Assembly (NCBI GenBank): GCA_030390025.1
Contig: CM059432.1
Span: 37,202,001-37,266,000 of the forward strand
DNA length: 64,000 bases
Direction: 5' to 3'
Source of the DNA: Squalus acanthias
Taxonomy: Eukaryota
Shown here piece by piece: positions 1 to 64,000 of this stretch. The position numbers and the translations under genes are program-made. The first letter of the stretch is position 1; each line of letters starts with the position of its first letter. The notes beneath the pieces were generated by a model that ran no database searches, was not told where the DNA came from, and worked only from the letters and a program-made list of their open reading frames with translations.

Positions 1-733
1 GCTATTTCCTCTCTTACTTTTCTTAACAGTCTGGAATACATTTCATCCGGACCTTGGGATTTATCCACTTTCGAAGATGGTAAACCCCTTAATACTTCCT
101 CTTGCACTGTGTTTATTTCATCTAATATTTCTCACTCCTCCCTGATTGCAATGTCTGCATCGTCCCTCTCTTTTGTGAAAACATATGCAAAGTATTCATT
201 GAGAACCATACCCATGTCTTCCGCTTCCACACACCGGTTAACTTTATGGTCCCTAATAGGCCCTACTCTTACTTTAGTTATTCTCTTGCTCTTAATGTAT
301 TTATAAAACATCTTTGGGTTTTCCTTGATTTTACTTGCCAATATTTTTTCATGCCCTCTCTGCTATCCCAATTTCCTTTTTAATTTCACCCCTGCACATT
401 CTATGCTCCTCTAGGCGTTCTGCAGTATTGCGTCCTTGGTATCGGTCATAAGCGTCCCTTTTTTTCTTTATCCTATCCTGTATGCCCCTTGACATCCAGG
501 GTGCTCTAGATTGGTTCGTCCCACCCTTTTTTCTTTAATGGAACATACTTGCTCTGAACCCTCATTATCTCCTCCTTGAATGCCTTCCACTGCTCTGACA
601 CTGATTTACCTTCAAGTTTCTGTCTCCAGTCCACTTTGGCTAAATCACCTCTCAGCGTAGTAAAATTAGCTGTTCCCCAATTGCAAACTCTTATTCCTGG
701 TCTATCCTTGTCCTTTTCCATAACTACCCTAAA
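1..733 (-). mobile_element. CR1-type LINE ORF2 fragment (linker between endonuclease and RT), runs off the window start
   Basis: Minus ORFs 506-721 (WGTANFTTLRGDLAKVDW...QWKAFKEEI) and 132-341 (IKENPKMFYKYIKSKR...LNEYFAYVFTKE) are typical CR1 ORF2 peptides. Confidence 0.88.
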
Positions 734-1344
734 GTAATGTGGAGAACGGCTGCGAAATTGGCATTAAATATACAGAGCTGCCACAGCTAACAAAATAGTG
801 TTAGGCTGGCTCGACTGAATGGCCTCCTACCTAAAACACACATGAATAGGTTTAAACACTTTATCTGTGTGTTCCATGAGTCCTATTCTCTTCACTCTGA
901 CTGGGGGGAAGCGAAGGGGAAGTACATGGGATCTCTTTGATGTCACAGTGGCTCTACGATGACACATCTGTGATGCAAGTTTGGAATCAGACCCAACAAG
1001 TAGAATGAAGTGATGTACATAGAGCTGTGCTGCTGTGGGAAATAAAAGGAATTCGAGATGATCAAAAACTAGGATGAGTGCCCGACTCTAAATGATCAAC
1101 TCGCTGGAAGATGGAATGGTACAATTGAGAGAACATTCCTAAAATCTGCCAGTGAAGTTGAAGTAAAATAAACTAGTTTAAATTCCCTTGGAGTGAAGGA
1201 AAGCAAAAATGGAAACTATAGCCCTTAAACTCCCCGATGACCCAGTTGGTAAAGATACCAACTGTCGTACTGAACTGTGCAGAGCACAAGTTCAATTCCC
1301 AATATGTGCTCTGGCTGATTTAGAAGAGTAGCAAGTTGGTCTAC

Positions 1345-1590
1345 TCCAACTGGTCTCCGCACCCCCAGGTCACAAAGTGGGGGGTGGGGGGGGGTCTGGG
1401 GGGGTCTGGTTTCTTGCTTCTGATTGCTGTGCAATGGTGTCTGACGTGGATGGGATTAGGTTTGGCCACACCACCAGTCAGGGTCGAATAACCTACCAGC
1501 ATGCAATGTCCAGATTTACACCAAGACTGGCCACTTGCTGAAGTTATTTGATGTCCCTGGCACCCTTGGAAGTATGCTCCAGCAAGGGTC
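1345..1590 (+). repeat. Decayed copy of an old dispersed SINE-like family; related copies near 2120-2500(+), 6740-6960(-), 28780-28950(+), 29370-29660(-), 33375-33560(+), 34830-35260(+), 35355-35510(-), 45600-45760(-), 47740-48060(-), 49540-49990(-)
   Basis: Shared degenerate motifs across copies: ctgtgctgagttagctg.tctcag, ctacaattggc, cctgattgctatcc, gaagaatggccacttg. Family not named. Confidence 0.5.
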
Positions 1591-1674
1591 TGTGCCTTTG
1601 TCGGGGAGAACATTGGTTTACACGCTCATTTGTTGGACAATGTTCATGTGTGTCATCTTTGCACTTTGTTTCAG

Positions 1675-1951
1675 CTGGAACAGCAGCGACAACAGCTGCT
1701 CACGGAGCGCCAGGCCTTCCACATGGAGCAGTTGAAATATGCTGAAATGAGAGCCCGACAGCAGCTGGAGCAGCAGCATCAGCAGCAGCAGCAGCAGCAG
1801 CAACAACAACAACAACAACAGCAGCAGCATTCGCAAAACACCCCCTCTGCCCCTGGAATGCAGCAGCTGGGTTCTATTGGTATGATGCAACAAGGTCCAA
1901 CACCGCCACCTCCTTATCCGATGATGCACCATCAGATGCAGCAACAACTAG
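1675..1951 (+). CDS. SMARCC1: SMARCC1 (BAF155) antepenultimate coding exon: end of coiled coil plus Q/P-rich region
   Basis: Acceptor ctttgtttcag|CTG (phase 0) and donor CTAG|gtcagt (phase 1). Encodes [30 protein letters not shown]...[11 protein letters not shown], matching recalled SMARCC1 ([13 protein letters not shown]..., PPPYPLMHHQM) better than SMARCC2 (LEYQRQQLLADRQ). Confidence 0.95.
1771..1830 (+). repeat. Coding CAG/CAA repeat (QQH-Q16-H)
   Basis: (CAG)7(CAA)6(CAG)3 at 1780-1827, in frame with the exon. Confidence 0.95.
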
Positions 1952-3019
1952 GTCAGTGCAGTGTTCTTACATTGGTTAAATCAAACCCTTATTTCCTCAA
2001 TGTGCAGACCAATAAAGGACCTGATGGATTGTGTGTCCAGTTAATGGTTGTCTTCTCAGTTAAACACCAAGACAAGTTTAATTGCAGCTCCCCGTGATGC
2101 CTTACTGGGTGAAGACATCATGTGATGTGCTACTAAGCCAGAAGAACGTGGGAGGTCTCTGGTTTGGATCCAGTATGTGTTGATGTAATGATGAATATTA
2201 GATGCCTGTGGGGAGCTAGGAAGGGGCAAATCGACCAGGGTTTCCAGCTCCAGGATGTTTTCTAGAGCTTCTGCTAGAAACTGTGTTCATGTGTGGGCCT
2301 TGGATGTGGCTCAGTTTTGAGGCTACCCTCTCCCTCCTTCCCCACCCCCCCCCCACACACACTCACTTTACATGTGGTCACCAAGGCAAGGTATTGGAGA
2401 CTGCCAACATGTGTATAACTGTACTCTGGCGGGAACTGGTATCTTGCATGTATTGGATGGGGGGACCAAGTAATTAGCAGGAGAGAAGAACATTTTTGAA
2501 GCATGCCAATTGTACAGATTGTCAGTATAATTTTAAAGTCTAGTACAGTAATTAATCATTTAGTAACCATCACATATAATTATGAAAAAAAGCCATCCAT
2601 AGTGAGAATGTTATTGCTGCATCAATGTATTTCGCACTTGGAGTAAAACTGAGAAACTCTTGGCTATAGAATTTTCCATGAAGCAGGGATGGAAATAATT
2701 GGTACCACTCTTGTGTATCCTCTTGTGGCTTGTCATCTGAGATCATCAGTTGGCCGAACAGTTGGGGTTATCCACTCAAACCGGCATTCACTGCATACAG
2801 GATTTAACACACAATCGTGGCATTTGGGCAGTAAATGGAGTTTAAGAGTGCAGTTAAAATTGAAAAGTGTTCTAAGGCACTTCCCAGAGGCTTAAGGGGG
2901 AAAAAACATTGACACTGAGCCAAAGGAGGGGTGACCAAAAGCAGTCAGGTCTGTTTCAAGGAGGACAGAGAGGTGGAGAGAAATAGAATTACAGAGAGTA
3001 TACAACACAAACAAAACAT

Positions 3020-3130
3020 ACACAGAAACATAGAATTTAGGAGCAGGAGTAGGCCATTCGGCCCGTCGAGCCTGCTCCGCCATTCAATACGATCATGGCT
3101 GATCATCCAAATCCAGTACCCTGTCCCTGC
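3020..3130 (-). mobile_element. CR1 LINE 3' tail fragment
   Basis: acatagaa...ggagcaggagtaggccattcggccc...gcctgctccgccattcaat, nearly identical to the CR1 3' end at 11757-11860. Confidence 0.8.
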
Positions 3131-3440
3131 TTTAATCCCCACAGTACACATATCCCACCCTACCCCCGTAACCCCACGTATTTAATTCCCCCTAACATAT
3201 CCCATCCTATCCCCATGACCCCACATATTTAATCCCCCCTAACACTAAGGGTCAATTTATCATAGCCAAATCAACCTAACCCACACATTTTTGGACTGTG
3301 GGAGGAAACCGGAGCACCCGGAGGAAACCCACGCAGACACGGGGAGAATGTGCAAACTCCACACAGACAGTCACCCGAGGTCAGATTCGAACCCGGGTCT
3401 CTGGCGCTGTGAGGCACCAGTGCTAACCACTATGCCAACA
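3130..3440 (-). mobile_element. HE1-type V-SINE (tRNA-derived)
   Basis: Reverse complement gives the head ggcatagtggttagcac...gggttcgaatc (A/B boxes) and the V-domain gtgtggagtttgcacattctccccgtgtctgcgtgggtttcctcc. Same family as 55756-56072. Confidence 0.9.
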
Positions 3441-3449
3441 TACACTATA

Positions 3450-4710
3450 CAAACAGGCCATTTGGCCCAAACAGTCCACATTGGCATTGATGCTCCACTC
3501 AAGCCTCCTCTCATCCTTCCTCATCTAATTATCAGCATAACCCTCTATTCCCTTCTCCCTCGTGCTTATCTAGCTTCCCCTTAAATGCATCTATACTATT
3601 CACCTCAACTTCTCCTTGTGGTAGCAAGTTCCACATTCTCACCACTCTGGGTAAAGAAGTTTCTTCTGAATTCCCTATTTGATTTCTTGGTGACTATCTT
3701 GTATTGATGGCCTCTAGTTTTGCTCTTCCCCACACGTGGAAACACTTTGTGTCTACACTATCATAAGTCGTATCATAACATTAGAGATTTGTCTTAGACC
3801 ATGACACTACACCAAATTTTGTGCACTAATCAATTGTGGTAATCCTTGTTTCCATCTGTTGCTCCTTATTTATACCATACCAGTTGATTTGCCAGTGCTG
3901 GGTTGTCTCTCGACAACTGCGTTTGTTACCAGGCATGCGACCAGCAAATTAGTTACACACTTTGTTGTCTTTTACGTTTTTCCTCACCTGTTTGTCTTCA
4001 GTTATGTCTCTTTCTCACCATTCTGTTTTTTTAACTCTTATTTCCTTCCTCTTCCCCTCCCCCCTTTTATTTGTTCTTATGGATCTAATGTTAATGGGAC
4101 TTGTAGACACTGAGCACCCAGGTTTGGTAGACTGCAGGACCATCAGCAAGACTGACTATTTTGAAGTTCATAAAGCTGTTTCTTTTGAAGAAATTAAGAG
4201 ACTAATTTTATAAAAAGGGGCACAGAAGCTAAGACTTAATGCTACACCTGAATAAATTACTGGTTAGACCACAGTTAGAATATTGAGTCCAGTTTTGGAC
4301 ACACTATATATTAGAAAGGCTGTCAAGACAAGAGTGGGTGCAGAATGGATTAATTGGTAATAGAGATGAGTGTCTTGAGTTATGAGAAGACACTAGGACA
4401 ATTTTTTTTCATTCGAACAAAAGTTAAGATCTGATTTGGAATTTTGAATGGTTTTGCTTAAGTTGGGACAAACTATTTCCAAGATCAAAGGGAGAATGTT
4501 ACAATTTTTTTTTAAGTAGAGGTTTGTTAGGACATGGAATGCCCTGCCAGAAACAGTGGTAGATACAGAATCCATAACAGCTTTTGATGGGGAAATGGAT
4601 AAATATTTGAACAAAAAAATTTACAAGGGTAAAGGCAGGGGAATGCTCTTAATGAATCTGCATGTGCATGGCAGGCTTAATGGCCTCCTGTGCTGTAAAA
4701 TTCTGAGATT
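3450..4710. mobile_element. Old CR1 3'-end fragments (about 3450-3770 minus, about 4200-4710 plus)
   Basis: Degenerate versions of the CR1 RT C-terminus and 3' UTR seen intact elsewhere in the window. Confidence 0.6.
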
Positions 4711-4719
4711 CTAATTGTA

Positions 4720-6095
4720 CTGGTGCAGGTCAATGATACCACATCTCCATCACAAAGACCACCTGCATCCACCTCTGTAACCTCGCCTGTCTCCACCACT
4801 GTCTTAGCCCATCTGCTGCTGAAACCCTCATCGATGTTTTTGTTACCTCCTGACTTGACTCTTCCAATGTTCACATGGCCGGCCTGTAAGATTAGGATCA
4901 CAGGCCACACACACATTACCCAAAGGGTTTTAGCAGTTGCAAGGCTTTTATTAAAGAGCTACAGTTTTAAAGCATAATCAGATATTACATGTGGTTTAAG
5001 CTGAGTATAATAGACATACAACCCGTGACAGTAGAGAGCGATCTATGACTCCCGAATTGGAATGCCACGACCGGACGGACGGGGAGGCAGTACGGTGGTC
5101 TCGGATTGGGTGGATTCCTGCAGTCTGCTGCAGCGGTCACTTCCGTTGGGTCATCTCTCGAGCTGTTGGAGGTGTTAGGCTGTCAGCCACCTCAGAGGCT
5201 AAACTTGACCAAGGTGTTAGGCCATAGCCACCTCGGGGAAGCCTTCGCCCCTAACTGCCTGATTTCCCCTCTCGGTCGTCTATATTTATAGTTATTTCGG
5301 TGGGCTGGTAATCACCTGGTGTCAATCATTTGATCCCCCATCCTATTGTCTAATTGTGAAGCGGGAAAGCATCCCTCGCCGTCCCTTTCTGCATGACTGA
5401 CAAGGCCTCCCTCTTATCTTTCTGAGGAATGTTCTGTTATGTTTCTTTAAGGACATTTTATGACTTTTCGGCTCCATTTTTGTTTATTATCCCACCACCC
5501 TGTGTTTTGCATTTTCGATTCCCTTATCACTTCTATTTGTCTTTGATTGCTTGATATTTGACCTTTGCTGGCATTTCTGCTATCTGTTCCCGGCTGCATG
5601 TTATCAGTCTGTTCTAAGAATTAAAACCCATCTTTGAATCAAACAGCTATTTCTTACAGGCCTCTCATCTTGTATCTTTCATAAACTTGAGCTCATCAAA
5701 ACACTGCTTGTATCCTAACTCTCCAAGTCCAGTTCACACATCACACCTGTGCTTATTGATCTACATTGGCTACTGTTTGACCAACGCCTTGAATTTAAAA
5801 TTCTCACCCTCGTGTTCAAATCTCTCCATGACATTGCCCCATCCTATCTCTGTAACTTCCTCCAGCCCAAGAACACTGCATTCCTCTAATTCTGGCCTCT
5901 TGTGCACCCCACTTTTGGCAACTGCGCCTTCAGCCTAAGTTCTGGAATTCCCTCCCTAAATCTCTCCACCTCTCCTCCTTGAAGACCCTCCTTACAACCT
6001 CCCTCTTCGTTACCCTTCCTAATATCTCCTCCTTTGGCTTGGTGTCAATTTTCATCTTTCTACGCTCCAATTTGTTAAAAAGCACTATATAAATG
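4720..6095 (+). mobile_element. L2-type LINE 3' fragment, split by a solo LTR at 4885-5658
   Basis: Homologous in the opposite orientation to 58295-58920. Continuous across the insertion (...ggccggcc|tctcatc...aaacttgagctcatc); ends in gcactatataaatg. Confidence 0.75.
4885..5658 (-). mobile_element. Solo LTR (774 bp) of an LTR retrotransposon or endogenous retrovirus
   Basis: Termini TGTAAGA...TCTTACA (perfect 7-bp inverted repeat, TG..CA) and a 4-bp TSD GGCC (4881-4884, 5659-5662). On the minus strand TATAAATATA (5281-5290) lies upstream of AATAAA (~4947-4952). Confidence 0.88.
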
Positions 6096-6096
6096 T

Positions 6097-6270
6097 GCAG
6101 TCCAAAGATGTGCAGGTTAGGTTGATTTGGCTATGATAAATTGACCCTTAGTGTTAGGGTGGATTAAATACGTGGGGTTACGGGGATAGGGTGGGATATG
6201 TGTCGGTGCAGGCTCGATGGGCCGAAATGGCCTTTATCTGCACTGTGGGGATTCTGTGTGATTCTGTGAT
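6097..6270 (+). mobile_element. HE1 SINE 3' half
   Basis: Near-identical to 55903-56072; ends in attctgtg repeats. Confidence 0.88.
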
Positions 6271-9200
6271 AAATGTGTATTATTGTTGTATAATAAAAAT
6301 GTCTCTGCATTTCTCCCCTTTTTATTCCAAAAAAAAATCATTCACTATCAAGGCTAACATTTATGCCTACTGGCCTTGATGCGCTGGTGTAGCAGTTTGA
6401 TACAATTGAGAAAGGGTAATTGAGAGTCAACCAAGTTGGTGAGAGCCTGGAGTCACACATCGGCTGTGTGTGAGAGAGAGATAGGGGTCTTGCTGTGTGA
6501 CAGAGCGGGTTCCAATGTCTTGCTGTGTGAGAGGGGATCCCAGAGTCTTACTGTGAGAGAATTTTTGACTCTTTTGTAAGCTGAATTCAAATTCTCTCTC
6601 TGCGCTGGAGGGATTTGAATTTATGTTCTTTGGATTATTAGTCCAGGCCTGTGGTCTGGATTCCTAGTCCAGTAAGTGGACTAGTACCACGGTACAGTAT
6701 TATAGTGGTTGTTTTGAAGGCACTAATTGTTATTAGGATGCAGGTTTAAAGGCACCAGCAACCTACTGGGTGGCTAAGCTGAGCCAAATCCTGTCTTTAC
6801 CTGACATCAGTGTGCCCGACTTTGGGACCCACCCCCATCCTGGGTTGGGATGTGCTGACGCTATTTATAGCACCTCTGTGACTACTAAGCTAGATTTTTC
6901 TTGTAAGCAGATGCAAATAAAATGCAGGTTCAGTCAGTGGTGAGTTCGAGAACTTCCTGATGCTTGCAGTGCTTGGTGGTTGTGCAGTCTGTCCTACTTA
7001 TTTTACTTAGGTTTTTGTGCCCCCTATTTTCCTAGATTGAGAGTTAATTTTGAAACTGTTGAAATGTTTCTGTTATTTCAATTGTCATCAGTGTTTAAGC
7101 TATTATAAGATACGATAGTGTTACCAGCTGGAGTGACGTGCTATCAGGAGAGGATTGTGCACATATTGCATTGAAATTTCAGCTGCACATCTTTGAGAAA
7201 CTGCATTGGGTGACTCAACCAGTCAAAGCATCAGATAAAGACTCAAAGTCAAGCAGTACCGACTGCAGAACTACTTGGCACTGCAAACACCAGTATGTTT
7301 CTTGTAGCTCACTACAGACTGAATCTGCATTTTATTTGCGTGGCCAATTAGCTCAAGTATCATTGTCACTGTGATTTAGTGTTTTGGTATTAATATTCCT
7401 TCAGACAATTTGTCCTTCAGCCAATACATTTCCTGCATGATGCTTTTGATCAATACATCAAACTGCTCTTGCCAGTGCCTGTCACCACCAGCAGTGCTTC
7501 ACTCTCTGGTGTTGTACAGCTCAAAATATTATCTACAGATGCAGTCCAACATTAGAAGTGTAAAGTTTGTAACTGCTACTTTTTCTGAAACCACAGATCC
7601 AGTGAATTGTGTATTTTCAGCCACACATCATTGCCATTGATTGAAATCCAGTAACACGTTTTTGCTTAGCATTCGCTTATTTTAAAAAAATCAACATGGA
7701 CTGGGCAGGAAAAAAATTTGTGCTTTGGCAAATCTCAATCCAGACGCGCGCACACAAAAGCTGGTTTATTCATTCAAATTTCATAAGAGGAACATTTGTT
7801 CAAGCCTGCACTTGTGTCGCATCCCGAGGTGTCATATGGTAATGGGCTGCTGTCTTGAACTGTTCCAATCATTGTGATAGTGTTTTGATGATGGTGTTAG
7901 GTAGAAAACTCCAGGATTTCGCAGTACGGACGATGAAGGATCAAATTCTGGAATTCCTTTCCTAACTCCATTGTGGGAGCATCACCACAAGGACCACAGC
8001 GGTTCACAAGACTCACCATCACCGTTTCAGGGCAACTGTGGATGGACAATAAATGTGGCCTTGTAAGCATTATCCATATCCAGAGAGTCGTTTTTTTTTT
8101 AATTGCCTGCCTTTAAACTGAGAAATCTCCAAGATAACTCTGACCTCCCTCTAGATACTGTCATGCCGCGATTAACATGCCGCTTTGTGCTCCATAAACC
8201 CTGCTAAGACCTTCAGTCTCATTTCTGTTGACCAATAATCAACGTGATGTGTGAAAAGATCAGTGGCTACTCATTTGTTTTCAATTGTATGGGCAAAAAT
8301 GGTAAAATCAGGCCCTGCTGGATACTAAACCTAAGCTGTTTAAAGGTTCCTGTTTTAACATTCTAGCCTTCTCTTCACAGTGAAAGTTTCTGTGTTTTCC
8401 AAGTGTTGCTAAGCAGATTTGGCTGTAGCTGAGGACATGGTGTTTGGCATGGTCATTCTGGATGCCGTCTCCAGCTCCTCCGACTGGGATTGCCTCCCGA
8501 GATGACGCTGCTTCAGGAAAGCTGTTCGGTCCTTGGTGAGAAATTGAGGGTGAATTGATCAACGGAAAGAGAATAAGGGAGGGTTCAGGGTTTGAGTGAG
8601 CAGCTTCATCAGAGCTCGTTTTGTGTTTGGTTTTCTTTTTAATGCCAGATGTGGATTGTTCACTAAAGCAGTCATTCTTTCAAGTTCTAAGCATTCCTGT
8701 CAGATCGTCTGTCCCTTGACGGGGGTTGAGGAAGGTATTCTGTTGTGCAGGGCTTGTGTTTCTGGGATACAGAAGAAAGTTAGCAAGGGAGAACTATGCA
8801 TTAACATTTTGTGCATCCAATTATTTTTTGTTTAAAATGCAAGTTGAACGTTAAGCGCATTGTGATTTCAGTACTAGGGAATAGAATAGTTTCATTATCT
8901 GTCAGCATTAAGCGGTTGCAGGTTAGAGATAGTCCCGTTAGATGCTCCCTTGGCACTGTCCCAACAATGTCCTGTAACCTCGGCATCCTCTTGAGCACCA
9001 TTGCTGCGTTTTAATTTCCCACGCCAGTCATCCTTGCATGCAGCCTTTCCAATTTGAGATCAACAGGCTAGTTGTGATCAGTGCTGACTTTGCGAATGGA
9101 GTTCCGATCTTTGGCATTTGAGTGGAAGTACTCACATTGCTGAGGTTGCCTCAGGATTATTTAATACTGAGTTGTTTTCTGGTGGTTTTTTTTCCTCTCC

Positions 9201-9339
9201 CTGTAGATTACGTGGTTGTCTGGGCAGGGGTGGGGTCTTTTAGTCGTGTTCCAAGCATCATGAGTGTGGGACAAGGCTTGATGGATCAGCTGGTCTTTTC
9301 TTGCCCATTATTTTCACGGGAGCTGAGTCAACACTTGTA

Positions 9340-10790
9340 AATTGGGTGAGGCTCCTAGAGTATAAGAGTAAACAGGTCTGCAGAGCACAGAGTGGGATTA
9401 AAACAGAGTGTACTTAAACAGTGTTTTATTTGGGAATTTGGAAAGAGTGGGAATTTGGAGAAGAGCAGGAAGGAGTTGCTGCTTTTTGCCTACACTACTT
9501 GTAGTGCTTTGTGTTGCAGGTCGATTTAATTTCAGTACCCATAACTTAATCGAGATCAAGTAGGTAGTCAAGAAACTACACTGTAAACTAAGTTACCTAA
9601 TTACAAATTTAATTAAATAAAACAAGGTCATATAGGAATGGCAGTGCAGGTGGTGTGCCGCAACTGCAGCATGTGGGAGTCTGTGGAGAGCACTGATACC
9701 GGCCAACCACGTTTGCAGTAAGTGCCTGCATCTTGAACTTCTGCTCAGTTTTTCAGCTGGAGTCTGAGGTGCACACATTGTGGGGCATCAAGGATGGGGA
9801 GAGTTACCTGGACACTTTGATCCAGGAAGCAGTCACACCCCTTAGGTTAGGTAGTGGTACAGGTCTGGTTAGTGGTCAGGGACAGGAGGGTGTGACTGCA
9901 ACTTAAGCAGGTAAGGGGACCCCAGGTGCAGTGCTGGAGGAGCCTCAGCCTTCGCCCTTGTCCAACAGGTATGAGGTTCTTGCTGCCTGTGTGGATGAGG
10001 GAAAAGTCTGCAGGATGGATGAGCAAGCTCACCATGGTGCAGGAGGCCATTCAAGTGGGGAGAGTGAAAGGGAATGTAGTTGTGGTAGGTGACAGTATAG
10101 TCAAGGGGATAGATACTATTTTCTGCAGTCACGACCGAGAGTTCCGAAGGTTGTGTTGCTTGCCCGGTGCCAGGGGTAAAGACGACATCTCGCGGCTGGA
10201 GCAGAACTTGGAGTGGGATGGGGAGGATCCAGTTATCGTGGTCCACGTAGGAACCAACGACATAGGTAGAACTAGAAATTAGGTTCTGCTGAGGGAGTTT
10301 GAGGAGCTAGGATCCAAATTAAAAAGTAGAACCTCAAAGGTAATAATCTCTGGATTGTTACTTGAGCCACGCGCAAATTGGCATAGGGACAAACAGATTA
10401 GAGGTTTAAATGCGTGGCTTAAAGAGTGGTGTGGGAGGAAGGGGTTTCAGTTCACTGGGCACTGGCACCATTACTGGGGAAAGAGGGAGCTGTTCCGTTG
10501 GGATGGGCTCCACATAAACCGGGCTAGGACCAGTGTCCTGGCAAACTGAATAAGTCGGGCAGCAGACAGGGCTTTAAACTAATGGAGGGGTGGGTGGGAA
10601 GATTCAGGAAAGAGTAAATTTAAAAGCAGCAAGAGAAATGTCAAGGCTCTAGAGCAGAGTAGAGTTTTGCATAAAAATAAGCAGTGGGTCAGGAAGGGAC
10701 AGAGTAACAGGCAATTGGGCATCAGTGACGAAGGTGACATTGGGAAAAATCGCAATAAGTCAAAGCTAAAGGCTCTATCTGAAAGCACGA
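9340..10790 (+). mobile_element. CR1 LINE 5' portion: 5'UTR plus disrupted ORF1 (Cys-rich N-terminus, SGNH/GDSL esterase domain)
   Basis: MAVQVVCRNCSMWE from ~9637; VVVVGDSIVKG...CCLPGA...VVHVGTNDIG (9926-10282); WDGLHINR (10355-10549). Confidence 0.88.
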
Positions 10791-10794
10791 AGTA

Positions 10795-11756
10795 AACTCC
10801 TCCACCACCACCATCCCTGGGTATGTCCTGTCCCACCGGCAGGACAGACCCACAAGGGGTGGTGGCACAGTGGTATACAGTCGGGAAGGCGTGTCCCTGG
10901 GAGTCCTCAACATTGACTCTGGACCCCATGAAGTCTCATGGCTTCAGGTCAAGCATGGACAAGGAAACCTCCTGCTGATTACCACCTACCGCCCTCCCTC
11001 AGCTGATGAATCAGTACTCCTCCATGTTGAAAACCACTTGGAAAAAGCACTGAGTAGCAATGGCACAGCATGTACTCTGGGTGGGGGACGTCAATGTCCA
11101 TCACCAAGAGTGGCTCGGTAGCACCACTCTGACCGATCTGACCGAGTCCTGAAGGACATAACTGCTGGTCTGGGCCTGCGACAGGTGGTGATGGAACCAA
11201 CACGAGGGAAAAACCTATCTGACCTCGTCCTCACCAATCTACCTGTCGCAGATGCATTTGTCTGACAGTATTGGATGCAGTGACCACCGCACAGTCATTG
11301 TGGAGACGAAGTCCCTCCATTGTGTTGTGTGGCACTACCACCGTGCTAAATGGGAGAGATTCAGAACAGATCTAGCAGCTCAAAACTGGGCATCCATGAG
11401 GCGCTGTGGCCCATCAGCAGCAGCAGAATTGTATTCCACCACAATCTGTAACCTCATGGTCTGGCATATCCCTCACTCTACCATTACCATCAAGGCAGGG
11501 GACCAAGCCTGGTTCAATAAGGAAGGAGTGTAGAAGAACATGCCAGGCATACCTAAAAATGAGGTGCCAACCTGGGGAAGCTGCAACACAGGACTACATG
11601 CATGCTAAAAAGCGGAAGCAGCATGCTATAGACAAGGATAAGCGATCCCACAACCAACGGATCAGATCAAAGCTCTGCAGTCCTGCCACATCCAGTCGTG
11701 AATGGTGATGGACCATTAAACAACTAACGGGAGGAGGAGGCTCCTTGAATATCCCC
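10795..11756 (+). mobile_element. Second CR1-clade LINE family (family B), endonuclease/linker fragment
   Basis: SGPHEVSWLQVKHGQGNLLLITTYRPPS, SDHRTV and WHYHRAKWERFRTDLAAQNW; the same peptides occur at 20603-21585(-), 38399-38884(-) and from 51640(+). Confidence 0.88.
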
Positions 11757-14700
11757 ATAGAATCATAGAAGATAGGAGCAGGAGTAGGCCATTCGGCCCC
11801 TCTAGCCTGCTCCGCCATTCAATGCGATCATGGCTGATCATCCAAATTCAGTACCCTGTCCCTGCTTTCTCCCCATATCCCTTGATCCCTTTAGCCTTAA
11901 GAAATATATCCAACTCCTTCTTGACTCTATTTAATGAATTGGCCTCTACTGCCTTCTGTGGCAGAGAATTCCACAGGTTCACCACTCTCTGGTTTAAGAA
12001 ATTCCTCCTCATTTCTGTCCTAAATGGCTTACCCCTTATCCTTAGACTGTGACCCCTGGTTCTGAACTCCCCGACCATCGGGAACATCCTTCCTGCATCT
12101 AGTTTGTCCTGTCCTGTCAGAATTTTATACGTTTCAATGAGATCCCCTCTCATTCTTCTAAACTCCACCGAGTATAAGCCCAATCGACCCAATCTCTCTC
12201 CATACGTCATTCCTGCCATCCCAGGTATCAGCCTTGTGAATCTTCGCTGAACTCCTTCCATGGCAAGAACATCCTTCCTCAGATAAGGCGACCAAAACTG
12301 CGCACACTACTCAAGGTGTGGTCTCACCAAGGCCCTGTACAACTGCAGCAAGACATCCTTGTTCCTGTACTCAAACCCTCGCTATGAAGGCCAACATACC
12401 ATTTGCCTTCTTAACCGCCTGCTGCACCTGCATGCTTACCTTCAGCGACTGGTGCACAAGGACACCCAGGTCTCGTTGCACTTTCCCTTCTCCCAATCTA
12501 TTGCCATTCAGATAATAATCTGCCTTTCTGTTTTTGCCACCAAAGTGGATAACCTCGCATTTATCCACGTTATATTGCATCTGCCACGCTTCTGCCCACT
12601 CACCCAACCTGTCCAAATCATCCTGGAGTTTCTCGGCATCCTCCTCGCAGCACACACGCCCACCCAGTTTTGTGTCGTCTGCAAACTTGGAGATATTACA
12701 TCTAGTTCCCTTATCTAGATCATTAATATATATTGTAAACAGCTGGGGTCCAAGGACCGATCCCTGCGGTACCCCACTAGTCACTGCCTGCCACTCGGAA
12801 AAAGACCCGTTTATTGCAACTCTTTGCTTTCTGTCTGCCAACCAGTTCTCTATCCAAGTCAATACCTTGCCCCCAATCCCATGTGCCTTAACTTTACATG
12901 CTAATCTCTTATGCGGGACCTTATCAAAAACCTTTTAGAAGTCCAAATACACCGCATCCACTGGTTCTCCCTTATCTATTTTACCAGTTACATCCTCAAA
13001 AAATTCCAGTAGATTAGTCAAGCATGATTTACCTTTTGTAAATCCATGTTGACTTTGTCCGATCCTGTCACTGTTTTTCAAGTGCTCAGCTATTACATCT
13101 TTTATAATGGACTCTAGCATTTTCCCCACTACCGATGTCCGTCTGTAATTCCTCGTTTTCTCTCTACCACCCTTTTTGAATAGTGGGGTAACATTAGCTA
13201 CCCTCCAATCCATGGGTACTGTTCCAGATTCCATTGAATGTTGGAAGATGACCAGCAATGCATCTACTATTTCTAGGGCCACTTCCTTAAGTACCCTAGG
13301 ATGTAAATTATCAGGCCCTGGGGATTTATCGGCCTTCAATTTCCCTAACACCATTTCCCTACAAATACTGATTTCTTTCAGTTCCTCCCTTTCATCAGAC
13401 CCTATGTTCCCCAACATCTCTGGGAGGTTATATGTGTCCTCCTTTGTGAAGACAGAACCAAAGTATGTATTTAATTGGTCTGCCATTTCTTTGTTCCCCA
13501 TTATCAATTCCCCTGATTCTGACTGCAAGGGACCTACGCTTGACTTCACCAATCTTTTTCTCTTCACATATCTATAGAAGCTTTTACAGGCAGTTTTTAT
13601 GTTCCCTGCAAGCTTACTCTCATAATCTATTTTCCCCCTCTTAGTTAATCCCTTTGTCCTCTTTTGTTGAATCCTAAACTGCTCCCAATCCTCAGGTTTG
13701 CTGCTTTTTCTGGCCAAATTATATGTCCTCTCCTTGGATCGTATGCTATCCCTAATTTCCCTTGTTAGCCACGGTTGAGTCACCTTTTTTGTTTTATTTT
13801 TATGCCAAACAGGGATGAACAAATTCTGTAGTTCATCCATGCGCTCTTTAAATGTTTGCCATTGCCTATCCACTGTCAACCCTTTAAGTAACGTTCCCCA
13901 ATCCATCCTAGCCAACTCGTGCCTCATACCATTGTAGTTTCCTTGATTTAAATTCAGGACCCTAGTCTGAGTCAACTACTTCACTCTCCATTTTAATGAA
14001 GAATTCGATCATATTATGATCGCTCCTCCCCAAGGGGCCTCGCACAACAAGATTGCTAATTAATCCTTTCTTGTTAGATAATACGCAGTCTAAGATGGCC
14101 TGATCTCTAGTTGGTTCCTCGACATATTGGTCCAGGAAACCATCCCGTATACACTCTAGGAATTCCTCCTCCACAGTATTGTTACTAATTTGGTGAGCCC
14201 AATCTATATGTAGATTAAAGTCACCCATGATAACTGGTGTGCCCTTATTGCACACGTCTCTAATTTCCCATTTAATGCCATCCCCAAACTCAGCATTACT
14301 GTTTGGGGGTCTGTATACAACTCCCACTAAAGCTTTCTGTCCCTTGGTATTTCTCAGCTCTACCCATACAGATTCCACATCATCAGAGCTAATATCCTTC
14401 CTTACTATTGTGTTAATCTCCTCTTTAACCAGCAATGCTACCCCACCTCTTCCTTTTTTCCTGTCCTTCCTGAATAGTGAATATCCCTGGATGTTGAATT
14501 CCCAGACTTGGTCATCCTGGAGCCATGTCTCTGTAGTCCCAATTATATCATATCCGTTTACATTTATTTGCGCAGCTAATTCATCCACCTTATTACGAAT
14601 GCTCCTCGCATTAAGACACAAAGCCTTCAGGCTTGATTTTTTAACACTTAGTCCTTTTAGAATTATTATTTACTGTGGCCCTGTTTGATTTACACCCTTG

Positions 14701-15451
14701 ATTTCTCTGCCTTCCACTTTTGCTTTTCTCCTTCCTGCCTTTTGTTTCTATCCTTGCTTCCCTTTCCTCTGTCTCCCTGCACAGGTTCCCAACCCCCTGC
14801 CATTTTAGTTTAAACCCTCCCCAACAGCACTAGCAAACACTCCCCCTTAGACATCGGTTCCAGTCCTGCCCAGGTGCAAACCGTCCAGTTTGTACTGGTC
14901 CCACCTCCCGCAGAACCGGTTCCAATGTCCCAGCAATTTGAATCCCTCCCCGTTGCACCATTCCTCTAGCCACGTATTCATCTGAAATATCCTCCTATTT
15001 CTACTCTGACTAGCACGTGGCACTGGTAGCAATCCTGAGATTACTACCTTTGAGGTCCTATTTTTTAATTTACCTCCTAACTCCCTCTATTCAGCTTTTA
15101 GGACCTCATCCCGCTTTTTACCTATATCGTTGGTACCTGTATGCACCACGACAACTGGCTGTTCACCCTCCCCCTCCAGAATGCCCTGCAGCCGCTCCGA
15201 GACATCCTTGACCCTTGCACCAGGGAGGCAACATACCATCCTGGAGTCTCGTTTGCGGCCGCAGAAACGCCTGTCTATTCCCCTTACAATAGAATCCCCT
15301 ATCACTATAGCTCTCCCGCTTTTTTTTCCTCCTGTCCTGTGCAGCAGGGCCACCCATGGTTCCAGGAAGTTGGCTGCTGCTGCCTTCCCCTGATAAGCCA
15401 TCCCCCTCCACAATATCCAAAGTGGTATATCTGTTTGAAAGGGGGATGGCC
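11757..15451 (-). mobile_element. Nearly full-length, relatively young CR1 LINE (ORF1 esterase, APE endonuclease, RT, 3' tail) with a few frameshifts and stops
   Basis: ORFs 15455-15087 (GDSIVRG, GTNDIG), 14621-13962 (LNARS, TETW, VYRPP, GDFN, SDH), 13975-12935, 12862-12371 ([15 protein letters not shown]) and 12261-11848; 3' terminal (ATTCTATG)-type repeat at 11757-11770. Confidence 0.95.
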
Positions 15452-17745
15452 ACATTAATTAACAACATTGTTGTAAAGGGGCCTTTAGGGAAGAGTGACC
15501 ATAATATGATAGAATTTTATATTGAGTTTGAAAGTGATTTAGTTATATCCGAAACTAGGGTCTTGAATCTAAACAAAGCAAACTACGTAGGTATGAGGGG
15601 CGAGTTGGCTCGGGTAGATTTGGAAACTACATTAAAAGGTATGACGGTAGAGAAGCAATGGCTGGCATTTAAAGAATGAATACATAATTTACAACAAACA
15701 TACATTTCTTTTAAGGCACAAAAACACCACAGGAAAAGTGGCCCAACCGTGGCTAATGAGAAGTTAAAGATAGTATAGATCAAAGGAAGAGGCTTATAAT
15801 GTTGCCAAAAAGAGTACTAAGCCTGAGGATTGGGAGGATTTTAGAATTCAGCAAAGGAGGACGAAGAAATTGATCAAGAAAGGTAGAATAGAATACGTGA
15901 ATAAACTTGAGACATAAAAACAGACTGTAAAAGCTTTTATAGTTATGTAAAAAGGAAAAGATTAGTGAAAGTAAGTGTGGGTCCCTTACAGGCTGGGACA
16001 GGAGAAATTATAATGGGGAATAAGGAAATCGCAGAGAAATTAAACAAATACTTTGTCTTCACGGAAGATGCAAAAAACTTCCTGGAAATAGTGGAGAACC
16101 AAGGATCTAGTGAGAATGAGGAACTGAAAGAAATTAGTATTAGTAAAAATGTAGTACTGGAGAAATTAATTGGACTGAAAGCTGATAAATCCCCAGGGGC
16201 TGATGGCCTACATCCTCGGGCTTTGAAAGGGGTGGCTATAGAGATAGTGGATGTATTGATTGTCATTTTCCAAAATTCCATAGATTTTAGAACAGTTCCC
16301 ACAGATTGGAAGGTAGCAAATGTAACCCCATTATCTAAAAGGAGCGAGAGAGAAAACCGTGAACTGCAGACCAGTTAGCCTGACTTCAGTAGTTGGGAAA
16401 ATGCTAGAATCTATTATTAAGGACGTGGTAACAGGGCACTTAAAAAATAATAATAGGATTGGGCAGAGTCGACACAGATTTATGAAAGGAAAATCATGTT
16501 TCATGAATCTGTTAGATTTTTTTGAGGTTGTAAGTAGCAGAATAGATGAGGGGGAACCAGTGGACATGGTGTATTTGGATTTTCAGAAGGCATTCGATAA
16601 GGTGCCACACAAGAAGTTATTGAACAAAATTAGGGCTCATGGGATTGGGGATAATATACTAGCATGGATTAACGATTGGTTAACAGACAGAAAACAGAGT
16701 AGGAATAAACGGGTCATTTTCGGGTTGGCAGGCTGTAACTAGTGGGGTACCACAAGGATCAGTGCTTGGGCCTCAGCTATTCACAATCTATATCAATGAT
16801 TTGGATGAGGGGACCAAATGTAATATCGAGGTTTGCTGATGATACAAAGTTGGGTGGGAATGTAAGTTGTGAGGAGGATGCAAAGAGGCTTCAAGGGGAT
16901 ATCGACAGGTAAGTGAGTGAGCAAGAACATGGCAAATGGCATATCATGTGGAGAAATGTGAAGTTAACCACTTTGGTAGGAAAAATAGAAAAGCAGAGTT
17001 TTTTAAATGGTTAGAGATTGGGAAATGTTGGTGTTCAGAGGGACCTAGGTGTCCTTGTACACGAATCACTGAAAGTTAGCATGCGGGTACAGCAAGCAAT
17101 TAAGAAAGCAAATGGTATGTTGGCCTTTATTCCAAGAGGATTTGAGTATAAGAGTAAAGTCTTACTGCAATTATATAGGGCGCTGGCGAGACCACACCTG
17201 GAGTATTGTGTACAGTTTTGGTCTCCTTACCTAAGGAAGGATATATTGCCATTGAGGGAGTGGAACGAAGGTTCATCAGACTGATTCCTGGGATGGGGGG
17301 GGATTGTCCTATGAGGAGAGATTGAGTCGACTCGGCCTATATTCTCGAGAATTTAGAAGAATGAGAGGTGATCTCATTGAAACATACAGAATTCTTACAG
17401 GGCTTGACAGGGTAGATGCAGGGAGGATGTTTCCTCTGGCTGGGGAGTCTAGAACCAGGGGCCACAGTCTCAGAATAAGGGGTCGGCCATTTAGGACTGA
17501 GATGAGAAATTTCTTCACTGAGGGTGGTGAATCTTTGGAATTCTCTACCCCAGAGGGCTGTGGAGGCTCAGTTGTTGAATATATTCAAGACAGAGATCGA
17601 TAGATTTTTGGGAATCAAGGGATATGGGGATCGTACAGGAAAGTGGAGATGAGGTGGAAGATCAGCCATGATCATCTTGAATGGAGCAGCAGGCTTGAGG
17701 GGCCAAATAGCCTATTCCTGCTGCTATTTCTTATGTTCTTGTATG
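15452..17745 (+). mobile_element. 5'-truncated CR1 LINE (end of endonuclease, RT, 3' UTR)
   Basis: GPLGKSDHNMIEF, KSPGADGLHPR, VYLDFQKAFDKVPH, RPHLEYCVQFWSP; tail ends ttcttatgttcttgt. Confidence 0.93.
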
Positions 17746-17929
17746 TTGCTCAGTGTTCCTCTTGGCTGGCAGCTATGTGGAATTGAAGAGGGTACAAAAG
17801 CTTATTTATATAATGCCTTTTCACACCATCTGAACATGCAGCGATTTGATATGCAACGCTTTATAAATGTAACTTTTCTTTTTCTCATCGATCATGCTAC
17901 TGGGTTCAGAATAGGTCAAGGAGCATTAG

Positions 17930-20900
17930 GAATCATAGAATAGAATCATTAGAATGGTTACAGCACGGAAAAAGGCCGTTTGGCCCGACGAGCCCATTCC
18001 AACTTTCAGCTCGTCCCACTACCCTTCCCTTTCTCCATAGCCCTGCAAATTTTTTTCCTTCAGCTACTTACCCAACGCCCTTTTGAAAGATAAGCTTGAG
18101 TCTGCCTCCCCGACCTTTCAGGCAGAGCATTCCAGATCTTAACCATTCACTGTGTAAAAAAGCTTTTTCTTGCGTCGCATTTGGTTCTTTTGCCAATCAC
18201 CTTAAATCTGTGTCCTCTGGTTCTCAACCCTTCTGCCAATGGCAACAGTTTCTCTCTATCTACTCTGTCCAGATCCCTCATGATTTTTTGCTCCAAGGAG
18301 AACAACCCAAGCTTCTCCAGTCTATCAATGTAACTGAAGTCTCTCATTCCTGGAATCATTCTCGTAAGTCTTTTCTGCACCTTTTTTAAGGCCTTCACAT
18401 CCTTCCTAAAGTGTAGTGCCCAGAATTGAACACAGTACTCCAGTTGGGGCCAAACCAGTGTTTTATACGGGTTCATCATCATTTCCACACTTTTGTACTC
18501 TATAGCCTCTATTTATGAAGCCCAGGATCCTGTAAGGCTTTTTAAACCTGCTTTCTCAATCTGCCCTGCCACCTTCAATGATTTGTGCACACATATCCCC
18601 AGGTGTTTCTGTTCATGCACCCCCTTTAGGATTGTACCATTTAGTTTATATGTTGTCTCCTCATTATTTCTACCAAAATGTATCACTTTGCACTTTTCTG
18701 CGTTAAATTTCATCTGCCACATGTCCGCCCATCTCACCAGCCTGTCTTCCTGAAGTCTATCACTCTCCTCCTCACTGTTAACTATACTTCCAAGTTTTGT
18801 CATCTGCAGATTTTGAAATTGTGCCCTGTACACCCACGTTCAAGTCATTAATATATATCAAGAAAAGCAGTGGTCTTAGAACCGACACCTGGGGAACACC
18901 ACTGTATACCTTCCTCCAGTCTGAAAAACAACCGTTCAGAACTACTGTTTTATGTCACTTAAACAATTTCGTATCCATGCTTTTTTTTTAATATTCATTC
19001 ATGGGATGTGGGTGTCACTGGCAAGGCCAGCATTTATTGCCCATCCCTAATTGACCTGGAGAAGGTGGTGGTGAGCCGCTGCCTTGAACCGCTGCAGTCC
19101 GTGCGGTGAAGGTACTCCCACAGTGCTGTTAGGGAGTTCCAGGATTTTGACCCAGCGATGATGAAGGAACAGCGATATACTTCCAATTCAGGATGGTATG
19201 TGACTTGGAAGGGAACTTGGAGGTGGTGGTGTTCCCGTACGCCTGCTGTCCTTGTCTTCTAGGTGGTAGAGGTAGCGTGTTTGGGAGGTGCTGCCGAAGC
19301 AGCCTTGGCGAGTTGCTGCAGTGCATCTTGTAGATGGTGTACATTGCAGCCATGGTATGCTGGTGGTGGAGGGAGTGAATGTTTAAGGTGGTGAACAGGG
19401 TGCCAATCAAGCGGGCTGCTTTGTCTTGGATGGTGTTGAGCTTCTTGTGTTGTTGGAGCTGCACTCATCCAGGCAAGTGGAGAGTATTCCATCACACTCC
19501 TTACTTGTGCCTTGTAGATGGTGGAAAGGCTTTGTGGAGTCAGGAGGTGAGACGCTCGCCGCAGAATACCCAGCCTCTGACCTCTTGTTGCCACAGTATT
19601 TATGTGGCTGGTCCAGTTAAGTTTCTGGTCAATGGTGACGCCCAGGATGTTGATGGTGGTGGATTTGGTGATGGTAATGCCGTTGAATGTTAAGGGGTGG
19701 TGGTTAGACTCTCACTTATTGGAGATAGTCATTGCCCGGCACTTGTGTGGTGCGAATGTTACCTGTCACTTATCAGCCCAAGCCTGAATGTTGTCCAGGC
19801 GTTGTTGCATGCGGGCATAGAGTGCTTCATTATCTGAGTAGTTACGAATGGAACTGAACACTGCAGTCATCAGCGAACATCCCCATTTTTGACCTTATGA
19901 TAGAGGGAAGGTCATTGATGGAGCAGCTGAAGATGGTTGGGCCTAGGACACTGCCCTGAGGACCCCCTGCAGCAATGTCCTGGGACTGTGATGGTTGACC
20001 ACCAACTACCACAACCATCTTCCTTTGTGCTCGGTATGACTCCAGCCAGTGAAGAGTTTTCCACCTGATTCCCATTGTCTTCAGTTTTGCTCGCGCTCCT
20101 TGATGTCAAGGGCAGTCACTCTCACCTCACTTCTGGAATTCAGCTGTTTTGTCCATGTTTGGACCAAGGCTGTAATGAGGTCTGGAGCCGAGTGGTCCTG
20201 GCAGAACCCAAACTGGACATCAGTGAGCAGGTTATTAGTGAGTAAGTGTAGCTTGATAGCACTGTCGATGGCAACTTCCATCATTTTGCTGATGTTTGAG
20301 TCGACTGATGGGGCGGTAATTGGCCGGTTTGGATTTGTCCTGCTTTTTGTGGACAGGACATACCTGTGCAGTTTTCCACATTGTCAAATAGATGCCAGTG
20401 TTGTAGCTGTACTGGAACAGCTTGGCTAGAGGCGCGGCTAGTTCTGGAGCACAAGTCTTCAGCACAACAGCTGGGATGTTGTCGGGGCCCATAACCATTG
20501 CTGTTTCTGGTGCGCTCAGCCATTTCTTGATATCACGTGGAGTGAATCGAATTGGCTGAAGACTGGCTTCTGTGATAGTGGAGGCCGATATGGATCATCC
20601 ACTCAGCACTTCTGGCTGAAGATGGTTTCAAACGCTTCAGCCTTTTCTTTTGCACTCGCATGCTGGACTCCACCATCGTTGAGGATGGGGTTATTCATGG
20701 AGCCTCTTCCTCCCGTTAATTGTTTAATGGTCCACCACCATTCACGACTGGATGTGGCAGGACTGCAGAGCTTTGATCTGATCCATTGATTGTGGGATCG
20801 CTTAGCCCTGTCTATAGCATGCTGCTTCCGCTTTTTAGCATGCATGTAGTCCTGTATGGCAGCTTCCCCAGGTTGGTACCTCATTTTTAGGTACGCTTGG

Positions 20901-21733
20901 TGCTGCTCCTGGCATGCTCTTCTACACTCCTTATTGAACCAGAGTTGGTCACCTGGCTTGATTGTAATGGTAGAGTGAGGGATATGCCAGGCCATGAGGT
21001 TACAGATTGTGGTGGAATACAATTCTGCTGCTGCTGATGGCCCACAGCGCCTCATGGATGCCCAGTTTTGAGCTACTAGATCTGTTCTGAATCTATCCCA
21101 TTTAGCACAGTGGTAGTGCCACGCAACACGATGGAGGGTGTCCTCGGTGTGAAGACGGGACTTTGTCTCCACAATGACTGCGCGGTGGTCACTGCCACCA
21201 ATGCTGTCATGGACAGATGCATCTGCGACAGGTAGATTGGAGAGAACAAGGTCAAATAGGTTTTCCCTCGTGTTGGTTCTCTTACCACCTGTGGCAGGCC
21301 CAGACTGGCAGCTATGTCCTTCAGGACTCGGCCAGCTCGATCAGTAGTGGTGTTACCGAGCCACTCTTGGTGATGGACGTTGAAGTCCCCCACCCAGAGT
21401 ACATTCTGTGCTGTTGTTACCCTCCGTGCTTCTTCCAAGTGGTGTTCAACATGGAGGAGTACTGATTCATCAGCTGAGGGAGTGTGGTCTGTGGTAATCA
21501 GCAGGAGGTTTCCTTGCCCATGCTTGACCTGAAGCCATGAGACTTCATGGGGTCCGGAGTCAATGTTGAGGACTCCCAGGGCCACTCCTTATCGGCTACC
21601 ACTGTCCCTTTTATTCCATGGGCTTCAGCTTTGCTGGTAAGCCTATTATGTGGCACTTTGTTGAATGCCGTTTGGAAATCCATTTACACTACGTCAACCC
21701 TCTGTTACCTCATCAAAAAACTCGATCAAGTTG
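17930..21733 (-). mobile_element. CR1 LINE RT/3' portion, interrupted by a family B LINE at 18982-21590
   Basis: (gaatcata)n tail at ~17930; QLEYCVQFW and WQMKFNAEKC (18147-18833); resumes at ~21590 with MDFQTAFNKVPHNRL. Confidence 0.88.
18982..21590 (-). mobile_element. Family B CR1-clade LINE (endonuclease end, RT, 3' tail) nested in a CR1
   Basis: ORFs 21585-21076, 21172-20603, 20498-20235, 20075-19842 ([13 protein letters not shown]) and 19594-19259; 3' tail gggatgggcaataaatgctggccttgccag on the minus strand near 19000-19050. Confidence 0.92.
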
Positions 21734-22365
21734 CTTAAGCTGGAGTCAGAGCTTCGGACACTGCGATACATCAAGGAGGGGGAGAGTTACCTGGATACTG
21801 TTCCAGGAGGCAGTCACACCCCTTAGGTTAAATAATTCAAATTTAGTCCATTGTCAGGGACAGGAGGGTGTGTGAGTACGAGTGAGGCAGGTATGGGGAT
21901 CCAGAAGACAGCATTGAAGAAGCTTCAGCCCTTGCACTTGTCCAACAGGTACGAGGTTATTCCTCCCTGTGTGGACGAGAGCAGGGACTGCAGGGAGGAT
22001 GAGCAAACTGACCACAGCACTGTGGTACAGGGGGCCATTCATGTTGGGGGGAGTAAAAAGAAATGTAGTAGTGGTCGGGGACAGTATAGTTAGGGGGATA
22101 GATACTGTTCTCTGCAGCCGAGAGTGAGAGTCCCGAAGGCTGTGGTGCCGTTATTAAGGACATCTCCTCTGGGCTGGAGAGGAATTTGGCGTGGATGGGG
22201 AAGATCCAGTTGTCCTGGTCCACGTAGGTACCAATGGCATAGGTAAAACAGAGAAAGAGGTTCTGCTGAGGGAGTATGAGCAGCTAGGGGCTAAATTAAA
22301 AAGCAGAACCACAAAGGTACTCTCTCGATTGCTACCTGAGCCACGAGCAAATTTGCATCGGGTAA
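21734..22365 (+). mobile_element. CR1 ORF1 (esterase) fragment, same subfamily as 9340-10790
   Basis: Shares gagagttacctgga...gcagtcacaccccttaggtta with 9800-9850; DGEDPVVLVHVGTNGIG. Confidence 0.85.
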
Positions 22366-22712
22366 ATCATCTTCTCTTAGGCAGTCCCTTGGAACCAAGG
22401 ATGACTTGCTTCCACTTTAAAAATGAGTTCTCAGGTGACTGATCAGTCCAATGCGGGACCTACAGTCTGTCACAGGTGGGGCAGACGGTGGTTGAAGGGG
22501 CGGGTGGGTTGGGTGCTTGGGTTGACTTGCGCTGCATGCGCTTGGTTTCCGCTTGCTCCTGGCCAAGAGACTCTGTGTTCGGCGCCTTCCCGGATGCTTC
22601 TCCTCCACTTTGTGTGGTCTTGGGCCAGGGATTCCCAGGTGTCAGTGGGAATGTTGCACTTTTTCAAGGAGGCTTTGAGGGTGTCCTTGAAGCGTTTCCT
22701 CTGCCCACCTGG
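22366..22712 (-). mobile_element. RTE-clade (BovB-like) LINE 3' end
   Basis: KKCNIPTDTWESLAQDHTKWRRSIREG and DCRSRIGLISHLRTH are typical RTE C-terminal motifs. Confidence 0.85.
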
Positions 22713-23819
22713 GGATCCAGCAATGCCTCCTCTCTCGTCAGGCCGGAAACATACTGATCAAGAAAGTTCTCCTGAACACACTTCAGAAATTCTTCCCCTT
22801 CTCTGCCCTTTACACTATTAAGATCCCAGTCTATATTAGGATAGTTGAAGTCCCCCATTATTACTATATAGTTCTTGCACCTCTCTGTAATTTCTCTACA
22901 AATTTGCTCCTCCATATCTTTCCCACTATTTGGTGGTCTATAGAATACACCTGGTAGTGTAATGGCACCTCTATTATTTCTTAACTCTAGCCATATATAT
23001 TCTGTCCTTGACCCCTCCAGGACATTGTCATTCTCCTTAACCAATACTGCCACACCACCTCTTAACTTTCCTTTCTTTCCTGAACACCTTATAACCAGGA
23101 ATATTTAATACCCAATCCTGCCCTTTTTTGAGTCAGGTCTCAGTTATTGCCACAACATCATATTCCCATGTGGCTATTTGTGCCTGGAGCTCACTTACCT
23201 TGTTTTCTACGCTTCGTGCGTTCACATACATGCACTGTAAACCCATCTTGGACAATCCTGTTTTCCTTTGGTTTGACCCCGCCTAATAACTTACTATTTC
23301 GCACTTTAGTGCTCCCTGCCTAATCCTTTGAGCACTTTATTTCCTATTTCTAATGTTACATCCTGGTGCCCATCCCCCTGCCAAATTAGTTTAAAAGCTC
23401 CCCAACAGCACCAGCAAACCTCCCAGTGAGGATATTGGTTCCGGCCCTGTTGAGGTGCAACCCGTCCGGCCTGTACAGGTCCCACCTCTCCCAATGCCCC
23501 AGGAATCTGAAGCCCTCCCTCTTGCACCATCTCTCCAGCCATGCATTCATCTGCTCTGTCCTCCTATTTCTATACTCGTGCGTGGCACCGGGAGTAATCC
23601 AGAGATTACTTCCTTTGAGGTCCTGCTTTTTAACTTCTTTCCTAGCTCCCTAATATCTGCCTGCAGGAACTCATCCCTCTTTCTACCTATGGCGTTGGTA
23701 CTAATATGGACCACGGCCTCTGGCTGTTCACCCTCCCCCCCCCCCCCCCCCCCCTCAATGTTCTGCAGCCGCTCAGACATCTTTAACCCTGGCACCAGGG
23801 AGGCAACATACCATCCTGG

Positions 23820-24530
23820 TAAGAACATAAGAAATAAGAGCAGGAGTAGGCCATACAATAAGATCATGGCTGATCATCGATCAACTCCACTTTCCCACCC
23901 GATCTCCATATCCCTGGATTCCCCTAGAGTCCAAAAATCTATCTATCTCAGCCTTGAATATACTCAAAGGCTCAGCATTCACAGCCCTCTGGGGCAGAGA
24001 ATTCCAAAGATTCACAACCCTCTGAGTGAAGAAATTCTTCCTCATCTCAGTCTTAAATGGCCGACCCCTTATCCTGAGACCATGCCCCCTAGTTCTAGAC
24101 ACTCCAGCCAGGGGAAACAACCTCTCGGCATCTACCCTGTCAATCCCCTTCAGAATCTTGTATGTTTCAATGAGATCACCTCTCATTCTTCTAAACTCCA
24201 GAGAGTATAGGCCCATTCTACACAATCTCTCATCATAGGACAGCCCCCTCATCACAGGAATCAATCTCGTGAACCTTTGTTGCACCGCCTCCACGGCAAG
24301 TATATCCTTCCTTAGATAAGGAGACCAAAACTGTGCACAGTACTCCAGGTGTGTTCTCGCCAAGGCCCTGTACAATTGTAGCAAGACTTCCTTACTCTTA
24401 TACTCCAACCCCCTTGCAATAAAGGCCAACATGCCATTTGCCTTCCTTATTGCTTGCTGTACTTGCATGCTAGCTTTTTGTGTTTCATGCACGAGGACAC
24501 CCAAATCTCTCTGAACACCAACATTTGAAA
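23820..24530 (-). mobile_element. 5'-truncated CR1 3' end with intact 218-aa frame, nested in CR1 ORF1
   Basis: ORF 23881-24537 (QRDLGVLVH...NFFTQRVVNLWNSLP); (aagaacat)n tail at 23820. Confidence 0.92.
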
Positions 24531-25325
24531 GTTTCACGTCTGCGGCCGCAGAAACGCCTGTCTGCTCCCCTAACTATTGAATGCCCTACCACGATTGCTC
24601 TCCCACACTTTTTCCACCTCTTTTTCTCCGCCCTCTCCCCTGCCCCAGTACAGCTGAGCCACCCGTGGTGCCATGGACGTGTCTCTGGCTGTACTCCCCA
24701 GAGGAACCATCGCCCTCACCAGTACTTAGAACCGAATACTGGTTGGAGAGCGAGATGCACTCGGGCAATTCCTGCACTACCTACCTGGTCCTCTTCTGTC
24801 CGACGGTCACCCATTCCCTCTCTGCCTGCGCACTCCTTAGCTGTGCGGTGACCATCTCCTGAAACGTGATATCCACGAAGCTCTCAGCCTCCCGGATGCA
24901 CCGCAGTGATGCCAGCTGCTGCTCAAGCTCCGAAAACCGAGCTCGAGCTCCTCCAGCTGACGGCACCTCCTACACACGTGGTTGTCCAGGACATGGGAAG
25001 CGTCCTGGATTTCCCACATGGCACAGGATGTGCAATCCGTGGGACTGAGCTGCCCTGCCATGCCTCTATTTAATAGATGAACTAACTTACAGAAATAAAC
25101 TTAAGACCAAGAGTCTTAAAAGTCAGGCCTACCTTTATCTCCGGCTGCTTCTCTTGCTCTTAGTTCAAGTCTTTATTCACACGATTATCTAGCATAACTA
25201 GAGAAACTAATTAATATAATTATAGAGAGAATAAAACAGATACTCACTCACCAATCACCTTCCTGCAGTCCTGTGACGTCGCTCCTTGCTTTTGCTGTTC
25301 TTTTGGAATTCAGCGGCCCTGCGCA

Positions 25326-25750
25326 CTTTATCCTGTGCTGCAGCCTCTGCTGCCCATTCCTCTCCGGTCCGCTGTCCTCGGGCCCCGTGCTCTTTATCCT
25401 GTGCTGCAGCCTCTGCTGCCCATTCCTCTCCGGTCCGCTGTCCTCGGGCCCCGTGCTCTTTATCCTGTGATGCAGCCTCTGCTGCCCATTCCTCTCCGGT
25501 CCGCTGTCCTCGGGCCCCGTGCTCTTTATCCTGTGCTGCAGCCTCTGCTGCCCATTCCTCTCCGGTCCGCTGTCCTCGGGCCCCGTGCTCTTTATCCTGT
25601 GCTGCAGCCTCTGCTGCCCATTCCTCTCCGGTCCGCTGTCCTCGGGCCCCGTGCTCTTTATCCTGTGCTGCAGCCTCTGCTGCCCATTCCTCTCCATTCC
25701 ACTGTCCTCGGGCCCTGCGCACTTTATCCTGTGCTGTCGCCTCTGCTGCC
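25326..25750. repeat. 66-bp tandem repeat, about 6.4 copies, in the CR1 5'UTR
   Basis: Unit ctttatcctgtgctgcagcctctgctgcccattcctctccggtccgctgtcctcgggccccgtgct; 22-aa periodicity in the overlapping ORFs. Confidence 0.95.
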
Positions 25751-26061
25751 GATTTCTTTCAGGTCCGCTGGCTCTGTGCTGCTGCTGATTCCTTTCAGGT
25801 AATCCGCTATGCTCTTAAAGGGATAGGTAGAAAAACACTCTTTCACGTCACATTACCCCGCCTCTCTGCTGACTTTAGGTTGTCGTTTCTGGTTTGTGGG
25901 AGAGGACCCCGAAATATGAAGACTGTGCCCTTTTGAGTAATGTGTTCCTGGCCACTCTTCGCATCTACACCCTCCTTGTGTTCTCACTCCCTCTTTCTGC
26001 AAAATGAAGGCAAACCTCTTTCGGCAACTAGAGTCTCTTTTTTGTAATTGTGTAATTTGGA

Positions 26062-26418
26062 TATGGTAGTGTAGTAGTTATGGTGCTGGGCTCACCATCT
26101 AAATTGAATTTGAACAAATTTAGTGTTTGTGTGCTGGCATCAGAAAAGATGACGCTGAAATCTGCCCAATTGTTGACTAATGGATCCTGCCAGTCGTACC
26201 CCGTAAGGCTTACAAGTTACTCCACTGACTGTGTTCGACTCTGAATGCTCTATGAAGTGGCTTGGCAAGCTACCCAGGTGTAAAAACAATCGCTACGAGC
26301 TGAAAACTAAAATAATTTGACAAGGCGGTCCACCATCGCCACCTCAGGGCAACTAGGGATGGGCAATAAATGTGACCTCAGCAGCGTTGCTCACATCTCA
26401 AAGTCAAATACAAAAAAG
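26062..26418 (+). mobile_element. Decayed tRNA-head SINE sharing the family B LINE tail
   Basis: Head ggtagtgtagtagttatg and tail actagggatgggcaataaatg; homologous to 60440-61620 and 48553-48878. Confidence 0.65.
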
Positions 26419-26924
26419 TATCAATCAATGAGGACTGTAACTTTTTTCTGTCCATTATGTTCAGCCTGGTTTTGAGTTCCTCATTCAACAGTTAGGAAGT
26501 AGAAGGAAAGAGTAGAACAGTGTATTTGGTGCATGAGAGTGACGAGAGGTAAATTCAAAGCAGCGCTATCTACAAAATAGGTTCTGATGGAGTGAGAGAT
26601 GAAGAAAAAGGAAAAGCACTCCCTCAGAACTGCACTGGCGTGTCAGCCTAGATTTATGTGCTCAAGTTCCTGAAGTGGAACTTGAACCCGCAACCTTCTG
26701 ACTGAGGCAAGTGTGCTACCCACTGAGCCACAGATAGGAGAGCTGTCAATTGCAGATTTGCAAGCTTTATTGAAGGCTTCCAGGGGCAGTGCTGCAAGGC
26801 CTTGTTCGGTATGGAAGCAGTATTGAAGTCTGGGAGATTTGGGCTTTATAGATCTTTGTAACTGGTGGGGGATGGAGAGAGCATGAAAGATGAAAAAATG
26901 CACCATTTAGTGTAGTACAGTCGA

Positions 26925-28785
26925 TCCTTACATTTATACAGCACCTTTAATGTAGAAATGTGTCGCAGGCCATTACGGAGGTGTGAGGAAATCAAGAGAT
27001 TAGCAAGGTGACTAACAACTAGGTTGAAGTGGTGGATTTTGAAATCTGAGATGGTGGGGTTTAAGGCAGGACTCGCATGGAAGTTGGTGGCTTAAGATGG
27101 TAAGTTGAATGGAGGGAGCGATAGAGAAGAGGCTGTAGATGTTGTAGAGTTGGAGAAGGTTTGAGGTTATGGAGGAATAAAAATTTTAGTTTTGAGATGT
27201 TGAGGGATTTGGAGCCAATGTCAGTGGTGGATGAGGCGGGTTGGGTTTGCTGGATGAGCATGGGATAGGCTACAAGAGTTTTGAATGATACCGGAGGTGC
27301 AAGTACATGGTTTTTGTAATGGAGATGATATGGATTGGAAACTCCGCTCAGGGTTTAACAGGGCACTGAGCTTGTGAATAGTTTGGTTCAGGCTGAGGTG
27401 AGAGCTGAGGAGAGGGATGGAATAAGTGGTGAGGGACGTAGTTTGTGACAGTCGCTTCATTCTCCCCAGTGTTTCTCAAAATTGAGACTCACCGAAAACT
27501 GGATGTTGGACAAACAGTCTGACAGCACAGAAGTGAGAGGTAGTGGTGAGGAAGAGCTGGATGTCATGAGTATGCATGTCAAAGCTGACTATGTTGGCTG
27601 ATGAAGTTGTTTAGAAGTTGCATTGAGGTGAGTGGTGTTACAGTTGGGGTCACAGTGTGAGGGTGGGGAAGAGAAGTCATTCCTGGAGATGCTCTGCCAA
27701 TGATTGCATAGGTAAGAGTGGAATTCAAGTGAAGGCAGTCCCACTGAACTGGACAATGGATGAGAGACGTTGTAGGAGGAAGGTGTGGCCGGTTGTCGAA
27801 AGCTGCAGGGTGGATGAGGGATAATGTACCAATGTTTGTGACTTTGGTTCGGATCTTCCTGGTACTGTGGGAGAGGCTGAAGCTAGATTGGAGGGATTGA
27901 TGTATAGAGCTGTGGCAGAGGTGTGCACAGAGCTGGAAGGTGACAACCGGGATAATGGGGAGATTGGATTTTGAGGCAGTAGTTCAGGAGAATGGTGGGG
28001 GCGGGATCAAGAATTTTTTTGAGCTGATTTGTGGTGTTGAAAGGAAGGGGAGCCAGTATCTGAGGGGGGAAACTAGAGTTGAGGTGCAGGTCAGCCTTGA
28101 TCTAAATGAATGGTTAAGTAGGCTCGAGGGACTGAATGGCCTACTTCTGTTCCTATGTAACCCATTTATGTCAGCTAGCATAGGGACCAGGATGGAATAT
28201 GCATGGACAGATCTTTAGTTGGAATGGAGTTGAAGGGACAGAGGATAAGATGACCTCAGAGGGTGGGGTGTCTGTAAACTGCACATGGATGTGGGTTCTG
28301 AGCTAGCCTGGTAGAAGGATTTGGGGGGTGGGGGCAGGCAATTGGTTTGGGGGTCTTAGAAATGGGGGGAAGCAGCATGGTTAGCTAAATGTGTGGTTGG
28401 TATCTTGGTGAGAATAAAATTCCATGAGTTCCACACATTTGTTAGAGGTGAGGGGACAGGGGAGAGAACTTTGCATGACTTGGACTTGAGGGAACGAAGA
28501 TGGGGCTGGCTGGGGGAAGGATAGGGATGGGAGGCATGCAAGTTTTTGCTTGGACGAGGCTATTGAAAGTGGAGATGAGTGAGTATTGAAGCACCAAGAG
28601 TTAGAGGTATCATGACAGGTGTTGAGGGATACAAGGAAGTGTTTGGCGATAACTTCGTCAATGATCAAGGTCATGGGAGTGAGTGTCTGTAAATATGGAC
28701 AGGAAAGTTTATATGGAGGGAGAGGTTCAGAGAGGACAGGAGGATATTCAATTCCACGTTGAGACAGGGTGAGGTGAAGCTTCAA
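26925..28785 (-). mobile_element. Old L2-type LINE ORF2 remnant with a small CR1 tail inside at about 28060-28160
   Basis: Purine-rich + strand similar to 58295-58920; L2-like tail catttatacagcacctttaa at ~26930; no intact ORF. Confidence 0.6.
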
Positions 28786-30384
28786 GTCCCAGTTTGTGCT
28801 GAGTTAGCTGGTCTCAGATGGGGCATTATTTGTATTGCAACACTATGCTCTGTGCCCCTGGGCTGGGAAGGTCAGTGAGCCCCTCAGCAAGAGTTCACAA
28901 GGAGAGAAAAACAAAACCTGGTACTAGTAGAAGGCACTTTGCCAAGAAACTGATACAGCAAATATCAACTAAGCCGCCAAATTGGATTGTCTGCGAAGAA
29001 TGTAGCCACCTGGCTGCATTACTTAGTGTGCTTAATTGGGTTATTGCACAAGTATATTAAGCCAGCAATATTTAACGTTTATTCAAATGAGCTTTCCAAT
29101 TAAGTCAACGTAGGTGTTTTTAGATTTTTTTTATGGTGTTCCACGCTGTTGCTTTTATCTGCTCAGCTATCCTTAATCTTGGTACCATATGTCTTTTATT
29201 TTCCCCGTAGACTGGATTCTGTAGAGGGAATGACATCAATTGACATCTTAATTAAATCAGTTAAATTCATCCATAATAAGTTTGTGTTTTCAGTTTGTGC
29301 GTGCTACTCTCTTGCATTAATGATGTGAAACCTGAGCGGAAAAGGGGGAATAAAATGGTAATTTCTGTGAATCTGTTTTTCTCCTTCCCTCCTGAAGCGA
29401 TTGCCTCCTTGCTTGGGGTGCAATTTAGCAAGTACCAGTTGCCCTCTGATAACCTCACTCAAGTAGCTCGTCACCACCAGTCAAGCCCAATCCCCTCCTC
29501 ACCCACACTGTTTCAGTTGACAGCAGTGGATTGTGGTCAGGAATGGGGATATGGCCTTTCATGTATAGTGCCCATCTTGTACGAACTGTACTGCCTCCAT
29601 GAGCTTATTTTACAAACCAAGGATCAAACCTGGCACCTTCCTGCTCTGTGGGGCTTTAGTAATCTGTCTACTTAATACTTAATTTCTCTAGACATAAGTT
29701 CCTTTTGATGCAAGCTTTGTTTGAAGCTTTGAGCTTTTTGGTGTATAAAAGGCTTGCAGCAAATAGAATCAGCATTATCAAAAAGGAAAAATCAATTAAG
29801 ATGAATGGCATCTTCGTTCATCCAGTGTCAAGTACAATGGAATCTTTGAGACAAACTTAATTGTTTTTATTTCTGCTTGCTGTGCAACTTGTCAAGATTA
29901 AGGATTAATATATACCTATTGTTTTCTGGCCATATTGTCACTTGATGAGCTATCCTTTAGCAACCAAGTCTCAACAGCAATTACATCTTTAAAGTAGTAA
30001 TGTCCCAAACTACGACAGTGATGAGAAGGCCCTGAGCAGTAGTGATGACGAAGGAATGGTTAAGAGGCTTGAGGCTTTTCAAGATGGGATGGGGAGTATC
30101 AAGTGGTTCAGCAGAGAATTTGCGGACTGAAAAGGGAAAATTACCATGAAACTGCTGGATTGTTCTAAAACACAACTAGTTCCCTAATGTCCTTTAGGGA
30201 AGGGAACCTGCCACCCCATGTGGTCTAACCTGCATGTGACTCCAGCCCCACACCCAACGTGGTTGACTCTTATTGCCATCTGAAGTGGCCTAGCAAGCTA
30301 CTCAGTTGTTAGCAGTGGGCAATAAATGCTTTGCATTGTCTGCATCCTGAGAACCAATAAAAACTCAGCATTCAGGTAACTGTT

Positions 30385-33040
30385 AAAAACCCAGAAAATG
30401 CTGGAAATACTCAGCAGGTCAGGCAGCATCTGTGGAGAGAGAAACAAAGTTAATGTTTCAGGTTGATGACCTTTCATCTGAACTGGAAGAGGTTAGAGAT
30501 GTAATGGTTTTAAGCAAGTACAGAGGCAGGGAAAAGGGGGAGAGGAAAAAAGAACAAAAGGGAAGGTCTGTGATGGGGTGGAAGGCAGGACAGGTTAAAT
30601 GACAAAAGGGATGATGGTGCAAGGCAAAAGGGGATGGTAATGGGGCAAGTCAAGAAACAAAAGATGGGTCTGGAGGTATAAATGGCAATTGCAGAATCAT
30701 TACCAACAGCTGTTGGGGAAAAAATGGTGCGAGTGGTTATGATTTGAAATTGTTGAATTCAGTATTGAGTTCAGAAGGCTGTGAAGTGCCTAATCGAAAG
30801 GTGAGGTGCTGTTCCTCGAGCTTGCGTTGAGCTTCATTGGAACAGTGTAGGAGGCTGAAGACAGAAGATTGGAGTGGAGCGGAGAATTAAAATGACAGGC
30901 AACCGGAAGATCAGGGTCACGCTTGCAGACTGAACGGAGGTGTTCTGCAAAGTGATCACCCAATCTGTGTTTGGTCTTCCCAATGTAGAGGAGACCACAT
31001 TTGCTTCTGTCTGAATTGAAAGTAGTACAAGTAAATCGCTGTTTGACATGGAAGGTGTGTTTGGGGCCCTGGGCAGGTGTTGCATCTCCTGTGCTTGCAC
31101 GGGAAGATGTCATGGAAAGGGGAGGGGGTGTTGGGTGTTAAGATTGGACCAGGGTGTTGTGGAGGGAACAGTCCCTTCGAAGGTTAAAAAGGATGGGGAA
31201 GATGTGGAAAGGGGAGGGGAAGGCGTGTTTGGTGGCAGCATCACGCGGGAGGTAGTGGAAATGGCGGCGGATGATCCGTTGCATGTGGAAGCTGGTTGAA
31301 GGTGAAGACGAGGGCAACCATATAATGGTTGTGCAAGTGCGGGAAATGGGACGGACATGGTCGAGGGCCCTGTCAACCATGGTGGAGGGGAATCCTTGGT
31401 TGAGGAACAAGGAAGACCTATCTGAAGCACTGGTATGGAAGGTGGTATTGTCAGAACAGATGCGACGGAGACGCAAAAACTGGGAGAATGGAACAGAGTT
31501 CTTGCTGGAAGCGGGATGGGAGGAAGTGCAGTCAAGGTAGCTGTTCGAGTCAGTGGGCTTCTAATGGATATTGGTCGATAGCCTATCCCCAGAAATTCAG
31601 AAATGAAGATAGAGAAGTTGAGGAAGGCAAGAGTTGGAGATGGGCCATGTGAAGGCGAGGGAAGGGTGGAAATTGGAAGCAAAGTTGATTAAATTTTCCA
31701 GTTTGGTGCAAGAGCAGGGAACGGCACTGATAGTCATCAATGTACCGGAAAAAGAGGTGAACATCAATGTACCGGAAAAAGAGGTGAGGACGGGGACCTG
31801 AGTAGGACTGGAACAAAGCATGTTCCACATGTACCATGCAAAGGCAGGCATAGATAGGACCCATTTGGGTTCCCACAGCAGCACCTACTACTTGGAAGGA
31901 GTGAGTGGAGTCAAAGGTGAAGTTGTTCAATGTGAGAACCAGTTCAGCCAGGCGGAGAAGGCTGTTGGTGGATGAAGACTGGTTGGGCCCCTGTTCAAGG
32001 AAGAAACGGAGGGCCCTCATGTCGTCCTGGTGGGGGATGGAGGTGTAAAGGGATTTGATGTCCGTGGTGGGAAGGGGACAGCTAGGGCTGGGAAACTGTT
32101 TAAGAGGCAGAGGGCATCGGAGAAGTCGTGAATATCGGTAGAGACTGGACAAGGGGAGAAAAAAATAATCGAGATGGGAAGAAATCAGTTCCATGAGGCA
32201 GTAACAGGCTGAAATGATGGGTCTACCCGGGCAGTCCTGTTTGTGGATCTTGGGAAGGAGGTAGAAGTGGGCTGTGGGTGGTTGGGGGACTACGTGGTTG
32301 GAGGCCATGGAGGGAAGATCTCCAGAGGAGATGAGGTCAATGACAGTCTGGGAAATGATGGCTTGATGTTCGGTGGTGGGGTCATGGTTCAGGGGGAGGT
32401 AGGAGGAGGTGTCAGTTGGCGTTCAGCCTCCAGAAGGTAGAGGTCGGTTTGCCCAACAACAGCGCCACCCATGTCAGCAGGTTTCATGGCGAGGTTAGGG
32501 TTGACCTGAGAGAATGGAGTACTGCAAGTTCAGAACGAGGTAGTTTAAAGTGAGTGTACAGAGTACAAAAATTGAGGCGGTTGATGTCACGACGGCAGTT
32601 CCCAATGAAACTATCTAGAGACGGCAAGAGACCAGAGGGAGGGATCCAGGTGCAACGAGAATTCTGAAGACGAGAGAAAGGATCTGCTGTGCGGGGGGGA
32701 GATTCTTGGCCAAAGAAGTGGACGCGGGGGCGAAGGCGACGGAAGAAGAGCTCAGCATCATGCCGAGCTTGAAATTCAATGAGGTGTTTCAGGTGTAAGG
32801 GGATGAAGCTGAGGCCTTTGCTGGGTACTAATTGTTCGGGGCAGAGAGGGGAAGGTCAGAGGGGAATAGTGAAAACTCAGCAAAGGGTGAGATTAGTAGG
32901 AGGGATGGGGTCAGAGGAAAGCGAAGGGGAAGAAGGATCCGGAGGGGTGTTGGTATCCAAGAATCGTTGAAGCTTGCGATCCTTGACACCTGAAAGTAAG
33001 AAACGTTTTTTGTGAAAGCGAGTTTTGGCAGATACCTGAT
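30385..33040 (-). mobile_element. Penelope-like element (RT plus GIY-YIG endonuclease), frameshifted, with 3' pLTR
   Basis: FYLLPKIHKQDCPGRPIIS, DIKSLYTSIPH, GAAVGTQMGPIYACL and RYIDD (31583-32308); GIY-YIG CGLLYIGKTKHRLGDHFAEH...PVACHFN (30790-31113); decayed hammerhead motif cagatgaaaggtcatcaacctgaaac on the minus strand at ~30455-30482. Confidence 0.92.
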
Positions 33041-34244
33041 CAAACACGAGAAGGGAAATAGAAAGCAATGTAGGTGAACAAGGTAAAAGAGACGGACTGT
33101 TATATACCATCTACTTCAGAGTACTGTACATACAATCGTCAGGACCGTTGATATTTTCCCCTGTGTCGCACCTAGTGACCTGCGCTCAATCCTCTTGCCA
33201 ATGGTTATGATTATCTGCTCCAAGATATTGTTGGAGCAGGCATAGGGGAGAATTGCTTGGATTTCCAGTGGTACATATAAGATTATAGCAACTTGCAAAT
33301 GTCCTTATATCCTGCCACTCAGCATCACAAAGTTTTGGTACAAACTGACAGCTCATTAAAGTATTGACTGACAAAGAGGGTCCAGGATTGATTCTTGGCC
33401 TGTGCTAAGTCACATTTGATCTCAGCTGGTGCAGCAGTTGGGTGCTACAATTGGCTCGGAACCCCTGGGCTGAATAGGAGGAATGCTTGCTCATGAAGAA
33501 TGGCCACTTGGAGACAGGGACTTTGGGGAAGTGGGGGGGCAGGGAAATTGGTAACACAAAAGCTCCAAAACCTTGATGTCTCCACAATTAATCGATTTTT
33601 GATGAATAAGGGTATCAAAGGATATGGAACCTAGGTGGGTAAATGGAGTTGGAAGATTAGATCAGCCATGATCTCATTGAATGACAGAACAAGCTCGAAG
33701 AGCTGAATGGCCTATTTCTGTTCCTATTTGTTAGTTCAGAATTTCTATAATTTCCAGTTTAAAAAGAAGGAACTTTCATTATGTGTGCCTGCCCTTTTTG
33801 ATATTTTCTCAGTCCAAACACTGAACAAAAACCCTTTTTGCACCAAAGTGATTAGAGGTCTTTGTGCTCGAGGTGAAATCTGGCAGTCTATTTGTGAATG
33901 TTTTGCATCCTAAGCATTATAATAGACAAATTGGGAGAACAGTATGTGCTTGGTCCAAGGATTCTACTCAATGAATTGTGATTTGGTATTCTGTGCTTCT
34001 GATGAGAACTTGGCTTCAATCAAATTTTCAGTTTCATCCTGAGGCAACTGTACTGTCTAACCGTGTGAAATTCTTCTGTGTCTGGTGAAAGATAAATTGA
34101 AAAGCTCCAACAGTGTCTGCAGAGATTTTAAGCTGTGTAATTGGTGACAGTGTATTAAGTTGTACCAATATACTTATAGTGCTGGTTACATAACACTGAC
34201 CAGGTTAAATATGAAAGTTGCAAATGATACAGTACAGTAACTGT

Positions 34245-34665
34245 TAGCTTGTCTCGGTGGTAGCACTCTGGCCTTTGAGTTGGAAGGATCATGAGTTCAA
34301 GACCTATTCTAGAGACTTGAGCACATATTCGATGCTACATTTTCAGTGCAGAACTGAAGGAGTGCTGCACTATCATAGATGCCATCTTGCAGATGAGACT
34401 TTAAACTGCCAGTTCCGGTGGGCGTAGAAGGTCCCACGCCATTAATCAAAAAAGAGTAAGGGAATTCTGGTATCCTGGCCAACATTTTTCTCTGAACCAG
34501 CAGTGACAAAAGCTCTTGCTGTTTGTGAGATCTTGCTGTGAGCAAATTATCTGCCACGTTTGCTTACATAGCAAAAGTGACAACGGTTGGTGAAGCAATT
34601 TATTGGTTGTGAAGAACTTTGGGACATCCTGAGGGCGTGACGGGTGTTGTTTAAATTTTAGTTCT
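34245..34665 (+). mobile_element. Deu-domain SINE (SacSINE1-like)
   Basis: Head cggtggtagcactctgg...gagttcaag and Deu-like core gagtgctgcact...gatgagac; homologous to 45892-46332. Confidence 0.78.
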
Positions 34666-34729
34666 TTTTTGTTTACAGTCTGCTTGTCATCTGTTGATTT
34701 GAGGTATTTATGATGTAGAGCAGAGATTT

Positions 34730-34830
34730 AAAATAAAAACAGAAAATACTGGAAATACAGCAGGCAGCATCTGTATAGAGAGTAACAGTTAACGTTTCAG
34801 GTCGATGACCTTTTGTCCGATTTAGTTCCC
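34730..34830 (-). mobile_element. Solo Penelope pLTR fragment (similar remnants at about 49415-49530 and 59895-59990)
   Basis: Matches 30385-30485; the minus strand reads aaggtcatcgacctgaaacgttaac (hammerhead stem II and GAAA remnant). Confidence 0.7.
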
Positions 34831-35954
34831 CAGCAATGCTAGCAAACTTCCTATTCTGTGGTGGTGGGAGTGAAGGGGTGAGAGAAACTGCAGCGAGTGC
34901 ATGAAGGTACCACCAGGCGCAGTAAGAAGCCGTAGACCAGAATGTGCCAGCTTTGATTCTGACTCTCTGCTGAACTCGGCTGTTGGTGTTGCAGTTGGCT
35001 TCAGTTCCCCGTGGGGTGTAGAAATAGGCAGAAAAGTACTGCTCCAGTTTCCCATCTGGTGCCTCCTGCTGGAAATTGCACAAGTGGACTACTGCTAGGG
35101 ATATGATCAGGCTCTGTTCCCTGTGCAGTCAGATTGCCTGCTGACACTTGCACATGTGGAATGGGTGAGGTGTCTGAGGACAGTTACAAATATATCAGAG
35201 AATTGTTAAGAGGTGGGGCACCTGCGAGGAGAGGATAGTGAGTTTGAGGATAAATGGGAATTGGCAGGGATACTACATAAATACTTTGCATCAGTGTTTG
35301 CAAAAGAGAAGGATAATAGGGAGGAAGTAAATGCTGAATTGGTTAAAAGTGAAATGAGAGGAACCGTGGGCTAATTTCTTCACTCCAACAAGGGGAACTG
35401 AAGCCAATTGCAACACCCCAACTGCTTCGGCTGAGATCAGCAGACTGCACAGAGCCAGAATCGAACCTGGCATATTCTGCTCTGACTTTTTTCTGCGCCT
35501 GGTGATGCCTTTTTTTAAAATGGAAAGTATGAGAGATTAGTTAAGCTAAAGGGGGACAAAGTCCCTGGGCCTGACTGGATACATAGGAATTGCTGGACAA
35601 AAAAAGACCAATGTCCATCTCGTTCGCCTTCCACTATCCTGGTAATCACATAATTCAACGATAGTGGATTTGTTGACTAATCCTGGCAATCAATCTCTCA
35701 ATTAGTCTACAACAGACCAAGAGATGGGGTGAGGGAAAACCCCCAGTGGCGGAAAGCTTTGGGAATCGTAGGTCTCAAGTCACCTGTTCTTCCCAAGCAT
35801 GCTGCGCTTGTCAAATGTCGTGTCTCTCAAATTACTCGATTATATCCCAATATGTTATTTTCTGATCGAAATCTAACTCTGGAAAGGAGAATAAAGGGTT
35901 ATGGGAACAGGGCAATTAATGGGCTTAGGACTACTGCTCATGTGGAGCATAAAA

Positions 35955-36395
35955 GAAAGAACAAACTTCCATTTATATAGTGCCTTTTATGACCCCGGAC
36001 GCTCCAAAGTAATTAAATAATTTTGAAATGTAGTCAATGTTGTAACGTCGTAAATGTAGCAGCCAATTTATACACAGGCTCCCACAAATAACAATGAGAT
36101 AATGACCCGATAATCAGTTTTATTTCCATGGTGTTGATTGATGGATGAACATTGGCCAGGACACCGAGAGAACACCCTTGCTTTTTTTTGAGTAGTGCTA
36201 TGGGATCATTTATGTTCACCTGAGAAGGCGGACGGTTTAACCAAGGGCCTTGGTTTAACGACTCCTCCGAAAGATGGCACCTCCAACAGTGCAGCACTCT
36301 GAGTACTGCACTGAGGTGTCGGTTTAGACTGAGACTTGAACCCAGAACCTTCTGACTCTGGGAGGGTGCTACCTACTGAGCCAAGGCTGACACCA
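35955..36395 (-). mobile_element. Deu-domain SINE (SacSINE1-like)
   Basis: Reverse-complement homologue of 45892-46332 from head to tail. Confidence 0.8.
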
Positions 36396-37072
36396 ACATG
36401 GACTGATGGGGCCTTGCAGCCTATTTGCAGATTGTAATTTCTATGTAATTCTACTTAAGTCACCAGTTTCAGAACAAGAGGAGAGACATGTCCAAATTGG
36501 CAGAAAGATAAAGCCCTGTCTAACTTAAAATGGTGAGCATCAGTTGAACAGGACTGAAAGTGACACTGCGCAGTGATGCATAGCCTGATTACCTCCAGTT
36601 GGGCTGCGTTTAGTGTGGTTAATGGATAATATAAGTGACTCGGTTTGCCAATAACATGAGCACACATCCCATCTCCCAGAGGGAGAACAAAAACTAGCAT
36701 CTATCTGGTCCGGCTGTACAGATGTAAATCTGTTGGGCCTTGTGGAAAAGTAAGCACAAATGCAGCAGAAATATTATAATCTGTAGCATGAGTTTACCAC
36801 ACATCCCTGGATTTCCACAGGCAGCAGTTATTTTTTAATTTTGAAATTTTCCACCCTGTGGAGATTTTTTTTCAACAACTTTCAGCTTGTATTGAAATAT
36901 CACACTTGATGGATCAGTGCTTAGTGATTTTCTTTTCATCTTGAAATGGGATTAATCACAGCACCGATGTGTTTAATTTCCAATTTGACTTGTGCTCTTG
37001 CTCCCTTACTACTGCGGGCTCATTTGTTCTTGCTCCCATGCCAACGCTCATATACATACACACACGCTCATC

Positions 37073-37077
<5 letters not shown>

Positions 37078-37118
<41 letters not shown>
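37078..37118. repeat. (AC)n microsatellite, about 20 units
   Basis: Read directly. Confidence 0.97.
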
Positions 37119-37119
<1 letters not shown>

Positions 37120-37139
37120 CAGTTTATTTTTGTATGTTC

Positions 37140-38860
37140 TCTCACAGTGCTGTTAGGGAGGGAGTGAATGTTTAAGGTGGTGGCTGAGGTGCCAATCAAG
37201 CGGGCTGCTTTGTCCTGGATGGTGTCGAGCTTCAAGTGTTACAGCTGCACTCATCCAGGCAAGTGGAGAGTATTCCATCACACTCCTTACTTGTGCCTTG
37301 TAGATGGTGGAAAGGCTTTGGGGAGTCAGGAGGTGAGACACTTGCCGCAGAATACCTAGCCTCTGACCTGCTCTTGTTGCCACAGTGTTTATGTGGCTGG
37401 TCCAGTTAAGTTTCTGGTCAATGGTGACGCCCAGGATGTTGATGGTGGGGGATTCGGCGATGGTAATGCCGTTGAATGTCGAGGGGCAGTGGTTAGACTT
37501 CTCGCTTGTTGGAGATAATCATTGCCTGGCATTTGTGTGGCGCGAATGTTACTTGCCACTTATTAGCCCCAGCCTGGATGTCATCCAGGTCTTGCTGCAT
37601 GCGGGCATGGACTGCTTCATTATCTGAGGAGTTGTGAATGGCACGGAACACTGCAGTCATCAGCGAACATCCCCATTTCTGACCTTATGTTGGAGGGAAG
37701 GTCATTGATGAAGCAGCTGAAGATGGTTGGGCCTAGGACACTGCCCTGAGGAACTCCTGCAGCGATGTCCTGGGGCTGTGATGATTGACCTTCAACCACC
37801 TCATCCATCTTCCTTTGTGCTAGGTATGACTCCAGCCAGTGGAGACTTTTCCCCCCGATTCTGACTTCAGTTTTACTGGGGCTCCTTGATGCCACACTCG
37901 GTCAAATGCTGACTTGATGTGAAGGGCAGTCACTCTCACCTCACCTCTGGAATTCAGCTCCTTTGTCCATGTTTGGACCAAGGCTGTAATGAGGTTGGGA
38001 TCAGAGTGGTCTTGGCGGAACCCAAACTGGGCATCAGTGAGCAGGTTATTGGTGAGTAAGTGCCGCTTGATAGCACTGTCGATACACCTTCCATCACTTT
38101 GCTGCTGATTGAGAGTAGACTGATGGGGTGGTAATTGGCTGGATTGGATTTGTCCTGCTTTTTGTGGACAGGACATACCTGGGCAGTTTTCCACATTGTC
38201 GGATAGATGCCAGTGTCTGGAGCACAAGTCTTAAGCACAACAGCCAGGATGTTGTCAGGGCCTGTAGCCTTTTCTGTATCCAGTGCGCTCAGCCGTTTCT
38301 TGATATCCCGTGGAGTGAATTGAATTGGCTGAAGACTGGCTTCTGTGATGGTGGGGACCTCGTGGAGGCTGATACTGGCTGAATATGGTTACAAATGCTT
38401 AAGTGTTGTCTTTTGCTCTCGCATGCTGGGCTCCGCCATCATTGAGGACAGGGATATTCATGGAGCTTCCTCCTCCCGTTAGTTGTTTAATTGTCCACCA
38501 CCATTCACAACTGGATGTGGCGGGACTGCAGAGCTTTGATCTGATCCGTTGATTGTGGGATCGCTTAGCTCTGTCTATAGCATGCTGCTTCCGCTGTTTA
38601 GCATGCATGTAGTCCTGTGTTGCAGGTTGGCACCTCATTTTTAGGTATGCCTTGTGCTGCTCCTGGTATGCCCTTCTACACTCCTCATTGAACTAGAGTT
38701 GTTCCCCTGCCTTGATGGTAATGGTAGAGTGAGGGATATGCCGGGCCATGAGGTTACAGATTGTGTTGGTATACAATTCTGCTGCTGCTGATGGCCCACA
38801 GCGCCTCATGGATGCCCAGTTTCGAGCTGCTAGATCTGTTATGAATCTATCCCATTCTAC
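37140..38860 (-). mobile_element. Family B CR1-clade LINE RT fragment with internal deletions
   Basis: ORFs 38884-38693, 38638-38399, 38238-37954, 37895-37620 ([15 protein letters not shown]) and 37383-37153. Confidence 0.92.
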
Positions 38861-40114
38861 CCTAAAAGTAACTAGGACAATCAAAACTCAGTCACCAAGA
38901 ATAGTTTGCATACATCTTTTTTGGCATAGACTAAGCAATTGTTTTCTGTACTTTTAGCAGTTGTCAGAGTGTCTAATTCTGTATTTCCACCTATATACCA
39001 CAATGGTAACTGAGCCCATACTGAAATATATTTTGTTTAAATCAAAAATATAGTTTTGTTAAATTAGCTTAACATTCAACTAACTGATTTGCAAAAACAT
39101 ATCTGTTGCTGTTGACACCTTTCATGAAATTAGTTAAGTTCAACTTACTGTGAAACAAAAATCTGAAATTGTCTAGAAAATGATGTCTTCTAGAGTGTAT
39201 TGTGTGTGAATAGTGGCCATTTGTGTAGAGGTGTTTTCACCTTCAGGTGCAATACTCATTATTCAGCTGAAAGTTACATTCACATACATATGTGGATACT
39301 CTAACTGAACACCAATACATTTGTCTGTGCAAGTCATGGCACCTTCAAGGAGACTTCAGCACTTGGGAATGGAGACAACTTACTCAGAAGACAAGAATTC
39401 ACCATTTCCTCAAATATGGAAAAGAGTTGCTATGGCTATGTATGAGCATTATACTATTACTGCAAAAGTGAAATGTTTTTGTTTGAGTACCCAGAGGGGA
39501 AGTTACAAATTAAGGCCATTTATGCCTTTATGCATTTACAACTAAATGAATGCAGATCATGATTAATGAAGGCCCCAATTTATTTATTTTTTAGCAATTT
39601 CTATTTCCTGCCCATCCATAATATCTGAATAAGATTGACAACTTGTCACATTATTGGCAGCTTTGTGCTGAGGACTCCTGCCACAAGGACTTGGTGGAGA
39701 TGACTCAAATTTATTTTACTTGGAGCTCTTACCTCAGAGGATACTGATCACAATTGTCTTGAGGCATATTGGCCCAAAATTTGCAGTAATAACGGTGAAG
39801 CTATCAGTACTCACCGTTGGAGTAAATCAGACAGCAACTTCTGGTGTATGCACATGTGCAGTTAAACGTGGAAATCGGGAATTTGCTGTCAGAGTTGCCC
39901 TGCACCTCCACAAGCTTCGCTCTAACAGTTTCTCGCCCAGAGACTTGGCATTCACATACATGGAAGGGTGTGAATTTGCAGTACTTACCGACTAGATACC
40001 CACTAAACCCATCAGAAAAAGTTGGGGCTTCTCTATTCCAGTATACGTGAATTTTTAACACCTTTATATGCATCAAATAATGGACACCCAGTAGTGAGTT
40101 ACATGCTGGAATGT

Positions 40115-40435
40115 AATTGAGGGACTTTATCAAATGCCTTCTGGAAGACCATATAAATAATATCCATAGACATTCCCCTGTCTACTACTTTAGTCACCTC
40201 TTCAAAAAAAATTCAATCAGGTTTGTCAGGCATGCCCTACCCTTTACAAATCCATGCTGGTTCTCTGATCAGCTGAAAATTTTCAAGGTGTTCAGTCACT
40301 CTATCCTTAATTATAGACTATTAATTTCCCGACAACAAATGTTAGGCAAACTGATCTATAATTCCCTGGTTTCCCTCTCCCCTTTCTTAAATAGTGGAGT
40401 GACTTGTGCAATTTTCCAATCTAAAGGAACCCTTT
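40115..40435 (-). mobile_element. Old CR1 RT fragment
   Basis: Similar to 12915-13220 (ttatcaaatgccttctggaag..., cctttacaaatccatgctg). Confidence 0.7.
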
Positions 40436-40930
40436 CAAGGGCTCTTATGAGTATTCTGCCCTCACTGCGGGTCCTTGAACAGCAGTGCAGGAACACCTGT
40501 TGAAACTTCCTTCACTATCACCCCCACTGCCCCCTCCTTCCGAAGCAATTCCATGTTGCCTCGTGTTCCAGCAGATTGCTGGGATCAGATCTCTTGAGCC
40601 CAGCCAGTCTACAAATGCATTGCCTGAAAGATTGTTTATTTTGTAATAAACCAATTTGAATCTGCCCCCAGAATGTAGTTTTCTCGGTTAATTGTGGAAT
40701 GCTTGGCTATTTAAAAGCCTGATGTTCAGTTCAATTAGAAAGAGAATTAATATAAGTCTTAAACTATAATTCAACATTTCGCATCCAAGTACAGACAACA
40801 TGCTTGGGAAGGAGAGGGGAGATAGCGAAGGAAAGTTCAACAGGTGTGATTGCACTGGGGCCCAAGGACGTGCAGTGAGAGCAGCACCCCTATAAGAGAG
40901 CCCTAGAGAGAGCGCGGAGTAAGTGAGGGC

Positions 40931-41090
40931 AGCGCCTGCACACCGGGGACCGGGAGGGGCGAGCGCCTGCACACCGGGGACCGGGAGGGGCGAGCGCCTG
41001 CACACCGGGGACCGGGAGGGGCGAGCGCCTGCACACCGGGGACCGGGAGGGGCGAGCGCCTGCACACCGGGGACCGGGAGGGGCGAGCGC
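40931..41090. repeat. 31-bp GC-rich minisatellite, five identical copies
   Basis: Unit agcgcctgcacaccggggaccgggaggggcg starting at 40931, 40962, 40993, 41024 and 41055. Confidence 0.97.
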
Positions 41091-43458
41091 GAAAGGAGAA
41101 GACTTGCATTTATATAGTGCCTTTCATGACCTCCGGACGTCCCAAAGCGCTTTACAGATAATGAAGTACTTTTGAAGTGTAGTCACAGTTGTAATGTAGG
41201 AAACGCGGCAGCTAATTTGCGCACACTACAGCAAAAGGGAGCACTTGCACACTACAAACCAAGGTCACCTTCACCCATGTCAATAACTTTACCAATTGGT
41301 CATTTATGCAGCCCCCATCGCTTATAGCGGGCACATTCATGTGAACAAGAATTGCCTGCTCTATGTGATGGCTGATGAATCCATCTGACTCACTAATAAT
41401 TTCCACAAAGGGGCTAGGTGCTGAAACTAACCGCAAAACTAATGCAAATCATCTGCAGAATAGCAGCAAACACTCCAAATGAAGCATCGAGTTTTTCGCC
41501 AGCATAGGACAACTAGGGATGGGCAGGACATGCTGGCCTTGCCAGCATTGCCCACATCTTGAGAATGAATTAAAAATAACACACATTTAGACTTTCATTA
41601 TTTGATTTCTTAAATATATTTTAAATTCAGATCACATCGCCATCTCCATCAAATACATTGACCCCCAAAATTAAAAAGTATACTTGGTGCTGTATATGAA
41701 AGTGGTGTTGCAAGTCCTTTTATTATAATCAGGATTGCTTAATCTCCGCACAAACTAAGTACCAATGGTACAATCGTTAAACCAGTTGCGTGGTTTTTCT
41801 ATATTTTCAAAAAAAATTAAAAAAATTGTAGGGCAACAAAAGTTACTGTTTACTGCATTTTTTTCCAAGTTGATCATCTCCTGGTTTGGACAGTGTAAGT
41901 TTGGAATGGTGGAGCTGCCGTAAGGGTTCTTTACGTGGGGACGTGATTATCAAAAGGTTCTTGAGCCACCCGCAGCCTCTCTGGAAAAGTTGCACTGACA
42001 TCTAGACTAGTTTGGTTATTTGTTTAGATACCAAACATGTTTCAGAGACCTTTTAATTCCAGCTGGTAGAGATTTTCAGAAAAGGAGCTTCACTGCCCGG
42101 ATCAATCTTCGTGTTGCTGTTGAATTTACAGCCCAATAAATTTATTACTGTCATCTACATCTAGCAGTGACGATCTGGAACCAAATATGCAGTAATCCTA
42201 ATGGAACTGCATAAATCAAAAGGAGAGAGAGAAATAGAGAGTAAGAGTGTAAGAGAGGACCGAGAAGAAAGAAAGCACTTAATGACAGGTAATCGCACTG
42301 CGAACAGCTGCTTGAACTGCCTGAAATAGCTGGCCAGCTTAGTACGGTAATTGACGCCTGTGGTAATGGCAAATGGTCAGCTAGCCATATTGGCAGCTGT
42401 CCGGGATAAACGGACTGTAGTAGCTTAGAGAGGTAGTTACATGACATAATGGCATTTAGATTAGTGATGTGCAGTCAAGAAAGATATATAAACTACCAAA
42501 TTGTAACGGGAATTTAGATTTGACCCGGGAATACTGAGCTCAAGAAGTGTATACTAAATAGTTACCATTTCCCTGAATCAAGTCTGTTGGTAAGTACTTC
42601 ACCTTATTTGGAGGATTAAACTTTGAATTAGAAAAGCTTTGCTCGTGACTATTGTTTTACGGTCATTGATTGACCTTCCAATAGGGATCACTGGCTAGTA
42701 CTCAGGAGTCCCTCCCCTCTCCCTTGAGACCAATTGTAGTCCCTTACTGATGCTCAGATCAGCTAATTCAATGCGCTCCAGGATTTGAATTGGGCTTTCC
42801 TTGACGGTAGATCAAACCACTGAACAATTGGAGCAGCAGTATTTCTGGCACTTTGAGGAAGTGCTTTATCACTTTCTCTACTTGAGATCTTTAAAGAGGA
42901 GGAGGAAGTGATTGGGTGGTGAAGTCTGCTGAAGAGTTTTACCTCTTGAGCCTGGATTTGACTGTCTCAACTAGTGGAATGAAAAACTCTTGTGCATTTC
43001 AAGTGATTTGAGTTGAACACCACTGTGAACTTGTGTCCAATTAGGTATTCAGTTGTAAGCTCCACTGAAGCTGCAATGACGAACAGTGTGGGAGATGGAC
43101 AAATTAACAGTACTGCTAAGCCGCATTGCTGAGGCAGACTGAAAGGAGCTATGTTTTGAATTCAGCTTGTGCTGTACATCATCTAGGTGTAAGGCAATGT
43201 AAAGGCAGCTTTGCTCTCCAATTTGCATTTGCTGTACCCAGTCAGAAGTGTTTGCTGGCACTGGGTCCAGAAAGTGCACAAGTTCAAGTCCAAGTCCTCA
43301 TAGTTGATGGCCATCTTGAGTCCAAAAATTCAAATTGGATGTTGTGATATAAATGGACTTGAGTTTTAATATGCTGGATTGGGTGTGTGACTTTGAGAAT
43401 TCTTGTAAGTTTCTGGTCTTATTGGTTAAGTATTTTTGTGATTTTTGTCTTCCAATAG

Positions 43459-43635
43459 GTCAGATGTCAGGAGCTGGGACGATGATGCCAGGGCAACCCA
43501 TGGCAGGCCGTATGATGCCTAACCTTCAGCCGAATATGCCCTCGGGAGCACCCCCCCATCCAAACCCAACCGCTGTACCACCAGCACATGGTAATATGAT
43601 GGGCCCACGACCAGCAGCTGCCACCAATGGCATGT
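43459..43635 (+). CDS. SMARCC1: SMARCC1 penultimate coding exon (177 nt, phase 1-1)
   Basis: Acceptor tttttgtcttccaatag|GT and donor ATGT|gtaagg. Encodes GQMSGAGTMMPGQPMAGRMMP...GNMMGPRPAAATNGM, collinear with recalled human GQIPGPGSMMPGQHMPGRMIP...GNILGPRVPLTAPNGM; phase matches the upstream donor. Confidence 0.93.
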
Positions 43636-45891
43636 GTAAGGTTTTTTCAAAAACGTGCTTTCACTTCTATGTGTAAAGAGCGTAAATATGTCATTCACAT
43701 ACAATGAATTACTTCAAGTAATTTTGCACGTTGGAGACAAAACAAATCAGTGCGATGAATGACCAATTCATGTATGTTTGGTGTTGGTTGACGGAGGAAT
43801 GTTGGCCAGGACATCAAGAGGCAGATGGGGGATTCAATTTTATCTTAATGATGGCCTCCCACCATGTAGCACTGTACTGAAGTGAAGGTTAGATTATGGA
43901 TTGAAGTCATCGTGGGGCTGGAGCCCACTATCTTCTAATTCAGAGGTCGCAGTATTACCAGCTGAGCCAAGATATCGTTGAAAAATACAGCTTTTATAGG
44001 ACTGGAAGGGTCATTGTACTTCAAGATCAGCCAATCGGCCTGCGATCTTAGAGGGAAGGCATAGAAGAAAACTAAATATAAAATCTTTGATTTTTTTTTA
44101 ATCCAGATTTGGTGTAGAATCTCAAATATCTGTTTCATAACAAGTGGGAATTGTCTTTGCATCTTTTGGAGTGATAGGGGAGGGGTGGTGCTAATTTATG
44201 TAAGGATGTGACTCATCCCATGGAGACGGACATTAGGAAACCTGCTATCATTTCATTCCACTGTGTATTCATCAAGCAATACAACTCCCTGCACCTGAAT
44301 CCCACTGACCTGAGGCTATGGTTCTGCATTATGACAAAACTTGCATTTGTATTGCACCTCAAGTCAGTTTAAATGTTGACACTTAATGTGAAGTGGTGGG
44401 CTAACACTCTATCCTTTCATCACTTTGAAGCTTGGTATTGATGGGTCTCAGACTGATGGAATGAAAGCCTCCGCTGCTAGCTCTGAGGATCCTCCGTCCA
44501 ATGAGTTTGCGATTCTCTCGCCCCCAGTTCCTGGTGGACAACAGGGTGCAGCACGAAATTGTCCACGTTTCATTCCAAATTGCCACTGTTTCTGCAATGC
44601 CATTGGGCATCAGTCATTAATATTGGAAATGCCACATTCACACCAGGATTACTTTTTCTTCCTGATTTTTAACCAGATTGAATTCTGGGTTCACCAATCT
44701 GAGTAAAGCAGTGGTTTTCAAAACTTGCTATGTTGCGAATCCCGTGCATATTCCCAGACCCTGTGCAAATACTAACGCACTCCTAGTGACCCTCACTCCT
44801 AACTTCAGAAAGACATCGCCTGCTATCCAAAGGAATATTATCATTGAAGAAAATGTTTTAGAATGCAGCAAATATGGGGTGTTACAACACTGAAACTGGT
44901 AATTTGGCCCATCCCGTCTGGTTTTTCTTCATGAGCCACCTAGTCTAATCGCACTGTCCTCATTCCCCATGCTCTTCAATATTCTTCCTTTGCAAGTAAC
45001 AATCCTTTGTAAGTAACGATCTATAATAAATTCTTGACCCTGCACTGCACCAGACCCAGGTGGACTTGAAATCTCTGCTCTCTGCATGCCCATACGGACT
45101 CTGTGTTACCATACCTTTGTCTGCGACTGTAATGGGGACGTCTGAGCAGGAGTGATCTCCGTTAAGCTTAGTGGAGAGTGACGGTGTTCCTTGGGGGGGT
45201 GAGAATTGCAAGGCCAGTCAGTGCATTGCTCTTGTGCACCCCCAGGTGGCCAGTTATACGACAGTTCTGGCAGGTCACCTGCCACCCGCTCAACTCTCAG
45301 TAGTGAAAGGGGACCTTTTTCCAGTGCTCCGTTCCAAACCGGTTCTTTTTTTCTAATCTAATTTTTTTTTCTCCTTCCCATCTTACTGCTAAATGTTGAC
45401 TCTCGCTGGTATTCTTCCAGTGTTGATGCTTAGACTGTTGCTTAAAAAAAGGGTTAAGGAGACCAAGCAGGAGAGTACATTTACATTGGTGGCTCATGGA
45501 GGAAAACTTGAAGGGCTGAATGAACTATTTCTATGGTTTAACATTCTATGTGCTAGTCTTGGTCATAAGGTGCTAATCGACTGTGGAAGGCACCATAGCA
45601 AAGCCAATGGTCACTGAATAGTGATCTGGAGCAGGAAGCCCAAGCTAACTTTTTTCAACCATGCTTTTTCTGCTGCTTCCTTGGCTGATATTGGCTAACT
45701 CAACACAGACTGGGGACAAACAGCTGTTACGTTTGTAAGCATCCATTAGGAGCCATTCAAGAGCAGCTCAAAGTGGGGTGGTGGGGGAGAGATTTTCTTC
45801 TAAATGATGCAGCTTTTGCAAACTTGCTTCCTTTAATGTGTGGCTGGAGGAGGGAGGGGGGAAATAGAATTGAGCCAAGTTGTCTGTCCCT

Positions 45892-46332
45892 TTCAGTTGT
45901 AGCACTCTCGCCTCTGAGTCAGAAGGGTGTGGGTTCAAGTCCCAGTCCAAGGACTTGAGCACAAAATCTAGGCTGATAGTCCCGTGCAGTATTGAGGGAA
46001 TGCGGTTGTGTCAGAGGTACTGTCTTTCGGATGAGATGTTCTACTGAGACCCCAGCTGCCCCCTCGGGCGGACAGAAAAGATCCTATAGCACTATTGGAA
46101 GAAGCACAGGGGAGTTCTCCCCGGTGTCCTGGCCAATATTTATCCCTCAACCAACACCTAAAAACAGATTATCTGGTCATTATCACAATTCTGTTTCTGG
46201 GATCTTGTGTGGAAATTGGCTTCCGTGTTTCCTGCATTACAGCAGTGACTACACTTCAAAAATACTGAAATAACTAAAGCATTTTGACATGTCCTGAGGT
46301 TGTGACAGGCACTATATAAATGCAAGTCTTTT
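45892..46332 (+). mobile_element. Deu-domain SINE (SacSINE1-like), near full length; partial copies at about 26620-26735(-), 41095-41225(-), 43660-43970(-), 46370-46560(-), 46780-46985(+)
   Basis: tRNA-like head (gggttcaagtccc), Deu core gtctttcggatgaga...aaagatcc.at.gcact...ccccggtgtcctggccaa and L2-like tail gcactatataaatgcaag. Confidence 0.85.
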
Positions 46333-47082
46333 ATCTTTGGCATGGCTCAATTTCACCACATAAAGAGAGAACTTTGTTATCCAACTCCGTTCACATCCTC
46401 AATGTCCTAAAGCACTTCATGACCAATGAGTTCCTTTTGAAGTTTTGTTGGTGAACATGGCAGCCAATTTGTGCATAGCAAGATCTCAAACAGCAATGCA
46501 ATGAATAGGCAGTTAATCTGCTTTTAGTGATGTTGGTTGAGGGATAAATGTTGATCAGGTCACTTAATCCCTTCTCTCCAAAAACAGATTTTGCTCTTGA
46601 CCACATTTATATTGTTTACCTCATTGTTCTTCCCTGTTAACTTACTCCACATGCTCATTAACCTTTAGGGAAAGAGTTGTGCCCGACTTCCCTTCTTACT
46701 CCTAACTTACTCATTTTTAATGTGTCCCTGAACCATGAGGACCTCTTACAACCCAAGTTGTTTCCTCATTTTCAAGCATCAGTTTGGCTCAGTTGGTAGC
46801 ACCCTGTCCTCTGCGTCAAATGCTTTTGACATTCCAACACACCAGGGCATGAGCACATAATCTAAGCAGTGTTGAGGGAGTGCTGCAAGGTACCAACCTT
46901 CCAATGAGATCTTAAATTGAGGTCCTGTTGTCTGCAAGTGGATGTCGTTGGGAAGAGGGTAGAGTTGGTATCCTGGAAGGACGAGATCAAATGGGCAATA
47001 GCCTTTTTCTTTTGAATACACTCTGTGGACTTTTTGTTGTGTGTAAAAGTTTATCGACCTTGTTTGTTGTCTGACTCTGCAG

Positions 47083-47156
47083 ATCCAGGCCCAGCTGTAC
47101 AGCCAGAAGGTGTAGCGGTGCCCACAACGACAGCACCAACGCCTGCAGCACCGTAA
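47083..47156 (+). CDS. SMARCC1: SMARCC1 terminal coding exon
   Basis: Acceptor ttgtctgactctgcag|AT; T+AT makes Tyr. Encodes YPGPAVQPEGVAVPTTTAPTPAAP* (TAA at 47154-47156), resembling the recalled human terminus YPPPP...DGVPPPPAPGPPASAAP*. Confidence 0.88.
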
Positions 47157-47373
47157 CCTGTGTGAATGGAACACGACCACCTGATAGTGTCAGTAGGAGA
47201 CTTAAACAGTGAAACCCAAGCAACCATCTCCTACTCGTCTCTGTCCAGCTACCTCCCTTCTTGAAGACAGCAAGTTACAAAATGCTTGCCGCCCTCACTT
47301 TATTTTTGCTTCCCCCTTTTTATTGCAGTCAATTTTTCTTTTTGGAGTACAGAAATTTCTTTGGCAAAAAAAT

Positions 47374-47379
47374 AATAAA
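47374..47379 (+). promoter_or_regulatory. Candidate proximal polyadenylation signal of SMARCC1
   Basis: AATAAA about 220 nt after the stop, followed by CA dinucleotides and a U/GU-rich stretch (ctgtttttggtgg). Usage unproven. Confidence 0.5.
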
Positions 47380-48552
47380 ACACATTGTAGTCACTTTTTC
47401 CACAAACAAACTGGGTTACTTGTCTACCTCCCTGTTTTTGGTGGATTTCATGGCAACTGGGTGCTTCCTCTACCCTACCTCCTTTCTGGTCTTTGTAGTG
47501 AAATAGACTGGTTAGTTAGTGGAGTTCATTCATGATAAAAGATGGTGTCCCTTTCAGTAGGCAGTTCTGTACAGCTGCTTCAACAGCAACACAAAGTTTT
47601 CAGCTGGAAAGAATACAAAATATTTTATCAATGTATGTGTAGACTATTGACTCGAAGGCAGCATTGTTGGAGGAGCAAAGCCTTGCTGCCTCTCTAATGT
47701 TTGCCAAGTTTAATCAACTAGTGGAGTTTCTTGCTCTATTCCTCTCTCCCTCCCCCCACTTTCCCTTCAGTTTTCTCTCCTCGTGAAATTACTGACTTGT
47801 CATAGGGTTCCTGGTCATTACCCTCTGGTACCTCATCCATATGGCCATTCTTTGTGTTTTTGGCCGAAACAGTGAGTGAGGGCTGGGGCACCACAGCTGA
47901 TCCTGATCGCACCTGATGTTGATGCATCTTTCTTTGCAGCACCAGTCTGTGGATAGCAATCAGGAGTGGAAACCCTGATTGAATTTGTTTTTTCTACCTG
48001 CTGGAGACCACCCAGTGTCCCCACACCACAACTGTCTTGGTTGAAAGTGACCAGGCCAGAGGTGGAATGTGGGTGCTTCCTGGCCTGTAAATTTACAAAC
48101 TGAATCATGGGCACACGGGCATGTTTTTAAGTTCCAAACAACCTCTGCGAACTCTACACGAAGGATAACAAAACAAAAAATACAGTTCTTCAAGTCAAAA
48201 GTGCATCTACTGGTTTGGTCAGCTATATCAAAATTGCATAACAAGTTAAGAAATCTTTGGCCAGAGCGAAATGCATTCCTTTACTACGTTGAATTCTGTT
48301 TTGCAGGTAGGTTTAACAATAGGTGAGCTGTGGTTTACAGATAGTATAGTGATTATGCCCTCATGGCTGGAATACTCACTTTTAGCTCAGGGCCACAATT
48401 GTCCTTGAGCAGTGAGGTTACTCGTATAGAATTACCATACAGGAACTACATCTGCTTCATTCTTCAAAAAAAAGTATTATGCTCTCACTCGCGCAAACCC
48501 TGGAGAATTCAGGTTCACTGGCACGGAGTATCAGATCTGGGGAGGGTCTACA

Positions 48553-48878
48553 TTTTTTTGCGTCACTAGCAAGGCCAGCATTTATTGCCCATAACTGAGT
48601 AGGCAGTTAAGAGTCAACCACATTGCTGTGGATCTGGAGTCGCATGTAGGCCAGGTAAGGACGGCAGATTTCCTTCCCTAAAGGACATTAGTGAACCAGA
48701 TGGGTTTTTATGACAATCCGGTAGTTTCATGGTCATCATTACTGATTCCAGATTAATTTATTAACTGAATTTAAATTCCCCAGTTGTAGTGGTGGGATCT
48801 GAACTCATGTCTCCTGATCATTAGTCCAGGCCTCTGATTACTGGTCCAGTTACATAACCACTACGCTACCGTTCCCAT
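48553..48878 (-). mobile_element. tRNA-head SINE with family B LINE tail
   Basis: Reverse complement reads ggtagcgtagtggttatg..actggac...cactaatgtcctttagggaaggaaa...gggcaataaatgctggccttgc. Confidence 0.8.
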
Positions 48879-50503
48879 GTGAGAAGTGGGATGGAATCAA
48901 TCCCTAAACCACATTGAGTGTCACTTGTGTTTGGATGATTGAATTGGTTAGTCCACTATTGCACAGCGATGTATCACAGGAGCGTCCAAACTATGCCCAA
49001 GGCCCAGGCAACTCAGTCCTATTTGAGCTTATGTTTCTTAATCAGTACTTTACTTGGGCCTGGAATTTTGGAATGGCAGTTTATAACACTCTTTGTTGCC
49101 TCATTGGTGGATTAGTCCTAAATTGGAACACTGAAATCTGTTCATATCAGCAATTTGCAAATTAATGTTAACATCCATTTCAACTTGGTATGACCCCACG
49201 GCTTCATGGTCAATGGAAACTAAAAACTTGGACACTCCTGGTAAATCACAGCTGGTTTGCCATCTAAATGTAAACTGAAGCAAGGTGTTGAGGCAAGAGG
49301 GGTGATGAAAGATGCAAGTGCCGTTGCTGCTGGGAAGCTGAAAATATAAGTAACTTGTTTTTGTTGGAGAGTAATGCTGATTAGTGTGTAATTGACCAAT
49401 GTGCTGTGTATATCAACTGAAAATACTCAGCCAGTCAGGCAACATCTGTGGAGAGAAACATTTCGTCAGAACTGGAAAATGTTTCCAGCATTTTCAGATT
49501 TCCAACATCTGCATTATTTTGCTTTTTGTGCTATGTATATCGTTCAGTTTGAGGCAACGAGCCAAGTGATGCAGACCACCCACTGCTGCGGACAGATTTG
49601 ACGAAACTGCTGCTGAGACCTCTAGGTAGTGGAGGATATCATGGCATGCTATTACTTCATACACAAAGGACCAAGCACTTCGATATCCTCGTGGCACTGC
49701 ATTAGAGAATTGAACTTGAGCCTGGCAGATTCCTAGTCCTGAATGATACTGGAGCTATCCCTCCACTCCATGGGGATTGGACTTTGGTCTCAGTTGCTTC
49801 ATTCAGGAAATATCGGAAGTAGCAATGTGAGGATCTCTGTTCATTTACTTGGGCATTTTATATTTCCCTTTAGTGATGGGGGAAGTGCAGTTCCATCTTT
49901 TGTTTACGTTGTTGGGTTACAGAGGACCAATAGCTAGAGTGGGTCAGTGGCTACTGCACCAGAGTGGGACTTGAATCAGGGAGATCATCGTTGGAATCCT
50001 AGTCTTGACTTGTATTTGAGCTGTGCTGTCCCAAGTAAGCAGTATGAAGAAGGCTTTGGGGAGAGAGAATTTTATTTTTAATTGAAGAATTAAATTTTTT
50101 TCTTAAATACTTGCTCTTACAGAATTGCAGTTTTTTTTTAATTGGTGGAAGGGTAGAACCAATTATGTTGTCTGTGATGGTGTTTGTTTACCATGGTGAT
50201 GGCTCAAGTGTAAAGATATACCTACATAAGAACATAAGAAATATGAGCAGGAGTAGGCCCTTTGAGCCTGCTCCGCCATTCAATGAGATCATGGCTGATC
50301 CTCTGCCTCAACTCCATTCACCGGCCCTACCTGAATGCAGTATGTGTGTGTTGATATGGTTGACACTGAATACCTTAATTCAATTTCTTTGATATTCTTC
50401 CGTTCTTACTTTAAAAGGTATTTTATAATTACATATCTCTGCATCAAGCTTGATCATTTGTGGTACCTTACACTACTAGTCTCCTTTTGGTTTCAGGAGT
50501 ATA

Positions 50504-50528
50504 GTGTGTGTGTGTGTGTGTGTGTGTG
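50504..50528. repeat. (GT)n microsatellite
   Basis: Read directly. Confidence 0.95.
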
Positions 50529-51639
50529 CTTTCCTGCTTTCGACTATCCATTTCACAGCCCCGCCTACCAACCTCCCCTGGCCCTCCCCCAATGGCTTTG
50601 TCACTTAGTTGGGTACTACGTAGGGTGCACTGTTCTACTGTGAAATTAAAACCAATTTTAAACAAGAACATCTCTGGGACTTTCTTTCAGTTAGAATTTT
50701 ATATATATTTGGGCCATTTACTTTAGAAGTTAATTTGCATTGATCAGAGGGATAGGAACACTGAAAATGAACCATCATTGCCTTTGTACTTTTGATCAAG
50801 TGGTAGAAGTGCAATATTTGTTAATTCAAAAGCAATAGCTGGATACGGTAGTTAATGTCCTCTTGATGTCTGTTAAACCCATTGTTACTTGGATTTCAGT
50901 AAAGTGTAATGGTGGGTGTGTGATTTGTTTTTATTCTGTCCACTGAAGCTGCTCATCCAGCAGTGCAATTATTGGATTCTGTTCCAACATGGCAATGTAT
51001 CCAGGGAGAGCATTTTGTGTTGTCTGTCATGGGGGTTGAATACTGCTGGTGGTGAGAGTTATTTGAGATAAAGTACAGCCCTGTTGTGATCAGTGAGGAG
51101 GGGCATGCTGGGTGCATAAAAGTCAAGTTCTTGTTGAGGTGCTTTAACGTTTTCAAAAAATATTACATGGGAGCATACAAGGCCACCAGAGCCATAACTT
51201 TGCTCTTGTATGCATGCATTTGCTCGCTTTCTTTCACATACATCTCAATCCCTCGATTGGTTTTGAAGTATCTTTGAAGCTTTTGTAATTTGCCCTTCAT
51301 CTCACTGCCAAGCTGGGAGCTTTCATCATCTGACCAAATTGAACAATTTTGATTGATCCAGTTTTGAAAGAGTTTTCATTAGCTATGTGTGTCTGTTCTA
51401 GATGTGCTTGTATTCCAGAGTGTAATATCTGTTCAGTTCTCTGCTTGGATGCTAGTTTAATCTCGAGCTCTGCCAGTTGGCTAGCCGATCGTGTTCGAAG
51501 GGTGTTCTTTGGACTGTTTGACCTGTGTTTTCTTTTGAGACATGTTCAGAATGCTTCAAACCACATTTTCTATCTGGCGGCAAAACAGTCAGCTCGTCTT
51601 GCACATCCTTATCTTTCAAAAAATATAAGTGACTCCTAT

Positions 51640-53605
51640 ACAGCCAGGAGCAGCACCAAGCGTTCCTAAAAAAAAAAAAAATGAGGTGCCAACCTGGGAA
51701 GCTGCAACACAGGACCACATGCATGCTAAAGAGCAGAAGCAGCATGCTATAATCAGCGGATCTGCTGTCCTGCCACATCCAGTCGTGAATGGTAGTGGAC
51801 AATTCAACAACTAATGGGAGGCAGAGGCTCCATGAATATCCCCATCCTCGGTGATGGCGGAGCCCAGCACGCAAGTGCAAAAGACAAGGCTGAAGTGTTT
51901 GCAACCATCTTCAGCCAGAAGTGCCGAGTGGATGATCCATATCGGCCTCCTCCTGAGGTCTCCAGCATCACAGAAGCCAGTCTTCAGCCAATTCGATTCA
52001 CTTCATGTGATATCAAGAAACAGCTGAGCGCACTGGATACAGCAAAGGCTATGGGCCCCGACACATCCCGGCTGTTGTGCTGAAGACTTGTACTCCAGAA
52101 CTAGCCGCACCTCTAGCCAAGCTGTTCCAGTACAGCTACAACACTGGCATCTATCCGACAATGTGGAAAACTGCCCAGGTATGTCCTGTCCACAAAAAGC
52201 AGAACAAATCCAATCCGACCAATTACCGCCCCATCAGTCTGCTCTCAATCATCAGCAAAGTGATGGAAGGTGTCATTGACAGTGCTATCAAGCGGCACTG
52301 ACTCACCAATAACCTGCTCACTGATTTCCCAGTTTAGATTCCGCCAAGACCACTCGGCTCCCGACCTCATTACAACCTTGGGTCAAACATGGACAAAGGA
52401 GCTGAATTCCAGAGGTGAGATGAGAGTGACTGCCCTAGACATCAAGGCAGCATTTGACAGTGTGGTGCAACAAGGAGCCCTAGTAAAACTGAAGTCAATG
52501 GGAATCCGGGGGCGGGGGGGGAATTCTCCACTGGCTGGAGTCATACCTAGCACAAAGGAAGATGGATGAGGTGGTTGAAGGTCAATCATCACAGCCCAGG
52601 ACATCGCTGCAGGAGTTCCTCAAGGCAGTGTCCTAGGCCCAACCATCTTTGCTGCTTCATCAATGACCTTCCCTCCAACATATGGTCAGAAATGGGGATG
52701 TTCGTTGATGACTGCACAGCGTTCCGTGCCATTCGCAACTCCTCAGATAATGAAGCAGTCCATGCCCGCATGCAACAAGACGTAGACGACGTTCAGGCTT
52801 GGGCTGATAAGTGGCAGGTAACATTCGCGCCACTGAAGTGCCAGGCAATGACTATCTTCCAACAAGCGAGAGTCTAACCACTGCCCCTTGACATTCAACG
52901 GCATTACCATTGCCGAATCCACCACCATTAACATCCTGGGGGTCACCATTGACCAGAAACTTAACTGGACCAACCACATAAATACTGTGGCAACAAGAGC
53001 AGGTCAGAGGCTAGGTATTCTGCGGCGAGTGTCTCACCACCTGACTCCCCAAAGCCTTTCCACCATCTACAAGGCACAAGTAAGGGGCTTGATGGAATAC
53101 TCTCCACTTGCCTGGATGAGTGCAGCTCCAACAACACTCAAGAAGCTCGATACCATCCAGGACAAAGCAGCCCGCTTGATTGGCACCCCATCCACCACCT
53201 TAAACATTCACTCCCTCCACCACCGGCGTACCGTGGCTGCAGTGTGTACCATCTACAAGATGCACTGCAACACCTTGCCAAGGCTTCTTTGGCAGCACCT
53301 CCCAAACCCGCAACCTCTTCCACCTAGAAGGACAAGGGCAGCAGGCGCGTGGGAACACCAGCACCTCCAAGTTCCCCTCCCAAGTCACACACCATCCTGA
53401 CTTAGAAGTACATCACTGATCTTTCATCGTCGCTGGGTCAAAATCCTGGAACTCCCTACCGACGAGCACTGTAGGAGTAACTTCACCACATGGACTGCAG
53501 CGGTTCAAGAAGGCGGCTCACCACCTTCTCAATGGCAATTAGGGATGGGCAATAAATGCTGGCCTTGCCAGCGACGCCCACATCCCATAAACAACTTTTT
53601 TTAAA
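51640..53605 (+). mobile_element. Family B CR1-clade LINE, 5'-truncated, RT plus complete 3' tail
   Basis: ORFs 51814-52083, 52077-52301 (NYRPISLLS), 52270-52569 (ALDIKAAFD), 52566-52877 (MFVDD) and 52888-53400; tail gggatgggcaataaatgctggccttgccagcgacgcccacatccc. Confidence 0.93.
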
Positions 53606-54409
53606 AAGCAGCAGCAGCAGCAGCATTGTGTACCACAACAGACTGTAACCTCATGGCCTGCCACATCCCTCACTCCTTCATCTCCATCAAACTAGATGGT
53701 TAACTCTGGTTCAATTGCAAGTATAGAAAAATTTGATGGGACCAGCCATACTTCAGACTGGGCCACCAACCTAGTGAACCTATAACATTGGCTACTTGCA
53801 GGCCAATCTCCAAAAGCAACTCCCAACCAATGGATCAGAGCAAAGTTTTATAGCCGTAACCCATTCAGTGGAGTGGTGGTGGGCAATTAGCATAGGCAGG
53901 TAGCTCCATGAATATCCCAGAAAAGACAAAGTTGACTTGATGAAGCTCTTTGGAATTGCACGGTGGGGTGGGGAGGGGGGCAAGGGGCTTCGGTGGGGTT
54001 GATGTAGAGATGATGTTTCCGCTTGTGGGGGTGTCCAAAACTAACACCGGGATTACAATGGATGCTTTGCCACAAAAGAGACACATTTCAGCCAGGTGCG
54101 CTCAACCCTCCAGGTACCTTCCTTCTTCATCTCCCTACCTTTGGCTGTGATTTTTACCTCATTTATACTGTTTTTGGCTACACTATTCCATAGGCATCTG
54201 CATTCCATAATCATTTATCCACTTTCGGTACCAGTCTCTGTCAAGATATCCCTCGGCCTGTTCAATATTATGTTCTCCAAGTTGCATAGAAAGTACCAAT
54301 GTTTGAGTTAGAAAAGCCGAATGAGAACTGAGTCTCCAGTTGGAGGGTGGGTGATCAAGTGAATCTAAATGTAAACATATGCTCGCTGGCTTTGGAGAAT
54401 GCTATAGCT

Positions 54410-55530
54410 GCAGCTCTTTTCTCTATGAAAAGAGAAGACTGAGGGGTGACCTGATAGGTCTTTTAAATTATGGAGGGATTCGATAGTGTAGATGTAGAGA
54501 AGGTGTTTCCACTTGTGCAGAGTCCCAAAACTAGGGGCCATAAATATAAGATGGTCACTAATAAATCCAATGAGGAATTCTGGAGAAAGTTATTTTCTCC
54601 GAGATTGGTGAGAATGTGGATCTTGCTACCACGTGGAATCATTGAGGTGCATACCATAGCTGCATTTAAGGGGAATCTAGATAAGTACATGAGGGAGAAA
54701 GGAATAGAAGGGTATTTTGATAGGGTTAGATGAAGTAAGGTGGGAGGAGGCTCATGTGGAGCATGGACATGTTGGGCCGAATGGCCTGTTTGTGTGCTGT
54801 AAAATTTTATGTAATTCTATTCTGCCCTCTACCATGGGGAGCCTGGTTCACGAGTGCGAGAGAAGAATGAAGTGTTTGCAAGCATCTTCCAGGTAAAAGT
54901 GCATCCTAAGTCTCTAGCATCATAGGTGTCATTGTTCAGCTAACTCTCCTTCATCTACTTGATGTTTAAAAAGTGGCTGAGAACATCCTAACTCTTGTGG
55001 GAAGGTTCTTTACACTAGAACTAGCTGAGCTATGAAGCATTAACACTAGCATTTACCCAACAATGTAGAAATTGCTTATGGTTATCCTTTCCACAAAAAA
55101 GGAAAACCTAACCCAGCCAGTTGCTGCATTGTCAGCCTCCTCCCAATCTTCAGCAAAGTGCTGGAAGAAATAATCAGTTATCAAACCGAACCAGTTTGGC
55201 CTCGTTAAGTTTGGTTCTACCAGAGCCATTTGGGCTTCAGATCTTGTAGCCTTGGAACAGACCCGAGGAGAGCTGAACGGCAGAAGAGGGGTGAGGGTAG
55301 CTGCTTATTAAGATAGTATTTGACTGAGTAGGCCATCAATAAGCCTGAGATCAATGGGCAAACCCTCCAGAGGCTGGTCATATCTGATCTACTGATAGAT
55401 GGTCATAATTGTCAGGCCAATCATCACAGCCACAGGCTATCTGTGTGTCACTACCAGAGTCGCTGAGGGCTTCATCGTTGATCTTCCGTCTCGAGGTCAG
55501 GAATGGGGCTGTGTTCAGCTCCGTTCACAA
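54410..55530 (+). mobile_element. CR1 3' end (about 54410-54820) followed by a heavily decayed family B fragment (about 54830-55530)
   Basis: ORF 54470-54733 (FDSVDVEKVFPLV...TRGHKYK); the downstream part is degenerately similar to 51840-52720. Confidence 0.7.
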
Positions 55531-55755
55531 TTCATCTTTGAAAGAGACTCAATTAGTCCCACTCCCCTGCTCTTTCTCCATAGCCCTGCAAATTTTTCCT
55601 CTTCAAGTATTTATCCAATTCCATTTTGAAAGTTATTGAATCTGCTTCCACCACCCTTTCAAAAATGAGAAGTCGCACAACACCAGGTTATAGTCCAACA
55701 GTTTTATTTAAAATTACGAGCTTTCGGAGCGCTGCTCCTTCAGGTACAAGTACAG

Positions 55756-56072
55756 CAACACGGTGGCATAGTGGTTAGCACTGTTGCCTCACAGCGCCAG
55801 GGACCCGGGTTCGAATCCGGCCTCGGGTGACTGTCTGTGTGGAGTTTGCACATTCTCCCCGTGTCTGCGTGGGTTTCCTCCGGGTGCTCCGGTTTCCTCC
55901 CACAGTCCAAAGATGTGCGGGTTAGGTTGATTTGGCTATGATAAATTGACCCTTAGTGATAGGGGGGGATTAAATACGTGGGGTTACGGGGATAGGGTGG
56001 GATATGTGTCGGTGCAGGCTCGATGGGCCGAAATGGCCTTTATCTGCACTGTGGGGATTCTGTGATTCTGTG
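55756..56072 (+). mobile_element. Full-length HE1 V-SINE inserted in the left arm of the palindrome
   Basis: A box tggcatagtgg, B box ggttcgaatcc, V-domain and (attctgtg)2 tail; 8-bp TSD AAGTACAG at 55748-55755 and 56073-56080. Confidence 0.95.
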
Positions 56073-56588
56073 AAGTACAGTGAGGGAATACAAATCGGCA
56101 GTATATATACACAGAGAGCAATTTGTCTGCAGAGATACAATCTGTTAGGAAGGCATTACATCAAAGACACATCCGAGCACAGCCAAGACAATGAGGTGGG
56201 TCACAGGGGGTCCAACGTGTCAAATGTTGCCGTCTGCAGTTGAGCTTTTAACTTTTTTTGTGGGTTTTTTTGTGTTTTTTTTAACTGGAAAGACAGACAA
56301 CGATGTCGAGTCACGTTCTGTAGCGTGACATGAACCAGAGATGACGCTACAGAACGTGACTCGACATCGTTGTCTTTCCAGTTTTAAAAAAAGCAAACAA
56401 ACAAAAAAAGTTAAAAGCTCAACTGCAGATGGCAACATTTGACACGTTGGACCCCCTGTGACCCACCTCATTGTCTTGGCTGTGCTCTGATGTCTTTGAT
56501 GTAATGCCTTCCTAACAGATTGTATCTCTGCAGACAAATTGCTCTCTGTGTATATATACTGCCGATTTGTATTCCCTCACTGTACTTG

Positions 56589-56623
56589 TACCTGAAGAAG
56601 GAGCAGCGCTCCGAAAGCTCATA
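56589..56623 (+). ncRNA. Minimal type-I hammerhead ribozyme motif (Penelope pLTR type)
   Basis: UAC-CUGAAGA-A-GGAGC-AGC-GCUCC-GAAA-GCUC-AUA: conserved boxes, 5-bp stem II and a palindromic AGCU stem III. The antisense copy at ~55716-55747 lacks 3 nt of the core. Confidence 0.75.
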
Positions 56624-56739
56624 ATTTTAAATAAAACTGTTGGACTATAACCTGGTGTTGTGCGACTTCTCATTTTTGTCCACCCCAGTCCAACACCGGC
56701 ATCTCCGCATCATGACCACCCTTTCAGGCAGTGCAGAGT

Positions 56740-58170
56740 ACCCAGCCACTACCCTGTTCTTGTACCCAGTGTTGATGGGACTAGTCCAGTTCAGTTTCTG
56801 ATCACTGGTAGCCCTCACCCATTGGTGTTGATGATGGTCAATGCCTGGCAATTACATGAAACAAATGTTACCTGGCACTTGTCAGCTGAACCTTGGAGGT
56901 TGTTCAGCTCCTGCTGGTCTGCCCCATTATTAGAGGAGTCTATGAAAGTGGCAGGACAAGTTGAGAAGGCTATTAAAAAAGCAATTCAAGATCCTTGGCT
57001 ATATAAATAGACCCCACCCCACACCCTAATAGATGGGTGCAGGTGCAAAAACACTCAAAGTTTACCATCCAAGTCACGCACAATCCCAACTTGGACATAT
57101 ATCGCTTTTCATTCATTGTCGCTGGATCAAAATCCTGGAACTCTCTAACTAACAGAATTGTAGAAGTACCTTTACCACAAGGACTGCAGCAGTTCAAGAA
57201 GAAAGCCCACCACCTTCTAGCCGCAGGGGTAGGCCATTCAGCCGCTCGAGTCTTCCGGTACTCAATTAAATCCTGGCTGATCTGTATCATAACCCACTTA
57301 CCCACCTTGGTTCTGTAATCCTTAATTACTCTTGCCTAAAATAAATTTCTCGGTTTTGAAATTTTCAATTGAACGATTGACCTAGCCTCAGTAGTTCTTT
57401 TGCAGGGAAGTGTTCCAGATTTCTGCTACCCTTTGTATGAAGAAGTACTTCCTGACATTACCCCTGACTGCCCTAACTCTAATTTTAAGGTTATGCCCCC
57501 TTATTCTGGACTAGCTCCACCAGCGTAAATACTTTCTATCAAATCCTTTAATCGTTTTAACACCTCAATTTGATCATCCCTTAATCTTGCATATTCTAGG
57601 GAATAGAAGCCGGCTCTATGCAACCTGTCCTTGTAATTTAACCATTTTAACCTTGGTATCAGTCTGGTGTATCTGCGCTGCACCTGAAGGGCAACTACCG
57701 ATGGACAAAAAATTATGGCTTTGTCAGCGAAGTCTTATCTAGAGAATGAATAATAAAAGGACAAAGCGTGCAATTGATCAGTGCCCTTGCCATTGAATTT
57801 AATATCCACCACTGGCACACTGTGGCTGTAGTTTGTTCTAGGATGCATTGCAGCAGTTCACCAAGCACGTTTTGACAGTACCTCCCTGCCCCAGGACCTC
57901 TACCCTCTAAGGACAAAAGCAGAAATATCATGGGAACACTATCACATCCAAGTTTTCTCCAGTCGCACACCATCCTGACATGGATGTGTATCGTTAATCC
58001 TTCATGGTCACTGGGACAAAATCCTGGAATTTGCTACCCAACGCTATTACGAGAGCACCATTACAGTGAAGATTGCAGCATTTCAGGGAGGAGACCCTTT
58101 TTATCAGGAGAACTAGAGATGGGCAATAAATGCAGTGTAGCCAATAGAATCCAAGTCTGAAGAACAAAAA
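56740..58170. mobile_element. Cluster of LINE fragments: family B (-) ~56740-56940, family B tail (+) ~57040-57220, CR1 3' end (-) ~57220-57685, family B tail (+) ~57760-58170
   Basis: Similar to intact copies in this window, e.g. RFSFIVAGSKSWNSL and MQRRYTRLIPRLKWLNY. Confidence 0.7.
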
Positions 58171-58294
58171 TAAATCTTCGGCAAAGTAACGACATGCCAA
58201 GCAAGCAATGGTTACCAATAACCCCAGAAAGCATATACTGTGGCTGAAATTGAAAGAGGCCTAGGAGTCTTGGTAGATTAAAACCTCCATGTCC

Positions 58295-58920
58295 AACTAG
58301 CAACAACTTGTATTTATATTGCGCGTTTGATGTCCCAAGGCACTTCACACGAGTGTTAGCAAACAAAATTTGACTCTGAGCTACATGAGATTTTAAGGCA
58401 TATCTTAAAGGAGGAAAGAGAGGCGGAGAGATTATGGGAGGGAATTCCAGAGCTTAGGCACTTGGCAGCTGAAGGCATAGCCGCCAATGGTGGATTGATA
58501 AAAATCGGGGATGCTCAAGAGGCCAGAATTGGAGAAGCGCAGATATCTTGAGGGTTGTAGGGCTGGAGGAGATTAGAGATAGGGAAGGGTGAGGCCATGG
58601 AGGGATTTGAAAACTAGGATGACAATTTTAAAATCGAGGCATTGCTTAATCGGCAGCCAGTGAAGGTCAGCGAGCACGGGTGAACGGGACTTGGTGAGAA
58701 TTAAGAGATGAGCAGCAGAGTTTTGGATGACCAAGTTTACGGAGGGTAGAATGTGGGAGGCCAGCCAGGCGTGCATTGGAATAGTCAAGTCTAGAGGTAA
58801 CAAAGGCATGGATGAGGGTTTCAGCAGCAGATGAGACAGGGGTGGAGTCGGGCGATGTTATGAAGGTGGTCTTAGTGATGCTGCGGATATGTGTTCAGAA
58901 GCTCATCTTGGTCAAAAGGA
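58295..58920 (-). mobile_element. L2-type LINE 3' end
   Basis: ORF 58573-58809 (VIQNSAAHLL...PVLADLHWLPIKQCLDFKIVILVFKSLHG) is the L2 C-terminal signature. Confidence 0.88.
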
Positions 58921-58949
58921 CTCAAATGCCAATTAACAAAGCAAAACGA

Positions 58950-59470
58950 AAATTGATTTGAATAGCAAATAGTACAAGTCAGGAAGTTGTGATTAAAATG
59001 TACAGTGCTCTGCTCAGACTGCACCCTGCATACTGTGTCTTGTTCTTGCTGCAAAACAAGGAAAATATTTAAGCATTGAACACCGTGCTGAGAACCACCA
59101 TGGGGCTGATACCTCGTGTCGGGTCTGACTTATGAAAATAGGCTGAAGAAACTTGTGCTTTTTAACTTGGAAAAGAGGTGTCTGAGAAGTGATCTTAGAG
59201 CTATGTTCGGTAGTTAAGGGAATGGAAAAAGGATATATAGAATATTTGATTACATTTGGAGATGGGTTCAAAGTATTAAAGAGTAAATCTAGCACTAATT
59301 GTGGCAAGTTCTTGGCACAGTGATCATATATATGGAATGCTTTTGCAGATAGTATAGTGAAGCTGAAAACCCCCCAAAAATTCAGAAACATGCTGCAGTG
59401 GGAACCTGTGTCTTTAGATGGATGAATTAAGATGGCTTGAATGACCTTCATCTGTAATTATCTTGTGATC
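58950..59470 (+). mobile_element. Very old CR1 3' end
   Basis: Degenerate RT C-terminus and 3'UTR pattern. Confidence 0.55.
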
Positions 59471-60034
59471 ATCTTGCAGGTATGTCACTTAATGAAGGCA
59501 GCCGCATTGTAATTCTGTGGTGTCCTCAGGACAGCTTGCGCCGCCATCAAGTGGTTCACTGCTACAAGTTCTGTATTGTTAGCAGAGTATGCTTATTTTA
59601 CCCTCAACAAAAATTACAGGAAGGATGTAACATGACCTCACGTCTGTACTTTCATCGCATGCAACTGCCCAGATCTTTCCTCCCACAGCTGTGTGAAGTT
59701 CTGCATCCATCTATTCCTGCAGCTTGTGTATGTAGACCTACCTCAGGGTCTCTGATTTTGGCTGTGTTCCAAACACCATTCACAGACTTCCCAGTTCATT
59801 CCCTTAGCTTAGGGTGAGCTAGCTTATCCATAGGAATTGTTGCAGTATTTCTGACTATCAATGTTTCTGCAGCAATTTTACTCTTGGCAGCTGAACTAAA
59901 ATTAGAAAATGCTTGAAATAGACAGCAGGTTTGCCAACAGCTGAAAAGCAAAATGGATCCGGTACGGATTCTTCATCAGATCTCAAAGATAGGTGAGCCC
60001 TTAATAGGATTGAACAAAATGAAGAGTGGAGGGA

Positions 60035-60435
60035 AGAAAGAACTTGCTTTGAATATAGCAGATATATCCTCAGGACATCCCAAAGCACTTAATAATGAAT
60101 TACCTTGTGAAGTGTACTCACTGTTGCTATGTGGGCAATATGACACTCTCACTCAACAGGGTCCCACAAAACAACAATTGAGATCCGTCGGTGGTGTTGG
60201 TTGAGGGATACATATTGGCCCAGACACTGTGAGAACTCCCTGCTTTCCTTCCAATAGTGCCATGGGCTGTTTTACATCTACCTGAACAGGCAGGCATGGC
60301 CTTGGTTTAATGTCTGCTATGAAAGATGGCACCTCCAATAATGCATTGAAGTTTCAGTCTAGGTTATGTGTAGTGGTCCTGAAGTGGAATTTGAACCCAT
60401 GGTTTCTGGCTTAGTGCTACCGCTGAGCCCAGCAG
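60035..60435 (-). mobile_element. Deu-domain SINE (SacSINE1-like)
   Basis: Reverse-complement homologue of 45892-46332. Confidence 0.75.
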
Positions 60436-60439
60436 ACAT

Positions 60440-61620
60440 ATGGTAGTGTCGTGGTTATGTTACTGGGCTCGTAATCTGGAGGTCTGGACTAACAATCCAG
60501 CGAATGGGATAGAGTTTCCGCTTTGGACGCAATCAGCGATTCCGCCGCAAATTGCGCCCGTTTTGAAAAGTTTTTTTCTCCCCGAATTTACACTGAAGCT
60601 CATTTGCATATCGTCGAACGCAAAGTCTGCCATAAACCAGTGCAATTGGGCAGCATTTTAAAACATAATCTCTTTTTAATAACTAAAATTTTACTTCAAA
60701 AAATATTCCTTGATATATTGAAGAGTGGTAACTTGGTAAAGTTTGATTAATACTGTGGAAAATGCGTTTATCACAAAAAAAAGCATTTTAAATCGGTGTC
60801 AATCCACCATCTGTGAGTAACCCAATTTTAAATTACTGAAACTAACTTTAAAAAAAATACAAAACTATTTTCTGGTTAGATTGAGGTATAGCAGTCAGTT
60901 CCTTAGTAAAAAAAAAAATGTTTTTTTAATTTAAAACCTTTCAATACGTACCTACCTATTAGCGCCCAAAAGATCCAGCTTAATTTTGGAGCCTCCTCGT
61001 AGGCCTGCAAACAAGCACAATTAGCAGAAATGCCTAATGGTGATTAATGCACCCTGGGGGCGTGGCCAGTTTTGTGGGCCATTTTTTAAAAAACTAGCGC
61101 AAAAGACCGCAGAGTCTCGAGTTGCGCTGAACACGATTTGCGCTTAAAATTTCGCGATCTTTTGCGCTGGTTACGCCCATATTGGTGAATTGCCCCGAAA
61201 GAACCAGTGCAATCGAGCGGAAGTTCCAGGCTAATGAGTTCAAATTCCACCATGGCAGTTTGAGAATTTGAATTCAGTTTAAAAAGGAAAAAGTCTGGAA
61301 ATAAAAAACTGGTATCTGTAAAAGTGACCATAAAGCTGTTGGATTCTTGTAAAAACCAAACTGCCTCACTAATGTCCTTTAGGGAAGGAAACCTGCCGTC
61401 CATACCCTGTCTGGCCTATATGTGACTCAAGTTCCACACTGCTGTTGTTGATTCCTAACTTCCCTCTGAAGTGACCAAGCAAGCTGCTCAGTTTTATCAA
61501 ACCAGTACCATCAGCAGTACAAGAAAAAGGCTTGCTGCAGCGTTCCCCGTGAAACTAGGGATGGTCCATAAATGCTGGCCTTGCCAGCGACACCCACATC
61601 CCAAGAATTAATTAAAAAAA
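60440..61620 (+). mobile_element. tRNA-head SINE with family B LINE tail, split by a MITE at 60506-61232
   Basis: Head gtggttatgttactgg...ggactaacaatccag resumes as atgagttcaaattccaccatggcag; ends aaatgctggccttgccagcgacacccacatccc plus an A-rich tail. Confidence 0.85.
60506..61232. mobile_element. MITE-like non-autonomous DNA transposon, probably PIF/Harbinger type
   Basis: Cleanly interrupts a SINE; imperfect TIR GGGATAGAGTTTCCGCTT versus reverse complement AGCCTGGAACTTCCGCTC; 3-bp TSD AAT (60503-60505, 61233-61235); CpG-rich ends and AT-rich core. Confidence 0.7.
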
Positions 61621-62871
61621 GAACAGGAGGCAAGAGCAGAGACTTGTTCTTATTCACTGCCATTTGGGGTTTGGTACTGTAACACCACTGAAACACAGAA
61701 AAGCAACACCAAAGACTGATAACTAGGGACAGCTTTAAAGGAACCAAATGTACACAGCATTGTCTACTGGACACAGCCAACCAAATCCACAGGAGCTGCA
61801 GTAGTTGGCAACTGCATTTTAAGTTAAGTTGCGTTTACACCCATGGTAAACCATCCCTGTGCTGCATGTGTAACTTTGAGCAATATCGCCTCTCGATACA
61901 TGTACAGTAGGTGCTGCAGTGTTTAAGAATTGATTCCACCAGAAAAAGCATTTTAGTTCATCCCTCGCAGCTCTTTTGTGTATATCGAAGAAGGCAATTC
62001 AGATTTGCATATACTTATTACAAGATTGGCAGCAGGCAGAAGAAAACAACTCGACTTTTAGGTAGATCTGCTCATGATTACAAAAGATTTGAGGAAATTC
62101 TGATGCCAATTATTTAAATATTTTGGTTAAGCAATTTTGCATTTTTTTTTTTGTTGAAGCAAAAATCCAGTGCCTGTGCTGATGAGTATCACATACTAGT
62201 ATATTGCACATCAATGTGTGGTATTGACTTAAGTGTGATATTTCTTGGTACATTGGTTCCAATTCTCTAAGTATGCCCAATGGGAACCACTTGTCGCTCT
62301 CCGTTGCTGGTGTGTTTCGGAGCAGGAGCTAAATAGTGTGTCCTCATACTTTGGTGCTCTTAATATTGCATTTCCAGTGAACATATTTGTTAGTGTGATT
62401 TTTGAGGGGAAGAGGAAATCTCAAGCACACACTTATTTACTGGATTCAACCCTCGAGCTATGATGACCTTATTGCTATCATTGTCAAGTCCCTTGAGCAT
62501 ATATCTCTCTCCCACCCATCTCACTTCTTCAAGTGGGACTAAATGTAAAGCTCTTTCAAAGAGCCAGCTCGAGCATGATGGGTTGAATGGCCTCCTGTGC
62601 TGTATGATTCTATTCAATATTCAAAATCCTGGAGTACAAATGTCACTGTTGCCCTGCTACCCCCCACTTTTCAAACCTCAGCCAGCACTACCTACTAACT
62701 CTTCCAACTCTGGTCTCATTTATCCATCCACCTTTGGTGATAGTTTTCAGTTGTCTCAATCCTACAATCTCTCTAAATGCCTCCACCTTACTACCTTTCT
62801 ACCCGAGTACAAAAACTCCATTCCATCATGCTTTTGGTCACTTTCCCCAACTTTGTCGTCTACTGATACTT

Positions 62872-63465
62872 TAGGGCCGATTTTACCCTGCCCGCTTGGC
62901 AGAAACCAGTTAAAACTTGGCAGTTAAAATGGCCCTTGTAACACACCCGATTCCACTGCCTTCACACGAGTTGCAATCTTAACCTACTCTGAGCAGAGGT
63001 GGATACCTGCTGGAAGGCAGCCGGGGACGGGGGGTTCTTTAGATATGCAAATTGCTCCGATGATATCGGGGCCTGACTGCAATTTCAAAAAGAGGCCTGC
63101 AAGGGGAAACCGTCGTGGCTTCTCCGCCAGGCCAATCTGGTGGGACGAGGAGCCGGGGCCAGAAGAGACTCAGAAAGGTGAGTGGAATTTTCTTCAGTGT
63201 TTTTTTGTAGGCCTGGAGAAGCATAAGGTAACCTTGGGGCTTCTCTCCCCAACCGTGAGTCCTTCCCAACCACACCTGAGTGCCCGGGTCTGTTCCCTCA
63301 ATGACTACCCGACAGTGGCCTCCTGCTCCGGTCAGCCAGCTAGCGCTTCCTGCCAGGTTTTGGGTGGGAGACTGAAGATTTAAAATCTGCTGCGCCTCAC
63401 GCTGCGTCCGATTCGGGGAGGCCCCCCAACACCCCACCTGCACGACTCTTGGGCCGGGAGTTAAG
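62872..63465. mobile_element. GC-rich probable MITE-like repeat
   Basis: Abrupt GC/CpG-rich block starting agggccgattttacc, with a local inverted copy gttaaaatggccct at ~62922-62935; right terminus unclear. Confidence 0.35.
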
Positions 63466-63569
63466 TTTAGGGCTTTCGTGTCTGTTCGCTCCTCAGTAAA
63501 GTTTCTTGGGATGCTTTTGCCAAGTTAAAGCGACTTCTACGAATTAAAGTTGCTGTTACTGACTCAAGA

Positions 63570-64000
63570 TGCTGGGGGGGAAAAATCAATGGGTATGCCT
63601 GGCGAATCGTGTTCAGCTGTGTTGGCGTAGCAGGAAGAATGGAAATGTACGTCCATTGATTACAGTAAAGAGGTGCTGAGGAACTAGATAAACTTGAGTT
63701 CTTCAGCCTTAAATGATACATCTCAGAAGCGGAACCTCAGAGATAAAGAAGAGACTTGTAAGCATTACAAGGATAGAGAAGGTAAACCTAGCACAATACT
63801 TTTAGGTACACAAGTGCAGCAGAACAAGAGGACACAGGTTGAGATTGTGAAAGGCAAGCTTAGGACAGATGTAAGGAAACCGGGCGATTGACAACTGCAA
63901 TGGGGCTGTGCGGGAAGCATGGTTGAGGCCAGGATTCTGCACCCAGGTAAGAAACAGCTAGATTCTGTCATGGGGAGATAGTAGGGTTAGTAGTCCGAGA
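63570..64000 (+). mobile_element. Very old CR1 3' fragment
   Basis: Frame reads ...EIVKGKLRTDVRK, resembling the CR1 C-terminus. Confidence 0.5.

Follow-up and report, generated by a model that had tools for sequence, protein, structure and literature searches.

A truncated head-to-head copy of an abundant Penelope-like retrotransposon in the genome of Squalus acanthias

Penelope-like elements (PLEs) are, according to the available parts of four papers, typically inserted as inverted 5'-truncated copies with a tail of 30-40 bp on one side only (PMC8557442, PMC3846280, PMC2377424, PMC8969392), and the formation of the inverted arms and of the tails is called undefined in the excerpt at hand of one of them (PMC8557442). 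For the lizard Poseidon protein, the accessible sections of its description report cleavage and extension of both strands in vitro, with starts at two sites that mark the limits of the tail, and predict a dimeric form (PMC11167929). Minimal hammerhead motifs occur in metazoan PLEs, and for Schistosoma they are described as pairs on opposite strands, with 100-700 bp between them (Cervera and de la Pena 2014, PMC4209133, in part), while a preprint on animal non-LTR retrozymes deals, in its accessible sections, with short, non-coding, hammerhead-bearing elements of PLE origin which consist of tandem head-to-tail units and spread as such (bioRxiv 10.64898/2026.07.22.740005). The formation of siRNA from Penelope inverted repeats was reported in Drosophila (PMC3681739, excerpt).

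The insertion described here lies in a stretch of 64,000 nucleotides of Squalus acanthias (assembly GCA_030390025.1, contig CM059432.1, positions 37,202,001 to 37,266,000), below referred to as the window, to which all coordinates relate. With a probability of about 0.93, it is a 5'-truncated, one-off insertion of an abundant autonomous family of Penelope-like retrotransposons. Its parts are listed in Table 1. A 12-bp target site duplication (TSD), ACCACCCTTTCA, encloses an inverted repeat with a left arm of 342 nt (both pieces minus the 8-bp SINE duplication), a spacer of 17 nt and a right arm of 335 nt, and the insertion measures 728 bp once the nested SINE is subtracted; the hairpin, the one-sided tail, the TSD, the SINE, the arm lengths and the total of approximately 730 bp given in a preliminary description of this DNA were all borne out. 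Between the arms there are 8 substitutions and 4 runs of gaps, with 5 of the substitutions and 1 gap located in the T/A tract, and their complementarity, complete over one stretch of 97 nt and 93% over another of 108 nt, is far above chance; in silico folding of the inner 515 nt without the SINE gave one long hairpin. The tract TATATATA and the AATAAA motif are present in both arms, as had been claimed, and 8 CpGs are found in the inner left arm and 9 in the right arm. The insertion splits an older repeat, whose other copy at 18013-18120 runs on as CTTTCAGGCAG, similarly to the window after the second TSD.

Table 1. Parts of the insertion and of its target, in window coordinates.
Feature	Position	Strand	Remarks
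Older host repeat, insertion target	55556-55661		80% match to 18013-18120
Left TSD	55650-55661	+	Last 2 nt also fit the element
Tail-less inverted arm, outer piece	55660-55755	-	Hammerhead core with a 3-nt deletion
Nested tRNA-headed SINE, 317 nt	55756-56072	+	8-bp duplication AAGTACAG at 55748-55755 and 56073-56080
Tail-less inverted arm, inner piece	56073-56326	-
"Loop"	56327-56342	-	Inverted last codons of the family ORF (RT and putative endonuclease), unbroken with the left arm
Junction base (G)	56343		Fits neither arm
Sense arm	56344-56678	+	ORF stop and 3' end (pLTR)
TATATATA tract	56551-56558	+	Putative promoter role
Minimal type-I hammerhead motif	56584-56624	+	CUGAAGA at 56592, 5-bp stem II, GAAA, predicted cut after 56620
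36-nt tail	56679-56714	+	Stops at the ATG which opens the ORF in full-length copies
Right TSD	56715-56726	+	First 5 nt, ACCAC, also fit the continuation of the element

The SINE and its duplication are present in the left arm only. A tRNA-like head was recognized in it by a relaxed ARAGORN search, and the element, a putative V-SINE/HE1, is found twice more in the window, at 3146-3437 and 6098-6269, with 95-97% identity. The window insertion is judged to be recent because its arms diverge by only about 1% outside the T/A tract and the CpGs are retained; yet a SINE has inserted since then, and a sister subfamily, whose copies are 99-100% alike, is younger, so that the earlier label "young" needs this qualification. 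The absence of a credible ORF, also claimed before, holds by length (118 codons for the longest frame, 83 if counted from Met), but the minus strand retains the terminal codons LWFMSRYRT-stop of a much longer frame: in other loci the loop sequence, read on the opposite strand, continues into a long ORF ending with GLNRDLxFMSRYRT-stop. Therefore, although 17 nt do separate the arms, 16 of these supposed loop bases belong to the end of the ORF in inverted form, being the reverse complement of its last codons. The window copy itself is predicted to encode nothing and to be a dead end.

The parent family was traced by searching the genome (3.7 Gb), in which a 38-nt end marker gave 4,302 exact matches. 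A 698-aa stretch of the family ORF matched Pfam RVT_1 (E 1.7e-8), and the DKG and YIDD motifs are present both there and in an intact 892-aa ORF of the sister subfamily. An endonuclease-like motif, VVYLIRC...WYIGET, was read by eye at residues ~790-809 of the 892, while Pfam gave no GIY-YIG family and a PDB search with the intact 892-aa ORF gave no match. The family is presumably of the Poseidon type, a label which rests on the domain order and the C-terminal motif. In 12 of 30 loci the tail is continued by the start of the ORF. In a tandem array of the sister subfamily (L151-L152) the two compared units of 3,142 bp were identical and contained intact 892-aa ORFs, and this subfamily, with a pLTR 77-89% like the window arm, is probably very young and active; the array ends without a tail. 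The family thus combines an RT-encoding ORF, a pLTR from tandem copies, a tail-less inverted 5' copy with a short TSD and a minimal hammerhead, as in PLEs. An autonomous PLE carrying the window pLTR, the partner sought in the preliminary description, was found only as far as the sister subfamily with its intact ORFs, and a near-full-length but broken ORF is joined to a pLTR of the window type in locus L227; no intact full-length copy of the exact window subfamily was found in the searched genome. No further arm is present within 10 kb on either side of the window. The right window arm shares a 5-nt deletion with L003, L021 and L200 and has, in addition, a two-base marker absent from these; by such markers, the family lineages appear mosaic.

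A second, frameshifted Penelope-like element is located in the window at 30871-32648 on the minus strand. It had already been recognized, near 30385, as unlike the partner of the insertion and attributed to another subfamily; the difference was confirmed, but with an amino-acid identity of 24-33% to the family protein over two long matches and no DNA match to the arm it is, by this comparison, a distant family rather than a subfamily. The window also contains a tandem repeat with a period of ~66 nt (25315-25770) and kilobase-long dispersed repeats with 74-85% identity, some of them inverted (18998-21102, 37148-38856 and 51643-53591; 11759-14064 and 15454-17739). A listing of 20 sequencing runs, with best shares of 0.55-0.58 in DNA runs and ~0.3 in runs presumed to be RNA, does not bear on structure, polymorphism or expression.

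When set against canonical endonuclease-positive PLE insertions, as far as these are described in the available parts of the respective papers (Arkhipova 2013, PMC3846280; Craig 2021, PMC8557442; Schostak 2008, PMC2377424), the window copy has the same inverted tail-less arm, shorter by about one tail, the same one-sided tail and a similar TSD size, while its family has the same TATATATA and TCACT motifs in the pLTR and inverted repeats varying in size among copies; there is no difference in kind, the window copy being so truncated that, beyond the arm, it retains just 16 nt of the ORF. With Poseidon_Ac (PAc) of Anolis, in the portion of its description at hand (Frangieh 2024, PMC11167929), the family has in common an RT followed by endonuclease-like C-terminal motifs, a hammerhead in the pLTR, a tail bounded by two end zones ~36 nt apart and tandem full-length copies. 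The two differ in that the end of the tail coincides with the probable start codon in the shark family, in contrast to PAc start sites 111-118 nt inside the ORF, and in that TSD/element overlaps of 1-6 nt are common in the former, while for PAc a start at a site without homology was reported (PMC11167929, same sections).

The hammerhead motif was found in the right arm and in other arms of the family. In accordance with the metazoan PLE motifs in the excerpts of Cervera and de la Pena (PMC4209133), it has an extra base before stem II, a palindromic 2-nt loop 3 and a stem II that is highly variable, and the opposite orientation of the two window motifs is also as described there; in contrast to those motifs, one window core has suffered a deletion and the other carries an altered base beside the cut site. 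The base following the predicted cut in the right arm is an A, whereas 16 of 19 arms unselected at this site read CG. The left arm, with its 3-nt deletion, reads CUGAAGG, so that the CUGAAGA..GAAA motif previously ascribed to each arm exists in the right arm only. Rfam returned no hammerhead at E up to 5, its 18 matches all being below the gathering score and mostly belonging to hairpin miRNA models, and folding recovered stem II only, in keeping with the suggestion that minimal motifs require dimers (PMC4209133, excerpt). Two candidate traits were discarded: the A at the cut site, present in 29 of 29 tail arms, had been selected by the query and is a product of CpG decay, and two A-to-G changes common to both window arms, considered as a trace of ADAR, proved to be a lineage marker present in 201 of 2,337 arms. 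The tail-less arm of L200:193-533 has the same 3-nt deletion as that of the window, with both tail arms intact; either recurrent slippage or a common template may account for this coincidence.

The preliminary description had also proposed that the insertion belongs to a non-autonomous hairpin-RNA family, retrozyme- or MITE-like, mobilised by the Penelope RT. Each member would be copied into RNA and inserted anew as a whole. Such a family would consist of copies with the same ends and apex and with different TSDs, and short fold-backs are indeed very common: in a survey of the first 100 by position of the 4,302 marker matches, all 27 close marker pairs were head to head and none tandem, and 16 of them were mini fold-backs of ~200 bp with apexes at arm positions 235-270, making these the commonest paired insertion. 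The minis (L157-L198, within the first 45 Mb of contig C1) consist of two opposed hammerhead ends only. Some apexes, moreover, recur exactly: GACATGTC in L003 and L008, and GTAC at 239-242 in L051, L075, L077, L182 and L193. The GTAC apex is, however, carried on different hammerhead haplotypes and is therefore a hotspot and not a clone. The window apex is not among the recurring ones. Among 40 apexes scored out of 810 candidates the window alone matched throughout, and an exact short-apex pattern matched 10 loci in the whole genome, no two of them with the same junction and that of the window occurring once, which largely refutes the proposal and is the outcome named in advance as speaking against it; the closest look-alike belongs to a different subfamily with arms 75-84% similar, and the window flanks were absent from all 7 checked of the 9 other short-apex loci. 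Furthermore, animal retrozymes are described, in the sections of the preprint at hand, as tandem head-to-tail hammerhead monomers (bioRxiv 10.64898/2026.07.22.740005), in contrast to the single head-to-head window copy, and neither of its hammerheads is in the usual state of the family. A hairpin family is, thus, very improbable, while a single Penelope insertion cut to two head-to-head ends, the other reading offered previously, is supported. Long perfect hairpins can also arise from library or assembly errors, yet a fold-back chimera is a negligible prospect here: the arms differ by substitutions and gaps, a SINE with its own duplication sits in one of them, the TSD closes an interrupted older repeat, and the same architecture recurs across the genome.

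The position of the apex varies widely among the copies, from ~1.2 kb within the ORF to the interior of the hammerhead, which likewise speaks against a hairpin family. At 40 places selected by the tail, an adjacent inverted arm was present at 35 and absent at 5, and the inner ends lay anywhere between position -2080, within the ORF, and position +273, within the hammerhead; a fixed inner boundary at arm position 1, apparent at one stage, was an artefact of the query, with the arms running on into the ORF. Inner ends accumulate at 236-252, where 26 of the 48 arm ends lie; this pile-up is ~30 nt downstream of the TATATATA tract (position 208) and may mark the 5' end of the RNA, or else the GTAC palindromes located there may explain it equally well. 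Matches starting at arm positions 246-249 ahead of full-length ORFs were rejected as an indication of transcription start, this being the point where the sister subfamilies diverge from the query. Tail-less arms with no partner in the fetched stretch also exist (e.g., L087-L090), and L063, L064, L073, L203 and L206 are compound insertions of at least two fold-back units end to end, with the outer ends of L064 sharing one duplication.

As to how the window fold-back was formed, a route with two primers is given slightly better than even odds: both strands of a staggered cut would have served as primers for reverse transcription, and the two short products would have been joined head to head. 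The endonuclease of the element would cut the strands ~12 bp apart, with one 3' end priming at the tail end of the RNA and the other ~36 nt upstream, as at the two in vitro start sites of the lizard Poseidon element; both cDNAs would halt near the stop codon of the ORF and be joined there, while the SINE would enter the left arm and both hammerheads decay afterwards. The alternative, with the same identity of the element, is a single cDNA which folded back, primed itself and copied its own end, the 16-nt loop being its unpaired 3' end. This is rather unlikely, and the two-primer route is favored, because a tail-primed cDNA copied onto itself cannot yield an inverted arm that exceeds the other in length, as it does in the window and in 9 of the 24 usable positional pairs (27 minus 3 compound or ambiguous), in which the tail arm reached further in also in 9 cases and 6 were equal, while a cDNA that lacks the tail could not, on folding back, provide one. 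An initial excess of longer tail-less arms among 34 tail-selected pairs (20 versus 5, with 9 equal, p 0.004) was not replicated in the positional sample, with which it shares 2 loci, and was dismissed. The outer ends fall into two fixed zones, at arm positions 328-339 for the tail-less arms and 369-379 for the tail arms, the former being left unexplained by self-copying, and TSDs of 9-15 bp (median 12) were present in 27 of 29 loci examined, with 2 dropped whose duplications were broken by mismatches. Zero-loop apexes at palindromes of 4-6 nt (CATG, GATC, GATATC, GTAC) fit the pairing of two molecules better than a hairpin, although self-priming was proposed for palindromic junctions in the excerpt available (PMC3846280).

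The lineage markers point in both directions. In L227:340-3708 the arms are of different lineages at many markers inside one TSD, the tail arm holding the broken ORF, and in a comparison of 43 loci parsed of 53, plus 12 further informative pairs, the arms differed at 2 or more of three hammerhead markers in 6 of 24 minis versus 0-1 of 31 long copies (p 0.005-0.035); such two-lineage cases are at odds with self-copying. Both window arms, on the other hand, carry a marker of 9% frequency and the rare 5-nt deletion and are therefore derived from a single source lineage, an outcome expected just as much under self-copying, and a single lineage was found on both arms in 30-31 of the 31 long fold-backs. 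Two-lineage arms were absent from 18 of the 24 minis and from nearly all long copies, although random pairs differ at 1 or more markers in 86-88%; 21 of 22 pairs agreed, by eye, at the 9% marker, and the arm lengths are correlated (rho 0.58, 22 non-mini copies). All this counts against two primers, as does the lack of strand preference of the in vitro start sites in the sections of PMC11167929 at hand, given that the fold-backs here are nearly always one-tailed. The overlaps between TSD and element ends, with means of 1.6 nt on the left and 2.2 nt on the right in 27 loci, are suggestive only, being inflated by the TSD finder and lacking a computed null.

The window element is an ordinary truncated fold-back of a known kind, not a new one, and the literature already contains inverted arms without tails, the tails themselves, hammerheads in opposition and siRNA produced from repeats of this type. 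No paper on twin priming or on two-lineage arms in PLEs was found, which is weak evidence of absence with most subscription papers, including the PLE reviews of 2005 and 2006, outside the search. The single insertion matters little, as one dead copy among thousands. More tentatively, and with the odds falling a little short of even, twin priming peculiar to Penelope may operate throughout the family: a dimeric RT would prime on both nicked strands, at the tail end and ~36 nt upstream and sometimes on two RNAs, the cDNAs would be joined head to head at short palindromes, and the minis would result from run-off at the RNA 5' end ~30 nt past the TATA tract. If true, twin priming would account in a single step for the TSD, for the inverted arm and for the presence of a tail on one side only. 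The family is of somewhat greater interest than its window member, since it has young copies by the thousand in which both arms bear lineage markers, and for these self-copying and two-template priming predict different, countable outcomes.
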